Below are positions 1 through 64,000 of a stretch of DNA of 64,000 nt, piece by piece (position 1 is the stretch's first letter; the number at the start of each line of letters is the position of its first letter). Where the stretch lies: contig JAPLXQ010000006.1 of assembly GCA_026395995.1 (NCBI GenBank), positions 18,983-82,982 of the forward strand, in the 5' to 3' direction. The translations under genes were made by a program, and so were the position numbers. The stretch is from Candidatus Nomurabacteria bacterium. Lineage in GTDB: Bacteria > Patescibacteriota > Minisyncoccia > Phycocordibacterales > UBA9973. The notes under the pieces are model-generated. The model made no database searches and was not told where the DNA came from. It saw only the letters and a list, made by a program, of their open reading frames with translations.

Positions 1-789
1 GCTGCAGTGCAGGCGGGAGTACTCCAAGGTGATGTGCGTGATGTTTTGCTCCTCGATGTTATTCCACTTTCACTCGGTATTGAAACACTCGGAGGTGTGG
101 CTACAAAATTAGTTGAAAGAAATACAACTATTCCATCAAGTAAATCACAAACATTTTCTACAGCAGCCGATAATCAGACAAGTGTTGAAATCCATATCGT
201 TCAAGGTGAGAGACCAATGGCTTCAGATAATAAAAGTTTAGGACGATTTATTTTGGACGGAATTCCACCAGCACCACGCGGTATGCCACAAGTTGAAGTT
301 TCTTTCGATGTTGATGCAAACGGAATCTTAAATGTTACAGCAAAAGATAAAGCTTCAGGAAAAACTCAAACAATTAAAATCGAAGCAAGTTCAGGATTGA
401 AAGATGAAGATATAAAGAAGATGCAAGCTGATGCTGAACTCCATGCTGATGAAGATAAACAAAAGAAAGAATTAGCTGAAATAAAAAATTCTTGTGAAAT
501 GACTATTTACTCTGCAGAAAAAGCGCTCAAAGATAATGAAGCAAAAATTCCAGCAGATGTAAAAGATGGAGTGAATGCAAAAATCACAGCACTTCGCGGA
601 TTGAAAGATGGCACAGATTTACCAGCTATTCAAAAAGCTCTCGAAGAACTTTCTACAGAAATGTCCAAGATCGGTGAAGCTATGAGTAAAGCAGGTGCAG
701 AAGCTCCAGCTGGAGGCGCTCCAGAAGAACAAGCCACAGAAGTAAAAGGTGAAGAAGTAAAGCCAGAAGGTGAAGAACCAAAAGCGTAA
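1..789 (+). CDS. dnaK: Molecular chaperone DnaK (Hsp70), C-terminal substrate-binding and lid region; the 5' end lies outside the window
   Basis: Translation of the 7..789 ORF, whose frame is open from base 1, contains canonical Hsp70 substrate-binding-domain segments ([94 protein letters not shown]) and an acidic lid/tail. Confidence 0.92.
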
Positions 790-806
790 TTAAAAAAATA
801 AACAAC

Positions 807-884
807 AAAGAGTTTTTCGAGCTGGTCTGGCGCCGACTGTCCTAAGATAGGAGGCGAGAACCGAGGACCCGAGAAAAACTCTTT
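807..884 (+). other. GC-rich structured element between dnaK and the next gene: an 11-bp perfect inverted repeat (AAAGAGTTTTT / AAAAACTCTTT) enclosing a ~56-nt GC-rich loop with an internal hairpin (TCCTAagaTAGGA), followed by a T-tract. Possible long-stem terminator or small structured RNA
   Basis: Inverted repeat read directly at 807-817 and 874-884. The inner region (gagctggtctggcgccgactgtcctaagataggaggcgagaaccgaggacc) is far more GC-rich than surrounding intergenic DNA. A T-run follows at 881-890. Confidence 0.35.
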
Positions 885-919
885 TTGTTTTATTTTTACA
901 TGTTATAATTAAACCATCT

Positions 920-3019
920 ATGGAACCAACACAATTCCCAGAAAATAAAGATATTACATATTTAGGTGAGACTACTTTTAGAAACAAAAATCAACTTTTT
1001 GGTATTAAAAGAAAAGATCGTCGCCAACATGTCTATGTTCTCGGAAAATCTGGAACAGGTAAATCAGCCTTACTTACAAATATGGTTATGCAAAACATTA
1101 TCAATGGAGATGGTGTTTGTGTTGTCGATCCTCACGGAGAATTGGTTGAAGATATCGTAGCGGCTATTCCTCCACATCGTATGAAAGATGTCGTCTACTT
1201 TAATCCAGCTGATACCGATTATCATATTGGTCTAAATGTACTCGAACTTATTGATCCTCAATACAAGCATCTTGTCGCATCAGGACTGATGGGAATCTTC
1301 ACAAAAATTTGGGCAAATGTTTGGTCTGCTCGTATGGAATACATTTTGAACAATGCAATTTTGGCTTTGCTTGAGACTCCAGGCACGACACTCCTTGGTG
1401 TCACTAGAATGCTCGTAGATAAACCATATAGAAAAACAATTGTTGATAATATCAAAGATCCTATCGTAAAAGGTTTTTGGGTAAATGAATATGACACTTG
1501 GCAAGATAAATTTCGTAATGAAGCTATTACTCCGATTCAAAACAAGGTCGGACAATTTCTTTCTAGCTCTATTGTTCGTAATGTCGTCGGTCAATCAAAA
1601 AGTACAATCAATCTTTTTGAAATAATGAATGAAAGAAAAATTTTCCTTGTAAACGTTTCAAAGGGACGTATCGGTGAAGACAATTCTGCTTTGCTCGGAG
1701 GTATGCTAATTACAAAAATCCAGCTCGCTGCGATGGAGCGTGTTCGTATTCTAGAAGATCAACGTAAAGACTTTTATTTATATGTCGACGAATTCCAAAA
1801 TTTCGTGACAGACTCTTTTGCAAACATTCTTTCTGAAGCTAGAAAATATCGTTTAAATTTGACTGTCGCACACCAATACACTGCTCAGCTCGTATCTGCA
1901 AATGGTTCAGCTGTACGTGATGCTGTTTTCGGTAACGTCGGAACGATGATTGTGTTTCGTGTCGGTGCTGAAGATGCAGACTTTTTGGAAAAAGAATTCG
2001 AACCAGAATTTATGGCACAAGATATTGTGTCTTTACCAAACTATCGAATTTATTTGAAGCTTATGATTGACGGAGTCACATCTCGTCCATTTTCTGCTAA
2101 AACTTTACCACCTATGGTGACAAAGAGAAATTTACAAACAGAACAAGAAGTAATAGATATTTCCAGAAAACTTTATGCTCGACCTAGAGAAATTGTCGAA
2201 GGTGAAATTAGTGAATGGAGTGGAATGTTTTTAAATCTTTCCGCTGCTACAGCACCAAAAGGTGGAAAAGAAATAGAACAATTTCCAGTGAAATGTTCTA
2301 TTTGTGCCAAAGATACTCTTGTACCATTCAAGCCAGAACCAGGACGACCTGTCTATTGTAAAGATTGTATTGCCAAAATGAAAGAAGGTACTTTGAAACC
2401 TTTACCTTTTACAGCACCCAAAATAGTAGAAGAAAAGAAAATTGAAGCTCCTATTCAAAAAACTATAAATGAAGTAAAAATACCTGTAATCACTCCGCCA
2501 ATACCAGCACAAATAGCGTTTAAACCAGCTTATAAAGATCCATTAAGTCCTACACCAGCACCAATTGCACCAAAACCAGCATATCAAGCTACTCAAAACC
2601 AGCCTTTTAAACCAGCTCTACAACAACCAATACAAACTATCCAAAAACCAATACCTCAAAATAATGCCTTGAAAGATGTTTTAGCTAAAGCTATGACTGA
2701 AAAGAAAGTCGAGCAACCAGTACAACCAAAAATATTTATTCCAACAGTTCAACCCACACCAGCACCTGTTTCTTTGGATTCATTAAAGAGTCAGACAAAT
2801 TCTTTACCAAATAATTTTCCAAAAGATAAAGGAGCTAGTAGTGATGATATGAATAAATTTAAAGATTTTATTACTGAAAAAGTATCACAACCACAAACAC
2901 CACCCACCACTCCTCAACAAAAAGAAGAAATAAAAACCTCACCCCAACTCTCTCCTGAAAAGGCGAGGGAGACAGTCAAAGAAGTCCCTGAAGACGTCTT
3001 GCTAAAAATCTTAGAATAA
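920..3019 (+). CDS. P-loop NTPase of the HerA/FtsK/TraD-like (DUF87-type) superfamily with a C-terminal CxxC...CxxC zinc ribbon and a long Pro/Gln-rich low-complexity tail
   Basis: Walker A GKSGTGKS near the N-terminus; Walker B-like hhhhDE ([11 protein letters not shown]). No N-terminal TM helix. C-terminal [32 protein letters not shown] zinc-ribbon motif, then repeats FKPAYKDP / [20 protein letters not shown]. Confidence 0.6.
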
Positions 3020-3033
3020 CTAAAATATACATT

Positions 3034-3681
3034 ATGTCCAAAAATTACTATGAAATACTAGGGGTAAATAAAAGTGCTTCAAAAGACGAGCTGAAAACAG
3101 CTTTTCGTAAATTGGCGCACCAGCACCATCCAGATAAAAATAAAGGAGATGATAAGAAATTCAAAGAAATAAATGAAGCTTATCAAACTCTTTCAGATGA
3201 TACAAAGCGTGCTCAATACGACAGATTCGGTTCTGGGTATCAAAATATGGGAGGTGGTGGCGGACAACAATATCAAGGTGGCTTCGGCGGCGGTTTTGAA
3301 GGTTTCGACTTTTCTGGTTTTCAAGGTGGTGGTGGAGCAGAATTCGACTTGAATGATATTTTCGCAGATTTTTTTGGAGGTGCACGTGGCTACAAACGTA
3401 CACCAAAAGGTAGAGACATGCAGACAGAAATAGAAATATCTATGATAGATGCAATTCTCGGTGCTGAGAGAAAAATAATTATTACCGGCCATAAAGAAAT
3501 AAAAATTTCTATTCCATCAGGAATTCATGATGGTCAAATGTTAAAAATGACAGGTATGGGAGAAGTCATAAAAGATGGAAAATCAGGAGATCTATATATT
3601 AAAGTCTATATAAAAGTACCAACCAAGATATCCAAAAAGGCTCGTGAACTGCTTGAGGAGCTTAAAAAAGAGGGGATTTAA
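3034..3681 (+). CDS. DnaJ-like J-domain co-chaperone, short form: J domain + Gly/Phe-rich linker + a single C-terminal beta-sandwich domain, lacking the CxxCxGxG zinc-finger repeats
   Basis: N-terminal [32 protein letters not shown] with the HPD motif; G/F-rich stretch [29 protein letters not shown]. No cysteine repeats. C-terminal [12 protein letters not shown]...[10 protein letters not shown] resembles DnaJ CTD. Confidence 0.75.
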
Positions 3682-3696
3682 TGCTATAATCAAAAC

Positions 3697-4554
3697 ATGA
3701 AAAAAGGGAGGATATTTTTCTTAATATTTCTATTAGCTTTTTCTTTTAGCGATAGAATTTCATTTGCGCAAAATTCTTCAAATGCAGGATTTATACCTAG
3801 TAATATTTGGTATTCCAAAGATCCTTTTGAGGAAGGAGATAATGTTAAAATTTATACCCTGGTTTTCAATCCTGATTCAAGGCAACTTTCAGGTTCAGTT
3901 TTATTTTTTGACAATGATGTATTACTAGGTAAAAAGACTTTTGTCGCTGGAGCGAGCCAGGTAGCCCAAGTCGGTCTATCTTGGAAAGCTACACTCGGTG
4001 ATCATGTGATTTTTGCTAAAATAGAAAATACTAAATTTTTAACTTCTTCAGGTTCCTCAGTCGATGTTTATTTGGCTGAAAATGAATCTGATAAAAGTAA
4101 ACGTACAGTCAATAAAAAAATACTCAATCAAGTAAACGACAGCATCTCTAATGCTAAAGACACTGCTCAGTCTGTAGCCACATCAGCTGATACACAGGCC
4201 ACTAGTATCGCTAATACAATCAAAGAGAAAACGCCAGATTTTATTGCCAAACCAATTTTGTATGTAGCCAATGGTATAGAATCATTCCGTGAATCGACAG
4301 ATAATAAAATTTCAAATACAAAAGATAAAATAAAAGCTGATATTCAAAAGATAAAAGATAGCGTCAATGGTACTACTGCTAATGCAAAAACTTCTGGTAA
4401 GAATGCATTGAGTAAGCCATTTGAATATGTAAAATTATTCTTTACTGCCATATTGTCTGCTATTTTAGATTTTAAAATATTATTCTATGGGCTTTCTGCT
4501 CTGCTTTTATTTTTTATTTTTAGATTTATTTGGAGGAAAATTTTTGGGAAATAG
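3697..4554 (+). CDS. Hypothetical secreted / membrane-anchored protein (N-terminal signal peptide, C-terminal hydrophobic helix)
   Basis: MKKGRIFFLIFLLAFSFSDRISFAQ signal-like N-terminus; Ser/Thr/Asn/Lys-rich body; C-terminal hydrophobic segment LFFTAILSAILDFKILFYGLSALLLFFIF. Confidence 0.45.
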   Translation: MKKGRIFFLIFLLAFSFSDRISFAQNSSNAGFIPSNIWYSKDPFEEGDNVKIYTLVFNPDSRQLSGSVLFFDNDVLLGKKTFVAGASQVAQVGLSWKATLGDHVIFAKIENTKFLTSSGSSVDVYLAENESDKSKRTVNKKILNQVNDSISNAKDTAQSVATSADTQATSIANTIKEKTPDFIAKPILYVANGIESFRESTDNKISNTKDKIKADIQKIKDSVNGTTANAKTSGKNALSKPFEYVKLFFTAILSAILDFKILFYGLSALLLFFIFRFIWRKIFGK

Positions 4555-4555
4555 T

Positions 4556-4807
4556 ATGAAATTAAGAATTCTTTCATCAATAATACTCTTGTTTTCTATA
4601 CTTTTTCTACCATTTTGGGTGTCTGTAATTTTAGCCTTAATTGGTATGTTTTTATTTTTCTTTTTTTTCGAAGTTGCTATTATAATGTTAATTTCAGATT
4701 TATTTTTTGGTCTGTCCAGTAAAAATATATTTACTACATTCATTATTTTTATTATCCTTTTATTCCTAATTGAATTTTTAAAGAAAAAAATGAAATTTTA
4801 TAAATAA
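4556..4807 (+). CDS. Small polytopic membrane protein (hypothetical); start trimmed to the first ATG after the upstream stop
   Basis: The 4487..4807 ORF overlaps the upstream gene. The internal ATG at 4556 gives MKLRILSSIILLFSILFLPFWVSVILALIGMFLFFFFF..., which is almost entirely hydrophobic. Confidence 0.35.
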   Translation: MKLRILSSIILLFSILFLPFWVSVILALIGMFLFFFFFEVAIIMLISDLFFGLSSKNIFTTFIIFIILLFLIEFLKKKMKFYK

Positions 4808-4810
4808 AAA

Positions 4811-6511
4811 ATGATTAGAAGAATTTTAAAAAACAAAAGAACAAAAAATGCTAACTCATATGTAGACCCAGATGAGATTTTTCTCGATTCTCAAAATATT
4901 GGTAATTTTGATGTTCAACAATTTGAAGGACGTATCGAGCGACCCGTCTCTAAAAAAACAGTATTTTTTCTTGGAACTTTCTTTATTATTTGTGGAATTT
5001 TGTTTTTAAGTCGACTTGGTTTTTTGCAAATTCAAAAAGGTGAAGCCTATTTTCAAAGAAGTGAAAATAATACCTTAGATAAAAAAATCCTATTTGCTGA
5101 TAGAGGTATTATATTTGATCGAAATAAAAAACAATTGGCTTGGAATGTAAAAGATGAGACGGTAGGAGAATTTGCCTCTCGTAAGTATCTAGAAAATGGA
5201 TTTTCTCACATTATCGGATACTTGTCTTATCCAGCCAAAGATAAGGCTGGTAATTATTGGCGAGAAAGTTTTACCGGTAAAGACGGAATAGAAAAACAAT
5301 ATGATGCACGACTCCAAGGTGTGAACGGGGTTAAAATCGTGGAAAACGATGTTCATGGCAAAGTCTATTCTGAAAATGTCGTAAATGCACCAGTCCGAGG
5401 AGCTGATTTAGATTTATCTCTTGATTCACGAATTCAAACAAAATTATTTTCTTCTATCAAAACTTTGTCTGAACAAATTCCTTTCAAAGGTGGAGCGGGG
5501 ATGATTATTGATGTGACTAATGGAGAAATAATTGCGAGTGTTTCTTATCCTGAATATGATTCAGCAATTCTTGCCAGTGGAAAAGATGTCGCTGTTATTA
5601 ATGGATATTTAAATGATAAAAGACAAGTCTTTATGGATAGAACTCTTTCTGGTCTTTATACACCGGGATCTATCGTCAAGCCGATCGTCGCCTTGGGTGC
5701 TTTGCAAGAAAAAGTAATTGATCCATTAACAAAGATTCTTTCCACTGGATCTATTTCAATTCCAAACCCATATGATAAAACAAAAGAGACGGTCTTCAAA
5801 GACTGGCGTGCGCAAGGATGGGTAAATATGCGAGACGCTATTGCCGTATCTTCCGACGTTTATTTTTATGAAATCGGAGGAGGTTTCCAAAGTCAAAAAG
5901 GTCTCGGTATTGCTAATATAGAAAAATATTCAAGAATGTTTGGTATTGGTGAAAAAACTGGAGTAGATATGCCTGATGAAAAAAGCGGAGTCATCCCTAG
6001 TCCAGAATGGAAAGCAATTCATTTTCCGACTGATGCAGCTTGGAGAGTGGGAGATACCTATCACACAGCCATTGGACAGTATGGATACCAAGTCACACCA
6101 ATACAAATGGTTCGAGCGATAGGTGCTGTCGCGAATTATGGAAATCTTGTGACTCCACATTTTTTATTAAATGATAGTCTAAAAAATTCTCAAGTTTCAA
6201 AAATAGATTTGAATCGAGATTATTTTAATGTTGTCCACGAAGGAATGAGGCAAGGAGTACTCGCTGGTACGACTGTCGCCTTGAACGTACCTTATGTACA
6301 AGTCGCTGCAAAGTCTGGTACGGCTCAGCTCGGTGTCGCGAAAAACAAAGTAAACTCTTGGGTGACAGGATTTTTCCCTTATGATCATCCGCATTATGCT
6401 TTTATCGTGATGATGGAAGCTGGACCAAAGACAAATGGAGTGGGAGGTACAGCAGTTATGCGTGAACTCTTGGACTATATGTCCACCGATACCCCTGAGT
6501 ATTTTAAGTAG
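4811..6511 (+). CDS. Penicillin-binding protein 2 / peptidoglycan D,D-transpeptidase (PBP2/FtsI class)
   Basis: N-terminal TM anchor, then transpeptidase motifs: SxxK (GSIVKP), SxN-like (SSDVYFY) and KTG-like (AKSGTAQ). Length 566 aa. Confidence 0.85.
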   Translation: MIRRILKNKRTKNANSYVDPDEIFLDSQNIGNFDVQQFEGRIERPVSKKTVFFLGTFFIICGILFLSRLGFLQIQKGEAYFQRSENNTLDKKILFADRGIIFDRNKKQLAWNVKDETVGEFASRKYLENGFSHIIGYLSYPAKDKAGNYWRESFTGKDGIEKQYDARLQGVNGVKIVENDVHGKVYSENVVNAPVRGADLDLSLDSRIQTKLFSSIKTLSEQIPFKGGAGMIIDVTNGEIIASVSYPEYDSAILASGKDVAVINGYLNDKRQVFMDRTLSGLYTPGSIVKPIVALGALQEKVIDPLTKILSTGSISIPNPYDKTKETVFKDWRAQGWVNMRDAIAVSSDVYFYEIGGGFQSQKGLGIANIEKYSRMFGIGEKTGVDMPDEKSGVIPSPEWKAIHFPTDAAWRVGDTYHTAIGQYGYQVTPIQMVRAIGAVANYGNLVTPHFLLNDSLKNSQVSKIDLNRDYFNVVHEGMRQGVLAGTTVALNVPYVQVAAKSGTAQLGVAKNKVNSWVTGFFPYDHPHYAFIVMMEAGPKTNGVGGTAVMRELLDYMSTDTPEYFK

Positions 6512-6619
6512 AAATAGCTAAAATACTCTTAAATATCAAGGTATTAACTCTATTGACAAATAGGTGTATTTTATGCTATACTTGTAATGTAGTTCATTAA
6601 ATTTAAAAAATTCAGAAAT

Positions 6620-7096
6620 ATGAAAAAGAGATCTTTTTTAAACAAAGTTGGTGTTTTTTTTGGTGGAATTTTTGCAACCAAAGCGAGTTCGTATAGTTTC
6701 GATTATTTACTTTATCCATTAGCTATCCATTATCTTGGACTAGAATGGGGATTTGTAGTCATGCTGTTACTATCTTTTGTTTTAAATTATCTTTTCATCC
6801 TTCTGTATAATTCAACACAGAGAGATATCTTTGGTTTTGAAAAACTAAAAGAATTAAAAGATAAAACAACAAAAGAAAGTAAATCTTTTATCGCCCGATT
6901 AGTGGGTATGGGTTACGTGATGACTTTCATTGCATTGTCATTCTATGATCCATTCTTTGCAGTATTGTGGTTCCGGAAATCTACCAAGTTTGATAAAATG
7001 ACCAAAAGTGATTGGAAAATCTTAACGATTAGTACAATCATCGGAAATCTTATTTGGGCACCGATGGTATTCGGAGCACTTAAAATCTTCGAATAA
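6620..7096 (+). CDS. Hypothetical integral membrane protein
   Basis: Multiple hydrophobic helices (VGVFFGGIFATKA, FVVMLLLSFVLNYLFILLY, VMTFIALSFYDPFFAVLWF, ILTISTIIGNLIWAPMVFGAL). No recognisable catalytic motif. Confidence 0.4.
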   Translation: MKKRSFLNKVGVFFGGIFATKASSYSFDYLLYPLAIHYLGLEWGFVVMLLLSFVLNYLFILLYNSTQRDIFGFEKLKELKDKTTKESKSFIARLVGMGYVMTFIALSFYDPFFAVLWFRKSTKFDKMTKSDWKILTISTIIGNLIWAPMVFGALKIFE

Positions 7097-7107
7097 GTAA
7101 AACTAAA

Positions 7108-7137
7108 TTGCTCAGCTAATTAGCTGAGCAATTTTTA
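7108..7137 (+). terminator. Rho-independent terminator: 12-bp perfect palindrome TTGCTCAGCTAATTAGCTGAGCAA followed by TTTTTATTT
   Basis: Perfect hairpin read directly 12 nt after the stop of the 6620..7096 gene, followed by a T-tract. Confidence 0.8.
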
Positions 7138-7322
7138 TTTAATCAAAAATTAAACTCCACTGTGGATGGAATTGAACTGTTAAATTTATGGATTTTTGGA
7201 GATAGGTATCTACTCCGAATTCCATTAATACAATTACTTCCAAGTGTTCACTGATTTCTGTACAATTTTCGATACCAACATAATAATATCGATTTTGTTT
7301 TTCTTCTTTTTGTAATGATTGC

Positions 7323-7481
7323 TCAAAAAAGAAGTATACATCCCAATCTTTTTTTTAGGAAAAGTCCGGCCATTCCGCAAATTCCATCACAAATCCCTTC
7401 AATTGGTAATTTATGTTCTGTCTTCTGTGCTTCACAATTAATACAAATTAAAGAAAATAAGGTAAAGATCACTTTTTTCAT
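7323..7481 (-). CDS. Small (52 aa) Cys-containing secreted-peptide candidate, absent from the supplied ORF track because it is under 60 aa: MKKVIFTLFSLICINCEAQKTEHKLPIEGICDGICGMAGLFLKKRLGCILLF
   Basis: ATG at 7481 and TGA at 7323 on the minus strand, translated by hand. Signal-peptide-like N-terminus, a GICDGICG motif and an amphipathic C-terminus. It sits in the ORF-free gap upstream of the YcaO locus. Confidence 0.3.
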   Translation of the reverse strand: MKKVIFTLFSLICINCEAQKTEHKLPIEGICDGICGMAGLFLKKRLGCILLF

Positions 7482-7538
7482 AATATTAATTTTTAAAACT
7501 TTGTTTATAGTTTATCATTGTTTATCTAAAAGTCAAGA

Positions 7539-7568
7539 TTGACACTGTTTATTTTTATATAGTATCAT
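7539..7568 (+). promoter_or_regulatory. Candidate sigma70-type promoter (TTGACA - N18 - TATCAT) upstream of the small-peptide ORF at 7629
   Basis: TTGACA at 7539-7544 and an AT-rich -10 region at 7556-7568, about 60 nt upstream of the ATG. Confidence 0.3.
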
Positions 7569-7628
7569 TATTATGAATAAACTCATGTAGTGTGAGAGTT
7601 CATTAAGTTCATTTAATCTCTAAAAAAG

Positions 7629-7730
7629 ATGAAAAAGAAAATCTTTAAATCCGTAAAGTTATCTGCCCCAAAAATTGCAATTCCTAAATCAGGAAATTGT
7701 GGTGGAAACTCATGTAAATGCAAGCACTGA
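7629..7730 (+). CDS. 33-aa peptide MKKKIFKSVKLSAPKIAIPKSGNCGGNSCKCKH: candidate RiPP precursor (Lys-rich leader plus Gly/Ser/Cys-rich C-terminal core). Absent from the ORF track
   Basis: Hand translation from ATG 7629 to TGA 7728-7730. A candidate promoter lies upstream and a perfect terminator hairpin directly downstream. Core composition (G/N/S/C) is typical of azol(in)e-type precursors. It is about 0.9 kb upstream of the RRE-YcaO gene on the same strand. Confidence 0.4.
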   Translation: MKKKIFKSVKLSAPKIAIPKSGNCGGNSCKCKH

Positions 7731-7750
7731 TTGCACATAATGCATTGTAA

Positions 7751-7782
7751 AATACACCTATAAATTTAGGTGTATTTTTTTT
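7751..7782. terminator. Bidirectional rho-independent terminator (ACACCTA taaattt TAGGTGT + T8) shared by the convergent small peptide (+) and HExxH peptidase (-) genes
   Basis: Hairpin and T-tract read directly at 7754-7782; A-rich on the other side. Confidence 0.7.
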
Positions 7783-8632
7783 ATTTTCTAAAAAAACTAA
7801 ATATTTGTTTCGGATTTATTTTAAAAAGTTCCAGAAGGGTATTTCCTGACCTACTTATAACTTCGTCAATGAGCCAATAACCAAGACTATATCCATACCA
7901 ATTTTGTAGATTTTTTGTTCCAAAAAAATACGAAAGATAGAAATCAATATTACTATCATCAATAAAAAGATTTAAATCTTTTTCAGATATTATATTAAGT
8001 TCTTTGATAGCATCTTCTTTGTTTAAAGTAGTAGACCATGGGGCACGATTACCACCTACAATAAATTCTCTAAAATGCTCAGCCAATCCTTCATTTACCA
8101 TTCCATCTAAAATGGAATTCCATGAATATTGCGATGTATATGCAAGATGAGCATATTCGTGAGGTATAGTTTCCCTTAAGGATACTTGCCATTTCTCATT
8201 TGTTGTATCAATGAGTAAATACATAATATTTCCTTCAACTATAAAACCATTTACCCCATCTAAGTCTTCACTTGCTTCTTTGTTATAAAGCGGAAGTATA
8301 TAAACGTTAATATTTTTTGTAACAGAAACTGCATTAAAAGATTTTTTAATAATAACTTCAACTATTTTTGAAATAGTTTCAATATGTTCAAATATGTTTA
8401 TGTAAAAAGATTGTTCTGATTCACCAAAAATTTTACGACCGAGATCGTTTTTTAACTTCTCTTCGTTTGAATACTCACCAAGACTAAAATTCGGAGTATT
8501 TTTTATTTGTGTAAAAATGTCCTCTAAAGAAGAAGTTTTTGATTCTGAAGAATGAGGTTGTATATAAAAAAAATCTACTTTTACAGATTTTGATAAATAT
8601 TGACTTTTTATTTTTTCATTGTTATTGTTCAT
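7781..8632 (-). CDS. Putative Zn-dependent peptidase (HExxH...E gluzincin-like; DUF2268-like), cytoplasmic
   Basis: IPHEYAHLAY (HExxH) followed by NEGLAEHF, which supplies the third zinc-ligand Glu. 283 aa, no signal peptide. Divergently transcribed from the YcaO gene with only a 32-bp gap. Confidence 0.55.
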   Translation of the reverse strand: MNNNNEKIKSQYLSKSVKVDFFYIQPHSSESKTSSLEDIFTQIKNTPNFSLGEYSNEEKLKNDLGRKIFGESEQSFYINIFEHIETISKIVEVIIKKSFNAVSVTKNINVYILPLYNKEASEDLDGVNGFIVEGNIMYLLIDTTNEKWQVSLRETIPHEYAHLAYTSQYSWNSILDGMVNEGLAEHFREFIVGGNRAPWSTTLNKEDAIKELNIISEKDLNLFIDDSNIDFYLSYFFGTKNLQNWYGYSLGYWLIDEVISRSGNTLLELFKINPKQIFSFFRK

Positions 8633-8664
8633 ATAAATAAAGTGAACCTTAAAAAATATAATCC

Positions 8665-10161
8665 ATGAAAAATAATGAATATTTCCCTCGATTTATCGCC
8701 AAATGGATTAAACATCCTCAAGGCATACAAGTATATGCTCTTAAAGAAAGCATAACACTTGAAGAAATGAATGTACAGGCTATTTCTTCAATAGAAAAAA
8801 TATGTTCAGGTAAGAACAATCTTGATGAAGTGATCCGTAAATTGTCACTTAAATGGGACAAGGATGATATAGTGACATTGATTTATCTTTTCATTGAAAA
8901 GCAAATTATTGTTAATAATAAAGAAGTAAATCCTTTAGTTAAGGGTTGTAAGTTAAAAAAAATAGAGACCCTTTTACCAAACCAAGAAACAGTTGATATT
9001 TTAAATCTACCATATCAAGTTATTTACGGGAGAGCTGGTTCTGATATTTGGTCTTCAGGGAAAGATATAGATATTAATATTGCTACAAATAAAATGATTT
9101 CTGAAATTGCTGAATGGAATGCATGGAATTTTCCAAAAAAAGAATGTACTCTTTTTGGGTCATTTGAAAGTCTTGCTAGTAAAAACATACTAGTACCACC
9201 TAGTGATATTATTAATTATGCTGATTTTCAATATAGTGATATTTTATTTCCTTATAAAATATTCAATCCACTATCAAATTATAATTGGATTTGTGCAAAA
9301 AATTTTATAAATAACGAGAAGGTTTTTATATTCTCTGAACATATTCTTTTTACGCAAAATCCAATATATGTTGCTAATACATCGTCTGGTTGTTCAGCTC
9401 ATGTTAATAAAAATAAAGCTATTCATCATGCTGTGCATGAATTAATCGAAAGAGACGCTTTTATGATTTACTGGTTAAATAAGTTAGATCGACCTAGAAT
9501 TAATTTAAATTCATTACCAGAAAGTATTATATTTCGAGTAAAAAATATTCAAAATCTTGGATACCGTCTTACTATTAATGACATCAGTATGGGGATTGCT
9601 CCAGTTATTATGGTTGCTTTGCAAGATATAGATGGTTGTTATGTAACTTCTGGATTAGCTTCATTGTATGACTTCGAGGCCATGTTTAGCTCTGCATTAT
9701 CAGAAGTCGAGGTTAGTCTACTTCATATTTTGAATAGTAAAAAGATTGTACAAAAAAAATTGAAACCAGAAACAGTGAAATCTCTTGTTCAACATGAAGA
9801 GTTACATCAGCAAATAATGTATCAAAAAGAAACTTCATTCATATTTGAATCAAGTAAAGAAATTTCTTTTAAAAACTTTATGATAGCTTATAAGGATGAA
9901 AAAAATATCATCAAAACGATATTAGACAAAGGTTTTGATTTGTATGTTGTTGATGCAACAGATTGGGAGATTGATGTTTTACTACCAGAACATCGTCATA
10001 TTGTTCGAGCTATTATTCCAGGTCTTGTACCGTTATCTTTTGGTTATCACAAAGAACCATTAGGTATGTCTAGGATTTATGAAGTGCCTGTTCAGTTAGG
10101 TTTTCGTAGTAATACTATCTCGTATCAAGAGCTGAATAGATTTCCTCATCCGTTTAATTAA
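8665..10161 (+). CDS. RRE (PqqD-like) - YcaO fusion protein; predicted ATP-dependent peptide cyclodehydratase/backbone-modifying enzyme of a RiPP-type pathway
   Basis: N-terminal ~100 aa fits the PqqD/RRE pattern (ITLEEMNVQAISSIEKICSGKNNLDEVIRKLSLKWDKDDIVTLIYLFIEKQIIV). YcaO motifs follow: YGRAGSDIWSSGKDIDINIATNKMISEIAEWNAW and SSGCSAHVNKNKAIHHAVHELIERDAF (the ExxER ATP/Mg site). The C-terminus ends ...RFPHPFN, a PxP-type Pro-rich tail like that of azoline-forming YcaOs. Confidence 0.75.
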   Translation: MKNNEYFPRFIAKWIKHPQGIQVYALKESITLEEMNVQAISSIEKICSGKNNLDEVIRKLSLKWDKDDIVTLIYLFIEKQIIVNNKEVNPLVKGCKLKKIETLLPNQETVDILNLPYQVIYGRAGSDIWSSGKDIDINIATNKMISEIAEWNAWNFPKKECTLFGSFESLASKNILVPPSDIINYADFQYSDILFPYKIFNPLSNYNWICAKNFINNEKVFIFSEHILFTQNPIYVANTSSGCSAHVNKNKAIHHAVHELIERDAFMIYWLNKLDRPRINLNSLPESIIFRVKNIQNLGYRLTINDISMGIAPVIMVALQDIDGCYVTSGLASLYDFEAMFSSALSEVEVSLLHILNSKKIVQKKLKPETVKSLVQHEELHQQIMYQKETSFIFESSKEISFKNFMIAYKDEKNIIKTILDKGFDLYVVDATDWEIDVLLPEHRHIVRAIIPGLVPLSFGYHKEPLGMSRIYEVPVQLGFRSNTISYQELNRFPHPFN

Positions 10162-10169
10162 AACAACTT

Positions 10170-10201
10170 ACACCCAGCCAAATATCATCTGGGTGTTTTT
10201 A
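10170..10201 (+). terminator. Rho-independent terminator after the YcaO gene (ACACCCAG ccaaatatcat CTGGGTGT + TTTTTA)
   Basis: 8-bp perfect stem plus T-run, read directly 9 nt after the stop codon. Confidence 0.65.
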
Positions 10202-10202
10202 T

Positions 10203-11072
10203 TTGCTGATTTTTACAGGGGATTATGATATTATTAATACTATGTCAGAAGAAAATCAGAAAATTTCAATCGGGGATTATGATACTATAATGAATGATAG
10301 AAATATCTTTAATCAGATAGTGTATACACCGCTTTCTGAAGCGCTTAGGCTTCTCGAAGAAAGACAAAAAGATCCAGTATTAATGGCAAAAATTGAAGAA
10401 TTACTTAATGGTGATATTCCAGAAGTTTTGAAACCTATTGGTAAATATGCAGTTCAATTTAGACAAATTGCAACACCCAACAATGAATGTAAGTATTTTC
10501 TAAAGATTTCTAATAATTTCGGCTTAACTCCAACACTCATGGAATACCATAGTGATAAATTTTCTTCTAATAATTTTTTTAAACGTTCCCTAGGTCAATT
10601 ACACATACAAGGACCTATAAATAAAAAAAATGAATACCAGATTGAAAAAATTACCATTATGGATTTTAATAAACATAATGGTAAAAAATTAAATGAAGTT
10701 GTTACCCATTGGAACGAATCAATCATTGATTTCCATAGAAAATTATTTAATATATGTGACTTAAATACTAAAGAATGTAATTTTTATGACACTTCGGAAT
10801 GGATTAATAATCACGGATCTAGTCCAGAGGAATATTATAAACAATTCCTTATTTTATTTGTTTGTCATGGAATTTTATTTGAAAATTTTCTTTTAAACAA
10901 AGAAGAAAGTTCTTTTATTAAAAATGTAATTTTACCAGCATTAGAAGATGTTATAAATTTAACAGGAGTAAAACCACTAATTGTACCCGGTTCTCCTATT
11001 GATATTGAAGATGAAAATTTCTGGGTTCTATATCATCCAAATATTAAGACTATAATTCAAAATGAAAAATAA
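10203..11072 (+). CDS. Hypothetical protein (289 aa) with no recognisable motif; first gene of a tightly packed 4-gene unit with the SET protein, a Cys-rich protein and a histidine kinase. The true start may be the internal MSEENQK
   Basis: ORF only. Overlaps the next gene by 11 nt. Asn/Lys/Ile-rich. No assignable domain by eye. Confidence 0.35.
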   Translation: MLIFTGDYDIINTMSEENQKISIGDYDTIMNDRNIFNQIVYTPLSEALRLLEERQKDPVLMAKIEELLNGDIPEVLKPIGKYAVQFRQIATPNNECKYFLKISNNFGLTPTLMEYHSDKFSSNNFFKRSLGQLHIQGPINKKNEYQIEKITIMDFNKHNGKKLNEVVTHWNESIIDFHRKLFNICDLNTKECNFYDTSEWINNHGSSPEEYYKQFLILFVCHGILFENFLLNKEESSFIKNVILPALEDVINLTGVKPLIVPGSPIDIEDENFWVLYHPNIKTIIQNEK

Positions 11073-11616
11073 AACACCAAAGTTAAAAAAGAAAAGTACA
11101 GGTAAATATGGTAATGGTTTTTACGCTGATGAAGACATAAAAAAGGGGACTATAATCCATATGTTTACAGGGAAAAGAATGGATGTAAAAGAATTAGTTC
11201 AAAAAGTTAATTCTAACAAAGAAAATATTGATGACCCATTTCAAATAGGCAAAAGAACATATATTGACTTAGACGAAGTATCTAGAACATTTAATCATAG
11301 TTGTGACCCTAATTGTGGGATAAGAAAAGTTGGTGAAATGTTTTCCTTAAGAGATATTAAAAAAGGAGAAGAAATTACTTATGATTATTCATTAACTATA
11401 GCACCTACAGAATGGAAAATGAAATGTTTGTGTAAAAGTAAAAATTGTCGTAAAATATTAGGAGATATAAATTCTGTATCAAAAAAACAATTAGATTCTT
11501 ACAAGAAATTTGGAGCTTTGCAAAACTACATGAAGAAACTATTAAAAGAAATAGAAAGTGGTAATTACAAAGTACCAAAATATGAAATTGAAGCTTTAAA
11601 CAGTCTTAAAATATAG
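11062..11616 (+). CDS. SET-domain protein lysine methyltransferase (with post-SET Cys cluster)
   Basis: GNGFYADEDIKKGTII (SET N-region), RTFNHSCDPNCGIR (the canonical NHSCxPN motif), EEITYDYS (ELxF/YDY motif) and post-SET CLCKSKNCRKILG. Confidence 0.8.
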   Translation: MKNKTPKLKKKSTGKYGNGFYADEDIKKGTIIHMFTGKRMDVKELVQKVNSNKENIDDPFQIGKRTYIDLDEVSRTFNHSCDPNCGIRKVGEMFSLRDIKKGEEITYDYSLTIAPTEWKMKCLCKSKNCRKILGDINSVSKKQLDSYKKFGALQNYMKKLLKEIESGNYKVPKYEIEALNSLKI

Positions 11617-11667
11617 TAAGTTATTTTTTATAAATATTAAATATGTTAAAATAATAATAAGTTAAAA

Positions 11668-12024
11668 ATGAAAAAAAATACCAAAGCCATTATTGTAATA
11701 ATCCCGATTTTATTTTTAGTAATATTTAGTTATAGGTATTATCAATATATAATTCAAAAAAACTATATATTAGAAGTTAATACTATTTGTAATTCTGAAA
11801 TAGAAAACTGTTTTGATTCTTCAGATTTAAGTTTTGGTCAAAATCCTTATAAAAAAGTAAGAGTTTTAGATAAATATGCTCCTAAATGTCTCGAAGAACA
11901 TAATTGTGATAGCTTTTATTGTCCTGTTAGCCTAGGTAAAGATAAATGTGAAATTACTTACTGTTCAGATGAAACAAAAGTCGATGGGGAAGGTTGCACA
12001 AATAAAATAATAACTAATCAATAA
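11668..12024 (+). CDS. Small Cys-rich secreted or membrane-anchored protein (10 Cys in the ~85-aa extracytoplasmic part)
   Basis: N-terminal hydrophobic anchor AIIVIIPILFLVIFSY. Then CNSEIENCFDSSD...KCLEEHNCDSFYCPVSLGKDKCEITYCSDETKVDGEGC, consistent with a disulfide-rich fold. Confidence 0.45.
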   Translation: MKKNTKAIIVIIPILFLVIFSYRYYQYIIQKNYILEVNTICNSEIENCFDSSDLSFGQNPYKKVRVLDKYAPKCLEEHNCDSFYCPVSLGKDKCEITYCSDETKVDGEGCTNKIITNQ

Positions 12025-12026
12025 AA

Positions 12027-13757
12027 ATGCTATCTCATTTCATAAATATTCAATATTGTTATACATATCTTATTGACCAGACACCTGTAAGTCTTTTGTT
12101 ATACTCACATATACCTACAGCTATACTTGCTTTATTTTTTGGTATTTTTATTTTTCTAAAAAATAGAAGCCAGCAAGGTTTTGCTCTGTTAATGATTTGT
12201 ATATCTTTTGCTCTTTGGTGTCTTTTTGATCTGAGTTCTTGGTTTTCTTTTATTGGATCTGGGAATACCATGCTTGCATGGTCACTATTAGATTTAATTT
12301 CATTAATTATGTTCTTCTTTTCTTATTACTTTCTATATACTTTTATTACAGAAAAGGATTTTCCTATTTGGCAATGGTTTGTTGGATTTATTTTAATACT
12401 ACCTACGGCCGTTTGGACATTGTTAGGTAAAAATTTACCTAACTATGATTCAAATAACTGTCAAGCAATAGAAAATACTAAAATTACTGGTTACCTATTT
12501 TATATTTTAGGTCTATTTATAATAATTTCTTCTGTATTTTCTATATATCAGTATATGAAAAATAAAGAAAATTTTGAAAAAAGAAAAAAGATTTTACTAG
12601 TTGGGAGCGGTATAATATTATTTTTAATTTTCTTTTTTTCAGCATTATTAGCTGTTAATTTATTAGCAAATAGTGATTCATCTGGATATGTCTATAACTA
12701 TGAAATTTATGGTTTGTTTGGAATGCCGATATTGCTTATATTCTTAGGTTATCTTGTTATAAAATTCAAGGCATTTAATGTAAAACTTATTTCAGCTCAA
12801 GCATTAATATTTGCCTTGATAACTTTGATAGGTTCTCAGTTTTTGTTTATTACAAGTACAGTAAACTTTATATTAAATGGGGTCACATTTATCGGAGTAG
12901 TAATTTTTGGAATTTTCCTTATTGAATCTGTTAAAAAAGAAGTAAGACAAAAAGAATATTTAGAAAAACTAACAATAGAATTAAACGATTCAAAAATGCG
13001 ACTTGAGGATACAAATATCAAGCTTGAAAGTGCAAATGACAAACTTCAATCTCTCGATAAATTAAAGACAGAGTTCCTTTCACTCGCTTCACACCAGCTT
13101 CGTAGTCCTTTGACAGCTATTACAGGCTATACATCGATGCTACTCGATGGATCATTTGGAAAAATGGATGACAAGCAGAAGGAAGCTATTGACCGTGTGT
13201 ATCAATCTAGTCGTCATCTCTCTACTACAGTGGAAGATTTGTTGAACGTGACAAAGATCGAGCAAGGTGGAATGCAATACGTGATGGCAGATTTTGATTT
13301 TGAAAAAGCTGCTCAAGATTTAGCCAAAGATTTATCCGTCACTGCTGAGAAAAAAGGTTTGAAGCTCACTTTCAAGACAGATAAAAAATCTCCATATACA
13401 GTAAAAGGTGATATGGAAAAAATCCGTCAGGTTATTTTGAATTTTATAGATAACTCTATTAAATATACGAAAAAGGGAAGTATTCATGTACTTATATCAA
13501 AAGATGAAGATAAGAAAAAAATTCGTCTTTCTATTACCGATACAGGTATGGGTATGACTCCAGAGATAAAAGCAAAATTATTCCAAAAATTCTCTCGTGC
13601 TGAAGGAGCAAAAATGAATGCTGGAGGTTCTGGTCTCGGTCTCTATCTAGCAAAGAAAATCATTGAAGAAGGGCATCATGGTGCTGTAGGTGTCGATTCT
13701 GATGGTACAGACCTAGGTTCCACCTTCTGGATGGAATTGGATGAGGCTACAAACTAA
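12027..13757 (+). CDS. Sensor histidine kinase with N-terminal multi-pass (7TM-type) membrane domain, HisKA and HATPase_c; no cognate response regulator in the window
   Basis: About 7 hydrophobic helices in the first 300 aa; a coiled-coil linker; the H-box FLSLASHQLRSPLTAITGY; the N-box NFIDNSIKYT; G-boxes DTGMGM and GGSGLGLYLAKKI. Confidence 0.85.
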   Translation: MLSHFINIQYCYTYLIDQTPVSLLLYSHIPTAILALFFGIFIFLKNRSQQGFALLMICISFALWCLFDLSSWFSFIGSGNTMLAWSLLDLISLIMFFFSYYFLYTFITEKDFPIWQWFVGFILILPTAVWTLLGKNLPNYDSNNCQAIENTKITGYLFYILGLFIIISSVFSIYQYMKNKENFEKRKKILLVGSGIILFLIFFFSALLAVNLLANSDSSGYVYNYEIYGLFGMPILLIFLGYLVIKFKAFNVKLISAQALIFALITLIGSQFLFITSTVNFILNGVTFIGVVIFGIFLIESVKKEVRQKEYLEKLTIELNDSKMRLEDTNIKLESANDKLQSLDKLKTEFLSLASHQLRSPLTAITGYTSMLLDGSFGKMDDKQKEAIDRVYQSSRHLSTTVEDLLNVTKIEQGGMQYVMADFDFEKAAQDLAKDLSVTAEKKGLKLTFKTDKKSPYTVKGDMEKIRQVILNFIDNSIKYTKKGSIHVLISKDEDKKKIRLSITDTGMGMTPEIKAKLFQKFSRAEGAKMNAGGSGLGLYLAKKIIEEGHHGAVGVDSDGTDLGSTFWMELDEATN

Positions 13758-15151
13758 ATTTTAAAAATTTTATAACCTTCAGGAATGTCTTTTATTTCAT
13801 AACCAAGTGAATTTATTTTTTCGCGGAGGTCGTCTGACTTTTGGAAATCTTTATTTTTGCGAGCTTGTTCGCGTTCTTCGGCGAAAGCTGTCACTTCATC
13901 TGATATATTATCTTCTTTTAATTTATCTAAACCGAGACCTAGTACTTTATCAAAATCTAACAAGGTAGTTTTTTTATCAGCATTTGAGACTTTTTCATCT
14001 TTCAATATATCCCATATTAAAGTCAAAGCTTTTGGAGTATCTAAATCATCTGCGATATATTCTTTAAACTTGTTTTGATAGTCAGAATTTGCTACTCCAA
14101 GGTCACTTCCAAGGTCTATATAAGCCCTAAAAAGCCGTTTTAAGGCTGTTTGAGCACCTTCGAGGGCCTCATAGTTGAAATTCATTTTAGTTCGATAATT
14201 ACCCATTAAAAGCCAAAAACGATAGGCGAGTGGATTGATGTCTTTTTCTTCTAAAAGTTTTAAACGTAAAAAATTATCACCTGATTTTGCCATCTTTTCT
14301 CCAGCCATATCGAGGTGTTCATGATGAAGCCAATATTTTACAAAAGGACTTTTACCTGTAGCACATTCAGATTGAGCAATTTCATTTGTATGATGCACTG
14401 GTATATGGTCGATACCTCCAGTATGAATGTCGAATTGTTCACCTAAAAATTTTATTCCCATAGCAGAACATTCTATATGCCAACCAGGAAAACCCTGGCC
14501 CCAAGGTGAAGGATATCCGATTTTCGGATCAAATTTCCACAAAGCAAAATCTGCAGTATTATGTTTTTCAGAATTTAGGCCTATTCTAGATTCCTCGTCT
14601 TCATTTTTTTGAATTCCATTTCTTAATACTCCATATTCAGGGAATTTTTCTGTATCAAAATAGATTCCATCAGTGATCTTATAAGTAAAACCATTTTTCT
14701 CTAATCTTTGAATAAGTTCGACATCTTCATTAATATAATCTGAAGCAAAAGCGAGAACGCTCGGTGTGAGAATATTTAATTTTTGTAAATCTTCTTTAAA
14801 TCTGTCTGTGTAGAACTCAGCAAGCAAACGCATGTTTTGTAAATTTAATTCTTTACCTTCACGAAGCAAACCTTTTGTCATTTTATCATCACCAGAATCC
14901 GCATCACTAGCAAGGTGGCCAATATCTGTAATATTTATGACTTGTTTTACGTTGTAGTCAAAATATTTTAGAGCTCGGCGAAGAGTGTCGGCAAAGACAT
15001 ACGAGCGTAGATTACCTATGTGAGCGTAATTATAAACTGTAGGCCCGCAAGTATACATACGAACTTCTTTTGGGTCTATTGGTGAAAAATCTTCCTTTGC
15101 TCTCGTAAGAGTATTATATAATTTGATATTCATTTTATTATTTAAAACCAT
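13754..15151 (-). CDS. cysS: Cysteinyl-tRNA synthetase
   Basis: MYTCGPTVYNYAHIGNLRSY (HIGH-type motif), KMAKSGDN (KMSKS motif), and a Cys-binding region. 465 aa. Confidence 0.9.
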   Translation of the reverse strand: MVLNNKMNIKLYNTLTRAKEDFSPIDPKEVRMYTCGPTVYNYAHIGNLRSYVFADTLRRALKYFDYNVKQVINITDIGHLASDADSGDDKMTKGLLREGKELNLQNMRLLAEFYTDRFKEDLQKLNILTPSVLAFASDYINEDVELIQRLEKNGFTYKITDGIYFDTEKFPEYGVLRNGIQKNEDEESRIGLNSEKHNTADFALWKFDPKIGYPSPWGQGFPGWHIECSAMGIKFLGEQFDIHTGGIDHIPVHHTNEIAQSECATGKSPFVKYWLHHEHLDMAGEKMAKSGDNFLRLKLLEEKDINPLAYRFWLLMGNYRTKMNFNYEALEGAQTALKRLFRAYIDLGSDLGVANSDYQNKFKEYIADDLDTPKALTLIWDILKDEKVSNADKKTTLLDFDKVLGLGLDKLKEDNISDEVTAFAEEREQARKNKDFQKSDDLREKINSLGYEIKDIPEGYKIFKI

Positions 15152-16062
15152 TTTTTAGCCTTGAAGAAGACAAATACTGCAATACTAGTTACCAACATTG
15201 ACCCTAATATTATATAAAATTGACCCATTCCATGAATAAGCACAAAGTCTGTATTCATCATAAAGATACTAGATATAACACTAACAGGTGAAATAAGGAA
15301 AGTAATAATTGTCAGTATCTTCATTGTATCGTTGGTTTTATTTGCTAGCAATGAATCGTTTGTCTCACGTAAGTCGACAATCGTTTCTTTGTAAGAATCC
15401 ATAGCACTTTTTATTTTATTATATTCACCTGTAATAGCTTCTAATTGAAAAATAAATTCTGGTTCAAAAAATTTCTTACCAGCGGATTCAAAAGATTTCA
15501 AAGCTTCATAATGATAACGCATTGCTTGTTTGAAATTTAATAATTTTCTATTTGCTTCAGAGATTATTCTGACAGTATCTTTCTCACGACCTCCAAAAAT
15601 ATCTTGCTCTATCTTTTTTAGTTCAGGATGAAGAGCTTCTAAATCTTTAGCGACATTTCTATATAGTTCTCGGATGATATGGTAGAACAAATAACCAGCA
15701 TGATCTTCTTTTGCATCTTTACCTTCTTTATTCAATAAAGCACGAACTTCAAATTTCTTGAAAAATTCATGAAGGGGATTTACTAATTCATAATGAATAG
15801 TAATAAGGAATTTTTGACCGACGACGAAATCTATCTCTTGCTCTGTTTTACCATCCTTTTTCATATGATCAATAGGGAAGTGCAAAACTAAGTAAATCAA
15901 ATTATTATAGAGTTCCACTTTTGAACGCACTGTCTCTGTGATAAACTCTTCAGCGACCATTGGTGCTATTGAGTATTCATCTACCAAACTAGCTACTTCT
16001 TCGACTGTTGGGGATTGAAGATCAATCCAAGTAATGCCATTAAATGTGTATTTTGAAATCAT
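15142..16062 (-). CDS. CorA-family divalent cation (Mg2+/Co2+) transporter-like protein with a variant MMN loop motif
   Basis: Cytoplasmic N-domain plus two C-terminal TM helices with ...SIFMMNTDF... between them, in place of the canonical GMN. Roughly 300 aa, the typical size. Confidence 0.5.
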   Translation of the reverse strand: MISKYTFNGITWIDLQSPTVEEVASLVDEYSIAPMVAEEFITETVRSKVELYNNLIYLVLHFPIDHMKKDGKTEQEIDFVVGQKFLITIHYELVNPLHEFFKKFEVRALLNKEGKDAKEDHAGYLFYHIIRELYRNVAKDLEALHPELKKIEQDIFGGREKDTVRIISEANRKLLNFKQAMRYHYEALKSFESAGKKFFEPEFIFQLEAITGEYNKIKSAMDSYKETIVDLRETNDSLLANKTNDTMKILTIITFLISPVSVISSIFMMNTDFVLIHGMGQFYIILGSMLVTSIAVFVFFKAKKWF

Positions 16063-16099
16063 ACATCTATTATAATATTTTAAAGAAAATTTAGAAAGA

Positions 16100-16140
16100 C
16101 CCCCACCTCACTCTAACCCTCTCCTTATAAAGGAGAGGGA
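16100..16140. repeat. Degenerate intergenic copy of the GC-rich palindromic repeat family (CACCTCACTCTAA CCCTCTCC TTATAAAG GAGAGGG)
   Basis: Same architecture as the intragenic copies at 42072, 52348 and 54709 (lead sequence, 8-bp stem, 8-nt loop, complementary stem), with S to W substitutions. Confidence 0.45.
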
Positions 16141-16187
16141 AATATAAAGACTTGCATTTTAAAGCGTTTTCGTATAATATAGAACTT

Positions 16188-16505
16188 ATGGAATTCGCAG
16201 TTATAAAAACAGGTGGAAAACAATACAAAGTCGCTGTAGGCGATGTTGTTTCTATCGAGAAAATAAAGGGTGAATACGCAAAAGGAGATAAGGTCTCTTT
16301 TGATACTGTTATGCTCGTAGATAACGGAAAAGATACTGCTATCGGTATGCCTTTCATTTCTGGTGCCAAAGTAAATGCTGAAATTGTTGAAATCGGCCGT
16401 GCCCGCAAGGTTATGGTTATCAAATACAAACAAAAGTCTCGTTACCTCAAGAGAAACGGACACCGCCAACCATTCTTTAAAGTAAAAATCTTATCAATAG
16501 CATAA
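16188..16505 (+). CDS. rplU: 50S ribosomal protein L21
   Basis: MEFAVIKTGGKQYKVAVGDVVSIEKI...KVMVIKYKQKSRYLKRNGHRQPFFKVKI is a canonical bL21. The start was moved to the internal ATG at 16188, since the N-terminal extension of the 16152 ORF overlaps the upstream repeat. Confidence 0.9.
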   Translation: MEFAVIKTGGKQYKVAVGDVVSIEKIKGEYAKGDKVSFDTVMLVDNGKDTAIGMPFISGAKVNAEIVEIGRARKVMVIKYKQKSRYLKRNGHRQPFFKVKILSIA

Positions 16506-16534
16506 AAAATCCTTCAGCAATGAGGGATTTTTTG
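16506..16534 (+). terminator. Rho-independent terminator after rplU
   Basis: AATCCTTCAGCAATGAGGGATT hairpin followed by TTTTTG. Confidence 0.55.
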
Positions 16535-16605
16535 TTTGCCTGAATTTACTTGACTTTTTTAATTGTTAATATATAATAAAGAAAAACTTGTAAAAATTCA
16601 AAAGA

Positions 16606-16890
16606 ATGAAGACTAAAAAATCAAATGGACGTAAGTCCAAAATGGAAAAATACATAGATAAATTAAAAAAGATTATGATTAAGGAAATTCAAATGCTTCC
16701 TGATAATGTATTCAAGGAAGAACTTGATTTCGCTAATGCCTTAAATGATGAAATAAGAATGGAAGAATTTGCAAAAACACATGCAAAAGAAATAACATGG
16801 GTAATGGGTCAAATAGATGTGGAAAAAGTAATTAAAGAAGCTAGAAATCAACTTGCGTTAGAAACAAAAAAGAACAAAACTAAGAAATAA
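16606..16890 (+). CDS. Hypothetical Lys/Glu-rich small protein (not L27)
   Basis: ORF with a plausible promoter upstream (TTGACT-N16-TATAAT at 16550-16577) and a terminator downstream. No recognisable motif. Confidence 0.4.
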   Translation: MKTKKSNGRKSKMEKYIDKLKKIMIKEIQMLPDNVFKEELDFANALNDEIRMEEFAKTHAKEITWVMGQIDVEKVIKEARNQLALETKKNKTKK

Positions 16891-16892
16891 AA

Positions 16893-16920
16893 TAAAAATC
16901 CCGAATATTCGGGATTTTTT
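16893..16920. terminator. Bidirectional terminator AAATCCCGAATATTCGGGATTT flanked by A- and T-runs, between convergent genes
   Basis: Perfect 9-bp stem read directly. Confidence 0.75.
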
Positions 16921-17539
16921 AATGTCTATTTTGTAAAGCGTTCTTTATGGTTTCATTATCAGAATACTCGAGTTCAGTACCAGTAGATAAACCACGACCA
17001 AGGGAAGAGATTTTAATATTCAAAGATTCAGCCAATTCTCGAAGTTGGCTTTTTATATACATATCAGTATGATCACCTTGAGGTGAGAGGGAAAAGGCGA
17101 GGATTATTTCCTTCAAATTATTTTTATTGTTATTTATTTTATCTTTCAATTCATTGAGGCGAATTCGAGCTGGAGTACTTTTTTCTACTATTGGAACAAG
17201 TCCGCCTAGAACAAAATATTTTCCACTATAATTTTTACTCTTTTTAACACTTTCTAAATCGGAATCTTTTTCAATAATCATTAATATGCTCTGGTCAGTC
17301 TTTGGGTTAGAACAAATATCACAAATTTTTTTCTCATCTACGCTATAGCGTAGATTAAAGAATCGGAAACATTCAGCACATTGAGAAATTTCTTTCTTTA
17401 AATCTAAAATTAATTTTGCTAAATTTTCAGAATAATTTGGATTACGTGCCATTAGAAAATACACAAAACGTTTTGCTTGTCTTTCTCCGATACCGGGGAA
17501 TTCTTTAAAGTATTCTGTTAGTTTTTCAATTGCATCCAT
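16919..17539 (-). CDS. recR: Recombination protein RecR
   Basis: N-terminal LTEYFKEFPGIGERQAKRFVYFLM (HhH), the C4 zinc finger CAECFRFFN...CDICSNP, and a Toprim-like region. Confidence 0.88.
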   Translation of the reverse strand: MDAIEKLTEYFKEFPGIGERQAKRFVYFLMARNPNYSENLAKLILDLKKEISQCAECFRFFNLRYSVDEKKICDICSNPKTDQSILMIIEKDSDLESVKKSKNYSGKYFVLGGLVPIVEKSTPARIRLNELKDKINNNKNNLKEIILAFSLSPQGDHTDMYIKSQLRELAESLNIKISSLGRGLSTGTELEYSDNETIKNALQNRH

Positions 17540-17541
17540 AT

Positions 17542-18933
17542 TTAAAATTCATCTAAAGCATCAGCTTTTTTATTTGAAGAAAATTCACTTAAATTATTTT
17601 TATCAATAGACAAAAAAGATGTAGTCTTATCATCAAAATAAAGGTCCACTTTACCTGTAGGTCCATTACGATGTTTTTCAATCAAGATTTCGGCGATATT
17701 TGTACGCTCAGATTCATCTTTACCTTTATCTTCACGGTGAATAAACATTACGACGTCAGCATCTTGTTCAATAGATCCAGAGTCACGAAGGTCAGAAAGG
17801 CGAGGCTTACCTCCACGAGATTCCACAGCACGAGAAAGCTGTGAAAGTGCAATTACAGGCACATCGAGCTCTTTGGCTAAGCCTTTCAATGAACGAGAGA
17901 TTTCAGTCACTTGGTTCACCATAGAATCATAACTCTTTGATGTAGTCATAAGCTGCAAGTAGTCGACGACAATAAGATCAAGACCTTTTTCAGCTTTCAA
18001 ACGTCGTGAAGCAGCTTTCATTTTTGCTATCGAGTTACCAGCTTGATCATCGATAAAGATTTTTGCTTTTGAAAGTTTATCTAGAGAGTCACGAAGTTGA
18101 GAAAATTCTTTATCAGAAGATAAATTTCCTGTACGCAAATTCCAAGCATTCACTTTTGATTCAGCTGAGAGCATTCTATCAATCAATTGTTGAGTAGACA
18201 TTTCCAGAGAAAAAATACCGACAGATTTACCGTGCTGGGTTGCAGCCAAGCGGGCAATATCGAGGGCGAGAGTCGTCTTACCTACAGATGGACGAGCAGC
18301 GAGAATTATCAAGTCTGATTTTTGGAAACCAGAAAGCATTGTATCCAAATCTCGAAAACCAGTCGGAATTCCACGTATTTCACCTTTATTTTCATGAAGT
18401 CTGGATAGTCGATCAAAGGCTTCAGGTAAAGCGTCTTTCATGCTCACAAATTTTTGATTCTTTGGTGAAGAAACGACAGCAAACATTTTCTTTTCTGCCA
18501 TATCGAGAATTTCCTCCATGTGATCATCACCTTCATCAAAAGCGAGTTCTGAAACATAATCTGCGGCGTCGATGAGTGAACGTAGAATAAATTTCTTTTG
18601 CACAATGTCAGCGTAGTGGCGGACATTTGTCGAAGAAGGAACAATATTTACTATTTCAGCGAGATATTGATTTCCACCGACAGCTTCGAGGAGTTTTCTT
18701 TCAGAAAGTTTTGTCGAAAGTGAAAGCATATCGATAGGTTCATTGGCTCTAGCCAAATCCATCATTGTATCAAAAAGTATTTTATTTTTTTCTACGTAAA
18801 AAGAATCTCCAGTAATGACATCTTCGATATCATTAATAGCATCTTTACGTAAAAGTATAGATCCAAGAACAGCTTTTTCTGAATCAATGCTTTGTGGTGG
18901 AATGCGAATTTCATTTTTCTTAAATTTTGACAT
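17542..18933 (-). CDS. dnaB: Replicative DNA helicase DnaB
   Basis: N-terminal DnaB domain (PPQSIDSEKAVLGSILL), Walker A ARPSVGKTTLALDIA, IVVDYLQLM, and the RecA-like C-terminal domain. Confidence 0.9.
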   Translation of the reverse strand: MSKFKKNEIRIPPQSIDSEKAVLGSILLRKDAINDIEDVITGDSFYVEKNKILFDTMMDLARANEPIDMLSLSTKLSERKLLEAVGGNQYLAEIVNIVPSSTNVRHYADIVQKKFILRSLIDAADYVSELAFDEGDDHMEEILDMAEKKMFAVVSSPKNQKFVSMKDALPEAFDRLSRLHENKGEIRGIPTGFRDLDTMLSGFQKSDLIILAARPSVGKTTLALDIARLAATQHGKSVGIFSLEMSTQQLIDRMLSAESKVNAWNLRTGNLSSDKEFSQLRDSLDKLSKAKIFIDDQAGNSIAKMKAASRRLKAEKGLDLIVVDYLQLMTTSKSYDSMVNQVTEISRSLKGLAKELDVPVIALSQLSRAVESRGGKPRLSDLRDSGSIEQDADVVMFIHREDKGKDESERTNIAEILIEKHRNGPTGKVDLYFDDKTTSFLSIDKNNLSEFSSNKKADALDEF

Positions 18934-19051
18934 AGGTGCATTTTAGCACAATCAATAGATAGGTGAATAGAGACAAATAGCATAACTATGTTATTAAAAT
19001 GGGGAAAAGGTTTATACTGAAAAATATTAGAATTTATGATAATATATAGGA

Positions 19052-20071
19052 ATGGAAAATAAACCAGAAACAAAAGAAATAATAGTTTTGACAGGTGATA
19101 GACCAACAGGAAAACTCCACTTGGGGCATTTTGTCGGTTCTATTCAAAATAGACTTAAACTTCAAAATGAAGCTAAAAAATCTTTTTATATGGTTGCTGA
19201 TATGCAAGCTCTCACTGATAACGCTGAAAATCCAGAAAAAATTCGTATCAATACACTCGAAGTCGCACTCGACAACCTCGCTTGTGGACTCGATCCAGCT
19301 AAGACAACAATGTTCATACAATCCCAAATTCCTGAAATTGCAGAATTAGCACTCCTTTTTATGAATCTAGTAACACTCGCTCGTTTAAAAAGAAACCCAA
19401 CAGTAAAATCTGAAATGCAACAAAAAGGTTTCGGTGAAGATGTTCCAGCAGGATTTCTAGTTTACCCAGTTTCTCAAGCAGCAGATATTTTATTTGCAAA
19501 AGCAAACTTGATTCCAGTCGGTGAAGATCAAAAGCCAATGATCGAACAAACAAATGAAATAGTAGATTCATTCAATCGCATTTATGGAGATACTTTTAAT
19601 AGAGTCTCACATTTAGTCGGAGAAACTCCACGTCTGGTCGGCACTGATGGTAATTCAAAAATGTCTAAATCATTAAACAATGGAATTTATCTTTCTGATT
19701 CAGATGAAACAATAGAAAAGAAAGTCATGGAAATGTATACAGACCCAAACCATATTCATGTACAAGACCCAGGCAATGTCGAAGGTAACGTTGTTTTTAT
19801 GTATCTCGATATTTTTGATACAAATAAAGAAGAAGTTGCAGATCTAAAAGAACAATATAAAAAGGGTGGACTCGGTGACGTTATTCTAAAAAAACGTCTA
19901 GCAAAAGTTTTGTCTGAAATAATAGCTCCTATTCGTGAGAAAAGAGAAAAATTAGCTGAGAATCCAAAAATGGTTATGGATATTCTAGAAGAAGGTACAA
20001 AAAAAGCTCGTGAAGAAGCAATTCAAACATTAAATGAAGTTCGCCGTGCAATGAAAATAGATTTTTTTTAA
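19052..20071 (+). CDS. trpS: Tryptophanyl-tRNA synthetase
   Basis: TGDRPTGKLHLGHFVGS (HIGH-region) and KMSKSLNN (KMSKS). Class I aaRS of 339 aa, the typical size. Confidence 0.88.
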   Translation: MENKPETKEIIVLTGDRPTGKLHLGHFVGSIQNRLKLQNEAKKSFYMVADMQALTDNAENPEKIRINTLEVALDNLACGLDPAKTTMFIQSQIPEIAELALLFMNLVTLARLKRNPTVKSEMQQKGFGEDVPAGFLVYPVSQAADILFAKANLIPVGEDQKPMIEQTNEIVDSFNRIYGDTFNRVSHLVGETPRLVGTDGNSKMSKSLNNGIYLSDSDETIEKKVMEMYTDPNHIHVQDPGNVEGNVVFMYLDIFDTNKEEVADLKEQYKKGGLGDVILKKRLAKVLSEIIAPIREKREKLAENPKMVMDILEEGTKKAREEAIQTLNEVRRAMKIDFF

Positions 20072-20091
20072 AAGTTAACTAAAAAATAAAA

Positions 20092-21906
20092 ATGAATAAA
20101 GAAAAAAACAAAAAAAGCTTTATAGCTCAGATATTAGTTTTGTTTAAACCATTCTGGAGATATATTTCTATTATTGTTTTTATATTAATAATAATTCAAT
20201 TAATTGGTACTCTTGCCCCATATTTACTTGGTAAAAGTATTGACGCTATTACAAAAGGAAATGTTCATTTAACATTTTTGCTTTTATTTATTTCATTAAT
20301 AATATCTATTTTTCAAAGTATTGGTTTGTGGTGGTTGAAAGAATATGTAGAAATTAAAAAATTAGATACTCATATACAAAAATCTTTTTCGATTTATTCT
20401 CTAACTAAAATGTTGCAATTTTCTATTGGTCAACATATTAATGAACATTCAGGAGTAAAACAAACTATTGTAAATAAAGGACAAAATTCAGTAAGTAATT
20501 TAATTGAAATAGTCTTTTATAATTTAATTCCAAATTTACTTCAAGTTTTAGTAACATTAATAATATTATTTATTTTTGACTGGAGGATAGCCATTATTGC
20601 TTTTGTTTTTGTTACTATTTATATAATAGTTTCATATAGAAGAAATATAATTGTTTTTCCAATTGTAGATGAAATAAGAAAAAAACATCAGGCTCAAGGA
20701 AAGACAGAATCAGAATTATATAGAAATTCAACATTGGTTATTTCTGAAGCTCAAGAAAAAGAAACTATCAAAAATTTCACTAAATTTTGGAATAATCTTA
20801 CAGATTTTGAAAATCAAACTTGGATTAATTATTTAAAAAAATTCTATCCACAAAAATTATTTATCTTGTTTGGTCAATATGCCTGTTTAGCTCTTGGTTT
20901 ATACCTTATATTAATAGGTGAACATTCTATTGGTATGATAGTAACACTTTTTTCATGGTTAAATTCTGTTTTTGGAAATTTAATCAACATAATGAGCACT
21001 CAAAGAAGAATTTTATTTTTAATTGTTGAAATACGAAAATATTTTGATTTATTAGATATCGTTCCTGATATTGATCCAAATCCAAAAGGAGTAATAATAG
21101 AAAAATTAAAAGGACAAATAGAATTTAGAAATGTAAATTTTGCTTATCCATATCGTAAATCGGAAAAAGAAGAGGAAGAAGAAAAAGATACGAGTGAAAA
21201 TAAAGAAGACCATACTGTTTCAAATATTAATTTCATAATTCCAGCTGGAGCCAAGGTCGGCTTTGTAGGTATGTCTGGTTCAGGAAAGACCACTATCGTA
21301 AACCTTATACGTAGATATTATGAAGCCACTGATGGAGAAATTTTAATAGATGGAGTTCCATTAAAAGAAATAAATCTAAAATGGCTTCGTTCACATATAG
21401 GTAACGTCGAACAAAAAATAGATTTATTTGATAGAAGTATAAAGGATAATATTTTATTTGGATTACCAGAAGGACAGAAAAATGTTGAAGATAAAAAATT
21501 ACAAAAAGCAGTAAAAGATGCTTCTTTGACAGAATTTATTGAAAAATTAAAAGATCATGGACTCGAGACAATGATCGGTGAAGGAGGAATAAAAGTTTCT
21601 GGTGGTGAAAGACAGCGTATAGGCATCGCTCGTGCACTCATCAAAGATCCTAAAATACTTATTTTTGATGAAGCTACAAGTGCCCTCGATTCACACAATG
21701 AAAAATTAATTCATGATGCGATAAACAAAGGTTCAAAAGGTAGAACAACTATTATTATTGCTCACAGACTTTCAACCATCGCTGATGCTGACAAAATATT
21801 CGTCGTAGCAGATGGAAAAATAGTAGGAGAGGGAACTCATGAAAAACTTTCAAAATCTTGCAAAGAATATAAGAATCTCTTAAAATATCAGCTTTTCGGA
21901 GTATAA
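20092..21906 (+). CDS. ABC transporter, fused permease + ATPase (exporter type, MsbA-like), with an acidic low-complexity insert in the NBD
   Basis: Six N-terminal TM helices; Walker A GMSGSGKTT; signature LSGGERQRIGIARAL; Walker B ILIFDEATSALD. Insert YRKSEKEEEEEKDTSENKEDH between NFAYPY and the Walker A region. Confidence 0.85.
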   Translation: MNKEKNKKSFIAQILVLFKPFWRYISIIVFILIIIQLIGTLAPYLLGKSIDAITKGNVHLTFLLLFISLIISIFQSIGLWWLKEYVEIKKLDTHIQKSFSIYSLTKMLQFSIGQHINEHSGVKQTIVNKGQNSVSNLIEIVFYNLIPNLLQVLVTLIILFIFDWRIAIIAFVFVTIYIIVSYRRNIIVFPIVDEIRKKHQAQGKTESELYRNSTLVISEAQEKETIKNFTKFWNNLTDFENQTWINYLKKFYPQKLFILFGQYACLALGLYLILIGEHSIGMIVTLFSWLNSVFGNLINIMSTQRRILFLIVEIRKYFDLLDIVPDIDPNPKGVIIEKLKGQIEFRNVNFAYPYRKSEKEEEEEKDTSENKEDHTVSNINFIIPAGAKVGFVGMSGSGKTTIVNLIRRYYEATDGEILIDGVPLKEINLKWLRSHIGNVEQKIDLFDRSIKDNILFGLPEGQKNVEDKKLQKAVKDASLTEFIEKLKDHGLETMIGEGGIKVSGGERQRIGIARALIKDPKILIFDEATSALDSHNEKLIHDAINKGSKGRTTIIIAHRLSTIADADKIFVVADGKIVGEGTHEKLSKSCKEYKNLLKYQLFGV

Positions 21907-21916
21907 AATATCTTAA

Positions 21917-21953
21917 AACAACTATCTAGGACTGTCCTAGATAGTTGTTTGCT
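21917..21953 (+). terminator. Rho-independent terminator: 16-bp perfect stem AACAACTATCTAGGAC / GTCCTAGATAGTTGTT
   Basis: Read directly after the ABC transporter stop; followed by TGCTATTT. Confidence 0.75.
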
Positions 21954-22009
21954 ATTTCTATAATATATGATATAGTTTATTTGAAATAAATAGTATAAAA
22001 AATATAAAT

Positions 22010-22255
22010 ATGTTTGCAACAATCGAACAGGCTTTAGATGTCTACAAACAAGAGGTTAAAGATTATTTAACATGGTTTGAGACACTCAATTTACCCAAAG
22101 AGGGAACAATAGAATTAAAATTAGGAATTTTAGACCCTATTGACTATGACAAGTTCATGGCTTGGCAGGAAAAAATGGCTAGTATGGTCAAAGTTTTAGG
22201 CCTAACTGAAAAAGAAGAAGCAGAAATTGATTCTGAGTTGGGTGTAATAGCCTAA
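22010..22255 (+). CDS. Hypothetical small protein (81 aa)
   Basis: ORF only. Confidence 0.3.
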   Translation: MFATIEQALDVYKQEVKDYLTWFETLNLPKEGTIELKLGILDPIDYDKFMAWQEKMASMVKVLGLTEKEEAEIDSELGVIA

Positions 22256-22319
22256 CTCAAAAGTTCCGAAGTTAAAAGACTCGGAGCTTTTTTATTTTTA
22301 TACTTAAAATTTACATAAA

Positions 22320-22348
22320 TTGACATACAACTAAAATTATGTTAAATT
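22320..22348 (+). promoter_or_regulatory. Candidate sigma70 promoter TTGACA-N17-TAAATT upstream of the GNAT gene
   Basis: Consensus -35 hexamer at 22320-22325, -10 at 22343-22348, 25 nt before the ATG. Confidence 0.4.
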
Positions 22349-22373
22349 AAAGAAAAATTGTAAATTATAAAAT

Positions 22374-22973
22374 ATGAATAAAAAATCATTATTTGAAGTA
22401 AAAGTTGATGAAAATATCACTTTACGTATCAGAAACATTGAAGACTCAGCAATACTGTTTAATCTGATAAATAAAAATAGGAAACATCTTTCAGAATTTT
22501 TGAATTGGGTTCCAAAAACAAAAGAAGTATCTGATACGGAAAATTTCATTCTTAGAAAAATCGAAGAGTTTGAAAAAGGCACTAGTTGTGACTTTGGAAT
22601 TTATTATGACAATATACTTATTGGCTCTGCTGGATTTCATAGTATCTGTAAAACAAACAAACATGCTTCTATTGGATATCTAATTTCAAAAGAGTATGAA
22701 GGGAAAGGTATTGTTACAAAAGTAGTAACAAAATTGCTTGAAATTGGTTTAGAAAAGTATAAGTTGCATCGCGTAGAAATACGGATGATTGTTGAAAATA
22801 AAAAAAGCCAAGCTATTCCAAAAAAACTTGGTTTTAAACACGAAGGCACTCTGCGTGACATTATTTTTGTAAATAATAAATTTCATAGTATGGAAATTTG
22901 GAGCACATTGCTTTGTCCTATAAAAAAGGGACTTAACAATAAAAAAGAAGATAACAAATGTAACGGAAAATAA
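22374..22973 (+). CDS. GNAT-family N-acetyltransferase (RimJ/RimL-like)
   Basis: ITLRIRNIEDSAILFNLINKNRKHLSEFLNWV..., IGYLISKEYEGKGIVTKVV (acetyl-CoA binding Q/RxxGxG/A-like), LHRVEIRMIVENKKSQAIPKKLGFKHEGTLRD. Confidence 0.75.
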   Translation: MNKKSLFEVKVDENITLRIRNIEDSAILFNLINKNRKHLSEFLNWVPKTKEVSDTENFILRKIEEFEKGTSCDFGIYYDNILIGSAGFHSICKTNKHASIGYLISKEYEGKGIVTKVVTKLLEIGLEKYKLHRVEIRMIVENKKSQAIPKKLGFKHEGTLRDIIFVNNKFHSMEIWSTLLCPIKKGLNNKKEDNKCNGK

Positions 22974-22976
22974 CTA

Positions 22977-23005
22977 AAAGTCTCTCGGAAACGAGGGACT
23001 TTTTA
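22977..23005 (+). terminator. Rho-independent terminator (AAAAGTCTCTCG gaaa CGAGGGACTTTTT)
   Basis: Hairpin plus T-run read directly after the GNAT gene stop. Confidence 0.6.
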
Positions 23006-23034
23006 ATTTCTAATTTTTATGATAAAGTTTAAAC

Positions 23035-24420
23035 ATGCAAAATAGAACATATATTAAAGATTTAAATACAAAAGTAGGGGAGGAAGTTATCATTGCTGGA
23101 TGGGTAGACATTCGTCGAGACCAAGGTAAAATGGTCTTTTTTGACATGCGTGATATGACTGGAAAAATCCAATGCGTTACTTTACCAAACAGTGAAGCAA
23201 TAATACTAGCAAAAGAAATCCGCCCTGAATGGGTTTTGAAAATTAATGCCAAAGTAAATGCTCGCCCTGAAAAGAATATAAAAATTGGAGTTGTAAATGG
23301 TGATGTAGAACTTGAAGTATTAACTATTGAAGTTTTAAACGAAGCAAAAACTCCACCATTCCAAGTAAATGAAAATACGAGTGGAATCAATGAAGATTTA
23401 AGAATGAAATACAAATATTTAGATTTGCGCACAGAAAGAATGCAAAAAAATATTCGTATGCGTGACAAGATCGTGACATTTTTCCGCCAATATATGCACG
23501 ACAATGGTTTCCTCGATGTTGAAACACCAATAATGACAAAAGGTACACCTGAAGGTTCACGTGAATACCTCGTGCCATCTCGCCTTGAACCAGGAAATTT
23601 TTATGTACTTCCACAATCACCTCAACAATTCAAACAGCTTTGTATGGTGGGAGGCGTAGAAAAATATTTCCAAATTGCAAAATGTATGCGTGATGAAGAT
23701 ACTCGTGGTGATCGTCAACCAGAATTCACTCAGCTCGACTATGAAATGTCTTTCATAACTCAAGAAGAAATTATTGCTTACACAGAAGAAATGTTTATTA
23801 AAATGGTGCAAACTGTTTACCCTGAAAAGAAAATTCAGCAAATTCCATTCCCACGTCTTACTTATGCTGAATCAATGGAAAAATATGGAAATGACAAACC
23901 AGACTTGAGAGAAAATAAAGAAGATCCAAACTTACTCGCATTTTGCTGGGTAGTTGATTTTCCAATGTTTGAAAAAGATTCTGAAGGTGGAGTACAAGCA
24001 GTGCACCACCCATTTACTTCACCGAAGGCTGAAGACGCGCACCTACTCGAGACTGATCCGCTTTCTGCTCGTGCAAATGCATATGACATAGTATTAAACG
24101 GTTATGAACTCGGTGGAGGAAGTATCCGTATTCACCAAAGAGAATTACAAAATAAAATTTTCGAATTACTTGGCCTTTCAAAAGAACTCATCGAAGCTCG
24201 TTTCGGTCACATGCTCGAAGCTTTTGAATACGGTGCTCCACCACACGGAGGCTGTGCACAAGGTATCGATCGTATTGTTATGTTACTTCAAAATGAACCA
24301 AATATTCGTGAAGTTATTGCTTTCCCAAAGACTGGTGAAGGTAAAGACTTAATGATGGGCGCTCCTTCTCTCGCATCTGATAAACAACTCAAAGAACTCG
24401 GTATACAGTTAAAAAAATAA
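23035..24420 (+). CDS. aspS: Aspartyl-tRNA synthetase, bacterial type but lacking the GAD insertion domain (probably non-discriminating, given gatB in the same window)
   Basis: N-terminal OB anticodon-binding domain; motif 2 [24 protein letters not shown]; DKPDLR followed almost directly by WVVDFPMFE with no ~100-aa GAD domain; motif 3 GGGSIRIH...GIDRIVMLL. Confidence 0.85.
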
Positions 24421-24422
24421 AA

Positions 24423-24454
24423 AATAGGTATCAGAATTAAATCTGATACCTATT
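24423..24454. terminator. Bidirectional terminator: 13-bp perfect stem AATAGGTATCAGA / TCTGATACCTATT
   Basis: Read directly between the convergent aspS and 24478..24885 genes. Confidence 0.75.
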
Positions 24455-24477
24455 AAGTTCACATGCATTAAAATTTT

Positions 24478-24885
24478 TTAAAATGTATGTGCTGTAAAGT
24501 TAAACTTATTGCTTAAACATATCTGAATGGAACCATCCGGATATTCCAAAATCATATTAAACTCTGCAATATAAGAGTGACCTGGAGTAGTCATTATGCA
24601 GTAGACCACTCTATTTGTAGTATCTGCTACATTAGAGTGATGTAAAATCTCCTGAGAAATTAACGGTTCATTAATTGTAGAGTCAAATACATTTGAATTA
24701 ATTTTCATAGAATTAAATCCTGGTGTAATTTTATCCCAGGAAATTTCAGCCATTGTTACATTCATTCCAACTGCATTTGGAATACTTTTTAATGTATCTG
24801 CTACAATTTCTTGTGCATTAATTTTTACTACAGAGATCACTAAGTTCATAATGATCATTCCTACGATAATTGTTACTTTTTTCAT
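24478..24885 (-). CDS. Hypothetical secreted protein (start trimmed to MKKVTIIVGMIIMNLVISVVKINAQ signal peptide)
   Basis: Signal peptide with an AQ-E cleavage-like site; no other motif. Confidence 0.4.
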   Translation of the reverse strand: MKKVTIIVGMIIMNLVISVVKINAQEIVADTLKSIPNAVGMNVTMAEISWDKITPGFNSMKINSNVFDSTINEPLISQEILHHSNVADTTNRVVYCIMTTPGHSYIAEFNMILEYPDGSIQICLSNKFNFTAHTF

Positions 24886-25044
24886 TTTTATATATAGATT
24901 TAATTGATTTCCGCAAATCCCTAAAGGATCTCTGGTAATCAATCAAATCTCTTTTTTAAATAACCTTTAACTACATCAAGTATAGCATATATATAATAAA
25001 AAGTCAAGTATAGAAATACCCCTTAAAAATGCTATTATATAAGG

Positions 25045-25815
25045 ATGGAAGAGGAAATCTCAGAAAATTCTTATATCGTAAAAACTACAGGCTTTGAAGG
25101 TCCTTTTAGTTTGCTTTTAAACTTGATTGAATCAAGAAAACTTTTCGTGAACGAAATATCTTTATCTCAAGTTACCGAAGATTATATTAGCTATATAAAT
25201 AAATTAGACAATCTCAGTCATGTTGAAATTTCAAACTTTGTCGTCGTGGCGGCGACTTTGATATTAATCAAATCAAAATCATTATTACCAAATATGAATC
25301 TCACTTCTGAAGAAGAAGGTGAGATAGTGAATTTAGAAGATAGACTTCGCTTGTACGAAGTTTTTTCTAAATTAGCAATCAATGTAAAAGAACAATTTGG
25401 GAAAAATATTATTTTTTCTCCACTTGAAAGAAAAATGGAAAAAGAAATATTTGTACCTGATATACATATAGATACACAAACAATGCATGCCTTAGTATCA
25501 GAAGTTTTAGAAAAAATTCCTAAAAAAATAGAACTTCAGGAAGTAGAAGTCAAAAAAGTCATTAGTATCGAAGAAATGATAGATGATCTCACCCAAAGAA
25601 TTCAAAATTCTATGCAATTAAATTTCAAAGAATTCACCGGTCACAATGGAGAGAAAAGAGCTTTCACCAAAGAAGAAAGGGTAGTTGTAATTGTGGGATT
25701 TCTTGCTATGCTTGAGATGGTCAGACAAGGTATTGTAAATGTAATTCAAAATGATAATTTTCAAGATATAATAATTGAAAAAGAAACATTAATAATTAAC
25801 GAAGAAATTATATAA
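25045..25815 (+). CDS. scpA: Segregation and condensation protein A
   Basis: N-terminal FEGPFSLLLNLIESRKLFVNEISLSQVTEDYISYI matches the ScpA kleisin signature. Confidence 0.8.
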   Translation: MEEEISENSYIVKTTGFEGPFSLLLNLIESRKLFVNEISLSQVTEDYISYINKLDNLSHVEISNFVVVAATLILIKSKSLLPNMNLTSEEEGEIVNLEDRLRLYEVFSKLAINVKEQFGKNIIFSPLERKMEKEIFVPDIHIDTQTMHALVSEVLEKIPKKIELQEVEVKKVISIEEMIDDLTQRIQNSMQLNFKEFTGHNGEKRAFTKEERVVVIVGFLAMLEMVRQGIVNVIQNDNFQDIIIEKETLIINEEII

Positions 25816-25816
25816 T

Positions 25817-26365
25817 ATGGAATTAGAAACAAAAATTGAATCAATACTTTTTTTTAAAGGTGAGCCAGTATCTATCAATACATTGGCTAGTATTTTAAAA
25901 GTTTCAAAAGAAGAAATAAAAGAAGCTATTATAAACTTATCTACAAGTCTCGAAAATCGAGGAATAGTTTTATTGGTCAAAGAAGATGAAGTAAATCTTG
26001 GCACAAACCCGACAATGTCTGAAATGATTGAAAATTTACAAAAAGAAGAACTCAATAAAGACCTTTCAAAATCAAGCTTGGAGACACTTTCTATTATTTT
26101 ATACAAAAATGGTATTAGTCGTTCTGAAATTGATTATATTCGTGGGGTTAATTCCAGCTTTATTCTTCGAGCGCTTTCTATACGTGGATTAATAGAAAAA
26201 TTAACTGATCCAAAAGATAATCGAAAATATATTTATAAACCGACCTTTGATGTATTATCCTTTATGGGCATAAAATCAGTCGAAGAATTACCAAATTATT
26301 CTGAAATAAATCCAAAAATAGAGACCGAAATTAAAAAATTAGAAGAAGAAAATTATGATAACTAA
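25817..26365 (+). CDS. scpB: Segregation and condensation protein B
   Basis: IESILFFKGEPVSINTLASIL... winged-helix ScpB pattern, immediately downstream of scpA. Confidence 0.8.
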   Translation: MELETKIESILFFKGEPVSINTLASILKVSKEEIKEAIINLSTSLENRGIVLLVKEDEVNLGTNPTMSEMIENLQKEELNKDLSKSSLETLSIILYKNGISRSEIDYIRGVNSSFILRALSIRGLIEKLTDPKDNRKYIYKPTFDVLSFMGIKSVEELPNYSEINPKIETEIKKLEEENYDN

Positions 26366-27413
26366 CTTAGTAAAAATTTTTTTACCGACAACAATAGCTT
26401 TTATAGTGGGTATTTTATTTACACCACTGGCGACACATTATTTTTATAAATATAAAATGTGGAAGAAAAAAGTTCGAAATACTGAAGATGATATTTCTTT
26501 AGCTTTTAAAGCTATCCATGAAAAGAAAGAGCAGACAGAAGTATCTACACCATGTGTCGGAGGTATTATTATCTGGGTTTCTGTTTTATTTACTATATTG
26601 TTATTTTTTATTTTGGCTCTTATTTTCCCGAATGATATATTTACAAAATTAAACTTCTTGAGTCGCTCTCAGACATTTATTCCATTAACTTTATTTATCC
26701 TCGGATCAATACTAGGGCTGATAGACGATATTTTAGAAATTAATGGTAAATCAAATATCACCCGAGATTCAAACTGGTATACCAAATTAAAAATTTCTAT
26801 TATTGTGGCTTTTGGGTTGATTGCTGGATATTGGTTTTTCTTTAAATTGGGAATGTCTTCTATTCATATTCCTTTTGACGGTTCATGGCAACTCGGCATC
26901 TTTATAATTCCTTTTGTTGTCTTAGTCATGCTTGGAACTTTTTCTGGTGGAGTCATCGATGGTATCGACGGCCTTTCAGGTGGAGTACTGGCTGCAATTT
27001 TTGGTTCTTATACCTTTATTGCTTTTACTCATAATCAAATAGATTTAGCTACTTTTTCTGGAGTTATCACTGGTGCTATTTTAGCCTTTTTATGGTTCAA
27101 CATTCCACCTGCGAGGTTTTATATGGGGGAGACGGGGATGATGCCGCTCACTATTACATTGGCCACTATAGCCTTTCTGACTGATACAGTTTTAATTTTA
27201 CCTATTATTGCTTTTGCCTTAGTCGCCACTTCTTTATCTTCTAGCATACAAATGTTTTCAAAAAAATATTTTGGTAAAAAAGTTTTTTTAGTTGCACCAT
27301 TACATCATCATTTTGAAGCCTTAGGTTGGCCGACTTATAAAATCACAATGCGATACTGGGTACTCAGTATTATGTTTGCAATTATTGGAATAATTTTAGC
27401 TACCATAAGTTAA
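26355..27413 (+). CDS. mraY: Phospho-N-acetylmuramoyl-pentapeptide transferase MraY
   Basis: VIDGIDGLSGGV (DGxDGLxxG motif), NIPPARFYMGETG and APLHHHFEALGW (the MraY HHH motif); 10 TM helices. Confidence 0.85.
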   Translation: MITNLVKIFLPTTIAFIVGILFTPLATHYFYKYKMWKKKVRNTEDDISLAFKAIHEKKEQTEVSTPCVGGIIIWVSVLFTILLFFILALIFPNDIFTKLNFLSRSQTFIPLTLFILGSILGLIDDILEINGKSNITRDSNWYTKLKISIIVAFGLIAGYWFFFKLGMSSIHIPFDGSWQLGIFIIPFVVLVMLGTFSGGVIDGIDGLSGGVLAAIFGSYTFIAFTHNQIDLATFSGVITGAILAFLWFNIPPARFYMGETGMMPLTITLATIAFLTDTVLILPIIAFALVATSLSSSIQMFSKKYFGKKVFLVAPLHHHFEALGWPTYKITMRYWVLSIMFAIIGIILATIS

Positions 27414-27418
27414 TATAA

Positions 27419-28543
27419 ATGAATCCCGTTAGAAATATGAAAAAACAAAAAATAGATAGATTTTTTCTTGGAATAATAATCGCTTTAATTCTTGTCGGTA
27501 TAGCGATGTTTATTTCAGCTTCTTTGGGTCTATTAATGAGAAATCAGCATACTTTTTATTCTGTTTTAATTAGTCAGCTAGTATTTGGTCTTGGCCTCGG
27601 TGGCCTCGGTATATTTTTTTGCTTAAAAGTTCCAATTAAATTCTGGAGAAAAAATGCTTTTTATATTTTCCTTGGATCAATTATTTTAACAGCTATGGTT
27701 TTTGTCCCTCATTTAGGTTTTGTTCACGGTGGAGCAAGAAGATGGATATCTATACTCGGTTTTTCTTTTCAACCAAGTGAAATTTTAAAATTTTCTTTTG
27801 TTATTTATTTTTCAGCATGGCTTTCATGGGCCAAAAATAAGGTGCAAGATTTTAAATTTGGAATTTTACCATTAGGTGTAATGCTGGCTATTATTGCTGG
27901 TATTTTGTTAAAACAACCAGACACAAAAAGCTTTATTTTAATTACTATTACAGGTATCACAATGCTTTTTATCTCTGGAGTTCCTTGGAAATATATTATA
28001 GGAATAGGCCTAGCTTCCGTTTTACTCTTAGGAGGGCTCGTTATTTTTACTCCGTACTTGAGGGCCAGAGTGAATACTTTCATTCATCCTTCTCAAGATT
28101 CACAAGGATCTTCTTATCAACTTCAACAAAGCTTGATAGCCATAGGCTCAGGTGGAGTCTTTGGTAGAGGTTATGGTCAAAGTATTCAAAAATTTAGTTA
28201 TTTACCTGAACCACAAGGGGATTCTATTTTTGCTGTTGTTGGAGAAGAGCTTGGTTTTGTCGGCAGTGTCAGTATTATATTTCTATATGTACTTTTTGCT
28301 TTTCGAGGACTACGTATCGCCAATCGTAGCCCAGATCTTTTTGGTAGACTTTTGGTCTCGGGAATTGTTATACTTATCACAGCACAGTCATTCATGAACA
28401 TAGCTTCTATTATAGGTGTTTTTCCACTCACAGGTGTGCCATTAGTTTTCATGAGTCAAGGTGGAACTTCTTTTATGATAGATTTGATAGCTATAGGTAT
28501 AGTACTTCAAGTTTCCAAATTACAACGTGAGAATAATAATTAA
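27419..28543 (+). CDS. ftsW: SEDS-family peptidoglycan glycosyltransferase FtsW (RodA/FtsW family)
   Basis: FQPSEILKFSFVIYFSAWLS and PEPQGDSIFAVVGEELGFVGS, characteristic SEDS motifs. Positioned between mraY and murG. Confidence 0.8.
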   Translation: MNPVRNMKKQKIDRFFLGIIIALILVGIAMFISASLGLLMRNQHTFYSVLISQLVFGLGLGGLGIFFCLKVPIKFWRKNAFYIFLGSIILTAMVFVPHLGFVHGGARRWISILGFSFQPSEILKFSFVIYFSAWLSWAKNKVQDFKFGILPLGVMLAIIAGILLKQPDTKSFILITITGITMLFISGVPWKYIIGIGLASVLLLGGLVIFTPYLRARVNTFIHPSQDSQGSSYQLQQSLIAIGSGGVFGRGYGQSIQKFSYLPEPQGDSIFAVVGEELGFVGSVSIIFLYVLFAFRGLRIANRSPDLFGRLLVSGIVILITAQSFMNIASIIGVFPLTGVPLVFMSQGGTSFMIDLIAIGIVLQVSKLQRENNN

Positions 28544-28554
28544 TTAATAAAAAT

Positions 28555-29685
28555 ATGAAAATAGTTTTTACAGGTGGAGGTACTGGTGGACACTTTTATC
28601 CAATCATTGCTATTGCTCAAAGTGTTAACAAAATAATAGACAAAGAAAAAATATTACAAGCAAAATTGTATTATGTTTCTGATAGTCCTTACGACAAAGA
28701 GGCACTTTTTGAAAATGGATTAATTTATGAAGAAGTAAAGACTGGAAAAATGAGGACTTATTTTTCTATGAAAAATTTTTCTGATATGTTTAAAACATTT
28801 TTAGGAATTTTTTCTGCTCTTTATAAAATATATTCTATTTATCCAGATGTAGTTTTTGGTAAAGGTGGCTACGCTTCTTTTCCTACACTCGTCGCAGCGA
28901 GAATTTTAAGAATTCCTGTGATTATTCATGAGTCAGATTCTGCTCCAGGACGAGTAAATCTCTGGGCGGGAAAATTTGCAGAAAAAGTAGCAATATCTTT
29001 TCAAGAAGCAGGTCTTTATTTTCCAAAAGAAAAAACAGCTTGGACAGGTCAACCAATTCGCCAAGAAATACAACAGACAACCTCTAGAGATGAAGCTCTT
29101 CAGTATTGGAAACTTGAATCAAATATACCTGTACTTGTTATATTGGGTGGTTCACAAGGAGCAGAACTCATTAATAATGTCATTTTGGATGCATTACCTA
29201 GACTCGTAGAAAATTTTCAAGTTATCCATCAGACAGGGGTACGAAATTTCAAAATGGTAGATGATCGATCAGAAGTTATTCTAGCAAATAATCCAAATAA
29301 ATCTCGATATCAAAAAGTAGCTTTCTTAAATAATTTACAAATGAAAACATCTGCTGGTGTAGCTTCTATTATAGTCACACGTGCTGGTTCAGGATTATTT
29401 GAAATAGCGACTTGGGGCATTCCATCGATCTTGATTCCAATTACAAACACAAATATGGATCACCAAAAGAAAAATGCTTTCAATTATGCTCGTGCTGGAG
29501 CCTGTAGTGTAATAGAAGAGATGAATATGACTGCAAATATTCTAATGGCTGAAATAGAAAGAATTACTAGCGATAAAATTACATGGGCGAGAATGGCAGA
29601 AAGTGCTCGGACTTTCAACAAGACAGATGCTGCTGGTAAAATAGCTCAAGCTATTGTTGATATTGCTTTGAAACATGAAAAATAA
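28555..29685 (+). CDS. murG: UDP-N-acetylglucosamine--N-acetylmuramyl-(pentapeptide) pyrophosphoryl-undecaprenol N-acetylglucosamine transferase MurG
   Basis: MKIVFTGGGTGGHFYPIIAIAQ (the G-loop), the GT28 fold and the C-terminal GGSQGA motif. Confidence 0.88.
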   Translation: MKIVFTGGGTGGHFYPIIAIAQSVNKIIDKEKILQAKLYYVSDSPYDKEALFENGLIYEEVKTGKMRTYFSMKNFSDMFKTFLGIFSALYKIYSIYPDVVFGKGGYASFPTLVAARILRIPVIIHESDSAPGRVNLWAGKFAEKVAISFQEAGLYFPKEKTAWTGQPIRQEIQQTTSRDEALQYWKLESNIPVLVILGGSQGAELINNVILDALPRLVENFQVIHQTGVRNFKMVDDRSEVILANNPNKSRYQKVAFLNNLQMKTSAGVASIIVTRAGSGLFEIATWGIPSILIPITNTNMDHQKKNAFNYARAGACSVIEEMNMTANILMAEIERITSDKITWARMAESARTFNKTDAAGKIAQAIVDIALKHEK

Positions 29686-29724
29686 AAACTTTTAAAATAT
29701 AACAAAAAATGTTATATTATCTAA

Positions 29725-31062
29725 ATGTCAGAACAAAAAGTTATAACTAGATTTGCGCCGAGTCCTACTGGTAAATTCCATGTTGGAGGTATTCGATCTG
29801 CTCTTTATAATTATCTTTATGCGAGAAAACATAATGGTAAATTTATTTTACGTTGCGAAGATACTGATCCAGCTAGATCTAAAAAAGAATACGAGGATTA
29901 TTTTATAAATGTCTTCAAATGGCTTGGTTTAGAATATGATGAATTTTTTCGTCAGTCAGAACGCACAGAAATTTACAAAAAATATTTACATAAACTCTTA
30001 GAAGAAGATAAAATTTATATTTCAAAAGAAGAAATAAAAGAAGAGGGTCAAAGAAGCGAAGTTATTCGTTTTAGAAATCCAAATAAGATTGTCACTTTTC
30101 ACGATGAAGTTTTAGGAGATCTATCTTTCAATACCACAGAGCTTGGTGACTTTATTATTGCTCGTGATATTGAAAGCCCTCTTTATCACTTCACTGTTGT
30201 TGTAGATGATTTCGAAATGAATATCACCCATATTATTAGAGGGCAAGAGCATGTCTCAAATACACCAAGACAAATCCTTATTCAAGAAGCCATTGGTGCT
30301 CCACGACCTATTTACGCCCATGGTTCCGTTATTTTAAACGAAGAAAGAGCTAAGCTTTCAAAACGTGACCCATTAGTTCGTCCATCACTTGAATACAAAG
30401 ATGAAGGCTATTTACCAGAAGGACTACTGAACTTTATGGCTTTTTTAGGCTGGAACCCAGGAGGAGAAAAGGAAATCTATACATTAAAAGAATTAATTAA
30501 TGCTTTTTCTTTAGAAAGAATGCAGAAACCAGGTGCAATATTTAATCCTGAAAAATTAGAATGGTTCAACAAAGAACATCTAAAATTATTACCAAAAGAA
30601 AAACAATTAGAATATATTTTTGAATTTATTCCAGAAAACATAAAAAGTCTTCCAAATTATTCAAAAGAAAAAATTGAAAATATGTTAAATATTTTAATTG
30701 AAAGAATTACTCATTTTGGGCAAATTAAAGAGAATTTTGAAACAGGGGAGTATAATTTCGTCTTTTCACAACCAGAATATGATAAAACAAAATTATTATA
30801 TAAAACCTCTACAGTAGAACAAAAAAACGAAAATATAAATAAGACCATATCAGCTTTGCAAGAAATATTAGAAAGTAATTTCACAAAAGAAAATGTGAAA
30901 GAATCCTTAATGAAGATAGCAGATTCATTACCTAGTCGTGGAGAATTATTGCACCCAGTTCGTTTTTCTCTTTCAGGAATGGATAAATCACCAGATCCTT
31001 TTATTATTGCTGAAATTTTAGGAAAAAATGAAACAATATCTAGATTACAAAAAGCTTTATAA
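29725..31062 (+). CDS. gltX: Glutamyl-tRNA synthetase (catalytic-core form, 445 aa)
   Basis: ITRFAPSPTGKFHVGGIRSALYNYLYA (HIGH-type) and AKLSKRDP (KMSKS). Confidence 0.88.
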   Translation: MSEQKVITRFAPSPTGKFHVGGIRSALYNYLYARKHNGKFILRCEDTDPARSKKEYEDYFINVFKWLGLEYDEFFRQSERTEIYKKYLHKLLEEDKIYISKEEIKEEGQRSEVIRFRNPNKIVTFHDEVLGDLSFNTTELGDFIIARDIESPLYHFTVVVDDFEMNITHIIRGQEHVSNTPRQILIQEAIGAPRPIYAHGSVILNEERAKLSKRDPLVRPSLEYKDEGYLPEGLLNFMAFLGWNPGGEKEIYTLKELINAFSLERMQKPGAIFNPEKLEWFNKEHLKLLPKEKQLEYIFEFIPENIKSLPNYSKEKIENMLNILIERITHFGQIKENFETGEYNFVFSQPEYDKTKLLYKTSTVEQKNENINKTISALQEILESNFTKENVKESLMKIADSLPSRGELLHPVRFSLSGMDKSPDPFIIAEILGKNETISRLQKAL

Positions 31063-32329
31063 TTTAATATTCAGCTTTGTCATTTTAGGTTTTTTTCTAT
31101 TCAATTATCCTCCTTCAATACATGCTCAAACAGTAGAAAGTCTACAAAACCAAATAAATCAAAGGAATAATGACATTGCTAATTTGGAAAAAGAAATTGC
31201 TTCTTACAATTCTCAATTAAATGACCTTGGTCAACAAAAGAGTTCTTTAAATACATCTTTAAAGCAATTAGACTTAACTAGAAAAGAACTAACAGCTAAT
31301 ATTTCTCTGACTAGTAAAAAAATTGAAAATACAAATAACAAAATAAGTAACTTAAGTTCACAAATAAATGACAAACAAAGCTCTATTTCAAATGACGTAG
31401 CATCAATAATGCTTGAATTAAAAAAAGTAAATGAATTTGAACTGAATTCAAATTTAGAAATAATTTTATCAGAGACTGATTTTACAAAAATTTGGAATGA
31501 TATCGATAATATAAGTTCAGTTCAACAAAAGATTAGAGCAAAGATATCTGAATTAAAAAAAATAAAAGGAGATTTAGAAGATACAAAAAAAGTCACAACT
31601 AATGCACGCAATGAATTAGTCGCCTTAAAAGCAAAACTTGCTGACCAGAAAAAAATAGTTGACCAAAACACAAAAGAAAAAAATAAATTATTATCTGAAA
31701 CCAAAAACAATGAAGCAAATTATCAAAAACTTTTGAAAGATAGGTTAGCTAAAAAAGATGCTTTTGAAGCTGAGATACGTAACTATGAATCACAATTAAA
31801 GTTTATTTTAGATCCAAATAAACTTCCAGGACAAGGAGTTCTTTCTTGGCCACTAGATTATATTTATGTAACACAACTTTTTGGTAAAACTGAAGCAGGG
31901 AAGCGATTGTATGCAAATGGTACTCATAATGGTACAGATTTTCGTGCACCAGTCGGTACACCAGTCAAAGCTATGGCTGATGGTATAATCGCTGGTACTA
32001 ATGATACTGATTTGCAATGCCGAGGAGTTTCTTTTGGGAAATTAATACTCATAAAATATGATAATGGTTTAGCTAGTACTTATGGTCACCTTTCTTTGAT
32101 AAAAGTTAATGTTGGTCAAAGAGTCGCTCGAGGTGAAATAGTCGGCTACAGTGGCAATACAGGCTATTCTACAGGTCCACATTTGCATTTATCAGTCTAC
32201 GCTAAAGATGCTGTAAATATGAAAACTTTACCTAGTAAATCTTGCCCTGGAAAATCTTTAACTCAACCAATCTCAGCCATCAATGCTTATTTAGATCCAA
32301 TGTATTATCTACCTCCTTATAAGAAATAA
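31028..32329 (+). CDS. Secreted coiled-coil M23 metallopeptidase (EnvC/NlpD-like peptidoglycan DD-endopeptidase)
   Basis: Signal peptide; ~250 aa heptad-rich region (NLEKEIASYNSQLNDL...); C-terminal M23 motifs HNGTDFRAPVGTPVKAMADGII and GPHLHLSVY. Overlaps the gltX 3' end by 35 nt. Confidence 0.85.
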   Translation: MKQYLDYKKLYNLIFSFVILGFFLFNYPPSIHAQTVESLQNQINQRNNDIANLEKEIASYNSQLNDLGQQKSSLNTSLKQLDLTRKELTANISLTSKKIENTNNKISNLSSQINDKQSSISNDVASIMLELKKVNEFELNSNLEIILSETDFTKIWNDIDNISSVQQKIRAKISELKKIKGDLEDTKKVTTNARNELVALKAKLADQKKIVDQNTKEKNKLLSETKNNEANYQKLLKDRLAKKDAFEAEIRNYESQLKFILDPNKLPGQGVLSWPLDYIYVTQLFGKTEAGKRLYANGTHNGTDFRAPVGTPVKAMADGIIAGTNDTDLQCRGVSFGKLILIKYDNGLASTYGHLSLIKVNVGQRVARGEIVGYSGNTGYSTGPHLHLSVYAKDAVNMKTLPSKSCPGKSLTQPISAINAYLDPMYYLPPYKK

Positions 32330-32368
32330 TTTGCCTTGTTTTTAATAAATATGGTAAAATAAAGATAT

Positions 32369-32503
32369 ATGAAAAATAAACAAGGTGGTTTCCTTCAATT
32401 AATAATATTTATCGTGGTCATAGTATTTTTGATGCATTACTTTGGTCTTACTCTCACAGGAATTTTCAACTGGTTTGCTACTATGTTTCATAGTATTATC
32501 TAA
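32369..32503 (+). CDS. 44-aa single-TM peptide MKNKQGGFLQLIIFIVVIVFLMHYFGLTLTGIFNWFATMFHSII, first member of a 3-copy small-peptide family; absent from the ORF track
   Basis: Hand translation. The N-terminus MK[NKR]K-Q-x-GG plus hydrophobic helix is shared with the 32516 and 33482 ORFs. Confidence 0.35.
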   Translation: MKNKQGGFLQLIIFIVVIVFLMHYFGLTLTGIFNWFATMFHSII

Positions 32504-32515
32504 ATATATAATTTA

Positions 32516-32818
32516 ATGAAAAAAAAATATCAAAATGGTGCAGTCAGTATACTCGGTGCAATCATATTAGCTATTTTTATTTTTGTTATTTTAAGAGAAT
32601 ATTTTAATATAGACCTACAGGCAATCTTTATAAATGATCAAGTCATAAATACTTATCATCAAATTCAAACATCTCTATTAAGTTTTTGGCAGCACTATCT
32701 ACAAAACCCAGTTTCATATTTTTGGCATGCATTTTTAGATAACATGCAACGTATCCATGATGGTCAACCCACAGTATTTACCACTGCAGGACAAAATCTA
32801 ACAATACCATTACACTAA
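32516..32818 (+). CDS. Small membrane protein, paralogue 2 (100 aa) with conserved C-terminal motif YFWHAFLDNMQRIHDGQP
   Basis: MKKKYQNGAVSILGAIILAIFIFVIL N-terminus. The C-terminal motif is nearly identical to that of the 33482 ORF (YFWHSFVSNMQRMHNGQP). Confidence 0.5.
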   Translation: MKKKYQNGAVSILGAIILAIFIFVILREYFNIDLQAIFINDQVINTYHQIQTSLLSFWQHYLQNPVSYFWHAFLDNMQRIHDGQPTVFTTAGQNLTIPLH

Positions 32819-32820
32819 AA

Positions 32821-33438
32821 ATGATTTTTACAAAGAAAGAGTTAATTCTATTTAAAAAATTAAATACACCAGAAAAAATACAAGATTTTTTGAATTCGAT
32901 TCCTTTTAATTTTGAAAAAAATGGTATTGATACTATCAAATCACCACTTGAAACCTTACATAAATGGAATGCTCATTGTTTTGAAGGAGCATTACTTGGT
33001 GCTTATATATTGTCTTTGCATGGTCATAAACCATTACTTTTGTATCTTCAGTCTACAAAAGATACAAAAAACTATGACAGTGATCATGTTATAGCTCCAT
33101 TCAAAGAAAATGGCTATTGGGGTGCTTTATCAAAAACAAATCATGGAATTTTACGATATCGTGAACCAATTTATAAAAACATTCGTGAACTTGTAATGTC
33201 CTATTTCCATGAATATTTTTTAGATGACGGTACAAAAACTCTCCGTAAATATTCAGATGTTTTAGATTTAAATAAATTAAAAATAAATTGGCAAAATAGT
33301 GAAGATGATTTATGGATAATCGATAGGGAATTGGATAAAATAAAACATTACAATATCCTACCTAAAAAATTTAAAAAACTACGTAAGGCTGACAAAATAG
33401 AAATAGCTACTGGTAAACTAATCGAATGGGTTAAATAA
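32821..33438 (+). CDS. Transglutaminase-like / papain-fold cysteine peptidase-family protein (putative)
   Basis: SPLETLHKWNAHCFEGALLGAYILSLHGHKPLLLY fits the G-x-C-x-x-F/A ... catalytic-Cys region of transglutaminase-like proteases. Downstream DHVIAPFKENGYW supplies the His, followed by Asp-rich segments. Confidence 0.45.
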   Translation: MIFTKKELILFKKLNTPEKIQDFLNSIPFNFEKNGIDTIKSPLETLHKWNAHCFEGALLGAYILSLHGHKPLLLYLQSTKDTKNYDSDHVIAPFKENGYWGALSKTNHGILRYREPIYKNIRELVMSYFHEYFLDDGTKTLRKYSDVLDLNKLKINWQNSEDDLWIIDRELDKIKHYNILPKKFKKLRKADKIEIATGKLIEWVK

Positions 33439-33481
33439 AAAATATTTGATAAATACTAAAATATATTCTATTATAGACAAC

Positions 33482-33682
33482 ATGAAAAGGAAACAGACAA
33501 ATGGTGGCTACATAAGCCAAATAGTATCTATAATCGTATTAATTTTAATTATTATATTTCTTTCAAGAAATTCTACAGTTAAATATTTTTGGCACTCATT
33601 CGTTAGCAATATGCAACGCATGCATAATGGCCAACCAAATGACTGGCAACTCGCTGCACCAATCATTCCATTTAATCGTTAG
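33482..33682 (+). CDS. Small membrane protein, paralogue 3 (start trimmed to MKRKQTNGGYISQIV...), same family as the 32516 ORF
   Basis: N-terminal charged head + TM helix and the C-terminal YFWHSFVSNMQRMHNGQP motif shared with 32516..32818. Confidence 0.5.
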   Translation: MKRKQTNGGYISQIVSIIVLILIIIFLSRNSTVKYFWHSFVSNMQRMHNGQPNDWQLAAPIIPFNR

Positions 33683-33690
33683 CACTAAAA

Positions 33691-33769
33691 CAGCTTATTT
33701 AGCGATATCTTGATGTTGCTAAATAAGCTGAATCTTTTGGGTATGGTTCTAAGTAACCATACCCAAAAG
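33691..33769. terminator. Twin perfect hairpins between convergent genes: CAGCTTATTTAGC/GCTAAATAAGCTG (13 bp) and CTTTTGGGTATGGTT/AACCATACCCAAAAG (15 bp)
   Basis: Both inverted repeats are perfect and were read directly. They lie between the 33482 (+) and 33796 (-) genes, one serving each direction. Confidence 0.6.
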
Positions 33770-33795
33770 ATATATTGTGCGACGTAGTCCTATTA

Positions 33796-34218
33796 TTAAT
33801 GACAGCTACTAGAAAGCTCATAACCAGCACTTTGAGCCTCTTCCCCTGTGCTAAAATATATTTTATTTGATTCCTTAATAGTCTTACCAGCAGAACAACC
33901 GACTGGATAATACTTCTTCCCTTTACTAGATGCAAAAAAGTTTCCAGATTTATTAGAATTATTTATATCTGTATTTGAAGTGCTTTTCTGAGCTATATTT
34001 AGCTCATTTTTGCTATTTTGAGCACTTTCTAGACCATTTAGAGCATTTGCCTGATTTGAGCTATTTTCGACCTTAAATTGACCATTTTGACCTTGTATTG
34101 ATAGTCTACCTAGCATAAATGAGCCTAAGCCAACTAAAATGACAATTAAAATAATTAGGATGTCTTTTCCCTTTTCACTTAATATTTTCTCCTCAATAAA
34201 ATACTTGATTTTTTCCAT
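33796..34218 (-). CDS. Membrane-anchored protein with a low-complexity linker and a small C-terminal Cys-containing domain (KYYPVGCSAGKTIKESNKIYFSTGEEAQSAGYELSSSC)
   Basis: N-terminal TM (ILIILIVILVGLGSFMLG); Asn/Ser/Gln-rich linker; C-terminal motif Y-x-x-x-G-C ... I-x-x-x-N ... F-x-S-x-x-x-A-x-x-x-G-Y ... C. Confidence 0.4.
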   Translation of the reverse strand: MEKIKYFIEEKILSEKGKDILIILIVILVGLGSFMLGRLSIQGQNGQFKVENSSNQANALNGLESAQNSKNELNIAQKSTSNTDINNSNKSGNFFASSKGKKYYPVGCSAGKTIKESNKIYFSTGEEAQSAGYELSSSCH

Positions 34219-34286
34219 AGGATGGTTTATACTCTACATATCTTAATTATATAAGGTTTTTAATAAAAATAAAGTAATATAAATAT

Positions 34287-34559
34287 ATGGCACATAGAAA
34301 AGCCGGCGGAACAGCCTCCAACTTAAAAGACTCAAATCCACAGTACTTAGGTACGAAGCTTTATGATGGTGAAAAAGCTCAAGCTGGTTCTATTATCATC
34401 CGTCAGAGAGGTACAGTAATCTTAGCTGGTACAAATGTCTCTACAGGAAAAGATCATACCCTATTCGCACTCAAAGATGGTACAGTAAAATTCAGTACAC
34501 GACGCAAAACTTCTTTCAACGGAAAAACTGCAGTCAAGAAAGTAGTGAACGTAATCTAA
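34287..34559 (+). CDS. rpmA: 50S ribosomal protein L27
   Basis: [61 protein letters not shown] is a canonical bL27. Confidence 0.9.
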
Positions 34560-34573
34560 ATAAAACACAAATA

Positions 34574-34607
34574 AAAAAGTCCCGATTAATTTCGGGACTT
34601 TTTGTTT
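34574..34607. terminator. Bidirectional terminator AAAAAGTCCCGA ttaatt TCGGGACTTTTT
   Basis: Perfect stem with A-run on one side and T-run on the other, between rpmA (+) and rplI (-). Confidence 0.75.
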
Positions 34608-35050
34608 TATGCTTTTGTAATTACTACTTTAAAACTAGACTTGTGATGTTTTATTTCTACAGGAATTTCAAACTCCCCTATCTCCTTTATTGGTTTTTCG
34701 AGAATTATAAAATCTTCTAAAATTTCTGCTTTATGATTTGTCTTTAAAGCTTCAATAATTTCTTTTTTATGAATTGAAGAAAATAGATGTCCTTTTTCAT
34801 TGGCTTTACCAGAAATATTTACAACCTTGTCTTTCAATTCAGCCAAACTCTTTAATATCAATTCTTCTTGAACTTTATTGTCCAATAATACAGCATTTTT
34901 CTTTGCTTCCAGTTGAGCCAAGGCTTGAGGTGTAGCTGGGGCAGCCAATTTTTTTGGAAATAGAAAATTACTAGCATAGCCATCATTTACATCTTTGACA
35001 TCGTTTCTGCGACCGACTCTTGGTACATCTTTTAAAAAAATTACTTTCAT
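34607..35050 (-). CDS. rplI: 50S ribosomal protein L9
   Basis: MKVIFLKDVPRVGRRNDVKDVNDGYASNFLFPKKLA is a canonical bL9 N-domain. Confidence 0.88.
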   Translation of the reverse strand: MKVIFLKDVPRVGRRNDVKDVNDGYASNFLFPKKLAAPATPQALAQLEAKKNAVLLDNKVQEELILKSLAELKDKVVNISGKANEKGHLFSSIHKKEIIEALKTNHKAEILEDFIILEKPIKEIGEFEIPVEIKHHKSSFKVVITKA

Positions 35051-35057
35051 ATATTTA

Positions 35058-36299
35058 TTATTCTTTATTTGCTACCTGTATAGGTGTCCAATTATTTAAT
35101 AAATCAACCGCTTTGTTCATTTGTGGATCTTTTTTTTCTAAAATATCTTTACTGGTCATCGGGACAATAAAATCTGGGGTAAGACCTTTGAGTGATATTG
35201 AAGTTCCTTTTGGTGTCAGCCATTTAGCTATCGTAACCTTTAAAATTGTATCGGGTGTAATATCTACTACTTCTTGCACAGAACCTTTTCCATAACTCTG
35301 CTCCCCTACCAATTTTGCTCTATTGTTATCTTGCATTGCACCTGCAAAAATTTCAGAAGCAGAAGCAGAGCCACTATCGATCAAGACCACAAATCTCAAT
35401 TTATCATTAAAAGCATTGAAACCTTTACTCATGTAAATATTTGGTTCTTTACTTCCACCATAGTCTTCAGTTACAACTTTTTCACTAGATGGCAAAAAGA
35501 AACTCGCCATATCTATCGCAGAATCCAAGTATCCGCCAGGATTACCTCGTAAATCAAAAACCAATTTATAACTTCCTGAATCAGCGAATTTTTTCAAAGC
35601 ATCACGGAAAAGATTAGAAGAATTTGCCGAAAAACTATATAAGGTAATAACAAATATTCCATCTTTACGGAGATTTGTCTCTATCGTCGGAGTATTGATA
35701 ATATCACGTATTATTTTTATTTCTCTTGGTTCTTTTTCACCATCACGAAAGATTGTGACACTGACAGTAGTACCTTTTTCTCCACGAATCAACTTGATAG
35801 CTTGTTCGATAGTGAGGTCAGTAGTTATTTTTTTATCTATTTTTAAGATCTTATCACCAGCTTTGATTCCCGCTTTGTAAGCTGGAGTGTCTTTGAGTGG
35901 TGCAATAACAGTCAATATTTTATTTTTTATTCCTACTTCCATTCCAACACCAGAAAATGTTCCAGCGATATCATCTTCAAATATCTTTGCCTCAGTTGGA
36001 TTAAAAAAAGTACTATACGGATCACCTAGTGAATCAGTCAATCCTTTTATCGCACCATAGACCTTATCTTGATCAGAAACTTTATTTGCATCAGGATATT
36101 TTTCATTAATAGTATTCCAGACTTTCCAAAAAGGTGCAAAATCTGCTTTTGTATTTACTTGGATATTTTTATTATTTACATCTACCTTATCTACTTCTGG
36201 TAAATTTCTATGACCAATAAAAATACCAAAGAAAAAAACTCCAAAAATAATCAGGATTGTGTATGGATTCTGTTTTTGATTAAAAAATTTTTTTATCAT
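35058..36299 (-). CDS. ctpA: Carboxyl-terminal processing protease (S41 family, CtpA/Prc-like) with PDZ domain
   Basis: N-terminal TM/signal; PDZ (GVGMEVG..., KAGDKILKIDKK); S41 motifs DLRGNPGGYLDSA and LIDSGSASASEIFAGAMQD (catalytic Ser/Lys). Confidence 0.85.
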   Translation of the reverse strand: MIKKFFNQKQNPYTILIIFGVFFFGIFIGHRNLPEVDKVDVNNKNIQVNTKADFAPFWKVWNTINEKYPDANKVSDQDKVYGAIKGLTDSLGDPYSTFFNPTEAKIFEDDIAGTFSGVGMEVGIKNKILTVIAPLKDTPAYKAGIKAGDKILKIDKKITTDLTIEQAIKLIRGEKGTTVSVTIFRDGEKEPREIKIIRDIINTPTIETNLRKDGIFVITLYSFSANSSNLFRDALKKFADSGSYKLVFDLRGNPGGYLDSAIDMASFFLPSSEKVVTEDYGGSKEPNIYMSKGFNAFNDKLRFVVLIDSGSASASEIFAGAMQDNNRAKLVGEQSYGKGSVQEVVDITPDTILKVTIAKWLTPKGTSISLKGLTPDFIVPMTSKDILEKKDPQMNKAVDLLNNWTPIQVANKE

Positions 36300-36302
36300 T
36301 TA

Positions 36303-36542
36303 TTAAATTCTTGGCTTAGAATTATTTTGAGTAAAATCTTCATCTTCAGAAGAAGTATCAAAATTGGCTGATTTTACGTTTTCTACATCAATCTTTTCCT
36401 TTTTATAAATAAGATAGGCAAAATACATAATACCAAGACCTGTCAAAGTAAAAAGAGTCTGCTTCCAACTATATGGAAAACCTAAATATGGCAATATCGC
36501 CACCCAAATACCAATAATTAAAAATATTCGTGCTTTTTTCAT
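36303..36542 (-). CDS. Small two-TM membrane protein (hypothetical), start trimmed to MKKARIF
   Basis: Two hydrophobic helices plus an acidic tail. Confidence 0.35.
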   Translation of the reverse strand: MKKARIFLIIGIWVAILPYLGFPYSWKQTLFTLTGLGIMYFAYLIYKKEKIDVENVKSANFDTSSEDEDFTQNNSKPRI

Positions 36543-36580
36543 TCCCCTATTATACCTTAAAAGTACTAAAGTATGCAATA

Positions 36581-36610
36581 AAAAATCCCCTCAAATTTGA
36601 GGGGATTTTT
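36581..36610. terminator. Bidirectional terminator AAAAATCCCCTCAAATTTGAGGGGATTTTT
   Basis: Perfect 10-bp stem flanked by A5 and T5, read directly. Confidence 0.75.
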
Positions 36611-36629
36611 CAATAAGAAATAAAAATAA

Positions 36630-38207
36630 TTAGTTCTTGTTGAAATCTGTTGTAAACTTTTCGGTCATTGATTTTCTCAATTTTTGTTGAGTTTCAGTAT
36701 CAATTTTTGAACCAGCAAGCACTGACTCGATAGCATCCATATGATTTGAAAAATCTTTGATTACATCGTTATCTGAAGTATTTTTCTTATCAAAAAGGAT
36801 TTTTCGATTTTGAGCTGCAGTTTCTCTTTGAGCAATACTTGTTTGCATCAAGTCATTCATCATCAATTGGAAATTATTAGTTTTTGTCTGCAAATCAATC
36901 TTTTGATTTTGCTGATTTTCAACTGAATATTTTTCTTTTTGAAGAGCAATAGCTTCTTCATAAGTATCTTTTCCAGACATTAGTTTCATTAAAACCACCA
37001 ATGACTCTAATATAAAGAAGAAAATAAATAATGACCAAAACAAAATTGGTGTCTTCTTCGCAATCGCCCACATTGCTGTGTATCGATCAGAATAACCATC
37101 CGCCTTTTCTGTCATAATTGCTTCTTTACGCTCTTCAAAAAACTTTTTTGCAGTAGAGATCTTTTCTAATAATTCAGGTTCTCGCTTTTGTTGTTTTTCA
37201 ACAGCAGAAACTAAGGCCAGGTATTCAGCACAAGTGTTTTTTGACTGATCAAATTGAGCAATCATCTCTTTTAATGCAACTGAATCTGCTCGAAGCGCTT
37301 CTTTTTTTGCTTTTGCAGCAGCGCCATCACCCGGAATATGAGTTCCAACTCTGCCTTCTATTTCTCCAACTAAAGCATCTCTGCGTGAAGTAATTAATGC
37401 ACGTTGTTCGTTAATCAAATCTTGTTGTGTTTTTAACCAAGAACCATATGCAGTATTAGCAATTTGAACTTCGTTTGTTCGTTGATCACGTTCATTATTT
37501 ATTATTGTAACGTAATTGGCAATACTATCATTAACTTGTGCTACTTTTAATTTTTTCTTCAGAGCAATCTCCTGATGAATTTCAGTATTAAAGATCCAAA
37601 TATTTATAAAAGTAGTATTAACAAATGCTATTGCCATAATCATAACTAAACGTGAAACAGCAACCCAAACTCTTTTCTTTCCAGCTTCGTGGTCCATAAA
37701 GACAACAATACCGCGATCAAGGGCCCAGATAATTAAATACCATAATACTGCTACTATGATACCTGTACTTACTGACAAAAAAATATCACTCCACATTCTG
37801 TACGCAAGTGCTGAAGAAAAAGTAATTGTAATAAACATCAAGATTCCAAACACACTTTTTTTGAATCTTACAGAATTGGGCTGATCTCTCAAAATCGAAA
37901 GGTCAGCACCACCGAACCATTGGAAAAATTCTCCAAAATTACGGAAAGGTATTACATTTCTGATGCTTCTAACTGTTTCAAAAATAACAGCAACAACAAG
38001 TGAAAAGAATGCCCAAGGCATTGCAAATGCATTACCGAATACTTCTCCTGTTTTTATAAGAGCTTGTTTCGGTGATTTAGTTGATATCCATTCTGTAATA
38101 AATACACCAATGACGACAAGTAGAACAGCTGACAAAATAATAATAACTGCCAAGCTCAGGTATGACATACCCTGTTTAAAAAAAATAGATAAAAATGTTT
38201 TTTTCAT
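36630..38207 (-). CDS. Large membrane protein with an internal coiled-coil region (hypothetical; DUF4407-like architecture)
   Basis: Four or more TM helices in the N-terminal half; a long heptad-rich segment (about 250-420); one more TM; Gln/Asn-rich tail. Confidence 0.4.
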   Translation of the reverse strand: MKKTFLSIFFKQGMSYLSLAVIIILSAVLLVVIGVFITEWISTKSPKQALIKTGEVFGNAFAMPWAFFSLVVAVIFETVRSIRNVIPFRNFGEFFQWFGGADLSILRDQPNSVRFKKSVFGILMFITITFSSALAYRMWSDIFLSVSTGIIVAVLWYLIIWALDRGIVVFMDHEAGKKRVWVAVSRLVMIMAIAFVNTTFINIWIFNTEIHQEIALKKKLKVAQVNDSIANYVTIINNERDQRTNEVQIANTAYGSWLKTQQDLINEQRALITSRRDALVGEIEGRVGTHIPGDGAAAKAKKEALRADSVALKEMIAQFDQSKNTCAEYLALVSAVEKQQKREPELLEKISTAKKFFEERKEAIMTEKADGYSDRYTAMWAIAKKTPILFWSLFIFFFILESLVVLMKLMSGKDTYEEAIALQKEKYSVENQQNQKIDLQTKTNNFQLMMNDLMQTSIAQRETAAQNRKILFDKKNTSDNDVIKDFSNHMDAIESVLAGSKIDTETQQKLRKSMTEKFTTDFNKN

Positions 38208-38337
38208 TTATATAAAATATTAAATTTTAGGGTAACGGCAGCCCTTACGCCGGCAGAACTTAACTTGTTTTTAAATTTTCAAGAAACAGCTTACATCTAA
38301 TAGATTATCATATATATGATATAAAGTCAAGCTATTT

Positions 38338-39012
38338 TTAAGCTATTATTACAACAAATTCCCCTTTTTGTTTTACTGTATTTTTTGTGTAATATTCTAG
38401 TAATTCTGCTGGAGTTCCTGTTTTAAATTCTTCATATATTTTAGTGATTTCGCGAGCCACGCAGACTTTTTTATTTGGTGTAAATTTTACAAGTGCTTCT
38501 AATGTTTTTAAAATGCGATGTGAAGATTCATAAAAAGCCATAGTTCTCTCAGACTCTGCTATTTCTTTAAAGAGTGTTTCCCTGCCCTTTTTATGTGGTA
38601 AAAATCCCAAGAATGTGAATTCGTGTATTGGAAGTCCACAAGCAGAAAGTGCAGTGATAATTGCTGAAACTCCAGGAATTGGAATAACATTTACATTATC
38701 ACCAAACTTTTCTTTTATTTGAGATACAAGCAAAGCACCCGGATCTGAAATCCCTGGTGTACCTGCATCTGAAACGAGTGCAATATTTTTTCCTTCTTCT
38801 AATAATTCAAAAATTTTATCTGTCTTACCAATCTTGCTCTGTGCATGATAGCTCATCGTAGCTTTTTTTATTTCATACTTATTTAGAATCTTTTGTGTCA
38901 TACGAGTATCTTCACACAATATCAAATCAACTTCGCCGAGAATGCGAATAGCACGAAGCGTAATATCTTCCATATTTCCTATCGGTGTAGCTATTACATA
39001 AAAATTACTCAT
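38338..39012 (-). CDS. rsmI: 16S rRNA (cytidine1402-2'-O)-methyltransferase RsmI (tetrapyrrole-methylase fold)
   Basis: MSNFYVIATPIGNMEDITLRAIRILGEVDLILCEDTRMTQKIL matches the RsmI N-terminal signature. 224 aa. Confidence 0.8.
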   Translation of the reverse strand: MSNFYVIATPIGNMEDITLRAIRILGEVDLILCEDTRMTQKILNKYEIKKATMSYHAQSKIGKTDKIFELLEEGKNIALVSDAGTPGISDPGALLVSQIKEKFGDNVNVIPIPGVSAIITALSACGLPIHEFTFLGFLPHKKGRETLFKEIAESERTMAFYESSHRILKTLEALVKFTPNKKVCVAREITKIYEEFKTGTPAELLEYYTKNTVKQKGEFVVIIA

Positions 39013-39116
39013 TTGTTGATTATAGCAAAAAAGCTTTTTTTATATTATTGACTTTTACATCTAATATGTTAATATATATATTGAATATAAAATCTTTCAA
39101 ATTTAAAGAAACACAC

Positions 39117-39566
39117 ATGAAAAAAAGACTCTTAAGTATCGCTATCGTGGCGACAGTAATTTTGTTGTTTTTAGGAAAAATAACTTCTGCGCAAACAGAT
39201 TCAATGCATTGTGGAAATTATAATCCGCAAAATATGGAAGTAACTCTTCCGTATTACAATGATACAGTTATAGTATACGTCCTCTATGATAAACGAGGAA
39301 AGTTTACATATACTGATCAAGATTTTAAGGACGGGAAATATGTGACTTATCAAAAAATTGCAAATAAAAATTTTAAGAAATTAAAATCGCATGATGATGT
39401 CGTAATTCCGGTAAGTTTTGAAAATCTTGAAATCTTCCAGGAAGTATTTTATAAATACAAAAAAGAAGATTTAAGATTTAAAAACGTAAAAATCGATTGT
39501 AGCATTATATTCGGAAGTCCTGGTCAATGGATAACCACAATCTCTATTTACTTAGAAAAAAATTAA
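39117..39566 (+). CDS. Hypothetical secreted protein (start trimmed to MKKRLLSIAIVATVILLFLGKITSAQ)
   Basis: Signal peptide; no other motif. Confidence 0.4.
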   Translation: MKKRLLSIAIVATVILLFLGKITSAQTDSMHCGNYNPQNMEVTLPYYNDTVIVYVLYDKRGKFTYTDQDFKDGKYVTYQKIANKNFKKLKSHDDVVIPVSFENLEIFQEVFYKYKKEDLRFKNVKIDCSIIFGSPGQWITTISIYLEKN

Positions 39567-39568
39567 CA

Positions 39569-39600
39569 AAAAAGTCCCGAACGAATCGGGACTTTTTTTA
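39569..39600. terminator. Bidirectional terminator AAAAAGTCCCGA acgaa TCGGGACTTTTTTT
   Basis: Perfect 8-bp stem flanked by A- and T-runs, between the 39117 (+) gene and atpC (-). Confidence 0.75.
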
Positions 39601-40059
39601 TTTTCTGTACTTTCTAGTCTTCCATTTATCTGCGATTTTGACTCGAGTGAGGGAGCGGTCGAGCTCGGTCGCGAAGTGTTCGAAGTCTACGACTTCTTTG
39701 TTCTCGGCGAGTTTTTGAAGTTCTAATGATCGAGCTTTTGCTTTCTCGATGGCTTCATCTGTAATTTCAGAAATATGTTCTGCAAAGTCGGCAAGGATAG
39801 CGACTTCGGTTATAGAAGTTTGTGAAGGACCTTCCTTCACAGATTTAACCTCGAGAAATCCGCCTACAACCGCATATGGAATATGCTCGCCATTTGCTAG
39901 GGCTACGATATCGCCAGATTTGAGGCCTGCGATTATCGGCACGTGCTCGGGCAAGACTGTGATCTCCCCTTCCAGTGTGGGCACTGTCACGCTCTCAACA
40001 AGCTCTTCGAGTACGAGCTTTTCTGGGGTGACTATTTTTAGTTTTAATTGTTTTGACAT
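39598..40059 (-). CDS. atpC: F-type ATP synthase epsilon subunit
   Basis: LKLKIVTPEKLVLEELVESVTVPTLEGEITVLPEHVPIIAGLKSGDIV is the canonical epsilon N-domain. It is the last gene of the atp operon. Confidence 0.85.
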   Translation of the reverse strand: MSKQLKLKIVTPEKLVLEELVESVTVPTLEGEITVLPEHVPIIAGLKSGDIVALANGEHIPYAVVGGFLEVKSVKEGPSQTSITEVAILADFAEHISEITDEAIEKAKARSLELQKLAENKEVVDFEHFATELDRSLTRVKIADKWKTRKYRK

Positions 40060-40062
40060 AAT

Positions 40063-40293
40063 TTATTTTAAAAGAAAACCTTTAATATCTTTTTCTTGAG
40101 TTAAAGTAAGATAATATGCAAATGCACAACTTGCTACATTTCTATTATAACCATGTTCGTTGCCATCTTTTACGCAATGCACTACTTTAAAAGTAAGGAA
40201 TAAAATAACTAAAACAATAATTAAAGCAAAGGACAAAAGTAACTTAATCCATAATTTAACTTTTTTTATTTTTTTAATTTCTTGATTTTCCAT
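40063..40293 (-). CDS. Small single-TM protein MENQEIKKIKKVKLW..., inserted between atpD and atpC; paralogue of 42793..43125
   Basis: Shares an identical nine-residue N-terminus (MENQEIKKI) and about 26 identical nucleotides at its 5' end with the ORF at 42793..43125. Confidence 0.45.
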   Translation of the reverse strand: MENQEIKKIKKVKLWIKLLLSFALIIVLVILFLTFKVVHCVKDGNEHGYNRNVASCAFAYYLTLTQEKDIKGFLLK

Positions 40294-40304
40294 AATTTAA
40301 TTAT

Positions 40305-40356
40305 AACGCCCCCTTCCCGCCCGCCATCGCTACGCTCAGGCGTTAGCGGGCGGGCA
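40305..40356. repeat. GC-rich nested hairpin (CCGCCCGC ... GCGGGCGG with inner GCTACGC tcag GCGTTAGC) in the atpD-downstream intergenic region
   Basis: Read directly; a strongly GC-rich island in AT-rich spacer DNA. Confidence 0.4.
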
Positions 40357-40372
40357 TATAAAACTAATAATA

Positions 40373-42783
<2,411 letters not shown>

Positions 42784-42792
42784 AAAAATTAA

Positions 42793-43125
42793 TTACATAA
42801 GTGGTTCAAATGCTATCCAGTGCGGGAAAAAATATCTAAAAATAAAATATAACAAGGGCATCAAAATTACCAAAGTATTAAGAATTTTATATTTTAATAT
42901 AGAACCCCCAATTTCCTTTTTAAAGTAGGATATTTTTTTAAAATCTGCTACACACTTAATTAAAGAGAAATAAGATAATACTAGACCGACAATTACATAC
43001 AATATAACGTTAGCGGAATCGAAGAAATATAAACTTATAACATAATAAATTATCCACGCACAAAGTAAAAATATGAAACTAGCAATCTTATCTTTATATA
43101 TTTTTTTAATTTCTTGATTTTCCAT
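42793..43125 (-). CDS. Small multi-TM membrane protein MENQEIKKIYKDK..., inserted between atpA and atpG; paralogue of 40063..40293
   Basis: Same 5' end (ttatggaaaatcaagaaattaaaaaaat) and N-terminus as the 40063 ORF; three hydrophobic helices. Confidence 0.45.
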   Translation of the reverse strand: MENQEIKKIYKDKIASFIFLLCAWIIYYVISLYFFDSANVILYVIVGLVLSYFSLIKCVADFKKISYFKKEIGGSILKYKILNTLVILMPLLYFIFRYFFPHWIAFEPLM

Positions 43126-43129
43126 AATT

Positions 43130-44641
43130 TTAACTCAAAAATCCTGCTTTGTAATCCCCGATTGCTTGTTTTAATTCTGCTTCGCCGGCATCAGTCCACA
43201 TCTTTGTCTCGCGAATGTCTTTGAGGAATGTCTTTGCATTATTTTCTGCATAGGCGACGAGGCCCGCTTCGAATTCTTTGATCTTTTCGACTGGCACTTC
43301 ATCGATCATGCCTTTCACGAGCGCATAGAGCGTAATGATCTGATGTTCGACGACGACCGGAGAATATTGCGGCTGCTTGAGCATTTCCACTGCTCTCTTT
43401 CCTCTTTCGAGTTGGCGCTTGGTAGCGTCATCGAGGTCGGAACCGAATTGTGAAAAGGCTTCGAGTTCACGGAATTGCGCGAGGTCGAGTTTCAAAGTTC
43501 CAGCGACTTTTTTCATACCTTTGATTTGTGCAGATCCTCCCACACGAGAGACCGAGAATCCGACGTTTACCGCAGGCCGCACGCCTTTGTAGAAGAGATC
43601 AGTTTCGAGGAAGATTTGTCCATCGGTGATGGAGATCACGTTTGTCGGAATGTACGCAGAAATATCTCCAGCTTGAGTTTCGATTATAGGAAGAGCAGTG
43701 ATAGATCCACCTCCGTAATCTTTATTTTTTCGACAAGCACGTTCGAGTAAACGTGAGTGCAAGTAGAAAACGTCTCCAGGGTACGCTTCACGGCCTGGTG
43801 GACGGCGGAGCAAGAGTGAGATTTCACGGTAAGCGACAGCGTGCTTTGAAAGATCATCATAAATAATCAAAACATCTTTTCCTGCATCCATAAAGTGCTC
43901 AGCGATAGCGACACCAGTATAAGGAGCGATGTATGACATAGCTGCAGGTTCTGATGAACCAGCTGAGACGATGATGGTGTAATCCATCGCACCACCTTCG
44001 GCGAGACGAGTTTCTATTTTTCGGAGCTTGGAATCTTTTTGACCGATCGAGACGTAGACACAGATCATGTTTTGACCTTTTTGGTTTAGGATCGCATCGA
44101 TAGCGATAGCGGTCTTACCGGTCTGGCGGTCACCGATGATGAGCTCGCGTTGTCCACGGCCGATAGGAATGAGCGCATCGATAGCCTTGATACCTGTCTG
44201 CACTGGTTGGTCGACTGATTGGCGACTCATGACTCCGGAAGCCACACGCTCCACAGGGTTTGTCTTGTCTGTCTTGATAGCACCTTTGCCGTCGATAGGC
44301 ATACCGAGCGCATTGAGTACGCGGCCGATTTGGAGATCTGAAACAGGAACTTCGAGAATTTTACCAGTAGCTTTCACTTCATCCCCTTCGCGAATCTTAG
44401 AGAAATCACCGAGAACGATAACACCCACAGAATCATCTTCGAGGTTAAGAGCCACACCTTCCACACCGTTTGCAAAAGTGACAATTTCTGAAGCTTTGAT
44501 ATCGGAAAGGCCTGAGACTTTCGCGATACCGTCGAAAACTTCCACTACGTGGCCGATCTTTTCTGACTTCACTTCCGCCTTGAAATTCTCGATTTCTTTT
44601 CGGAGATTTTCTACTATTTGATTGTGATTTTTTGTTGTCAT
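43130..44641 (-). CDS. atpA: F-type ATP synthase alpha subunit
   Basis: Walker A GDRQTGKT and a canonical F1-alpha sequence throughout ([14 protein letters not shown]..., [19 protein letters not shown]). Confidence 0.95.
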
Positions 44642-44654
44642 TTTATTTTAAAAA

Positions 44655-45071
44655 TTATTTTGAAATTAAGTGTGCTGATAATTGGTTCAATTTATTTCTG
44701 TAAGTCGTATCTAGTATCTCATCTCCGATCACTATTTTCATTCCGCCCAGTAATTCTTTGTCTTCTATATATTCACTCACTATCTCTTTTGCACTATATT
44801 CAGTAAATTTATTTTTTATATCTTCTTCAATTCTCTTTCTCTCACTCTCTTCAATCTTTTTCGCAGACAAAACTTTTATTCTCACCACACCGTCTTCTTT
44901 ATCTATTATTTTTCCGACAGCATCCAGTATTTCGTCCGATCTATTTAACAATTTCTTTTTATTTAAAAAATTCAGTGTTTCTTTGACAGCAACATCCAAG
45001 TCACCACCAGACTTTCCTTTCGTATGTCCGGCTATCGCTTGAGCTATGTTTTGTACTGAAATTTTTGCCAT
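44655..45071 (-). CDS. atpH: F-type ATP synthase delta (OSCP) subunit, short form
   Basis: C-terminal GGMKIVIGDEILDTTYRNKLNQLS matches the delta signature. Positioned between atpF and atpA. Confidence 0.75.
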   Translation of the reverse strand: MAKISVQNIAQAIAGHTKGKSGGDLDVAVKETLNFLNKKKLLNRSDEILDAVGKIIDKEDGVVRIKVLSAKKIEESERKRIEEDIKNKFTEYSAKEIVSEYIEDKELLGGMKIVIGDEILDTTYRNKLNQLSAHLISK

Positions 45072-45076
45072 AATTA

Positions 45077-45526
45077 TTATTTATTTTTTTCTGCAAGAAT
45101 CTTTTCTGTTGCTGCCATTGCAAGACCTGCTACTTCATTCTTTAACTCAGTCATCATTTTTTCTTTCTCTGCATCTAAAGTCTTTTTACCTTGTGCGAGC
45201 ATTCCTGCAACTTCTGCCTTTGCACTTTCAAGCATTTCTGTCTTTTTCTTCTCTACTTCTTTTTTAGCTTTATCAAAGATTTCATTTGCTTCATTGCGAG
45301 CCTTGCGCATAGCGACTTCGGATTCCTTTGCAGTATTTTCAAGCATTTCTTTATTTGCTTTTGCATCATCGAGACCTTGTTTTATTTCTTCTTCACGATC
45401 ACCCATCAATTTCTTGAGTGGCTTTGCAGCAATAAAATAAAGCGCAATGAAAACGAGAGCAAAGTTGAACAGCTGTGCAATCATTATTTTGAAATCTATG
45501 TGAAATGTTGATATTAATGAATCCAT
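45077..45526 (-). CDS. atpF: F-type ATP synthase b subunit
   Basis: Single N-terminal TM (IAQLFNFALVFIALYFIAAKPL) followed by a long charged coiled coil. Confidence 0.8.
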   Translation of the reverse strand: MDSLISTFHIDFKIMIAQLFNFALVFIALYFIAAKPLKKLMGDREEEIKQGLDDAKANKEMLENTAKESEVAMRKARNEANEIFDKAKKEVEKKKTEMLESAKAEVAGMLAQGKKTLDAEKEKMMTELKNEVAGLAMAATEKILAEKNK

Positions 45527-45651
45527 AATTTTTTATTTTTATTTGTTAGATTTTCTGCTATCGCAGAATTTATAACATTTCTTTTAATTTTTGCTTTTTA
45601 ATATTGAGCAAAACACAACGCTCACTTTCGTAAGCATTGAGGTTCCAATCA

Positions 45652-45903
<252 letters not shown>

Positions 45904-45940
45904 TTAATTAAAACTAATAATTTTTCGACTTATTTTTAAG

Positions 45941-45982
45941 GCCGACGTTTTCAGTCGGCTCCCCGACCTAATGCGTCGGGGG
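45941..45982. other. Tandem GC-rich hairpins in the atpB-atpE intergenic spacer (GCCGAC gttttca GTCGGC; CCCCGAC ctaatgc GTCGGGG)
   Basis: Read directly. A GC-rich island within AT-rich DNA; probably an mRNA structure within the atp operon. Confidence 0.4.
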
Positions 45983-45987
45983 AATTT

Positions 45988-46878
45988 TTACCCATGCACT
46001 AACTTCTCTTTGCTATGCCCATGCTCTTCCTCATGTTCTCCATGATCTTGAGCAGCTATTGTGAAATAAACTGCGGCAAGAAGACTAAATATGAGTGCCT
46101 GTATCAAACCTACGAACACTTCCAAAAATAGAAATGGTGCAGGTACAATATAAGCGAAGATAGCAGACATAGAAACAAGAAGAACTTCTCCAGCAAAAAC
46201 ATTTCCGAATAATCGGAATGAAAGAGAAGCAACTTTTGCCATTTCTCCGATGAGTTCAAGTATTCCTACGAAGAAAGTAATCGGAGCGACGATAAGTACT
46301 GTCGGATCTTTACGTACCTTGGTAAATATAGAACCGAGCGCTTTTAGATTAACATATTTATTGAAAAATTTCCATGAACCAATAGCTATTATTCCAAAAA
46401 TATTTGAAGCAATGACGACCATAAGAGCGAACGCCAAAGTAGTATTTATATCTGCTGTTCCTGAACGGAAAAGAGGCACAAAAGATGTGATTCCCCCTTC
46501 AGTAGCATTAAAACCAAGAGATCCTAGCCCTGGTACAAGACCAAGCCAGTTTGAAACTAATATAAAAAGGAAAAGTGAAAAAACTAACGGAAAGATTTTA
46601 TTTGAAATTTTTCTGTCGTTGGTAACTTGGTCACAAAGTGAAAGTGCGCCTTCCATTATTATTTCAAAAAGATTTTGTAATTTACCTGGGACTTTTTTCA
46701 TTTTCTTTTTTAAAACCAAGAAAAATGACACGATTATTAAAACAGTCAGCCATGATGTGAGTAAAGAATTTGTAACCTGAAAACTACCAATAGAAAAAAT
46801 AGGTTCTGCATAAATAGTCACATCGTGACTGATAGGTTGAATGACAATATTATTTTGTATTTGATTTGTATTTTCCAT
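45988..46878 (-). CDS. atpB: F-type ATP synthase a subunit
   Basis: Five-TM protein ending ...LSFRLFGNVFAGEVLLVSMSAIFAY with the conserved Arg helix. First structural gene of the operon. Confidence 0.88.
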   Translation of the reverse strand: MENTNQIQNNIVIQPISHDVTIYAEPIFSIGSFQVTNSLLTSWLTVLIIVSFFLVLKKKMKKVPGKLQNLFEIIMEGALSLCDQVTNDRKISNKIFPLVFSLFLFILVSNWLGLVPGLGSLGFNATEGGITSFVPLFRSGTADINTTLAFALMVVIASNIFGIIAIGSWKFFNKYVNLKALGSIFTKVRKDPTVLIVAPITFFVGILELIGEMAKVASLSFRLFGNVFAGEVLLVSMSAIFAYIVPAPFLFLEVFVGLIQALIFSLLAAVYFTIAAQDHGEHEEEHGHSKEKLVHG

Positions 46879-46879
46879 A

Positions 46880-47118
46880 TTATTTATTTAAAGTTTTTTG
46901 ATATTCTTTTATTTCTTTATAAATTCCAGAACAAGTAATACCAAAACCGAGAGCAAGTAATCCTAAATATACAAAACTACTTTCTTGTATTTTGAATAAA
47001 AATTTATTAGAGAGAACTACTATAAGTACAGGCAATATAATCCAAGATGTCGTTTTAATATAAAAAACCATCACTGGTTTCCATATGGACATATTTGACT
47101 GTACTTTCTTTTCTTCCA
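46880..47118 (-). CDS. Small two-TM membrane protein immediately upstream of atpB (AtpI/AtpZ-like position). The start was trimmed to MEEKKVQ, because the longer ORF overlaps a tRNA gene
   Basis: Position and topology. The annotated 118-aa ORF extends through the tRNA-Ile at 47118..47192, so it is shortened here. Confidence 0.4.
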
Positions 47119-47192
47119 TGGTGAGTGTGGATGGAATCGGACCATCGACCTCTGTCTTATCAGGACAGCGTTCTACCACTGAACTACACACT
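47118..47192 (-). tRNA. tRNA-Ile (anticodon GAT)
   Basis: Hand-folded cloverleaf on the minus strand: GAGTGTG TA GTTC AGTGGTA GAAC G CTGTC CTGATAA GACAG AGGTC GATGG TCCGATT CCATC CACACTC A CCA. It has a perfect 7-bp acceptor stem, a 4-bp D-stem and 5-bp anticodon and T stems. The anticodon is GAT with U33/A37, and CCA is encoded. The T-loop reads TCCGATT (C at position 55). Confidence 0.8.
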
Positions 47193-47288
47193 CGTATTAA
47201 CCCATAAAATATAACAAAAAAAAGAAAAAAACACAAATAAAAAACACTCTATTGCTAGAATGTTTTTTATTTTGAGAAATCTAAGAGA

Positions 47289-47627
47289 TTAGTATTCTCG
47301 GCGACCACCACCGCGGTTTGCACCACCGTAGCCACCACCATTTCCTCCGAAAGAACCACCAGTTCTTGGTGGACGAGCTTCCATAGGACGAGCTTCGTTC
47401 ACAGTAAGATTTCGACCTCCGAAATCTTTACCGTTGAACATTTCTACAGCTGCTTGTGCTTCTGCATCAGATGACATTTCAACGAAACCGAAACCTTTTG
47501 AGCGACCAGACATTTTGTCTATGATAATACTTGCTGATGTTACTGAACCAGCACCTGCGAAATGAGCTGATAATTCTTCGTTAGTAGTACTGTAAGGTAA
47601 ACCACCAACATATAGCTTTGTTGCCAT
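47289..47627 (-). CDS. RRM-type RNA-binding protein with Gly/Arg-rich C-terminal tail
   Basis: LYVGGLPYSTTNEELSAHFAGAGSV (RNP2), KGFGFVEM (RNP1), then GGSFGGNGGGYGGANRGGGRR. Confidence 0.85.
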   Translation of the reverse strand: MATKLYVGGLPYSTTNEELSAHFAGAGSVTSASIIIDKMSGRSKGFGFVEMSSDAEAQAAVEMFNGKDFGGRNLTVNEARPMEARPPRTGGSFGGNGGGYGGANRGGGRREY

Positions 47628-47794
47628 ATTATTATTTCTCCTGTTTTTTAAAAATCAGGCAAAAACTATTTATAAAACGTAGATACCCTGACCGCTGTTT
47701 GTTTCGTTGATGCAAACAAATCACTACTCACAATTTACACAAAAAAGCTTTGAGAACTACATTTAAAGTATAGCACAATAAAAAGTAAATAGCA

Positions 47795-47828
47795 AAAAAG
47801 CCGTCCCTGATAATATAGAGACGGCTTA
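47795..47828 (-). terminator. Rho-independent terminator downstream of prfA (AAGCCGTC ... GACGGCTT + U-tract on the minus strand)
   Basis: 8-bp stem at 47799-47806 / 47821-47828, with the A-run at 47795-47800 on the plus strand. Confidence 0.55.
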
Positions 47829-47921
47829 ACTAGATTTTTACTTCTAATTTCCTCCAGGTTTACGGAGGCACTATTTGATTAAATCAAATATACACTAAAT
47901 ATTTTATATTTGCAACAGGTT

Positions 47922-48896
47922 TTAATCTTCATCTTCTGAATCCCCTGTTTCACCAGAAGCAATTGCGTCTACTATTTCTTGAATATCGCCTTCCATAATT
48001 TTTGGTAGATTGTGCCAAGATTTTTTGATACGGTGGTCAGTTACACGATCTTGAGGAAAATTATAAGTACGGATTTTTTCTGATCGATCACCAGAACCGA
48101 TTTGATTTTTTCTATCACCTGAATATTTTTTAGCTTCTTCCTCTTCTTTCATTTGTTGAAGTTTCGCAGTCAAAATAGCCATCGCTTGCTCACGATTACC
48201 TAGCTGAGTCCTCTCTGAAGTACAGCGCACATCTATACCTGTAGGTTTATGAATAAGTCGCACCGCAGTCTCAACCTTGTTCACATTTTGTCCTCCAGCA
48301 CCACCAGAACGAGAATATTCCATATCAAGATCAGCAGGATTTATTTCAAATAAAACTTTTTTACGAATTGGCAAAATAGCTACCGAGGCAGTAGAAGTAT
48401 GCACACGTCCATTTTTTTCTGTGCTAGGAATTCTTTGTACACGATGCACTCCTGTCTCATAACGAAGCATATCGTAAACTCCTTTTCCTTTTATTTCAAA
48501 AGAAGCTTCTTTATATCCACCGACATCACTTTTGGATTCATAGTTTGTCTTCCAGTTAAAATTTTTAGTCTGGCAAAATATTTCATACATATGTGCAAGG
48601 CGCCATGCAAAAAGTGAAGCTTCATCTCCCCCTGCTCCAGCACGAACTTCGAGTACTATTTCATTCACAAATTCTTCCTCTACTTTTTCTTTATCTAAAA
48701 TATCTTGAATTTGTTTTTCTGTAACTTCTCTTTGTTCTTGAATAGATTTCAATTCAGCTGTCGCCATCTCATGTAAAGACTCATCACTGTCGAGCATTTC
48801 TCGTACCTCGGTTTCTTCTCTATTTAGTCGCTCCAAAATACCAGCAAAATAATTTGTAGTATGACTCTTTTTTAATTCTTCAATATCGAAACTCAT
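47922..48896 (-). CDS. prfA: Peptide chain release factor 1
   Basis: GGQ motif ([11 protein letters not shown]). RVQRIPSTE carries a PxT-type tripeptide motif (RF1) rather than SPF (RF2). There is no internal frameshift site. Confidence 0.8.
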
Positions 48897-48912
48897 ATAT
48901 TTATTATATCAA

Positions 48913-49023
48913 AAAAGTCGCATGTATGTTTTTTATGGACATTTCAAGAGCGACTGGCTCTTGAACCTGAGAAATTTTTTAGTAAAAAAATTTCGTGCCA
49001 TAAAATGCATACATGCGACTTTT
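48913..49023. other. Highly structured ~110-nt element between rpmE and prfA: a 24-bp interrupted outer stem (AAAAGTCGCATGTATG..TTTTATGG / CCATAAAA..CATACATGCGACTTTT) enclosing two internal hairpins (AAGAGC gactg GCTCTT; AAATTTTTT agt AAAAAAATTT)
   Basis: All repeats read directly. On the minus-strand transcript the structure is followed by UUUUUUGAUAUAAUAA, giving a terminator-like U-tract plus a TATAAT box. Confidence 0.5.
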
Positions 49024-49028
49024 CTAAT

Positions 49029-49250
49029 TTATTTTTTAGCTTTTGCTGCAGATGCAACACCACGCTTCTTGAAGCGATCAATACGTCCTGTAGTATCTAG
49101 GATTTTATCATTACCTGTATAGAAAGGATGGCATTGAGAACAGATTTCGTTTTCAATTACAAGCATTGTAGAACCAATTTCAAAAACAGCCCCACAAGCA
49201 CAAGTGGCTTTTATCTTATCATCATATTTTGGGTGTATACCTTTTTTCAT
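49029..49250 (-). CDS. rpmE: 50S ribosomal protein L31 (Zn-binding type)
   Basis: MKKGIHPKYDDKIKATCACGAVFEIGSTM...CSQCHPFYTG, showing the CxxC...CxxH zinc ribbon of bL31. Confidence 0.88.
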   Translation of the reverse strand: MKKGIHPKYDDKIKATCACGAVFEIGSTMLVIENEICSQCHPFYTGNDKILDTTGRIDRFKKRGVASAAKAKK

Positions 49251-49289
49251 ATCTTTAATTTAGCACGTAAATATAATTTATGCAAATTT

Positions 49290-50669
49290 CTAATAACCCT
49301 GCAATGGGTCGATTTTATTAATCTGAATATCAGCCACCAATTTCATAACACTCTTACCATAAGAACAAGACGATCCACCTGAGCCATAATACTTACAGGC
49401 TGCCTTAATTTGTGAAGAATAGCTACTGCCTGAAGCACCAAGATCCGATAAAAATATTGCTGAAGCCATAAACGCATCACGAGGTGCCCAAGGATTAGGA
49501 GTAGAAACTCCTAAATAAGTGGCAAGACGATTTTCTATAAGCTTCCAGGTACTAGCGATGAATTGAGCTGGACCCAAAGCTCCACCATAACCCTTCACTC
49601 CGGCAATAGGACATGATACAGCCGTCTTTAATGGATCAAGTCCAAGACGACTAGTGATATCTAGGAATGGTTGTAGATCTCGGCTTGGCTTCATTAAGTT
49701 TGTCCAAGTCTTACCTTTTGTACTGACACCATATCCAGCATTTGGACCAGTAATATCAGTCAAAAAACATTGCCCGACATTAGATCCCAAATTACTTTCT
49801 TGAGTCAGAATTGCCAACAAAAATGCAGGAGCAACACCAGTTTTATTTTTTGCTTCATTTGCATACTGCAAAGCTGTACCGAATTCGATTTTAGTAGAAA
49901 TACCAGCAAGGCTAAATAATGCACTACGAATTTTATTGGCTTTAGCTTTTTTATCATCAGCTATAGCTTTATAATCACTTTCTTTTTGCTTACTCACAGC
50001 TAAAAGCTGTTTTTTTTCTGCTTCTGATTGTGCTACTTTTTTTTGTGTATTTTCTAATTCAGATTTTGCATCCAACTCAGCATTACGTTTCGTTTCTAAA
50101 TCTTTTTTCTGATTTTCAGTCTCAGCTTTTATTCCATTAATTTTTTCCACTGAAGATTTTACAGATTCTTTAATAGAAGTATAAGATTCTAAATCACTAT
50201 AAAAAGTGGAAATATTTTCATCTGAAAGTATTAAATGGGCTAAATTTTTATCATCAAAATCATTTGTATTTCTTAACAATTGAGCTATCGAGGAATGCTC
50301 TCTGTCTATTTTTTCAGAAAGACTTTCAATCTTACTCACTTTATCGTTAATTGAAACCTTCAAACTAGCTACAGCCACACTTCGTGATTTTATTTTTGTT
50401 TTTAAGGCAGAGATTTGTGAAGTCAAATAATCGACATCACCCTTGATAGTACCTGTCTTTTTTTGTTGAGCTATTTGGCGATTTAAGGCATTGTTATATT
50501 CTATCTCTAGAGCGTCTAGTTCTTTTTGGCAAAAATCTTTATCGAACTGAGTCACAATATTAGAAGAAGAAGAACAATCAATAGCCAATGCTTTGTTAAT
50601 TTGAAGCATTGGGTAAAAATTAAATACAAATATTACAATAAAAAAAGCCATGATTGTCTTTTTCATCAT
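49290..50669 (-). CDS. Secreted coiled-coil protein with C-terminal lytic transglycosylase (SLT-like) domain
   Basis: Signal peptide; ~230-aa heptad-rich region; the C-terminal domain has AFLLAILTQESNLGSNVGQCFL (the catalytic-Glu ES motif) and GPAQFIASTW. Confidence 0.65.
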   Translation of the reverse strand: MMKKTIMAFFIVIFVFNFYPMLQINKALAIDCSSSSNIVTQFDKDFCQKELDALEIEYNNALNRQIAQQKKTGTIKGDVDYLTSQISALKTKIKSRSVAVASLKVSINDKVSKIESLSEKIDREHSSIAQLLRNTNDFDDKNLAHLILSDENISTFYSDLESYTSIKESVKSSVEKINGIKAETENQKKDLETKRNAELDAKSELENTQKKVAQSEAEKKQLLAVSKQKESDYKAIADDKKAKANKIRSALFSLAGISTKIEFGTALQYANEAKNKTGVAPAFLLAILTQESNLGSNVGQCFLTDITGPNAGYGVSTKGKTWTNLMKPSRDLQPFLDITSRLGLDPLKTAVSCPIAGVKGYGGALGPAQFIASTWKLIENRLATYLGVSTPNPWAPRDAFMASAIFLSDLGASGSSYSSQIKAACKYYGSGGSSCSYGKSVMKLVADIQINKIDPLQGY

Positions 50670-50701
50670 GGCTTAATTATATCATAAAAATGATTAGAGT
50701 A

Positions 50702-51334
50702 TTATTCAGCTGGAATAACTTCTTCTTCTTTCTTACCTTTCTTTTCTACTTCAATCGCTGATAGATCTACTGGAGCGACTTCTACTTCCTCTTTTTGTAC
50801 AGCAATACTTGCTACTACTTCTTCTAATGCAGTTATTATAGTAACGTTTGCTGGAATAGAAATATCTGAAACTAATACGACGTCATCGACAGTAATTAAT
50901 TTTGAAATGTCAATTTCAAGATTATGTGGAAGATCTTTTGGAAGAGCTTCGACTTCGACTTCGTGAAGAACTTTGACGAGTGATCCTAGACCACCTTTTA
51001 CAGCAGCTGATACACCAGTAAATTCTACAGGAACGTGAACCTTGATTTTCTTATTCATATCAACGACTAAGAAGTCGACATGTATTGGCTCATCAGTAAC
51101 AGGGTGAACTTGAACTTCATGGATAAGAGTATCTACAGCACCAGATTCTGCTTCAATCTTTACAGTAGAAGATTCTCCAGCTTTGTGCCAAACTTTTTTA
51201 AATTCAACAGATGAAATAGTAATAGGAGTTGTTTCTTTGCCCATACCGTAAAAAACAGCTGGGATTTCTCCGCCTTTTCTTAAAGCAGACAAATCTGCCT
51301 TTGGATCTCTTGTTTTAGCTTTTATTGTGAACAT
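50702..51334 (-). CDS. rplY: 50S ribosomal protein L25 / general stress protein Ctc
   Basis: MFTIKAKTRDPKADLSALRKGGEIPAVFYG... plus the C-terminal beta-barrel extension typical of Ctc-form bL25. Confidence 0.85.
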   Translation of the reverse strand: MFTIKAKTRDPKADLSALRKGGEIPAVFYGMGKETTPITISSVEFKKVWHKAGESSTVKIEAESGAVDTLIHEVQVHPVTDEPIHVDFLVVDMNKKIKVHVPVEFTGVSAAVKGGLGSLVKVLHEVEVEALPKDLPHNLEIDISKLITVDDVVLVSDISIPANVTIITALEEVVASIAVQKEEVEVAPVDLSAIEVEKKGKKEEEVIPAE

Positions 51335-51383
51335 GAACTCTATTATATATAAATTCGGTTAAATTGCAAGTGAATAAAGCAAA

Positions 51384-53141
51384 TTATACTCCGTGGTGTG
51401 GTTTTGGGTGTTCTATAGCTAAATGACTAGCTATATATTCCTTTGTACCACCTATCTTTTTACCAGGATTTAAAATATTATTCGGGTCAAAAATAGTCTT
51501 TGTTTGTTTGAATAAATTGTAAATTCTTTCACCATACATCTTCTCTAGGTACGGAGTTCGTACTATTCCGTCATTGTGTTCAGCTGTTATAGACCCATGA
51601 TAACGAATAACTAAATCATAAACTTTATCTGAAAGTTCTAAAATAATTTTAGCTGTATCGGGACGAGTAAAATCCATCAGTGGAATTATATGAAAATTTC
51701 CATCACCTGCGTGTCCTGCTATCGTATATGTAATATCATAATTTCCTAAAATTTTATTTAACTCTGGAATAAATTTTGGTAAAAATTCTGGACGAACAAT
51801 AATGTCATCGATAAATGGTGCTGTTCTTTTGTTCGCGACGTGTTTACGAAGTAAATTGAAACTTTCGCGACGAATATCCCAATATTTTCCTGCTTCTGCA
51901 TCTGATTTCGTAATATGAACTTTTAAATTAAAATGTTTTATCGCTTCTTTTAATTTTATACATTGAGCATTTGCTTGCTCTTCATTATCGCCAGCAAATT
52001 CTACAAGCAAAATCATTTTCGGGAATCCACCTGTAATCATCATTCCGAGTTCCGGCAAGAATGACCACATAAATTTAATCATTCCTATTAATCCTTTTGT
52101 CTTTAAAAAGTCTGGGAAAAACTTTACTGCGAGTTTCATCGTCTTGTCATCATAAGTTTCCAATGTCTCTGGATTCAGAGGTAAAATCTCATCTACAAGT
52201 CTACCTAGTGGTTCCAAGTCTGTCATAAAAATAGCTACAAGTTTTGAATACTTTGGATTTTTAACAAGTTTAAAAGTGACTTCTGTCGCTATACCTAAAG
52301 TTCCTTGAGAACCAACGAGCAACTTATTTAGATTAAAAATTTTATCAGCACCCCCTCCCAACCTCCCCCTTGGCAAAGGGGGAGGAGAACTCAATACATT
52401 CCAAAGATAATATCCAGCAGAATTTTTGTGAACTTTTGGTTTCGCCTCCGCTATTTCTTCTTCATTATTTTTTACTAATTCAAAAATCTTTTTACTATAT
52501 TCGTCTTGATTAGAAATTTGATTCGCTGGAATTGATTTTATAATTCTCTCTACTCCGTCAGTAAAAACAACTTTTGATTCTACTACATAATCTTCTGTTT
52601 TTCCGTATTTTAAAGTTCTCTCTCCTGCAGAATTATTTCCAAACATTCCACCCATAGCATTTAAACTCTTTGATGCAGTATAGCAAGGTAAAATAAGCCC
52701 TTTTTCTAAAGTTATTTTTTCAAAATCTCTGTAAAACATTCCCGGCTGAACAGTAATGGTCGGCTGGGAAAAGGCAAGACCTTTAGGGAGTCCAAGGTCT
52801 TGCCTTGAGGAAGCCGAATCATTAAATTCAATTAATTTATTCATATATTTAGTAAAATCTAAAATTATAGATTCACCGATAGCTCCGCCAGACATATCTG
52901 TCCCAGCACAACGGCACGTAATAGAAAGAAGATCACCTTTCTCATGCAATCCTTTGTTTTTTACGATGTCATTATTTTTATTTATAAATTTAACTAAATT
53001 CTGAACATCAATATTATCTTTAGGAAAGATTACAAACTTTGGACGAATTTCAAAAATACTCGCATCATGAGAATATTTTTTAAGTGTTTCATCACTATCA
53101 TCCACTTCCCCTTTTATTATTTTTTGTAGTTCTTCTTTCAT
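51384..53141 (-). CDS. FAD-linked oxidoreductase (PCMH-type FAD-binding domain + FAD-oxidase C-terminal domain; GlcD/D-lactate dehydrogenase-like), carrying an in-frame GC-rich repeat insertion
   Basis: FAD-binding segments (ITCRCAGTDMSGGAIGESIILDF; LLVGSQGTLGIATEVTFKL); the C-terminal HGSITAEHNDG. The insert [16 protein letters not shown] is encoded by the repeat at 52348-52388. Confidence 0.7.
   Translation of the reverse strand: MKEELQKIIKGEVDDSDETLKKYSHDASIFEIRPKFVIFPKDNIDVQNLVKFINKNNDIVKNKGLHEKGDLLSITCRCAGTDMSGGAIGESIILDFTKYMNKLIEFNDSASSRQDLGLPKGLAFSQPTITVQPGMFYRDFEKITLEKGLILPCYTASKSLNAMGGMFGNNSAGERTLKYGKTEDYVVESKVVFTDGVERIIKSIPANQISNQDEYSKKIFELVKNNEEEIAEAKPKVHKNSAGYYLWNVLSSPPPLPRGRLGGGADKIFNLNKLLVGSQGTLGIATEVTFKLVKNPKYSKLVAIFMTDLEPLGRLVDEILPLNPETLETYDDKTMKLAVKFFPDFLKTKGLIGMIKFMWSFLPELGMMITGGFPKMILLVEFAGDNEEQANAQCIKLKEAIKHFNLKVHITKSDAEAGKYWDIRRESFNLLRKHVANKRTAPFIDDIIVRPEFLPKFIPELNKILGNYDITYTIAGHAGDGNFHIIPLMDFTRPDTAKIILELSDKVYDLVIRYHGSITAEHNDGIVRTPYLEKMYGERIYNLFKQTKTIFDPNNILNPGKKIGGTKEYIASHLAIEHPKPHHGV
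52348..52388. repeat. Single reverse-orientation copy of the GC-rich palindromic repeat (GCACCCCCTCCCAA CCTCCCCC TTGGCAAA GGGGGAGG), in frame inside the FAD-oxidase gene
   Basis: Near-exact reverse complement of the atpG copy at 42072-42111, differing only in the loop. It translates to SPPPLPRGRLGGG. Confidence 0.7.
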
Positions 53142-53142
53142 A

Positions 53143-53487
53143 TTAAAATATTACCATGGAAACAAGTCCTAAAATTCCAAAAATAAATCCAATAGCAGTT
53201 CCCCTGCTTGGAAGTTCATGAAAAATTAAATAATTAATTATTGGTTCCATAAACAGTATAGAAGTAATTGATATCACAGAAACAATCCAAATATCTTTAA
53301 ATCCTTTAAATGCGAACATATAACCTGCTACTAAAAGTCCACCAGCTATAGTCATTAATATAAACATCTTGATAAAGATCGACCAAAATAAATTATTTTG
53401 ATATGAATGTGCTGCAATTACTTCAGTATAAATAGCTAAACTTTCTCCAAGAAATAATAATGCAACACTAATAATTTTTATCAACAT
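53143..53487 (-). CDS. Small four-TM membrane protein, SMR/DMT-superfamily-like (Glu in TM1)
   Basis: 114 aa with four hydrophobic helices and a conserved-position Glu (LLFLGESLAIY) in helix 1, as in SMR transporters. Confidence 0.4.
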   Translation of the reverse strand: MLIKIISVALLFLGESLAIYTEVIAAHSYQNNLFWSIFIKMFILMTIAGGLLVAGYMFAFKGFKDIWIVSVISITSILFMEPIINYLIFHELPSRGTAIGFIFGILGLVSMVIF

Positions 53488-53489
53488 TT

Positions 53490-54359
53490 TTATTGCATTC
53501 CATTAAATAATTTTAATCTTGATTCTACTACGACTTCGATGGCATCGACTGCTGGTTGTAATATTTTTGCAGGAGTTATTTCTATAGGATTTGCAGCAAT
53601 TGTTTTCTCTACTGCTTCTTTAAAGGCGAGACGAATCTCACTATTAATGTGTACTATTGAAATTCCAGCTTTGATAGCATTAGTAAAATCTTCATCACGA
53701 AGACCTGAACCTCCATGAAGAACAAGTGGTATACCTGTAATATTTTTTATTTCACCCACGAGTACTGCATCGATATGTGGCTTACCTGTTTTTATAAGTC
53801 CATGAATACTGCCAACAGATGGAGCAAATAAATCAATCCCAGTAGCATCTACGAAATTCTTCGCATCTTCGGGCTTGGTTAGGACTCCTGCACCTTCTGG
53901 AATACTGTCGCGAATCACAGAACCAGAGCCGATAAAGCCGAGCTCTGCCTCTATCAAGACATCTCTTCCTGTATTTTTTGTAACTTCACGTGCGTAGTCT
54001 ACACATTGTTTTGTAATTGCTACATTTTCTTCGAAAGGAAGTTTTGTATTATCGATGATAGCCATATCGAAACCGACATCGATACACTTCTTTACTGATT
54101 CGAAAGATGCATGATGATCTGCATTTAAAAATATTGGATAATTATCACGAGTGCGAATTTCACTGACCAATGCATATACTTCTTCGAGTCCTGCGAATTT
54201 TTCTTCTCCTTCTGAAACTCCGATAATAACTGGTAAATTTAATTTTTTTGCCGCATTATAAATACCATGTAACGCTTCTAAATTTGAAATATTAAAATGC
54301 CCAATAGCAACACCCCTTTCCTGCGCTTCTTTTATATATTCACGTAATGTTTTATTCAT
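53490..54359 (-). CDS. fba: Class II fructose-/tagatose-bisphosphate aldolase
   Basis: IGVSEGEEKFAGLE, NADHHASFESVKKCIDVGFD (zinc-ligand His) and LVLHGGSGL, all class II aldolase hallmarks. Confidence 0.85.
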   Translation of the reverse strand: MNKTLREYIKEAQERGVAIGHFNISNLEALHGIYNAAKKLNLPVIIGVSEGEEKFAGLEEVYALVSEIRTRDNYPIFLNADHHASFESVKKCIDVGFDMAIIDNTKLPFEENVAITKQCVDYAREVTKNTGRDVLIEAELGFIGSGSVIRDSIPEGAGVLTKPEDAKNFVDATGIDLFAPSVGSIHGLIKTGKPHIDAVLVGEIKNITGIPLVLHGGSGLRDEDFTNAIKAGISIVHINSEIRLAFKEAVEKTIAANPIEITPAKILQPAVDAIEVVVESRLKLFNGMQ

Positions 54360-54363
54360 TACT

Positions 54364-55842
54364 CTATTTTAGCAAATCCATGAGCAATTGTTTAGCTACT
54401 TGGGGATTCGCGGAGCCTTTGGTTTCTTTCATCATTTGACCGACGAGTGACATGAGCGCGACTTCTTTACCGCCTTTATAATCAGCAACGACTTTTTCAT
54501 TTCCTGAGATTATTTTCTGAGCAATTTCAGTGAGTGCACCTGTATCGTTTTTCTGAAGCAAATCTTTTTCTGTAGCAATTTTAAGTGGGCTAGCATCTTC
54601 GGAAACGATCATCGCCAAAATATCTTTTCCGGCACGAGAAGAAATTTTATTTTCAAAAATTAATGTGACGAGTTCGGCAAAGTTAAAAGCACTTGGCTTT
54701 TTGAATTTTCCCTCCCCTTCGCCAAGGGGAGGGTTAGGGAGGGGTGCATTTTTCCTTAGACCAATAAAATCTGTAGTTATATAATTAGAAGCAACTTTTG
54801 CTAAATCTTTATTGTCACTAAGCTCTACAATAATTTCTTCAAACCATTTTCCGAGTTCTAAATCATTAATATAGACTTCTATATCTTCATCTTTAATACC
54901 ATACGCTGTTTTATATCTATCTCTCTTTTGTGCTGGAGTTTCTGGTAGATCTTTCTTCATAGCTTCTAAATCAAAAGCTTCGTGAAGTTTCATTTTTGGT
55001 AAATCAGGATCAGGAAAATAACGATAGTCCTGACTACTTTCTTTCTTTCTCTGAGAAATTGTCTTTTGTTTATTTTCATCCCAACCACGAGTTTCTTTTA
55101 CTATTTCACTTTCGCGTCCACTTTCAAAAAGTTCAGTCATTCTTTCTACTTCATATTTAATAGCTTTTTCTGCACTACGGAAAGAGTTTAAATTTTTTAC
55201 TTCTACATATGCAGGCCATTTGTTATCTTTATCTGGTGAAATAGAAACGTTTGCTTCTACGCGCATTTCTCCCTTTTCCATATTTGCCTCTGAAACTCCG
55301 AGATACCAAAGTAAGAGTTGATATTCTTTTGCGAAATTACTTGCGCACTTTGCCGCATCTTCTGGATTATCAAAAGTATGTGCTTCAGTAACGAGTTCCA
55401 TAAGTGGTACACCAGCACGATTGAAATCAATAAGTGTATAATCCCCTTTGTCGTGTTTACTAGTCCCTGTATCTTCTTCCAAGTGAATACGAGTGAGGTC
55501 CATCCCTGCGAGCTTACCACCAGAAACTATTGGATATTTGTATTGTGAAATCTGATATCCTTTTGGAATATCTGGATAAAAATAATTCTTTCTATCGAAT
55601 TCTGAAAAATCTGCTATTTCTGAACCAAGTGCGAGCCCAACTTTAATAACACTTTCAATAGCCTTTTTATTGGGTACAGGCAAAGTCGCCGGATGCGCCA
55701 TACATACAGGACAAATGTTTACGTTTGGCTTTTCCTCATCAGGATCGTTTTTACAACCACAAAACATCTTTGTAGTTGTCTTCAACTCCGCATGTATTTC
55801 CAAACCTATTGTTGTGTAATATTTCTTTTCCATAAAGTTCAA
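54364..55842 (-). CDS. gatB: Asp-tRNA(Asn)/Glu-tRNA(Gln) amidotransferase subunit B, carrying an in-frame GC-rich repeat insertion near the C-terminal domain
   Basis: MEKKYYTTIGLEIHAELKTTTKMFCGCKND is the canonical GatB N-terminus. The insert APLPNPPLGEGEGKF is encoded by the repeat at 54709-54747. C-terminal YqeY-like domain. Confidence 0.88.
   Translation of the reverse strand: MNFMEKKYYTTIGLEIHAELKTTTKMFCGCKNDPDEEKPNVNICPVCMAHPATLPVPNKKAIESVIKVGLALGSEIADFSEFDRKNYFYPDIPKGYQISQYKYPIVSGGKLAGMDLTRIHLEEDTGTSKHDKGDYTLIDFNRAGVPLMELVTEAHTFDNPEDAAKCASNFAKEYQLLLWYLGVSEANMEKGEMRVEANVSISPDKDNKWPAYVEVKNLNSFRSAEKAIKYEVERMTELFESGRESEIVKETRGWDENKQKTISQRKKESSQDYRYFPDPDLPKMKLHEAFDLEAMKKDLPETPAQKRDRYKTAYGIKDEDIEVYINDLELGKWFEEIIVELSDNKDLAKVASNYITTDFIGLRKNAPLPNPPLGEGEGKFKKPSAFNFAELVTLIFENKISSRAGKDILAMIVSEDASPLKIATEKDLLQKNDTGALTEIAQKIISGNEKVVADYKGGKEVALMSLVGQMMKETKGSANPQVAKQLLMDLLK
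54709..54747. repeat. Single forward-orientation copy of the GC-rich palindromic repeat (CCCTCCCC TTCGCCAA GGGGAGGG TTAGGGAGGGGTGC), in frame inside gatB
   Basis: Same architecture and tail as the atpG copy; translates to PLPNPPLGEGEG. Confidence 0.7.
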
Positions 55843-55941
55843 TTATTATAGCAAAATAACTCTATAATTTATAGAGTTGACAAAAATTAATTTTAAGAGT
55901 AATGTAATACAAAAATACATTCACAATTAAAAACTATAAAG

Positions 55942-56550
55942 ATGTCAAAATTAAACTTATTACTAGTTAAAGAAGAAAAAAGAATAACTCTATTAAGAGA
56001 AAAATTTGCAGAAAGAACAAAAGTTGTTATTGAACATAATCTTCTCGCAACAGAACATAACAAATTAGTAGAAGAATTAAAAAAATCAAAAGAAAAATTA
56101 CAAATACCAAACCTGAGAATACTGGTAATAGACAAAGAACTGCAAGAGAATGTTGAACCTATTGTTTTGAATACAATGTCAGTATTAGTAAACTTGCTTT
56201 CAGAAAAAATACTGATTTCATTCCTTTCTTCAAAAACATATTATAATGAGGAAGAAAAAAAGGGGGCTTGTCCTACAGAATACTTGGAACGACAATCATT
56301 ATTATTTTGTTTGTTGTTCGAAGGCCTTCATGTTAATTTTGGTAAAAAACCTTCCTTTCGTGAAAGTTCTGTAACAGTATTAACTAATGAATTTGAATCT
56401 CGAGCCAAGGCCAATTCAATGACATTAGAAAATTTTCTAGCAAAAACAAAAAAAATCATTAATAAAAAATGGTCTGATTTTGCTGAAATTGAAATTCTTG
56501 CAAGTAGTGATAATGTAGCATATAAGATAATATTCACTCCTAAAAAATAA
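55942..56550 (+). CDS. Hypothetical protein (202 aa)
   Basis: ORF with a downstream terminator; no motif recognised. Confidence 0.35.
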   Translation: MSKLNLLLVKEEKRITLLREKFAERTKVVIEHNLLATEHNKLVEELKKSKEKLQIPNLRILVIDKELQENVEPIVLNTMSVLVNLLSEKILISFLSSKTYYNEEEKKGACPTEYLERQSLLFCLLFEGLHVNFGKKPSFRESSVTVLTNEFESRAKANSMTLENFLAKTKKIINKKWSDFAEIEILASSDNVAYKIIFTPKK

Positions 56551-56562
56551 AAGAAATAAACC

Positions 56563-56588
56563 AAAAATCCCCACATGGGGATTTTTTT
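56563..56588. terminator. Bidirectional terminator AAAAATCCCCA cat GGGGATTTTTTT
   Basis: Perfect 7-bp stem flanked by A5 and T7. Confidence 0.7.
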
Positions 56589-56892
56589 ATTCTTTAATCG
56601 TAGCTTCGACGTGGAGAGTTTCGGTAGATTGACTATTTGGGGCGGAGGCGTTGCCTCCGTATCTTTTCACTTTTGTATAAATCCAAGATCCGGCATTACC
56701 TACAGTATGCGCCGTATCAGTCATTGTCTTTACCTTAGAAAATACAACAAAAAGTAAGAATAAGGTAACAACGTAAGGTATAATAGCTAACCAAAAAATA
56801 ACTTTAAAAAATAAGTATGGACCACCGAGGACATGAGTGTATCCCAATACCCAGAGTGCCATCATTATTAAAAAAGTTCGTGAAAGTTTCAT
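56587..56892 (-). CDS. Small membrane protein (hypothetical)
   Basis: Three hydrophobic helices plus a hydrophilic C-terminal tail. The tail-coding DNA contains a GGAGGCgttGCCTCC hairpin. Confidence 0.35.
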   Translation of the reverse strand: MKLSRTFLIMMALWVLGYTHVLGGPYLFFKVIFWLAIIPYVVTLFLLFVVFSKVKTMTDTAHTVGNAGSWIYTKVKRYGGNASAPNSQSTETLHVEATIKE

Positions 56893-56896
56893 ATAT

Positions 56897-57892
56897 TTAT
56901 TTAACTTTTAAAACCTTAGTCAAATCATCCATAAATTCTTTTATTGAAGCATCATCGAACAATGAAAGTGTAAAAACTTTTTTACCTAGCTTCTCGAATT
57001 CTTTTTTTGTTTTTGCTATTATTTTTTTATCCTCCAAAACATCAGTCTTGGTTAAAATAATTATTTCTTCTTTTGCTGAAAGACCTTCTTCTCCAAGCTC
57101 AGCCTTTTTATCATAGGCTTCGAGTTCTTTGCGAATTTCTTTATAAGTTTTCATTAAATTTTCGTTTTCAAAAGATACAAGGTGTGCAATCATTTTAGTA
57201 CGCTTTATATGCTTTAAAAATTTTACCCCAAGGCCTTTACCTTCACTAGCCCCTTCGATGATTCCTGGAATATCAGCAATTATGTAACCATAGAAATCTC
57301 CGAGGTGTGGGTCGAGGGTTGTGAATTGATATGAGCCCACTTTTGACTGAGCATTCGTCACAGCATTAAGAAGTGAAGACTTCCCTGCATTAGGAAGACC
57401 TACTAGCCCGATATCAGCAAAGATTTCGAGTTCTATTTGAAAGTCCCCGACTTCACCTTCTTGACCGGGACGCCAATCTCTAGGAGTAGTATTGATAGAA
57501 CTTTTAAAATGTTCATTACCATATCCGCCACGTCCACCATGACAAATCATAAATTTTTCTCCTTCTTCGAGAAGAGTAAATTTTTCTCCGGTTGCAATAT
57601 TTGTAACTACAGAACCAATAGGAAGTTCTAGCATAAAATCCTCACCATTTTTACCAGTAAGACTTTTACTTCCACCATCTTCACCTTTTTCTGCATAAAA
57701 ATCTTTTTTAGCTTTGTATTTTGCTAGAAGTCCTATATCACGCGCACCGACAATATAAAAATCTCCACCACGTCCACCGTCGCCTCCTGCAGGCCCACCC
57801 TTAGCAATAAATTTTTCTTGGCGCCATCGTACGACACCGTTTCCACCGTTTCCTGCTTCTGCGTGTATTTTTAATTCATCGATTAATGCCAT
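56897..57892 (-). CDS. obg: GTPase Obg/CgtA
   Basis: Obg-fold Gly-rich N-domain (GNGGNGVVRWRQEKFIAKGGPAGGDGGRGGDFY); G-domain GLVGLPNAGKSSLLNAVT, DIPGIIEGAS. Confidence 0.88.
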   Translation of the reverse strand: MALIDELKIHAEAGNGGNGVVRWRQEKFIAKGGPAGGDGGRGGDFYIVGARDIGLLAKYKAKKDFYAEKGEDGGSKSLTGKNGEDFMLELPIGSVVTNIATGEKFTLLEEGEKFMICHGGRGGYGNEHFKSSINTTPRDWRPGQEGEVGDFQIELEIFADIGLVGLPNAGKSSLLNAVTNAQSKVGSYQFTTLDPHLGDFYGYIIADIPGIIEGASEGKGLGVKFLKHIKRTKMIAHLVSFENENLMKTYKEIRKELEAYDKKAELGEEGLSAKEEIIILTKTDVLEDKKIIAKTKKEFEKLGKKVFTLSLFDDASIKEFMDDLTKVLKVK

Positions 57893-57905
57893 ATAATATT
57901 TTCGT

Positions 57906-58976
57906 TTAATTTAATAAAGGTGGATTTTTAGACATCCAATCCAACAACCAATCTATCGCTTTTTGTATATTTTCAAAATCTCCCATTTTCATAACACCAC
58001 CAGATGCCAAATCATGACCACTTCCGAGGTTTGTTCTTTCAAAAAGTAATCGAACATTTGTAATTCCAGGGAGTGAACGAGCTGATAAATGGATATTACC
58101 ACTTTCTCTAGTACTTACCACAAAACCCCAACCATAGCCTGATATATTTCTCAAATACTGAGCCATATATATGTGTGAACCAGCAGAGCGTTCTTCATCG
58201 GTAAATTTATTATCTGTAAAAAATTTTTCGTCAACAAAAGAATATTGAAATGGTGGCCAGCCTGGAATAGTCTTATAGTTAGTATTCTTTATAAATTCTT
58301 TAATAATCTCAAAAGCATTAGCTGAAATAGAATTATATTTAGATTTAAAACTATCAATAGATATCTCGCCTATTTCCACTAAACGTTTTACTATTAAATA
58401 TATTTCACTCTGATGTGGTTTTATATAAGTCAGATTTCCAGTATCTCCTAAAATACCTAAAAGAAAAATTTCTGAAAGTTCTTTTGTTAAATTAAAATCA
58501 TTTTCAAAAATAGTATATATGAGTTGTGCTGTAGAAGTCATACTACTATCTATAATAGACAAGAAAAATTCATCTGGAGTTCCAGCATGATGATCGAGAG
58601 TAATAGTTTTTGGAACTAACTTTAAAAGTTCTGGAAATTTTGAAAATCTATGATACTGACTACCATCTAAAGTAATTAAAAGGTCAGTATCTTTTAGGTT
58701 CTCTGACATATCATTCACAAAATTTATTTTTTCAAAATTTTTAAATATATTATATCTCTCTATTTTTGGTCCAGTATAAAATATTTGTATATTTTTATCA
58801 GTATTTTTTTGAGATAAAATTTCATATATAGAAAGAACAGACGCTATAGAATCATCATCTGGGCCTATATGTGAAGTAATAACAATATTTTTAGCATTGT
58901 TAAAAAATTCAAAAAAATCTTTATTATATTGTTCTTTTTTATTCATTTCCATTGAAAAATTCTTCAAAAATCTCAT
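57906..58976 (-). CDS. DHH/DHHA1-family phosphoesterase (NrnA-like oligoribonuclease / pAp phosphatase)
   Basis: ITSHIGPDDDSIASV (DHH motif I/II region), LDHHAGTPDEF (the DHH motif) and a C-terminal DHHA1-like GGGH-type region (GSGHDLASGG). Confidence 0.7.
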   Translation of the reverse strand: MRFLKNFSMEMNKKEQYNKDFFEFFNNAKNIVITSHIGPDDDSIASVLSIYEILSQKNTDKNIQIFYTGPKIERYNIFKNFEKINFVNDMSENLKDTDLLITLDGSQYHRFSKFPELLKLVPKTITLDHHAGTPDEFFLSIIDSSMTSTAQLIYTIFENDFNLTKELSEIFLLGILGDTGNLTYIKPHQSEIYLIVKRLVEIGEISIDSFKSKYNSISANAFEIIKEFIKNTNYKTIPGWPPFQYSFVDEKFFTDNKFTDEERSAGSHIYMAQYLRNISGYGWGFVVSTRESGNIHLSARSLPGITNVRLLFERTNLGSGHDLASGGVMKMGDFENIQKAIDWLLDWMSKNPPLLN

Positions 58977-59544
58977 ATAACCAAGCTATTAAACGATCAA
59001 AGGCGATAAAGGATATTACTAATATCAAAACAGTGAGCAAAAATCTCCATATTTCATGACTAATATTCAAAGCCGTATATCCAAAGAAATATCCAATTGC
59101 CAAAAATCCTGGCCCCCAAATAAGTGTAGTAATAAATTCGGCTTTTAAATATATTTTTAATGGGATTCTTTTAAAACCAGAAAAAATAATAACGATATGG
59201 TTTACACCTAAAATAAATTTTGAAAGAAATATTGACCAAAATGGTCTTTCGTTGAACCTAGGCATGACATCCAAAACCCTATGCTCTAAATATTTTATAA
59301 ACTTTGTATTCTCCCATTTTTTATTTATAAGGAAACCAATATAGTATCCTAAAAATGTTTTACCCAAGAGTCCAAATAAAATTATTACAGAAATAATATA
59401 AATATTTAATACTCCTATAAATAACAATATTCCAGAAGAGATAACAAAAAATTCTCCTTCAAGAAGGATCCCGAAAAAAATAATAGCATAAGCTAAAAAT
59501 TCATGACCGATTATAAAATGTTGTAAAAAATTTACTGTATGCAT
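58939..59544 (-). CDS. DedA/TVP38-family-like membrane protein
   Basis: Five to six hydrophobic helices, with EGEFFVISSGILLFIGV and FLSKFILGVNHIVIIFSGFKRIP resembling DedA re-entrant motifs. Confidence 0.45.
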   Translation of the reverse strand: MHTVNFLQHFIIGHEFLAYAIIFFGILLEGEFFVISSGILLFIGVLNIYIISVIILFGLLGKTFLGYYIGFLINKKWENTKFIKYLEHRVLDVMPRFNERPFWSIFLSKFILGVNHIVIIFSGFKRIPLKIYLKAEFITTLIWGPGFLAIGYFFGYTALNISHEIWRFLLTVLILVISFIAFDRLIAWLYEIFEEFFNGNE

Positions 59545-59557
59545 TCAAATCTTTAAA

Positions 59558-60007
59558 TTAAAATAATGAGTCCACCACTTCTTTGACCATCATACCGTCA
59601 GCTTTACCTTTTAATTCTTTCATAATAGCAGACATCAATATTCCCTTTTTTGAAACATCGATAATTCCGAGCTCTTCTTTTTTTGTCTTAACAATATTTT
59701 CAACTTCACTTTTTTCCATCAAGGCTGGTAAAAAAGTCTCTAGAATTACAAGCTGGGCTGATTCTTCGGCGACCAGGTCTTCCCTGCCTCCTTTTTTAAA
59801 TTGTTCAATAGAATCTTTTCTTTGCTTGGCTAATTTTGTGATTACACCGATAGCCTCTTCGTCAGTTAAAATTTCTTGAGGCTTTTTGCCTTTTGCTACT
59901 AATTCATTCATAAAAGCCGCGGACATTCCACGAAAAGTCTCCAATTTGACACTATCACGAGCAATCATAGCCTCTTTTATATTATTTTTGATTTGTTCTT
60001 GTAACAT
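59558..60007 (-). CDS. GatB/YqeY-domain protein
   Basis: LQEQIKNNIKEAMIARDSVKLETFRGMSAAFMNELVAKGK ... KQRKDSIEQFKKGGREDLVAEE matches the YqeY family over its full ~150 aa. Confidence 0.75.
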   Translation of the reverse strand: MLQEQIKNNIKEAMIARDSVKLETFRGMSAAFMNELVAKGKKPQEILTDEEAIGVITKLAKQRKDSIEQFKKGGREDLVAEESAQLVILETFLPALMEKSEVENIVKTKKEELGIIDVSKKGILMSAIMKELKGKADGMMVKEVVDSLF

Positions 60008-60043
60008 ATACTTATTCTAGCAAAAATATGATAAAATAGCACT

Positions 60044-60760
60044 ATGCAAAACATTATATTTTTTGATACAGAGACTACAGGAAATACAGAGAAAGATTTC
60101 CTTTGTCAGATAGCTTATATGAGTAATGGTGAATCTTTTTCTGAAATGTATAAACCAGAAAAAAGAATTCCACCCGAAGCTTCAGCTGTACACCATATTT
60201 CAAATAAAATGCTCGAAGGAAAACCAAGTTTCAAAGAAAGTACTGATTATAAAAAAATAAAGAAAATATTTGAAGACACCAGCACTATCGCTGTAGCCCA
60301 TAATGCACCATTTGATATTTCTATCTTAAAAAATGAAGATATTACTATCGCGAACTTTATCTGTACTCTCCGTGTTGCTCGTGCACTCGATCCTGAAGGA
60401 AAAATAGAAAAATATAATCTTCAATATTTACGCTATTTACTAGAAATAGAAATTACCGCCCAAGCGCATGACGCACTCGGCGATGTGATGGTACTTGAAA
60501 AACTTTTTGAAAGATTATTGAAAAAAGTAATGGATACTGATAATGTCGACGAAAGTACTGCAATACAAAAAATGATAGAAATATCTTCACACCCTAGTAT
60601 TTTTAGAAAAATAAATTTTGGTAAATACGCTGGGCAAAATTTAGAAGAAATAGCTCAAAAAGATAAGGGCTATCTCGAATGGCTCTACAATCAAAAACTT
60701 CAGAGTGACACTCTCGAAGAAGACTGGATTTATACACTTAAACATTATTTAGGAAAATAA
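60044..60760 (+). CDS. DEDDh 3'-5' exonuclease (DnaQ-like) with a C-terminal extension
   Basis: Exo I IIFFDTETTG, Exo II AHNAPFDISIL, Exo III HDALGDVMVL. Confidence 0.75.
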   Translation: MQNIIFFDTETTGNTEKDFLCQIAYMSNGESFSEMYKPEKRIPPEASAVHHISNKMLEGKPSFKESTDYKKIKKIFEDTSTIAVAHNAPFDISILKNEDITIANFICTLRVARALDPEGKIEKYNLQYLRYLLEIEITAQAHDALGDVMVLEKLFERLLKKVMDTDNVDESTAIQKMIEISSHPSIFRKINFGKYAGQNLEEIAQKDKGYLEWLYNQKLQSDTLEEDWIYTLKHYLGK

Positions 60761-60761
60761 T

Positions 60762-61814
60762 ATGCAAAATATACTTTGGATTCTAATAGGAATATTTGGT
60801 GGAGGTTTTATTGTCTATCTATTTTTAAATAAAAAGAAAGATAACGGAACCAATCAAGATGTCGGTCTTCAGCTCGTCCTCACTCAAATCAACGAACTTT
60901 CTCGTACTGTCGATATGAAAATCGGTGACACACACAAGCAGATGAATGATTCATTGAAATTTCATTCTAGTGAATCAAATAAAATAATTCGTGACGTCAC
61001 AGAACGCCTCACTCGTCTTGATGAGACAAACAAACAAGTCATTTCTTTCGCCGACCAGCTCCAAAGTCTTGAAAATATTTTAAAAAACCCAAAGCAACGT
61101 GGAATCCTCGGTGAATATTATTTGGAAACAGTTTTAAAAAATGTTCTTCCACCAGGAAGCTATCAAATGCAATACCCTTTTCCTGATGGTACTATCGTCG
61201 ACGCTGTAGTATTCGTGAAAGATAAAATAATTCCTATCGACTCAAAATTCTCTCTTGAGAATTACAACAGAATGGTAGAAGAACGCGATTCTACTGAGAA
61301 AAAAAGACTAGAAACAATTTTCGTAAATGATTTGAAAAATCGTATTACTGAAACTGCAAAATACGTACAACCACAGCAAGGTACGACTGATTTCGCTTTT
61401 ATGTTTATCCCGCACGAAGCTATTTATTATGACCTTATTACAAACAAAATAGGTGGATTAAAAGATGAAGAAAATGAAAACTTAATTCAACGTGCTGCTG
61501 GAAAGTATAAGGTCATCATTACATCCCCTACTTCTTTCCTTGCTTACCTACAAACTGTTTTACAAGGACTCAAGGCATTGCAAATAGAAGAATCTGCCAA
61601 AGAAATTATTAAAAAAGTGGAAGACCTCGGTAAGCATTTAAAATCTTATGATGAATATCACAACAAGCTCGGCAATGCTCTAGGTACTGTCGTAAATCAT
61701 TATAATGCTTCCAATAAGGAACTCAAGAAAATAGATAAAGACGTCCTCCGTATTTCTGGCACTTCTCCTGAGCTCGAATTACTCGAAATAGCCAAGCCAA
61801 ATCTAGAAGATTAA
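60762..61814 (+). CDS. rmuC: DNA recombination protein RmuC
   Basis: N-terminal TM, coiled-coil region, then a C-terminal nuclease-like domain (FAFMFIPHEAIYYDL, VIITSPTSFLAYLQTV) matching RmuC. Confidence 0.75.
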   Translation: MQNILWILIGIFGGGFIVYLFLNKKKDNGTNQDVGLQLVLTQINELSRTVDMKIGDTHKQMNDSLKFHSSESNKIIRDVTERLTRLDETNKQVISFADQLQSLENILKNPKQRGILGEYYLETVLKNVLPPGSYQMQYPFPDGTIVDAVVFVKDKIIPIDSKFSLENYNRMVEERDSTEKKRLETIFVNDLKNRITETAKYVQPQQGTTDFAFMFIPHEAIYYDLITNKIGGLKDEENENLIQRAAGKYKVIITSPTSFLAYLQTVLQGLKALQIEESAKEIIKKVEDLGKHLKSYDEYHNKLGNALGTVVNHYNASNKELKKIDKDVLRISGTSPELELLEIAKPNLED

Positions 61815-61841
61815 AATTAAATAAGATATGCACTTTTACTA

Positions 61842-61870
61842 TTGACATAAAACCTGTATCTTATATAATA
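61842..61870 (+). promoter_or_regulatory. Candidate sigma70 promoter TTGACA-N16-TATAAT upstream of the 61911 ORF
   Basis: Consensus hexamers read directly, about 40 nt before the ATG. Confidence 0.45.
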
Positions 61871-61910
61871 TAGGTTCTAGTAAATTGACAAACAATAAAA
61901 AACAGTAAAC

Positions 61911-62237
61911 ATGGCAAGTAAAAGCAGCAAAGCTGTTGGCAATAAACCAGCAGAAGAAACAAAAGTTACGGAAGTAAAAAATGTCCTTGAGGCAGCAGCA
62001 ATCAGACTGGATTCTGATAAATCCTTGGATTCTACTCCAATTGATGATAACCGTATTTTGGTTAGAATTGATAGAAAGTATATTTCAGGTAAAAACGAAA
62101 TCGGCAGGCACGCTGGTCACGCTGTGGTTAAAAAAACACCACTGACAAGTTTGCCCCCACAAAACATTGATCTGAATAAGATCCTGGCCAGTACACCAGA
62201 AAAAAGATACTCCGGAGCACCAGCAAGAAAATGGTAG
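61911..62237 (+). CDS. Hypothetical protein (108 aa), visibly GC-richer than the rest of the window
   Basis: ORF flanked by a consensus promoter and a perfect terminator; no motif recognised. Confidence 0.4.
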   Translation: MASKSSKAVGNKPAEETKVTEVKNVLEAAAIRLDSDKSLDSTPIDDNRILVRIDRKYISGKNEIGRHAGHAVVKKTPLTSLPPQNIDLNKILASTPEKRYSGAPARKW

Positions 62238-62240
62238 TTC

Positions 62241-62272
62241 CTAGCAGTCCCAAATCATCGGGACTGCTTTTT
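62241..62272 (+). terminator. Rho-independent terminator AGCAGTCCC aaatcatc GGGACTGCT + T7
   Basis: Perfect 9-bp stem and T-tract, read directly. Confidence 0.75.
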
Positions 62273-62377
62273 TTATTTAAAAATTCTGTGAGCTACAATA
62301 ATTTGTTCGTCGCCACTCACAAATTTTCCAGCCCCGGACTCAGCTATTTTTCTACTGAAAAATTATGCTTCCGTCTT

Positions 62378-62432
62378 CACAAAAGCGAAACAGACTAGAG
62401 TAGTCTAGTCTGTTTGAATTCGCGCTTTTGTG
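62378..62432. repeat. 21-bp nested perfect palindrome (CACAAAAGCG-AAACAGACTAG agtagt CTAGTCTGTTT-gaattc-CGCTTTTGTG) in a 290-bp non-coding spacer
   Basis: Outer 10-bp and inner 11-bp arms both perfect, read directly. No adjoining T-tract. Confidence 0.5.
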
Positions 62433-62528
62433 ACCCTAAGTAGTGCAAATTGGAACCTGATTGTATATCAAATAAAGAGTTTTCACTATTTGCGTGAAAA
62501 AATTGCCTTATAGTGATAGAATACATTT

Positions 62529-63221
62529 ATGCAACAATTAATAATGTTATTACCACCAGTAGATGATTTATTGTCTATGCAACCTGAGGAAATTGCACCT
62601 TTAGTATTACAATACGCTGAAACTCAACCACATTTAAATCGCTACAACTTCAGTATTCCTACAGCTGAAATCGAATCTTATGGACAAAGGAAGTCAAAAG
62701 AGGTTTATATGGTATTAATGGAAGCGTGGATGTGGTTAGAGGTAGAAGGATTTTTAGCTCCTCAGCCAGGAACTACTGATGGTTGGAGTTTTGTTACTCG
62801 TAAGGGAAAGAAAATTTTACAACAAAAAGATTTTAGTGCTTATCAAAAAGGCTCATTACTTCCATCAAGTGGACTTGACCCAGTTTTAGTTGAAAAAGTA
62901 AAACCTACTTTTATTAGAGGTGACTACGAAACAGCAGTATTCCAAGCCTTCCGTGAAGTTGAAGTTCGTGTAAGACTGAAAGCTGGATTGGCCGAAACTG
63001 ACATTGGTATTGAATTAATGAGTAAGGCCTTTAAAGCAAATACAGGGTTACTAACAGATAAAGTTGCTCCTGTACCTGAACAATTAGCAAAACATAATCT
63101 TTTTTCTGGAGCTATTGGTTTTCTTAAAAATCCTACCAGTCACAGAGTTGTATCTTACAACGATCCTAACGAAGTGGCAGACCTGATTCGATTTGCAAAT
63201 CAGTTGCTTAGACTTATCTAA
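62529..63221 (+). CDS. Hypothetical protein whose C-terminal half resembles the Ymh/TIGR02391 family (HEPN-related, defense-island associated)
   Basis: C-terminal GDYETAVFQAFREVEVRVRLKAG ... AFKANTGLL ... LFSGAIGFLKNPTSHR, which I recall as the Ymh pattern (...F-R/K-N-P-x-x-H). Recollection only, no search run. Confidence 0.4.
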   Translation: MQQLIMLLPPVDDLLSMQPEEIAPLVLQYAETQPHLNRYNFSIPTAEIESYGQRKSKEVYMVLMEAWMWLEVEGFLAPQPGTTDGWSFVTRKGKKILQQKDFSAYQKGSLLPSSGLDPVLVEKVKPTFIRGDYETAVFQAFREVEVRVRLKAGLAETDIGIELMSKAFKANTGLLTDKVAPVPEQLAKHNLFSGAIGFLKNPTSHRVVSYNDPNEVADLIRFANQLLRLI

Positions 63222-63273
63222 TCAAAAGTTCCAATTAACTATCCTCTGTGACCCTTATTAGAACTTCAAGAAG

Positions 63274-63978
63274 TTAAGGGAATTTAATATCTAAGAAAGA
63301 AATTAGTTGTATTGCTGAATCTATTCCTTCTGAGACTATTTGTAGTTCAATTGAAGATTCTTTTAGACCTTCGTGTATTATTTCATTGCGAATCTTCCTG
63401 AGTTTATCTATTTTTTCAATATAGCTTTTTTGTTTAGCATATTCTTTTTTTGAAATTGAAAGTGGAATTAGTAAATTAAGTGAAATAGACATTCCTATAT
63501 CTTTTTTAATATCTTTTATTTTATTTTGACTTACACCTTGTGCTATAAGTATTTTCTGAATTTTTTTGCCTAAAATAAACTCTATTATGATTGCTGATTC
63601 AATTGTGGCAATCCTTTTTTCATTCCATGCTGTTTTTTGTTTTAATCTTAATAATTCCTCAACTTCTTTGCTAGGTAAGATATTTTTATCTATAAATTTC
63701 TGTAAACCTTTCCATTTCTTAGGAGACACCAATTTATCCTCTTTAAATAAAGGATTTATTTCATTTGATCTAGGAATTTCAAAAGAAAAAATTTTCAGTG
63801 TACTCTTTTTAAGAGACCACTCTACTTTTTTAGATGAAAAGAAACTATTGTCAAAAAGCTCATGGAAATTTGAATTCATTTCAAAAATATTTTGTAAGTT
63901 GAGATTCATTCTTGCATATATAACAGCACGTCTCATGCTTTCGATATATATTTCATATATATATTTCGCTGTACGCAT
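63274..63978 (-). CDS. HEPN-motif protein (C-terminal R-x4-H: LRKIRNEIIHEG), putative RNase/abortive-infection-type protein
   Basis: RNEIIH fits the HEPN Rx4-6H catalytic motif at the C-terminal end. 234 aa, AT-rich. The upstream region runs off the window. Confidence 0.45.
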   Translation of the reverse strand: MRTAKYIYEIYIESMRRAVIYARMNLNLQNIFEMNSNFHELFDNSFFSSKKVEWSLKKSTLKIFSFEIPRSNEINPLFKEDKLVSPKKWKGLQKFIDKNILPSKEVEELLRLKQKTAWNEKRIATIESAIIIEFILGKKIQKILIAQGVSQNKIKDIKKDIGMSISLNLLIPLSISKKEYAKQKSYIEKIDKLRKIRNEIIHEGLKESSIELQIVSEGIDSAIQLISFLDIKFP

Positions 63979-64000
63979 TGTCTCATCTGAAGATTTTTTG

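What the first reader, a model, noticed from the sequence alone, without database searches (positions are those of the whole stretch)
7323..13757. Compact RiPP-like locus: small Cys peptides, HExxH peptidase, RRE-YcaO fusion, SET methyltransferase, Cys-rich secreted protein, orphan 7TM histidine kinase
Between PBP2 and cysS the housekeeping content stops and a block of accessory genes appears. (i) A ~650-bp ORF-poor gap holds two small Cys-containing peptide genes, each with its own promoter or terminator signals. (ii) A cytoplasmic HExxH...E peptidase is transcribed divergently from the next gene with only a 32-bp gap. (iii) A 498-aa protein fuses a PqqD-like RiPP recognition element to a YcaO domain with an intact ExxER ATP site and a Pro-rich ...FPHPFN C-terminus. 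(iv) A four-gene unit follows: a 289-aa unknown, a canonical SET-domain methyltransferase (NHSCDPNC, post-SET Cys cluster), a 10-Cys secreted protein and a 7TM sensor kinase lacking a response regulator. A direct RRE-YcaO fusion without an E1-like partner, next to a SET enzyme, is not an architecture I recognise from characterised TOMM, thiopeptide, bottromycin or thioamitide clusters. A host or neighbour-directed function is conceivable for an episymbiont-type genome.
Basis: partly seen in the sequence, partly recalled or inferred. Interest (0 to 1): 0.85.

Follow-up and report, generated by a model that had tools for sequence, protein, structure and literature searches.

The report
Minimal azoline-peptide cassette in a CPR bacterium
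The flagged stretch holds a rare three-gene cassette (a 33-residue cysteine-rich peptide, a zinc peptidase and a peptide-binding YcaO enzyme) that most likely makes a small thiazoline-containing peptide, inserted next to an unrelated gene cluster that is common in this bacterial lineage.

Summary

**Unit A (about 7525-10204)** is a conserved RiPP-like cassette:
- A 33-aa precursor gene (7629-7730) with its own promoter-like site and terminator.
- A convergent DUF2268 HExxH-x18-E metallopeptidase (7781-8632, minus strand).
- A divergent 498-aa protein (8665-10161) joining a RiPP recognition element (RRE) directly to a YcaO domain.

**Unit B** (276-aa unknown, SET, Cys-rich anchored protein, polytopic histidine kinase, plus the membrane protein at 6620-7096) is widespread in Paceibacteria without any YcaO. 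The 52-aa ORF is missing from a near-identical strain.

LAP clusters in CPR genomes were already reported in 2020, so this is a new variant of a known kind.

The parts
7539..7568 (+). Unit A: sigma-70-like promoter of the precursor gene (TTGACA-18-TATCAT)
   Evidence: It matches 11 of 12 consensus positions and is the best site in 7000-10300. Near-identity with strain contig L001 resumes at about 7521, just upstream of it. It is a consensus match only; function was not tested.
7629..7730 (+). Unit A: precursor peptide gene, 33 aa (MKKKIFKSVKLSAPKIAIPKSGNCGGNSCKCKH). Basic leader plus a core ending in GNCGGNxCKCxH.
   Evidence: It is found at the same position in 7 of 7 related loci that cover the region. 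P19 and G22-N-C-G-G-N, C29-K-C and H33 are invariant. The invariant codons vary synonymously across loci. No Pfam or NCBIfam family matches.
7749..7778 (.). Unit A: hairpin terminator between the convergent peptide and DUF2268 genes
   Evidence: It has a 12-pair stem followed by a T run. A hairpin follows the peptide stop codon in all seven loci (sequences).
7781..8632 (-). Unit A: cytoplasmic DUF2268 gluzincin metallopeptidase (283 aa), the putative leader peptidase
   Evidence: Pfam PF10026 at 7e-28. HExxH-x18-E is invariant. The best match among solved structures is an M1 aminopeptidase, E 0.011. It is adjacent to the YcaO gene in all 8 distinct family loci and in the fusion-type locus L057/L058. 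Hydropathy finds no TM segment.
8665..10161 (+). Unit A: 498-aa RRE-YcaO fusion. RRE is about aa 8-84 (8686-8916), a short linker follows, and the YcaO domain is about aa 113-498.
10170..10196 (+). Unit A right edge: terminator hairpin ACACCCAGCC..CTGGGTGT after the YcaO stop codon
   Evidence: There is one copy in the window. In strain contig L001 a 46-nt copy (85% identical) lies on each side of the cassette, at 2429-2474 and 5142-5187.
7161..7520 (.). Not part of Unit A: strain-variable segment carrying the 52-aa ORF (7323-7481, minus strand)
   Evidence: It is absent from L001, which is otherwise 96.6-99.9% identical across PBP2-YcaO. tblastn finds no homolog of the 52-aa ORF in any related locus.
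6620..7096 (+). Unit B: 158-aa membrane protein with 3-4 hydrophobic segments
   Evidence: Homologs lie beside the Unit B genes in L061 (50%), L060 (29%) and L057 (29%).
10242..11072 (+).
   Evidence: It has more than 422 homologs in Paceibacteria/Nomurabacteria. It lies beside the kinase in L008-L010, L057, L060 and L061. No Pfam or PDB relative was found.
11062..11616 (+). Unit B (optional member): SET-domain methyltransferase, 184 aa
   Evidence: Pfam SET 1.7e-15. 498 homologs were found; the best 120 are 56-74% identical. It sits between the 276-aa homolog and the kinase in L060 and L061, with no YcaO present. It is absent from L008-L010 and L057.
11668..12024 (+). Unit B: N-terminally anchored Cys-rich protein, 118 aa with 8 Cys
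   Evidence: It has one hydrophobic segment at aa 7-25. Homologs are in L061 (42%), L008 (30%), L060 and L057.
12027..13757 (+). Unit B: polytopic sensor histidine kinase, 576 aa
   Evidence: HisKA plus HATPase_c. Full-length orthologs are in L061 (53%), L010, L008 (40%) and L057 (29%). No receiver domain was found in the window.

Best explanation
The interval contains two independent units.

**Unit A (about 7525-10204)** is a self-contained three-gene cassette for a ribosomally made, post-translationally modified peptide.
1. The 33-aa precursor is transcribed from its own promoter.
2. Its basic, partly hydrophobic leader (consensus MKxLFxxVKVxxPK) is bound by the RRE at the N-terminus of the 498-aa enzyme.
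3. The fused YcaO domain uses ATP to activate the backbone amides before the three invariant Cys of the core (GNCGGNxCKCxH) and cyclises them to thiazolines.
4. No dehydrogenase is present, so the rings would stay as azolines.
5. The cytoplasmic DUF2268 zinc peptidase then removes the leader, leaving a cationic product of about 11-12 residues.

The enzyme most likely descends from single-chain RRE-SagB-YcaO azole synthetases by loss of the dehydrogenase domain. The cassette behaves as an insertion into the host backbone.

**Unit B** (membrane protein 6620-7096, 276-aa protein, SET, Cys-rich anchored protein, polytopic histidine kinase) is a lineage-wide Paceibacteria cluster of unknown function that does not depend on the cassette.

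**Shown:** gene content, conservation, folds, family placement and independence of the two units.
**Inferred:** substrate binding, thiazoline chemistry, the role of the peptidase and the fate of the product.
For: **Co-occurrence**
- DUF2268 is adjacent to the YcaO gene in all 8 distinct family loci.
- The peptide is present in 7 of 7 loci that cover its position. Its invariant core residues are encoded by varying synonymous codons, and a terminator hairpin follows each copy.
- The flanking genes differ in every locus.

**Enzyme**
- Pfam YcaO match. E259, E262, R263, E347 and E349 are invariant.
- The C-terminal FPHPF aligns to the TruD C-terminus.
- The best solved relatives are LynD, MusD and TruD, ranked above E. 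coli YcaO.

**Descent**
- The nearest relatives are proteins of about 720-750 aa with the same N-terminal domain (hhalign 97%), a SagB-type dehydrogenase (above the TIGR03605 cutoff) and a YcaO domain.
- In a neighbour-joining (NJ) tree the 500-aa clade nests among them.
- One such fusion (P0017, locus L057) is also followed by a DUF2268 gene and a convergent Gly/Cys-rich small ORF..CRSGGGGNGKCGGKCSK.

**Peptidase**
- HExxH-x18-E gluzincin.

**Insertion**
- 46-nt direct repeats flank the cassette in L001.
- L061 has the same backbone (orf158 homolog ... 274aa-SET-117aa-HK-cysS-CorA) with no cassette.

**Independence of Unit B**
-.
Against: - No chemistry was observed.
- The TIGR03604 SagD score is below the curated cutoff (157 against 219).
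- Known azoline-forming YcaOs normally need an E1-like or Ocin-ThiF-like partner for activity as well as for binding. None was found in the protein or in the 64-kb window (limited sensitivity). [quoted passage not shown]
- No exporter or immunity gene is conserved with the cassette.
- The RRE is invisible to sequence models.
- The family is small: 13 sequences in the homolog search and 2-3 representative clusters. Conservation statistics therefore rest on 7-8 loci.
- The NJ tree has no support values.
- Two of the eight cassette-type loci (the window and L057) lie beside Unit B, which leaves some room for a functional link.
Confidence: 0.7

Rival explanations
1. One reading: the whole 7323-13757 block is one RiPP locus. 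The 289-aa protein, the SET methyltransferase, the Cys-rich protein and the kinase would tailor, bind or sense the YcaO product, and the 52-aa peptide would be a second precursor.
For: All genes from YcaO to the kinase lie on one strand with short gaps. A distant cassette (L057, YcaO 29% identical) also lies within 2 kb of the Cys-rich/276-aa/kinase genes.
Against: Six of the eight distinct cassette loci have none of these genes nearby. The 276-aa and SET families have hundreds of members against 13 for the YcaO. The same four genes in the same order occur in L061 without YcaO. The 276-aa gene is 78% identical between two strains whose DUF2268 and YcaO genes are 99.7-99.9% identical. The 52-aa ORF is missing in L001.
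Confidence: 0.06
2. The cassette and substrate are as proposed, but the YcaO does different chemistry: backbone thioamidation, amidine formation, or ATP-dependent peptide-bond cleavage as reported for MusD.
For: YcaO enzymes are known to catalyse all of these from the same activated intermediate (established knowledge). MusD (7u58) is among the top structural matches. The SagD model score is below its cutoff. No E1-like partner was found.
Against: No TfuA-like neighbour appears in any locus (Pfam lists). The only invariant nucleophiles in the core are three Cys. The Pro-rich C-terminus aligns to that of TruD; from my own recollection of the YcaO literature, not checked here, that motif is typical of cyclodehydratases. 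The sister clade carries a SagB dehydrogenase, which only makes sense after azoline formation.
Confidence: 0.15
3. The YcaO/DUF2268 pair acts on a protein substrate, as E. coli YcaO does with RimO/S12 or the archaeal YcaO does on McrA. The 33-aa ORF would be an unrelated small metal-binding or ribosome-associated basic peptide that merely sits nearby.
For: Some sources annotate homologs as 'ribosomal protein S12 methylthiotransferase accessory factor'. The peptide is basic with a Cys3-His end that could bind zinc. No exporter is present.
Against: The window protein has no match to the NCBIfam E. coli-type model. E. coli YcaO ranks below the heterocyclases by fold. A fused RRE is a peptide-leader-binding module. 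The peptide gene is present in every locus although the surroundings are otherwise unrelated.
Confidence: 0.05

Closest known systems
Linear azol(in)e-containing peptide (LAP/TOMM) clusters, including those reported in CPR genomes (Sharrar et al. 2020, PMC7298704)
   Same: Both have a YcaO cyclodehydratase-type enzyme, an adjacent short precursor with a Cys-rich core, and a peptidase proposed to remove the leader. That paper reports 110 LAP clusters in 93 CPR genomes, 51 of them Parcubacteria.
   Different: The published CPR example has a separate nitroreductase and an 84-aa precursor, and 89 of the 110 clusters have a nitroreductase next to YcaO. Here there is no dehydrogenase and the precursor is 32-37 aa with an invariant GNCGGNxCKCxH. 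The peptidase is a DUF2268; the held paper library has no paper that mentions both YcaO and DUF2268.
Cyanobactin heterocyclases LynD / TruD / PatD (fused E1-like plus YcaO)
   Same: They are the best solved relatives by sequence profile and by fold. Each is a single chain carrying an RRE plus a YcaO domain. The C-terminal Pro-rich tail aligns. They make azolines without a dehydrogenase domain of their own.
   Different: Those enzymes are about 750-780 aa with an E1-like domain of roughly 200-300 aa between the RRE and the YcaO domain. Here the RRE (aa 8-84) is joined to the YcaO domain by about 30 residues, so there is no room for an E1-like domain. Identity is 15-17%.
I found no paper describing them.
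   Same: They share a homologous N-terminal domain (hhalign 97%). Their YcaO domains are the closest to this family. At least one (L057) is followed by a DUF2268 gene and a Gly/Cys-rich small ORF.
   Different: They carry a SagB-type FMN dehydrogenase domain (above the TIGR03605 cutoff), so they should make azoles. The window protein lacks it. Other members have different neighbours and no DUF2268 (L059, L062).
Microcin B17 system (McbA plus McbBCD, with TldD/E proteolysis)
   Same: It has a Gly/Cys-rich core and an RRE-bearing scaffold (McbB is among the fold matches). The leader is removed by a metalloprotease (the last point is from established knowledge).
   Different: It uses a separate scaffold, dehydrogenase and YcaO in an octameric complex, has a 69-aa precursor, yields an azole product, and has a dedicated exporter and immunity genes. 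None of these is present here.
Standalone YcaOs of bottromycin biosynthesis
   Same: They act without an E1-like partner (Cox et al. 2015, PMC4603692; PMC8442711).
   Different: To my knowledge (not checked here) those enzymes carry no RRE and their precursor has a follower peptide rather than a leader. Here an RRE is fused and the peptide has an N-terminal leader.

Membership tests
YcaO superfamily (PF02624) | Pfam YcaO domain above the gathering score | tested here: met
   113 bits against a cutoff of 25.7, covering aa 140-454.
YcaO superfamily (PF02624) | Conserved acidic/Arg residues of the ATP-Mg site | tested here: met
   E259, E262, R263, E347 and E349 are invariant in 13 sequences. Assigning them to the published ATP site rests on my knowledge of YcaO structures, not on a superposition done here.
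TOMM/LAP azoline-forming cyclodehydratase (SagD type, TIGR03604) | Score above the curated NCBIfam cutoff | tested here: not met
   156.9 bits against a cutoff of 219.25. It is still the best NCBIfam hit and spans the full profile length.
TOMM/LAP azoline-forming cyclodehydratase (SagD type, TIGR03604) | Pro-rich C-terminal tail (PxPxP-like) | tested here: met
   The ...NRFPHPFN end is nearly invariant and aligns to the TruD C-terminus ..PTPMPF.
TOMM/LAP azoline-forming cyclodehydratase (SagD type, TIGR03604) | E1-like (C) or Ocin-ThiF-like (F) partner, fused or adjacent (definition in Cox 2015) | tested here: not met
   The protein is too short to hold one (RRE aa 8-84, YcaO from about aa 113). 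phmmer with the E1-like-containing YcaO fusion P0022 finds nothing else in the window. None appears in the neighbours of four related loci. The rest of the genome was not available.
TOMM/LAP azoline-forming cyclodehydratase (SagD type, TIGR03604) | Adjacent precursor with a Cys/Ser/Thr-rich core | tested here: met
   The 33-aa ORF has three invariant Cys in its last 10 residues and is conserved in 7 of 7 loci.
TOMM/LAP azoline-forming cyclodehydratase (SagD type, TIGR03604) | FMN dehydrogenase (SagB/McbC) for azole formation | tested here: not met
   None is in the cassette or in the window. It is present as a fused domain in the sister clade.
TOMM/LAP azoline-forming cyclodehydratase (SagD type, TIGR03604) | Azol(in)e rings in the product | not testable with these tools
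   This needs expression and mass spectrometry.
RiPP recognition element (PqqD-like wHTH) | Sequence match to PqqD (PF05402) or another RRE model | tested here: not met
   No hit for the full protein or for 10 isolated N-terminal domains at E up to 10. A PDB profile search also found nothing.
RiPP recognition element (PqqD-like wHTH) | Three-stranded sheet followed by three helices, superposable on solved RREs | tested here: met
RiPP recognition element (PqqD-like wHTH) | Binds the precursor leader | not testable with these tools
   No multimer prediction or binding assay was available.
E. coli-type YcaO (S12/RimO accessory factor, NF040716) | Match to the equivalog model, plus the C-terminal TPR-like extension | tested here: not met
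   The window protein has no NF040716 hit at E up to 1. The 4q84-4q86 chains rank below LynD, MusD, TruD and the archaeal YcaOs, with TM 0.39-0.42.
TfuA-associated thioamide-forming YcaO | Adjacent TfuA gene | tested here: not met
   No TfuA family appears among the called neighbours of L003, L004, L006 and L007 or in the window ORFs scanned.
DUF2268 / gluzincin metallopeptidase | Pfam PF10026 match and an HExxH motif plus a downstream Glu ligand | tested here: met
   97.9 bits against a cutoff of 23.6. H158, E159, H162 and E181 are invariant with x18 spacing. There is a weak match to the M1 aminopeptidase 3cia across the motif. Catalysis was not tested.
SET-domain methyltransferase | Pfam SET match with the NHSCxPN motif | tested here: met
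   57.8 bits against a cutoff of 22.4. The motif can be read. NCBI already names the identical protein a SET-domain lysine methyltransferase.
Two-component sensor kinase | HisKA plus HATPase_c, and a cognate response regulator nearby | tested here: inconclusive
   Both kinase domains are present. No receiver domain was found in the 64-kb window or next to orthologs. The rest of the genome was not seen.

The most novel reading that the evidence does not exclude
The cassette product, a short cationic thiazoline- and His-bearing peptide, may be a signal or metal-binding ligand read by the adjacent polytopic, regulator-less histidine kinase cluster (Unit B). That would give a host-dependent CPR bacterium a modified-peptide signalling system. 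The only evidence is that two very divergent cassettes (the window and L057, whose YcaOs are 29% identical) both sit beside Unit B, while six others do not.
Probability: 0.08. Interest if true: 0.75.

Novelty: new variant of a known kind. Interest (0 to 1): 0.5.

Why it matters
- CPR/Patescibacteria have tiny genomes and few biosynthetic clusters. A conserved, mobile three-gene peptide-modification cassette in them points to a molecule that matters for life on or near a host cell.
- If active, the enzyme would be a natural minimal heterocyclase: only an RRE plus a YcaO domain in about 500 aa, with no E1-like domain. That bears on an open question, namely whether the E1-like partner is needed for YcaO activation or only for substrate recruitment. 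It would also be a compact tool for peptide engineering.
- Comparing it with its three-domain RRE-SagB-YcaO sisters gives a natural azoline-versus-azole experiment.
- It assigns a testable role, RiPP leader peptidase, to a subfamily of the uncharacterised DUF2268 family.
- It defines a new precursor family with an unusually rigid 12-residue core.

Tried and rejected
- **Sequence detection of the RRE.** Pfam on the full protein and on 10 isolated N-terminal domains, and a PDB profile search, found nothing usable. There were only weak Lant_dehydr_N hits in 3 of 10 domains. Fold comparison was needed.
- **The 52-aa ORF as a second precursor.** Rejected: no homolog in any locus, and absent from the near-identical strain.
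- **The 289-aa protein as a YcaO partner (TfuA-like or E1-like).** Rejected: no family or PDB match. It is widespread without YcaO.
- **SET as a tailoring enzyme.** Rejected on distribution.
- **Anti-phage defence reading.** PADLOC gave no hits apart from generic kinase ATPase matches.
- **A hidden dehydrogenase, E1-like protein or response regulator elsewhere in the window.** None was found by phmmer.
- **The post-YcaO hairpin as a genome-wide repeat.** Rejected: it has only one copy in the window.
- **Literature.** No paper holds both YcaO and DUF2268. DUF2268 appears in only two unrelated papers. 'GNCGGN' turned up only in a genome announcement whose title is unrelated; I did not open it. 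The YcaO review by Burkhart et al. could not be read.
- **AFDB fold search.** Not available.
- **Peptide-enzyme complex prediction.** Not possible with the tools.
- **Further genome or metagenome scans for the peptide motif.** Blocked by the caps.

Full report
**1. What is in the sequence**

Family scans give the following:
- 7781-8632 (minus strand): DUF2268, a predicted Zn protease, E 7e-28.
- 8665-10161: YcaO, E 2.4e-32. The best NCBIfam hit is the SagD-type TOMM cyclodehydratase model, at 157 bits against a curated cutoff of 219.
- 11062-11616: SET domain.
- 12027-13757: HisKA plus HATPase_c.
- No family for the 289-aa, 118-aa, 158-aa, 52-aa or 33-aa products.

PBP2, cysS and CorA flank the block.

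- The Cys-rich protein has 8 Cys, not 10.
- The kinase has about 8-9 hydrophobic segments.
- The '289-aa' gene probably starts at ATG 10242, giving 276 aa, because its homologs are 257-287 aa.

The organism is a Candidatus Nomurabacteria (Paceibacteria, CPR) genome. A contig from a Nomurabacteria MAG is 97-99.9% identical over most of the region, and identical proteins carry that name at NCBI.

**2. The conserved unit is three genes, not the whole block**

The YcaO protein has only about 13 full-length relatives (43-54% identity, about 500 aa) among 5.8 billion protein clusters. Among 1.84 billion representatives, only two or three clusters match it along its whole length.

I inspected every related locus I could obtain. 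There are eight distinct ones: the window/L001, L002, L003, L004 (identical to L005 and L013), L006, L007 (identical to L015), L011 and L012. L002 is labelled Saccharibacteria.
- A DUF2268 gene is always the divergent neighbour of the YcaO gene. Where both gene starts are well defined, 23-37 bp separate the start codons (L002, L003, L004, L007; the window itself has 32 bp).
- The other flanking genes differ in every locus.
- SET, the 289-aa protein, the Cys-rich protein and a full kinase gene are absent from six of the eight.

**3. The 33-aa ORF is a real, conserved gene; the 52-aa ORF is not**

A small ORF ending in GNCGGNxCKCxH lies just beyond the 3' end of the DUF2268 gene, convergent with it. 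It is present in all seven loci that cover this position.
- In the alignment, P19, G22-N-C-G-G-N, C29-K-C and H33 are invariant. The leader keeps the pattern MKxLFxxVKVxxPK.
- The codon table shows synonymous variation at essentially every invariant residue: GGA/GGG/GGC, AAT/AAC, TGT/TGC, AAA/AAG, CAC/CAT. This is the signature of selection on the protein.
- Each copy is followed by a hairpin.
- In the window the gene has a promoter-like site matching 11 of 12 consensus positions at 7539-7568 and a terminator at 7749-7778.

The 52-aa ORF (7323-7481, minus strand) has no counterpart in any locus. Its segment, about 7161-7520, is missing from strain contig L001. Near-identity between the two strains resumes at about 7521, just upstream of the peptide promoter.

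**4. The enzyme**

An AlphaFold model built from the 13-sequence alignment is confident (pLDDT 85, pTM 0.87).
- *YcaO part.* It is closest to the cyanobactin heterocyclases LynD, MusD and TruD (Foldseek E about 1e-20). Archaeal YcaOs come next, and E. coli YcaO ranks lower. A sequence-profile search of the PDB gives a similar ranking, with TruD, MusD and LynD first and E. coli YcaO absent. In that search the C-terminal ..NRFPHPF aligns to the C-terminus of TruD. E259, E262, R263, E347 and E349 are invariant.
- *No E1-like domain.* Only about 30 residues separate the RRE from the YcaO domain, so there is no room for an E1-like domain. No E1-like or SagB-like protein was found elsewhere in the window.

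Its stated refutation criteria are not met.

**5. Where the enzyme comes from**

The next-best relatives are several hundred proteins of about 720-750 aa (434 hits below E 1e-30). Their architecture is N-terminal domain, then nitroreductase, then YcaO.
- The N-terminal domain is homologous to the one here (hhalign 97%, E 9e-11).
- The middle domain passes the SagB-family dehydrogenase cutoff.
- In a rough neighbour-joining tree of YcaO domains, the 500-aa clade is monophyletic and nested among these fusions, with P0148 and P0149 as sisters (no support values).

Loss of the dehydrogenase domain from a single-chain azole synthetase is the simplest history.

One fusion, P0017 (locus L057), is followed directly by a DUF2268 gene that is 30% identical to the window's. 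After that comes a convergent small ORF ending ..CRSGGGGNGKCGGKCSK. The peptidase partnership and the Gly/Cys-rich substrate type therefore predate the domain loss. Other fusions (L059, L062) have different neighbours.

**6. The peptidase**

H158-E159-x-x-H162 and E181 are invariant, giving HExxH-x18-E, a gluzincin signature. The only solved relative by sequence is an M1 aminopeptidase, matched across this motif (E 0.011). There is no hydrophobic segment, so the protein is probably cytoplasmic.

From my own knowledge, M1-type zinc peptidases remove the leaders of class III lanthipeptides, so this role has a precedent. It was not tested here.

**7. The cassette behaves as an insertion**

In L001 the 2.7-kb cassette is bracketed by 46-nt direct repeats that are 85% identical. 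Each consists of the stop codon of the preceding gene plus the hairpin ACACCCAGC..GCTGGGTGT and a T run. The motif is not a dispersed repeat. The window keeps only the right-hand copy, at 10170-10196. On the left it carries a different hairpin plus the 52-aa segment.

Locus L061 shows the same backbone without a cassette: an orf158 homolog (50%), an M16 peptidase, then 274aa-SET-117aa-kinase-PemK, then cysS and CorA on the opposite strand.

**8. The rest of the block is a separate, widespread cluster (Unit B)**

- The 276-aa protein has more than 422 homologs; the best 120 are 51-70% identical, apart from the 100%-identical NCBI protein.
- The SET protein has 498 homologs; the best 120 are 56-74% identical, again apart from the 100%-identical NCBI protein.
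- In L008, L009 and L010 the 276-aa homolog is followed by the kinase: directly in L008 and L010, after a 39-aa ORF in L009. In L008 and L009, cysS, a transporter gene (CorA in L008, an AI-2E-family transporter in L009) and L21 come next. The Cys-rich protein lies upstream in L008 and L010. None of the three loci has YcaO or SET.
- In L060 the order is orf158 homolog, Cys-rich, 255aa, SET, kinase.

Between the window and L001, nucleotide identity is as follows:

| Segment | nt identity |
|---|---|
| PBP2 | 98.6% |
| orf158 | 96.6% |
| peptide region | 97.3% |
| DUF2268 | 99.9% |
| YcaO | 99.7% |
| spacer after YcaO | 100% |
| 276-aa gene | 78.2% (69% aa) |

A recombination breakpoint thus lies exactly between the two units.

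One observation argues against full independence. L057, a distant cassette, also lies within 2 kb of Unit B genes. This could reflect shared ancestry of the site, an insertion hot spot, or a functional link. I rate the functional link as unlikely but not excluded.

**9. Mechanism**

*Shown:* the parts, their conservation and their folds.

*Inferred, in order:*
1. The leader binds the RRE.
2. The YcaO domain performs ATP-dependent cyclodehydration of the three Cys to thiazolines.
3. No oxidation follows, because there is no dehydrogenase.
4. DUF2268 removes the leader.
5. A cationic product of about 11-12 residues is released.

Export route, target and biological role are unknown.

*Main weaknesses:*
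- No partner protein that could activate the YcaO was found.
- The SagD model score is below its cutoff.
- The sample is only 7-8 loci.

**10. Comparison with what is known**

LAP clusters (YcaO, nitroreductase, peptidase, precursor) have already been reported in CPR genomes, including 51 Parcubacteria. In that study, 21 of the 110 clusters lacked an adjacent nitroreductase (PMC7298704). The kind of system is therefore known.

The 2015 survey of TOMM clusters defines them by an E1-like C protein plus a YcaO D protein. It notes CD fusions, short CD fusions in haloarchaea, and bottromycin and trifolitoxin, where the D protein is believed to act without a C protein (PMC4603692).

The following appear undescribed in the library I could search:
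- the RRE-only fusion to YcaO;
- the DUF2268 partner;
- the GNCGGNxCKCxH precursor family.

I file this as a new variant of a known kind, of moderate interest.

Noticed in passing
window 10242-11072 compared with L001 5225-6021: There is a sharp drop in identity between two otherwise near-identical strains. The YcaO gene and the spacer after it are 99.7-100% identical, but the next gene (the 276-aa protein) is only 78% identical at nucleotide level and 69% at protein level. A recombination breakpoint lies at the start of that gene, and the gene appears to be exchanged or fast-evolving.
   Followed up: partly
L001 2429-2474 and 5142-5187; window 10170-10196: In the sister strain, 46-nt imperfect direct repeats (stop codon plus terminator hairpin, 85% identical) bracket the peptide/DUF2268/YcaO cassette. 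The window has only the right-hand copy. This looks like an insertion scar.
   Followed up: partly
window 7161-7520: A 360-bp strain-specific segment carries the 52-aa ORF (signal-peptide-like N-terminus, 5 Cys). Next to it, at 7105-7134, is a different terminator hairpin. The origin of the segment and whether the ORF is expressed are unknown.
   Followed up: partly
window 6620-7096 and 10242-13757; L008-L010, L057, L060, L061: A conserved Paceibacteria gene cluster of unknown function: a small polytopic membrane protein, an N-terminally anchored Cys-rich protein, a 276-aa cytoplasmic protein with no Pfam or PDB relative, an optional SET methyltransferase, and a polytopic histidine kinase with no response regulator nearby. 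Gene order varies between genomes.
   Followed up: partly
window 10209-10234 and 10263-10288: A 26-nt direct repeat (81% identical) straddles the probable start of the 276-aa gene. It encodes GDYD(I/T) twice. The upstream copy lies in the TTG-extended part of the ORF. The repeat is also present in L001.
   Followed up: no
window 41808-42386 and 42295-42783 (minus strand): The ATP synthase gamma subunit is split into two overlapping ORFs, matching Pfam profile positions 1-137 and 141-284. This could be a frameshift, a sequencing error or a pseudogene. The F1 operon (about 40.3-45.5 kb) also explains the local rise in GC content to 0.42-0.46.
   Followed up: no
L057 13675-14166; L061 7692-8078: Toxin-antitoxin genes (MazE/PemK in L057, PemK in L061) sit directly after the Unit B kinase in two unrelated genomes.
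   Followed up: no
L016 3410-7219: A more distant 540-aa YcaO has a weakly similar N-terminal domain (hhalign 43%). A C39-type peptidase and a separate nitroreductase lie just downstream of it. This is a different way of assembling the same functions.
   Followed up: no

What the first reader, a model, noticed from the sequence alone, without database searches (positions are those of the whole stretch)
7629..7730. Unannotated 33-aa peptide with Lys-rich leader and G/N/S/C-rich core: candidate YcaO substrate
MKKKIFKSVKLSAPKIAIPK-SGNCGGNSCKCKH has the two-part look of a RiPP precursor. Its three Cys residues are each preceded by G, N, S or K, as in azoline-forming substrates. It has a TTGACA-type promoter about 60 nt upstream and a perfect terminator hairpin 20 nt downstream. 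It lies on the same strand as the YcaO gene 0.9 kb away and was missed by the 60-aa ORF cutoff.
Basis: partly seen in the sequence, partly recalled or inferred. Interest (0 to 1): 0.65.

Follow-up and report, generated by a model that had tools for sequence, protein, structure and literature searches.

The report
Conserved YcaO precursor peptide gene
The unannotated 33-codon ORF is a real, conserved gene that almost always sits beside a YcaO peptide-modifying enzyme and a zinc protease in tiny-genome (CPR) bacteria, so it is very probably the precursor of a small, previously undescribed cysteine-derived modified peptide.

Summary
The ORF at 7629..7730 (+) encodes MKKKIFKSVKLSAPKIAIPKSGNCGGNSCKCKH. 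The promoter-like site, the terminator hairpin and the distance to the YcaO gene are all as described.

The ORF is a real gene. Eleven distinct homologues (32-37 aa) were found in other CPR metagenome contigs. Each is convergent with a DUF2268 Zn-peptidase gene that is divergent from an orthologous YcaO gene (43-54% identity). A DNA search for the core alone (GNCGGNxCKCxH) gave 4 metagenome hits, all beside DUF2268. All 15 third codon positions of the core vary, against 4 first and 3 second positions. All 11 invariant residues use synonymous codons.

Best reading: a minimal three-gene cassette for an azoline peptide. The RRE binds the KK-x-F-x-x-V-K-V leader, the YcaO makes thiazolines and DUF2268 trims the leader. 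The chemistry is inferred, not shown. The nearly invariant core hints at a conserved role such as metal binding rather than antibiotic diversification.

The parts
7539..7568 (+). Promoter-like site for the peptide gene, TTGACA-18 nt-TATCAT. It predicts a 5' UTR of about 55 nt.
   Evidence: 11 of 12 consensus matches. Such sites are not enriched over shuffles in this AT-rich region, so this is only suggestive. Similar promoter-like boxes precede the homologues in L003 and L004.
7629..7730 (+). Precursor peptide gene (33 aa plus stop): MKKKIFKSVKLSAPKIAIPKSGNCGGNSCKCKH.
   Evidence: the ORF; homologues in the same position; codon-position pattern; the only true hit among 1.84 billion representatives is a 33-aa homologue.
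7629..7688 (+). Putative leader, residues 1-20 (MKKKIFKSVKLSAPKIAIPK). It holds the conserved K-K-x-(L/I/M)-(F/Y)-x-x-(V/I)-x-V motif and a Pro/Ala/Lys linker. The boundary with the core is inferred.
   Evidence: Alignment A4. Mean pairwise identity is 42% for the leader and 84% for the core. A similar KKF..(V) motif occurs in sister-clade peptides.
7689..7727 (+). Putative core, residues 21-33 (S-GNCGGNSCKCKH). Cys24, Cys29 and Cys31 are the candidate cyclodehydration sites, and the C-terminal His is invariant.
   Evidence: G22 and C24 are nearly invariant. N23, G25, G26, K30, C31 and H33 are invariant. The middle Cys29 is Gly in L012/L013.
7749..7786 (.). Intrinsic-terminator hairpin (12-bp perfect stem, 6-nt loop) plus a T-tract. 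It lies between the convergent peptide and DUF2268 genes.
   Evidence: (-16.4 kcal/mol, z = -4.06). An equivalent hairpin follows the peptide gene in every homologous locus.
7781..8632 (-). DUF2268 gluzincin-type Zn-metallopeptidase (283 aa, HEYAH-x18-E, no signal peptide). It is the candidate leader peptidase.
   Evidence: Pfam PF10026, 7.1e-28. H158, E159, H162 and E181 are invariant. The AF2 model has pLDDT 91. The nearest folds are lugdulysin (M30) and M1 aminopeptidases, including the lanthipeptide peptidase EryP, but these matches are weak. It is adjacent to the YcaO in all loci.
8665..10161 (+). RRE-YcaO fusion (498 aa). It is the candidate ATP-dependent cyclodehydratase.
8665..8919 (+). 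N-terminal RRE-like domain of the YcaO protein, about residues 1-85 (strands followed by three helices).
9067..10161 (+). YcaO catalytic domain, about residues 135-498. It has invariant acidic motifs E147-x2-E150 and E259-x2-E262-R-D, and a C-terminal FPHPF(N).
   Evidence: Invariant columns in A2. The alignment to the C-termini of TruD and LynD...P(M)PF, is.

Best explanation
The ORF is the precursor gene of a ribosomally made, post-translationally modified peptide, produced by a three-gene cassette of peptide, DUF2268 peptidase and RRE-YcaO. Shown: the peptide is a conserved protein-coding gene that co-occurs with these two enzymes. Also shown: the YcaO belongs structurally to the azoline-forming branch and has a leader-binding RRE fold fused to it. 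Inferred mechanism: the RRE domain binds the N-terminal leader (the K-K-x-L/I-F-x-x-V-K-V motif, probably as an added beta-strand). This tethers the C-terminal core GNCGGNxCKCxH to the YcaO active site. There ATP activates the amide carbonyl preceding each Cys, and the thiol attacks it to give a thiazoline. Cys24 and Cys31 are certain candidates. Cys29 is optional, because one lineage has Gly there. This locus has no dehydrogenase, so the rings would stay as thiazolines. The sister clade with a fused SagB-type dehydrogenase would make thiazoles. The cytoplasmic gluzincin DUF2268 then removes the leader, giving a peptide of about 12-13 residues that ends in His. The core is nearly invariant while the enzymes have diverged to about 45-55% identity, and no exporter or immunity gene is conserved. 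The product therefore probably has a conserved, target-constrained role such as metal binding by thiazoline N, thiol and His, or signalling. It is probably not a fast-evolving bacteriocin. This last step is speculative.
Against: There is no biochemical or expression evidence, and the chemistry is inferred by homology only. The YcaO scores below the curated SagD-family cutoff, 156.9 against 219.25 bits. Characterised azoline-forming YcaOs normally need an E1-like or Ocin-ThiF-like partner domain, and none is present here beyond the RRE. The RRE assignment rests on a predicted fold, with no significant sequence-level hit. The fold matches for DUF2268 are weak (TM 0.36-0.46) and its role as leader peptidase is a guess. 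One close DUF2268 homologue (L021, 60% identity) has no peptide downstream, although its YcaO side is cut off by the contig end. An invariant core is atypical for LAP-type antibiotics. The peptide gene is separated from the YcaO by an opposite-strand gene, so co-transcription does not support the link.
Confidence: 0.7

Rival explanations
1. The peptide is the YcaO substrate, but the chemistry is not Cys cyclodehydration. The alternatives are backbone thioamidation, amidine or macroamidine formation (as in bottromycin, klebsazolicin and streptamidine), and ATP-dependent peptide-bond cleavage as reported for the cyanobactin-type YcaO MusD.
For: All YcaOs share the same amide-activation step, so fold and sequence cannot fully fix the nucleophile. 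MusD (7u58), described as having ATP-dependent peptidase activity, is among the top structural and sequence hits. The usual E1-like partner of azoline-forming enzymes is absent. The middle Cys is dispensable in one lineage. The score is below the SagD-family cutoff.
Against: Neighbour annotation shows no TfuA or sulfur-delivery gene in any locus. Amidine-forming standalone YcaOs lack RREs (own knowledge). The sister clade carries a fused SagB-type dehydrogenase, whose only known role in such systems is azoline-to-azole oxidation. Two Cys residues are invariant. The C-terminal P-x-P-F motif matches that of azoline formers.
Confidence: 0.15
2. The peptide is a genuine small protein that the YcaO does not modify. 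It could be a Cys3-His metal-binding micro-protein, or a substrate or regulator of the DUF2268 peptidase, with the YcaO acting on another target.
For: The C-terminus C-x4-C-x-C-x-H resembles a metal-binding knuckle and is nearly invariant, as expected for a structural or metal site. The peptide is physically closest to DUF2268 and shares a terminator with it. No exporter is conserved.
Against: The YcaO carries a dedicated leader-binding RRE fold and has no other conserved candidate substrate nearby. DUF2268 without YcaO lacks the peptide (L017/18). A YcaO fusion without DUF2268 (L025) still has a small ORF with a weak, tentative resemblance to the shared leader (KKFEW..V), read by eye from one contig. 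The two-part pattern of a variable but motif-bearing leader and a constrained core is that of a RiPP precursor.
Confidence: 0.08
3. The ORF is a chance reading frame in a non-coding intergenic region or small-RNA locus lying between a promoter and a terminator.
For: The ORF is very short and has no Shine-Dalgarno sequence in the window. Gene callers skipped it in most loci. Promoter-like sites are at background frequency in this AT-rich DNA.
Against: The amino-acid sequence is conserved while every third codon position varies, and alternative frames contain stops. Clear GGAGG or AAGGAG ribosome-binding sites precede the homologues in L002, L005, L008 and L009. The genome as a whole rarely uses Shine-Dalgarno sequences. 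No Rfam family reaches its threshold.
Confidence: 0.02

Closest known systems
Cyanobactin heterocyclases (LynD, TruD, PatD) with PatE-type precursors
   Same: These are the best sequence and fold matches to the YcaO domain, including the extreme C-terminal P-x-P-F motif. An N-terminal RRE recruits a leader, and Cys is converted to thiazoline without an obligatory oxidase.
   Different: Cyanobactin enzymes are about 750-780 aa, with a vestigial E1-like domain between the RRE and the YcaO domain. Here the RRE is joined almost directly to YcaO (498 aa). The conserved neighbourhood has no PatA/PatG subtilisin proteases, no macrocyclisation, no recognition-sequence cassettes and no hypervariable multi-core precursors. 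Identity is only about 16%.
Linear azol(in)e-containing peptides (LAPs/TOMMs), for example microcin B17 (McbBCD), plantazolicin and heterocycloanthracins
   Different: There is no separate E1-like (C) or Ocin-ThiF (F) partner, no dehydrogenase in this clade and no ABC exporter or immunity gene. The score is below the SagD cutoff. The core is nearly invariant across lineages rather than diversified. The hosts are CPR/Patescibacteria.
Uncharacterised RRE-nitroreductase(SagB)-YcaO fusion proteins (P0014-P0019 and the 752-aa protein of L019)
   Same: This is the nearest sister clade, at about 30% identity across both the RRE and YcaO domains. It shows the same association with DUF2268 and with a convergent Lys-rich-leader, Cys/Gly-rich-core peptide.
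   Different: A dehydrogenase domain of about 240 aa is inserted between the RRE and YcaO, so azoles rather than azolines are expected. The cores differ (KSCNSGGSNKCRH; CRSGGGGNGKCGGKCSK).
M1-family Zn peptidases that remove class III lanthipeptide leaders (AplP, EryP)
   Same: They have the gluzincin HExxH-x18-E catalytic motif. EryP appears among the fold matches of the DUF2268 model. They provide a precedent for a cytoplasmic Zn peptidase trimming a RiPP leader (own knowledge).
   Different: DUF2268 is a 283-aa single domain, compared with about 850-aa multi-domain M1 enzymes. The structural similarity is weak (TM about 0.4). No DUF2268 protein has been linked to RiPPs in the searchable literature.
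Conserved-core RiPPs that act as cofactors or metallophores (PqqA/PQQ, MftA/mycofactocin, methanobactin)
   Same: They are tiny precursors whose C-terminal core is far more conserved than the maturation enzymes, and they lack a dedicated immunity gene. The comparison rests on own knowledge.
   Different: Their enzymes are unrelated (radical SAM, MbnBC). No evidence here bears on a cofactor or metal-binding function.

Membership tests
YcaO-dependent azol(in)e RiPPs (LAP/TOMM-type) | A YcaO-superfamily ATP-dependent cyclodehydratase encoded at the locus | tested here: met
YcaO-dependent azol(in)e RiPPs (LAP/TOMM-type) | Passes the curated SagD-family model (TIGR03604) | tested here: not met
   TIGR03604 is the best NCBIfam hit, but at 156.9 bits it is below the cutoff of 219.25.
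YcaO-dependent azol(in)e RiPPs (LAP/TOMM-type) | Pro-rich extreme C-terminus typical of azoline-forming YcaOs | tested here: met
   The C-terminus ...NRFPHPFN aligns with the C-terminal ...P(M)PF of TruD and LynD. F493, P494, H495 and P496 are nearly invariant across the family and the sister clade. The motif's functional meaning comes from own knowledge (Dunbar et al. 2014).
YcaO-dependent azol(in)e RiPPs (LAP/TOMM-type) | An E1-like (C protein) or Ocin-ThiF-like (F protein) partner, separate or fused | tested here: not met
   Only about 135 residues precede the YcaO domain: the RRE plus a short linker. No ThiF/E1-type gene appears in any conserved neighbourhood.
YcaO-dependent azol(in)e RiPPs (LAP/TOMM-type) | A RiPP recognition element (RRE) for leader binding | tested here: met
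YcaO-dependent azol(in)e RiPPs (LAP/TOMM-type) | An FMN-dependent SagB-type dehydrogenase (needed for azoles, not azolines) | tested here: not met
   tblastn with the fused relatives finds no nitroreductase domain at the locus or anywhere in the 64-kb window. The domain is present as a fused insertion in the sister clade.
YcaO-dependent azol(in)e RiPPs (LAP/TOMM-type) | An adjacent short precursor with a leader and a Cys/Ser/Thr-rich core | tested here: met
   The 33-aa ORF 7629..7730 is conserved in all orthologous loci and has two or three Cys residues in the last 10 residues.
YcaO-dependent azol(in)e RiPPs (LAP/TOMM-type) | Azoline or azole heterocycles actually present in the product | not testable with these tools
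   This needs expression and mass spectrometry.
Cyanobactins | PatA/PatG-type subtilisin proteases or macrocyclase, and precursors with RSI-RSIII recognition sequences | tested here: not met
   No such genes appear in any of the loci. The peptide has no flanking recognition cassettes.
Thioamitides / TfuA-YcaO thioamidation | A TfuA partner gene adjacent to YcaO | tested here: not met
   No TfuA family is listed for any neighbour in 10 loci. TIGR03266 (McrA thioamidation) scores only 44.5 bits against a cutoff of 365.
DUF2268 (PF10026) predicted Zn-dependent proteases | Match to PF10026 above the gathering score, with an intact HExxH...E metal site | tested here: met
   The match scores 97.9 bits against a cutoff of 23.6. 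H158, E159, H162 and E181 are invariant in 30 homologues.

The most novel reading that the evidence does not exclude
The cassette makes a small thiazoline-and-His peptide, from the core GNCGGNxCKCxH, with a conserved physiological role such as a metallophore or metal chaperone, a redox cofactor or a host-symbiont signal in genome-reduced CPR bacteria. It would be made by the most minimal azoline synthetase known, an RRE fused directly to YcaO that works without any E1-like partner, and released by a DUF2268 peptidase acting as a new type of RiPP leader protease.
Probability: 0.2. Interest if true: 0.75.

Novelty: new variant of a known kind. Interest (0 to 1): 0.55.

Why it matters
YcaO genes in CPR/Patescibacteria genomes have been flagged by automated tools, but without substrates. 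One study even interpreted them as McrA thioamidation factors (PMC12153355). This work pairs one such YcaO lineage with a concrete, conserved precursor and a conserved protease, which gives a three-gene system of about 2.5 kb that can be tested directly by heterologous expression. If the RRE-YcaO fusion is active on its own, it would be a compact model for how leader recognition potentiates cyclodehydration without an E1-like domain. It would also assign a first function to a DUF2268 protein. The near-invariant core suggests a product with a conserved cellular or interspecies role in organisms whose secondary metabolism is almost unknown.

Tried and rejected
The exhaustive phmmer search was used instead. 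It gave one true 33-aa homologue and two low-complexity false hits.
- Pfam and NCBIfam gave no hit for the peptide.
- Rfam on 7100..7900 gave only sub-threshold matches.
- Literature searches for DUF2268+YcaO and DUF2268+RiPP returned 0 papers. A search for 'GNCGGN' hit only an unrelated DNA methylation motif. Papers on CPR and RiPPs or YcaO do not describe this system. The RRE-Finder paper does not mention it.
- A viral-contig scan with a relaxed core pattern gave 0 hits.
- Other candidate substrates or partners in the window are not conserved in any related locus and were dropped. These were the 52-aa Cys-rich ORF 7323..7481(-), the 158-aa membrane protein, the 289-aa unknown, the SET protein and the 118-aa Cys-rich protein.
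- The 52-aa gene called upstream in L003 is unrelated.
- The Pfam scan of the YcaO N-terminal domain gave nothing significant, so the RRE assignment rests on fold only.
- PDB sequence search with DUF2268 gave nothing meaningful.
- The genome contigs, metagenome contigs and the look-up of encoding contigs quotas are exhausted, so the sister clade was sampled at only three lineages.

Full report
**1. The observation**

The plus-strand ORF at 7629..7730 encodes MKKKIFKSVKLSAPKIAIPKSGNCGGNSCKCKH.
- The strongest sigma-70-like site nearby is TTGACA-18-TATCAT at 7539..7568. It ends 60 nt before the ATG. Such sites are not enriched in this AT-rich stretch overall.
- A perfect 12-bp hairpin at 7749..7778, followed by eight T, starts 18 nt after the stop codon. 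It folds at -16.4 kcal/mol, z = -4.06.
- The hairpin also abuts the stop of a convergent gene (7781..8632, minus strand), so it may act in both directions.
- The YcaO gene (8665..10161) is on the peptide's strand, 935 nt away, but that opposite-strand gene separates them.
- No Shine-Dalgarno sequence precedes the ATG. Only 5 of 44 long ORFs in the window have one, and many have a TGnTATAAT box directly before the ATG. Its absence here therefore says nothing.
- The window is about 99% identical to a Candidatus Nomurabacteria MAG contig. NCBI names the two neighbours 'DUF2268 domain-containing putative Zn-dependent protease' and 'YcaO-like family protein'. The exact peptide sequence is absent from a 15-billion-protein collection.

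**2. Is it a gene?**

A scan of species-representative genomes with the YcaO protein found a Saccharibacteria MAG (L002) whose YcaO is 48% identical. At the equivalent position it has a 37-aa ORF, MKTLKNKKLYSSVSVRRPKKAAPKTGNCGGNGCKCGH, preceded by GGAGG.

A search of 5.8 billion proteins found only 13 close YcaO relatives, at 43-54% identity. Contexts were retrieved for these relatives. Contexts for DUF2268 relatives were retrieved as well.

Every lineage in which the DNA beyond DUF2268 is available has a homologous 32-37-aa ORF. It is convergent with DUF2268 and on the YcaO strand. The lineages are L002, L003, L004, L005, L007, L009, L012/13, L015 and L016.

As an unbiased converse test, a degenerate DNA pattern for the core alone (GNCGGNxCKCxH) was scanned against 241 million metagenome records.
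- It gave four hits. All lie directly beside a DUF2268 gene, with YcaO present wherever the contig reaches.
- In the window the pattern occurs once, against 0 expected by chance.

Across eight distinct coding sequences, the last 15 codons vary at 4 first, 3 second and 15 third positions. All 11 invariant residues are encoded by more than one synonymous codon. The other frames contain stops. A hairpin terminator follows the ORF in every locus, and four loci have clear ribosome-binding sites. Rfam finds no RNA family at threshold. The ORF is therefore a protein-coding gene under strong purifying selection.

**3. Anatomy of the peptide family**

- The N-terminus carries a conserved K-K-x-(L/I/M)-(F/Y)-x-x-(V/I)-x-V motif.
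- A Pro/Ala/Lys-rich linker follows (APKxAAPK/Q).
- The C-terminus is x-G-N-C-G-G-N-x-C-K-C-x-H-stop.
- Mean pairwise identity is 84% in the last 12 residues and 42% in the preceding 20. The enzymes are only 43-61% identical.
- One lineage (L012/13) has GNCGGQGGKCRH. The middle Cys is therefore dispensable, while the first Cys, the last Cys and the terminal His are fixed.

**4. The partners**

*YcaO.* The protein (498 aa) matches Pfam YcaO. Its best NCBIfam hit is the SagD cyclodehydratase family, although below the curated cutoff.
- Its best solved relatives by sequence are the cyanobactin heterocyclases TruD, MusD and LynD, aligned right to the C-terminal P-x-P-F.
- This domain has no significant Pfam hit, so the RRE assignment is at fold level only.
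- There is no E1-like domain, and no SagB-type dehydrogenase occurs anywhere in the window.

*DUF2268.* The protein (283 aa, no signal peptide) has an invariant HExxH-x18-E motif. Its model (pLDDT 91) weakly resembles gluzincin peptidases: lugdulysin and M1 aminopeptidases, including the lanthipeptide leader peptidase EryP.

*Other neighbours.* No other neighbouring gene is conserved between loci. The cassette sits in a different genomic context in each genome. In the window it lies in a stretch of lower GC, 25-31% against 35-41% upstream.

**5. The sister clade**

The next-nearest YcaOs (about 30% identity) align to both the RRE and the YcaO domains but have a nitroreductase (SagB-type) domain inserted between them.
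- In L019/L020 such a fusion is divergent from a DUF2268 gene (43% identity). Convergent with that gene lies MKKKMFTAVKVTSKVHENIVKSCNSGGSNKCRH.
- In L022-24 the fusion is followed by DUF2268 and then a convergent ORF, MKAPKKFSWAATVRKLPTAGSRTFQTQCRSGGGGNGKCGGKCSK.
- In L025 the fusion is followed by a 53-aa ORF with a similar KKFEW..V segment and a Ser/Cys-rich tail, with no DUF2268 on the contig. This last resemblance is weak.
- Conversely, a DUF2268 homologue at 41% identity without YcaO has no such peptide (L017/18).
- One close DUF2268 homologue (L021, 60% identity) has no peptide downstream. Its upstream side is cut by the contig end.

The peptide therefore tracks the YcaO. A fused azoline oxidase in the sister clade is the strongest indirect evidence that the chemistry is Cys (or Ser) cyclodehydration.

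**6. Mechanism**

*Shown:* a conserved triad of precursor-like peptide, RRE-YcaO and Zn peptidase.

*Inferred:*
- The RRE binds the leader motif.
- The YcaO uses ATP to convert Cys24 and Cys31, and usually Cys29, to thiazolines.
- With no dehydrogenase present, the rings stay as azolines.
- DUF2268 removes the leader.

*Speculative:* the near-invariant core, the terminal His and the lack of a conserved exporter or immunity gene point to a conserved function, such as metal binding or signalling, rather than an antibiotic arms race.

*Rivals:*
- A different YcaO chemistry: thioamide, amidine or MusD-like cleavage.
- An unmodified metal-binding micro-protein tied to DUF2268.
- A chance ORF, which is essentially excluded.

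**7. Comparison with known systems, and novelty**

The system works like a linear azol(in)e peptide or cyanobactin-type heterocyclisation system. It fails several membership features:
- it scores below the SagD cutoff;
- it has no E1-like or Ocin-ThiF partner;
- it has no dehydrogenase;
- it has no cyanobactin proteases.

Nothing in the searchable literature links DUF2268 with YcaO or RiPPs, or describes this peptide. CPR YcaOs have only been noted generically. I classify it as a new variant of a known kind. It is a well-supported and experimentally tractable finding of moderate interest.

Noticed in passing
window, whole (for example starts at 3697, 25045, 50669(-), 48896(-)): Only 5 of 44 long ORFs have a Shine-Dalgarno-like 4-mer. 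Many have a TGnTATAAT extended -10 box ending fewer than 10 nt before the ATG, which suggests widespread leaderless mRNAs in this 33%-GC genome.
   Followed up: partly
window 7323..7481 (-): This 52-aa ORF, MKKVIFTLFSLICINCEAQKTEHKLPIEGICDGICGMAGLFLKKRLGCILLF, has a signal-peptide-like start and six Cys residues. It is divergent from the peptide promoter. It is not conserved in any related locus and has no Pfam hit.
   Followed up: partly
window 7105..7134: A 13-bp perfect palindromic hairpin lies after the 158-aa membrane-protein gene (6620..7096). It scores as a terminator on both strands. There is a weak sub-threshold Rfam hit to BSnc120 at the same place.
   Followed up: no
window 10203..12024: Downstream of the YcaO are a 289-aa protein with no family, a SET-domain methyltransferase that overlaps it (11062..11616) and a 118-aa secreted Cys-rich protein (11668..12024). 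None is conserved next to the cassette elsewhere. L016 also has a SET/AdoMet_dc gene about 5.6 kb from its peptide, which may be coincidence.
   Followed up: partly
window 7000..12800: The cassette and its downstream neighbours lie in a stretch of 25-31% GC, against 35-41% in the cell-wall genes just upstream. Together with the different genomic context in every genome, this suggests a mobile or recently acquired segment.
   Followed up: no
L016 5733..5739: The YcaO gene of this locus is split by a single frameshift at about residue 80, into an 80-aa RRE part and a 321-aa YcaO part, while the peptide and DUF2268 are intact. This is either a pseudogene or an assembly error. A MatE transporter gene lies next to the peptide here.
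   Followed up: partly
L012 1499..1663 / L013 680..859: The variant precursor MKTKKLYTSVAVKRPNGVAQQSGNCGGQGGKCRH has the middle Cys replaced by Gly and Asn replaced by Gln. Gene callers extended it to 54-59 aa from an upstream ATG.
   Followed up: yes
P0049 (1.4-kb Logan contig): In this protein the first roughly 187 residues are identical to the L013 DUF2268, and the rest is a SPASM-like Cys-rich domain (PF13186). It is probably a chimeric assembly rather than a real fusion.
   Followed up: no
L021 133..1070: A close DUF2268 homologue (60% identity) is followed within 98 bp by a SIMPL-family gene, with no peptide ORF. The YcaO side is lost at the contig end. It is the only exception found to the peptide-DUF2268 pairing within the close clade.
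   Followed up: partly
window 920..3019: This 699-aa P-loop protein has a C-terminal Zn-ribbon-like CxxC...CxxC motif and a long Pro/Gln-rich low-complexity tail. It was seen while listing ORFs and not analysed.
   Followed up: no

What the first reader, a model, noticed from the sequence alone, without database searches (positions are those of the whole stretch)
8665..10161. RRE-YcaO fusion with PxP-type C-terminus and its own terminator
ExxER (HELIERD) and the first YcaO motif are intact, so the enzyme is probably ATP-active. The proline-rich C-terminal tail (RFPHPFN) is the feature associated with azoline-forming cyclodehydratases rather than amidine- or thioamide-forming YcaOs. There is no E1-like/Ocin-ThiF or TfuA partner nearby. 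The fused PqqD-like domain may substitute for the partner's leader-binding role. A clean hairpin terminator directly after the gene (10170-10201) suggests it is transcribed separately from the downstream SET unit.
Basis: partly seen in the sequence, partly recalled or inferred. Interest (0 to 1): 0.75.

Follow-up and report, generated by a model that had tools for sequence, protein, structure and literature searches.

The report
Minimal three-gene thiazoline-peptide cassette
The gene is a real YcaO peptide-modifying enzyme with its own built-in peptide-docking domain, and it does not stand alone: in every relative it sits beside a zinc protease gene and a tiny gene for a 33-residue cysteine-rich peptide that is almost certainly its substrate.

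Summary

In all 9 distinct loci recovered, the YcaO is paired divergently (23-37 bp start to start) with a DUF2268 gluzincin (HExxH-x18-E invariant; window 7781-8632, minus strand). Beyond that gene lies a conserved 32-37-codon gene (window 7629-7730, plus strand) ending in the invariant core GNCGGNxCKCxH. This small gene shows codon-level purifying selection, and in the window it has its own promoter-like site and terminator.

The nearest relatives are 720-750-aa RRE-nitroreductase-YcaO fusions. At least one of them also has an adjacent DUF2268 gene and a Gly/Cys-rich peptide gene. The window enzyme therefore looks like that three-domain enzyme with the dehydrogenase domain removed.

Best reading: a minimal azoline-peptide (LAP-like) cassette in Candidatus Nomurabacteria and other candidate-phyla-radiation (CPR) bacteria. 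The RRE binds the leader, the YcaO makes thiazolines, and DUF2268 removes the leader. The chemistry is inferred, not shown. This is a new variant of a known kind.

The parts
7539..7568 (+). Promoter-like site (TTGACA-18-TATCAT, 11 of 12) about 60 nt upstream of the peptide gene
   Evidence: It is the best sigma-70-type match in 7000-12100. This is a consensus match only. The total number of promoter-like sites in the region does not exceed shuffled expectation.
7629..7730 (+). Candidate precursor peptide gene, 33 aa: MKKKIFKSVKLSAPKIAIPKSGNCGGNSCKCKH
   Evidence: A homologous 32-37-codon ORF occupies the same position in every family locus with enough flank. A DNA-pattern scan for the core alone returned 4 metagenome hits, and all 4 lie next to a DUF2268 gene. 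Codon differences fall at positions 1/2/3 as 63/51/213, with 167 synonymous against 75 non-synonymous codon differences. Canonical Shine-Dalgarno sequences precede the ATG in L002 and L003. The peptide matches no Pfam or NCBIfam family.
7692..7727 (+). Predicted core GNCGGNSCKCKH (three Cys, C-terminal His)
   Evidence: Ten of the 12 core positions are invariant in 9 distinct peptides, as is the leader proline P19. Mean pairwise identity is 87% in the core against 42% in the leader.
7749..7778 (.). Hairpin with 12 bp stem flanked by A/T runs, between the convergent peptide and DUF2268 genes; likely bidirectional terminator
   Evidence: Terminator scan. Hairpins follow the peptide gene in all 7 loci inspected.
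7781..8632 (-). DUF2268 gluzincin metallopeptidase, 283 aa, with no signal peptide; candidate leader peptidase
   Evidence: Pfam PF10026 at E 7.1e-28. The motif HEYAH (nt 8147-8161) plus NEGLAE (E181, nt 8090-8092), spaced as HExxH-x18-E, is invariant in all close-family homologues; L014 keeps both motifs at x21 spacing. The gene is adjacent to the YcaO in all family loci.
8633..8664 (.). 32-bp divergent intergenic spacer between the DUF2268 and YcaO start codons
   Evidence: The spacer is 23-37 bp in 6 of 7 loci. A promoter-like TTGACT-17-TATTGT at 8600-8628 (+) lies inside the DUF2268 5' coding region.
8665..10161 (+). RRE-YcaO fusion protein, 498 aa
   Evidence: The AF2 model has pLDDT 88.5 and pTM 0.89. 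The best Foldseek matches are LynD, MusD and TruD at E 1e-22 to 1e-19.
8683..8919 (+). N-terminal RRE domain (residues ~7-85), beta-strands followed by three helices
9013..10158 (+). YcaO domain (residues ~117-498), including motifs SSGKD...SEIAEW (nt 9052-9117) and HELIERD (nt 9436-9456)
   Evidence: Pfam, TIGR03604 and profile alignment to TruD 414-781. E147, E150, E259, E262 and R263 are invariant.
10138..10158 (+). C-terminal tail RFPHPFN (a PxP version of the PxPxP motif)
   Evidence: [quoted passage not shown]
10170..10205 (+). Intrinsic-terminator-like hairpin plus T-run after the YcaO gene
   Evidence: The feature is conserved in all 8 family loci.

Best explanation
The ORF is the modifying enzyme of a compact three-gene RiPP cassette found in Candidatus Nomurabacteria and other Patescibacteria (candidate phyla radiation, CPR): peptide gene -> <- DUF2268 protease, then YcaO ->.

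Shown here:
- The enzyme is an RRE domain fused directly to a YcaO domain that keeps the Mg/ATP glutamate motifs.
- A 32-37-aa peptide gene under purifying selection and a gluzincin with an intact active-site motif co-occur with it.
- Its closest relatives are RRE-nitroreductase-YcaO enzymes and LAP-type clusters.

Inferred:
1. The RRE binds the leader (conserved L/I-F-x-x-V-x-V...P stretch) as an added beta-strand. This replaces the leader-binding role of the E1-like or Ocin-ThiF partner.
2. The YcaO domain uses ATP to cyclodehydrate one or more of the three invariant Cys in GNCGGNxCKCxH to thiazolines.
3. Because the dehydrogenase domain present in the relatives is missing, and no SagB gene is in the 64-kb window, the rings probably stay as thiazolines.
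4. The cytoplasmic DUF2268 gluzincin removes the leader, probably near the invariant P-x-x-G-N junction. This would release a cationic peptide of about 12 residues ending in His.

The three genes are separate transcription units. The peptide gene has its own promoter-like site and terminator, and the YcaO gene has its own terminator.
For: YcaO identity and type:
- Pfam E 2.4e-32.
- The best NCBIfam model is TOMM_cyclo_SagD at 156.9 bits, against 44.5 for the McrA thioamidation type and 37.1 for the E. coli type.
- The best solved structures are the azoline-forming TruD, LynD and MusD, by sequence and by fold.
- The Mg/ATP glutamates and the PxP tail are conserved.

Substrate:
- The peptide is present in all family loci and only there.
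- A search for the peptide alone recovers only DUF2268/YcaO loci.
- Synonymous substitutions dominate.
- The core is 87% identical against 42% for the leader.

Protease:
- The HExxH-x18-E spacing is invariant in all close-family homologues; the more distant L014 homologue keeps both motifs at x21 spacing.
- DUF2268 is adjacent to the YcaO in 9 of 9 distinct loci.

Link to azol(in)e clusters:
- The top relatives are RRE-nitroreductase-YcaO proteins.
- L048 has the tri-domain gene, a DUF2268 gene and the convergent peptide ...QCRSGGGGNGKCGGKCSK.
- L014 has SagB, a long YcaO, the peptide ...CGNCGQCGGGGGNCGGQCGGGKCGGGK... and DUF2268. That peptide weakly resembles heterocycloanthracin precursors.
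- Nearly all distant relatives have a SagB gene adjacent or fused.
Against: - There are no biochemical data, and the modification is inferred from homology.
- TIGR03604 scores below its curated cut-off (157 against 219 bits).
- The tail has only 2 of the 3 prolines and an extra C-terminal Asn.
- The first motif reads ExxEW, not ExxER.
- All characterised partner-dependent azoline-forming YcaOs use an E1-like or Ocin-ThiF scaffold, which is absent here.
- The RRE shows no sequence-level match to PqqD.
- No exporter or immunity gene is conserved.
- Close DUF2268 paralogues exist without a YcaO or peptide gene (L044, L046), so the protease is not exclusively dedicated to this system.
- An invariant core is unusual for antibiotic LAPs.
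- The invariant Asn residues are not explained by simple Cys cyclodehydration.
Confidence: 0.7

Rival explanations
1. The same three-gene cassette, but the YcaO performs a different amide-activation chemistry on the peptide. Candidates are backbone thioamidation, amidine or macroamidine formation, an Asn-derived heterocycle, or ATP-dependent peptide cleavage of the MusD kind. DUF2268 then trims the product.
For: YcaO enzymes are chemically versatile. PMC12338566 describes imidazoline, macrolactamidine and amidine products, the 7u58 entry title reports peptidase activity for MusD, and PMC13063428 describes thioamides. The two Asn residues and the C-terminal His are as invariant as the Cys. No dehydrogenase is present. 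The ExxEW deviation is invariant.
Against: No TfuA or sulfur-carrier gene is nearby. The enzyme scores far better with the azoline-forming type than with the thioamide type. The PxP tail is present. The closest relatives carry a fused or adjacent azoline dehydrogenase, which implies azoline products in the clade. The substrate has three invariant Cys.
Confidence: 0.15
2. One reading: an autonomous RRE-YcaO with no functional partner nearby, whose substrate is unknown or encoded elsewhere. On this view the neighbouring genes are incidental.
For: The YcaO gene has its own terminator and is transcribed separately. No canonical C, F or TfuA partner is present.
Against: The YcaO, DUF2268 and the peptide gene co-occur strictly, in fixed geometry, in 9 distinct loci whose other neighbours all differ. 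A search with the peptide alone finds only such loci. The same trio recurs around more distant YcaOs.
Confidence: 0.04
3. The YcaO modifies a protein rather than the small peptide, as happens with McrA or ribosomal uL16. The target could be the DUF2268 protease itself. On this view the small Cys3-His peptide is an unmodified metal-binding peptide, for example a Zn or Cu buffer or a chaperone for the metalloprotease.
For: Protein-modifying YcaOs exist (PMC5589413, PMC13063428). The C-x4-C-x-C-x-H pattern looks like a metal site. The core is invariant in the way a structural motif would be.
Against: An RRE domain is a leader-peptide binding module (PMC5589413). The enzyme scores poorly against protein-modifying YcaO models. 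The homologous clusters L014, L017 and L048 have classic Gly/Cys-rich LAP-type precursors and dehydrogenases.
Confidence: 0.06

Closest known systems
Cyanobactin heterocyclases LynD / TruD / PatD / MusD (RRE - E1-like - YcaO single chains)
   Same: They are the best solved-structure matches by sequence and by fold. They have an N-terminal RRE and a C-terminal YcaO in one chain. The ExxE and ExxER Mg/ATP motifs match, and the C-terminal tail aligns (NPTPMPF against NRFPHPF). They form thiazolines from Cys using ATP.
   Different: The window protein is 498 aa against about 780 aa, and the whole E1-like middle domain of about 230 aa is absent. Identity is only about 16% over the structural alignment. 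There are no cyanobactin recognition sequences, no PatA/PatG proteases and no macrocyclisation. The precursor is 33 aa with a single invariant core.
[quoted passage not shown]
   Same: The core is a Gly/Asn/Cys-rich C-terminal segment. The relatives' precursors (L014, L017) weakly match TIGR03601. McbD and the McbB RRE are structural matches. The logic is leader-directed YcaO cyclodehydration followed by proteolysis.
   Different: There is no separate C (E1-like) protein and no B (dehydrogenase) protein. The protease is of the DUF2268 type rather than TldD/E, CaaX or M16. No transporter or immunity genes are present. The core is much shorter (12 residues) and invariant.
RRE-nitroreductase-YcaO tri-domain proteins (uncharacterised; P0063, P0017 and others)
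   Same: They are the closest homologues: 37% identity in the YcaO half and 29% in the RRE (E 2e-9), and they share the SSGKD and ExxEW quirks. The P0017 locus also has a DUF2268 gene and a convergent Gly/Cys peptide gene.
   Different: The window family lacks the nitroreductase (azoline dehydrogenase) domain of about 250 aa between the RRE and the YcaO domain. Its gene order is also different: DUF2268 is divergent from the YcaO rather than co-directional with it.
Thiopeptide / heterocycloanthracin F-protein systems (Ocin-ThiF-like partner carrying the RRE, e.g. PbtF)
   Different: In those systems the RRE sits on a separate Ocin-ThiF-like protein that works with a truncated CD fusion. Here it is fused directly to the YcaO and there is no ThiF-like fold.
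Stand-alone YcaOs of bottromycin biosynthesis (partner-independent thiazoline and macroamidine formation)
   Same: There is no E1-like or Ocin-ThiF partner, and thiazoline would form without a SagB-type dehydrogenase. [quoted passage not shown]
   Different: To my knowledge bottromycin YcaOs have no fused RRE and use a follower peptide. The sequences are not close, since no bottromycin-type hit appeared. The cluster context is also different.
Haloazolisin 'short CD fusions' (haloarchaea)
   Same: They are also a truncated, non-canonical fused cyclodehydratase architecture (PMC4603692).
   Different: The truncation is the opposite one. Haloazolisin enzymes lack about 200 N-terminal residues, including the peptide-binding region, and keep a residual C domain. 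The window enzyme keeps the RRE and lacks the C domain.

Membership tests
YcaO superfamily (PF02624) | Pfam YcaO score above the gathering threshold | tested here: met
   113 bits against a cut-off of 25.7, residues 140-454.
YcaO superfamily (PF02624) | YcaO fold | tested here: met
   The AF2 model (pLDDT 88.5) matches LynD, MusD, TruD, MjYcaO, EcYcaO and McbD at Foldseek E 1e-22 to 1e-11.
YcaO superfamily (PF02624) | Conserved Mg/ATP-binding glutamate motifs (ExxE(R) twice) | tested here: met
   E147/E150 (SEIAEW) and E259/E262/R263 (HELIERD) are invariant and align with TruD EAIER and ELVERD. In the first motif the Arg is an invariant Trp. The residues' roles come from general knowledge of YcaO structures. 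ATP binding itself cannot be tested here.
Azoline-forming (TOMM / SagD-type) cyclodehydratase | NCBIfam TIGR03604 at or above its curated cut-off | tested here: not met
   156.9 bits against a cut-off of 219.25. It is nevertheless by far the best-scoring YcaO model.
Azoline-forming (TOMM / SagD-type) cyclodehydratase | Proline-rich PxPxP C-terminus | tested here: inconclusive
   The tail is ...NRFPHPFN. Two of the three prolines are kept, the tail aligns with TruD NPTPMPF, and there is an extra terminal Asn. The motif's meaning is taken from PMC12338566.
Azoline-forming (TOMM / SagD-type) cyclodehydratase | E1-like (C) or Ocin-ThiF-like (F) partner, fused or adjacent | tested here: not met
   No such gene is among the neighbours, in the window by phmmer with a ThiF-YcaO fusion, or conserved in the 9 loci. 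Only the RRE part of such a partner is present, fused to the YcaO.
Azoline-forming (TOMM / SagD-type) cyclodehydratase | Adjacent precursor peptide with a Cys/Ser/Thr-containing core | tested here: met
   Window 7629-7730, core GNCGGNSCKCKH, conserved in all loci.
Azoline-forming (TOMM / SagD-type) cyclodehydratase | ATP-dependent cyclodehydration of Cys/Ser/Thr demonstrated | not testable with these tools
   This needs in vitro or heterologous reconstitution with mass spectrometry.
Azole-forming LAP synthetase (BCD) | FMN-dependent SagB-type dehydrogenase in the cluster | tested here: not met
   A SagB profile built from the relatives finds no ORF in the 64-kb window or in the flanks of the family loci, although it hits nearly all distant relatives. 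No nitroreductase domain was found among the neighbours.
Cyanobactin heterocyclase (PatD/TruD/LynD) | Three-domain chain: RRE, E1-like domain, YcaO (~780 aa) | tested here: not met
   The protein is 498 aa. The RRE (7-85) is joined to the YcaO domain (from ~117) by a linker of about 30 residues, and no E1-like domain is present.
RiPP recognition element (RRE / PqqD-like) | Sequence match to PqqD (PF05402) or to RRE-containing solved proteins | tested here: not met
   There is no PF05402 hit at E<=10 in 11 members. A profile search against PDB gave no RRE hit. Only weak Lant_dehydr_N hits appeared (E 0.024, 4 members).
RiPP recognition element (RRE / PqqD-like) | [quoted passage not shown] | tested here: met
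RiPP recognition element (RRE / PqqD-like) | Binds the leader of the cognate precursor | not testable with these tools
   This needs a binding assay or a complex prediction; the structure jobs were exhausted.
E. coli-type YcaO (uL16 thioamidation; formerly 'S12 accessory factor') | TIGR00702 at or above its cut-off | tested here: not met
   37.1 bits against a cut-off of 75.65. EcYcaO is a weaker structural match than LynD, TruD or MusD.
TfuA-associated thioamide-forming YcaO | Adjacent TfuA gene, or match to the methanogen marker model TIGR03266 | tested here: not met
   No TfuA was found among the neighbours. TIGR03266 scores 44.5 bits against a cut-off of 365.
DUF2268 / gluzincin metallopeptidase (the neighbouring gene) | PF10026 above threshold, with HExxH and a downstream Glu ligand | tested here: met
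   97.9 bits against a cut-off of 23.6. HEYAH-x18-E(NEGLAE) is invariant in all close-family homologues; L014 keeps both motifs at x21 spacing. Proteolytic activity is untested.

The most novel reading that the evidence does not exclude
The cassette does not make a bacteriocin. It makes a conserved, cofactor-like or metal-binding small molecule, analogous in logic to PQQ or mycofactocin (RRE-guided processing of an invariant peptide) or to thiazoline siderophores. On this reading the product is a roughly 12-residue thiazoline/His peptide from the invariant core GNCGGNxCKCxH, produced by a natural minimal cyclodehydratase that needs only an RRE and no E1-like scaffold or dehydrogenase. It would serve a housekeeping or host-interaction role in ultra-small CPR bacteria. 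The grounds are that the core is 87% identical while the leader (42%) and the enzyme (49%) have diverged, and that no exporter or immunity genes are conserved.
Probability: 0.2. Interest if true: 0.85.

Novelty: new variant of a known kind. Interest (0 to 1): 0.62.

Why it matters
If the inference holds, this is a natural minimal azoline synthetase: an RRE joined directly to a YcaO domain with no E1-like or Ocin-ThiF scaffold. It would let one test directly what the C/F partner contributes beyond leader binding, which is a long-standing question in YcaO enzymology.

It would also assign a first function, RiPP leader peptidase, to a clade of the uncharacterised DUF2268 family. It would define a precursor family that standard gene callers and curated models miss. 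It would also document a strongly conserved peptide natural product in CPR/Patescibacteria, whose secondary metabolism is almost unexplored.

The apparently clean loss of the dehydrogenase domain, relative to the RRE-nitroreductase-YcaO relatives, is a tidy example of domain loss changing the predicted product from azole to azoline.

Tried and rejected
- **Sequence tests for PqqD/RRE.** Pfam on 11 N-termini at E<=10 and a profile search against PDB gave nothing. Only the fold comparisons were informative.
- **N-termini of the ~505-550-aa YcaOs in L012-L014.** hhalign against the family N-terminus was not significant (probability 5%), so I make no RRE claim for those proteins.
- **DUF2268 against PDB.** The only hits were to the ATG7 E1-like enzyme at E~0.27. 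This was tempting because the missing partner is E1-like. I reject it as chance: the E-value is non-significant, there is no ThiF Pfam hit, and the region is the strand preceding the HExxH helix.
- **DUF2268 as a universal partner.** It is not. Among 30 distant YcaO loci only L014 has it, and orphan DUF2268 paralogues exist.
- **The antisense ORF 7613-7738 (-) as the real gene.** Rejected. Its start and length are not conserved, whereas the plus-strand ORF keeps its start, its stop and a synonymous-substitution pattern.
- **RNA elements upstream of the peptide gene.** Rfam and tRNA scans found nothing in the ~530-bp non-coding stretch.
- **Literature.** No paper holds both DUF2268 and YcaO. 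Nothing specific turned up for Patescibacteria YcaOs or for RRE-YcaO direct fusions. Three key papers are not held (Chem Rev 2017, Nat Chem Biol 2014 and the peptide-nucleobase paper), so the roles of individual residues rest on general knowledge. One literature search was wasted on poorly chosen terms.
- **The downstream 289-aa and SET-domain genes.** They are not part of the system, because they are absent from every other locus.
Full report
**1. The observation**

The ORF at 8665-10161 (+) is real. It runs from ATG to TAA and encodes 498 aa. Pfam places a YcaO domain at residues 140-454 (E 2.4e-32). Twelve homologues of about 498 aa, at 44-99% identity, were found in metagenomes and metagenome-assembled genomes (MAGs).

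A 99%-identical copy lies in a Candidatus Nomurabacteria MAG (L007), so the window comes from a candidate-phyla-radiation (CPR)/Patescibacteria genome.

- HELIERD is at residues 258-264.
- An N-terminal YcaO motif, SSGKD...SEIAEW, aligns with TruD SGKG...CEAIER.
- The tail RFPHPFN aligns with the NPTPMPF tail of TruD and LynD.

Two small deviations are family-wide. The Arg of the first ExxER motif is an invariant Trp (W151). The tail keeps two of the three prolines of PxPxP and adds a terminal Asn.

The hairpin at 10170-10196, followed by a T-run, folds at -11.2 kcal/mol with z -2.1. An equivalent hairpin follows the YcaO stop codon in all eight family loci examined.

**2. The N-terminal domain**

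Sequence methods do not recognise the domain. No PqqD hit appeared at E<=10 in 11 members, and a profile search against PDB found nothing.

Structure prediction is confident: the full-length model has pLDDT 88.5 and pTM 0.89, and the domain alone has pLDDT above 90 over residues 10-85. It gives strands at 13-17, 20-24 and 29-33, followed by helices at 37-46, 53-60 and 66-78.

The RRE assignment is supported by fold, not by sequence.

**3. The type of YcaO**

The best curated model is TOMM_cyclo_SagD at 156.9 bits. This is below its 219-bit cut-off, but well above the McrA thioamidation model (44.5 bits) and the E. coli-type model (37.1 bits).

By sequence and by fold, the closest solved structures are the azoline-forming cyanobactin heterocyclases TruD, MusD and LynD.

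The enzyme does not group with the E. coli type, which is now known to thioamidate uL16 (PMC13063428). [quoted passage not shown]

**4.

I fetched the genomic context of the homologues. Everything around the YcaO gene varies except two features.

The first is a DUF2268 gene, always directly upstream on the opposite strand. The start codons are 23-37 bp apart in six of seven loci. In the window this gene is 7781-8632 (-). The protein has no signal peptide. It carries HEYAH and, 18 residues later, NEGLAE. This HExxH-x18-E gluzincin signature is invariant in all close-family homologues, and the more distant L014 homologue keeps both motifs with 21 intervening residues.

The second is a small ORF lying beyond DUF2268 and convergent with it, on the same strand as the YcaO. 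In the window it is 7629-7730 (+) and encodes MKKKIFKSVKLSAPKIAIPKSGNCGGNSCKCKH.

The evidence that this small ORF is a real gene:
- Nine distinct versions align with P19 and G22-N-C-G-G-N-x-C-K-C-x-H33 invariant.
- Across the last 17 codons, differences fall at codon positions 1/2/3 as 63/51/213, with 167 synonymous against 75 non-synonymous codon differences.
- Canonical Shine-Dalgarno sequences precede the ATG in the higher-GC loci.
- A hairpin follows the gene in every locus inspected.
- In the window, the best promoter-like site of the region (11 of 12 matches, 7539-7568) lies 60 nt upstream, and a hairpin with a 12-bp stem (7749-7778) lies downstream.

As an independent test I scanned the metagenome collection with a degenerate DNA pattern for the core alone. 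All four hits lie next to a DUF2268 gene, and a YcaO gene follows wherever the contig reaches far enough.

The peptide matches no Pfam or NCBIfam model. The downstream 289-aa and SET-domain genes are absent from every other locus.

**5. Evolutionary placement**

I searched 1.84 billion representative proteins with the family profile. The full-length 498-aa architecture is rare: two clusters plus a fragment.

The next-best hits (E 1e-112 and weaker) are proteins of 710-750 aa. In 81 of the 158 relatives re-scanned locally (the representatives plus P0014-P0026), the family's N-terminal profile also matches the relative's N-terminus, with domain E-values down to 2.5e-13. Pfam shows a nitroreductase (SagB-type) domain between that N-terminal region and the YcaO domain.

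For P0063, the RRE regions align at 29% identity (E 2e-9; hhalign probability 96.8%) and the YcaO halves at 37% identity. P0063 also shares the SSGKD and ExxEW quirks.

The window enzyme therefore looks like an RRE-dehydrogenase-YcaO enzyme from which the roughly 250-aa dehydrogenase domain is missing.

The P0017 locus (L048) has the tri-domain gene, then a DUF2268 gene, then a convergent small ORF ending ...TFQTQCRSGGGGNGKCGGKCSK.

A Saccharibacteria locus (L014) has SagB, a 513-aa YcaO, a precursor ...CGNCGQCGGGGGNCGGQCGGGKCGGGK... and a DUF2268 gene. That precursor, and the L017 precursor, weakly resemble heterocycloanthracin-type LAP precursors.

A SagB profile hits a gene adjacent to, or fused with, nearly all 30 distant relatives. 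It hits nothing in the 64-kb window or in the flanks of the family loci.

**6. Mechanism**

Shown here:
- An RRE fused to a YcaO domain with intact Mg/ATP ligands.
- A co-inherited peptide under purifying selection, with three invariant Cys.
- A co-inherited gluzincin with an intact active-site motif.
- Membership of a clade whose other members carry azoline dehydrogenases.

Inferred:
- The RRE docks the leader, whose L/I-F-x-x-V-x-V pattern suits strand addition.
- The YcaO domain cyclodehydrates Cys to thiazoline using ATP.
- With no dehydrogenase present, the rings stay as thiazolines.
- DUF2268 removes the leader near the invariant P-x-x-G-N junction.

I put this reading at about 0.7.

The main rival (0.15) is different YcaO chemistry on the same peptide. 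The equally invariant Asn and His residues, and the ExxEW change, leave room for this.

Other readings are unlikely, given the RRE, the co-occurrence data and the homologous LAP-type clusters.

**7. Caveats**

- Nothing here is biochemical.
- TIGR03604 scores below its cut-off.
- The tail is PxP rather than PxPxP.
- No exporter or immunity gene is conserved.
- DUF2268 paralogues of the same clade occur without a YcaO or peptide gene (L044, in the same genome as L009; L046, which is syntenic with L006). Most distant YcaO relatives use other proteases.
- The weak ATG7 (E1-like) hit of DUF2268 (E 0.27) is best treated as chance.

**8. Novelty**

The parts are of known kinds: a YcaO, an RRE, a leader peptidase and a Cys-rich precursor. 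The system is best filed as a LAP-like azoline RiPP.

The variant features are:
- An RRE fused directly to a YcaO domain with no E1-like or Ocin-ThiF fold. This is the opposite truncation to the haloazolisin short CD fusions described in PMC4603692.
- Apparent derivation by loss of a dehydrogenase domain.
- A DUF2268 gluzincin as the cognate protease. No paper in the library links DUF2268 with YcaO.
- A core far more conserved (87%) than the leader (42%) or the enzyme (49%). This is the reverse of the usual RiPP pattern and hints at a conserved molecular target or a metal- or cofactor-like role.
- Occurrence in CPR bacteria.

I rate it a new variant of a known kind, with interest 0.62.

Noticed in passing
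L048 5001-8270 (also P0063, P0066, P0068 and about 80 further representatives): A large, apparently uncharacterised class of 710-750-aa tri-domain proteins, RRE - nitroreductase (SagB-type) - YcaO. In L048 the gene is followed by a DUF2268 gene and a convergent small ORF ...MKAPKKFSWAATVRKLPTAGSRTFQTQCRSGGGGNGKCGGKCSK.
   Followed up: partly
L014 2522-6308: A locus in a MAG labelled Saccharibacteria with a SagB-like gene, a 513-aa YcaO with an N-terminal extension, a 63-aa precursor (MSLMKEKLQIKVTKRNLTKELAENSMRCGNCGQCGGGGGNCGGQCGGGKCGGGKVTPALHHKR) and a DUF2268-like protease. It looks like an intermediate form between classic LAP clusters and the window cassette.
   Followed up: partly
L017 3652-7216: A Patescibacteria LAP-type cluster with a 73-aa Cys/Gly/Thr-rich precursor, a 417-aa YcaO ending NRFPHPFL with no N-terminal domain, a SagB-like dehydrogenase and an M16-like peptidase.
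   Followed up: no
L044 4956-5837; L046 5001-5834: DUF2268 paralogues of the same clade (53% and 41% identity) with no YcaO or GNCGGN peptide gene nearby. L044 is in the same genome as the complete cassette L009. L046 is syntenic (ClpB, aminotransferase) with L006, which suggests loss of the YcaO and peptide genes with retention of the protease.
   Followed up: partly
P0056 (1.4-kb contig): A 308-aa protein whose precomputed Pfam hits are SPASM (PF13186) and DUF2268. This hints that DUF2268 proteases may also be attached to radical-SAM RiPP systems.
   Followed up: no
window 10203-11616: Two overlapping genes directly after the YcaO terminator: a 289-aa protein with no family match and a 184-aa SET-domain protein (PF00856, E 1.7e-15). 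They are not conserved next to the YcaO in any other locus. A SET-domain methyltransferase is an unusual find in a CPR bacterium.
   Followed up: partly
window 11668-12024: A 118-aa protein with an N-terminal membrane anchor and many Cys residues, with no Pfam or NCBIfam match. It lies immediately upstream of a multi-pass membrane histidine kinase (12027-13757).
   Followed up: no
window 920-3019: A 699-aa VirD4/TrwB-type coupling-protein ATPase with an internal treble-clef zinc finger (PF23477) and a long Pro/Gln-rich C-terminal tail. It sits between dnaK and dnaJ.
   Followed up: no
window 7097-7628: About 530 bp with no convincing gene and no Rfam or tRNA hit, between a strong bidirectional hairpin (7105-7134) and the peptide gene. 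It contains a 52-aa minus-strand ORF (7323-7481) with a lipoprotein-like N-terminus (MKKVIFTLFSLICINC...). I did not check whether this is conserved.
   Followed up: no
L005 5873-6000: In this locus the YcaO N-terminus (MKNVYFPKFIAP...) is interrupted by a stop codon, so the called protein (P0003, 460 aa) starts inside the RRE. This is either a sequencing error or a decaying copy.
   Followed up: no
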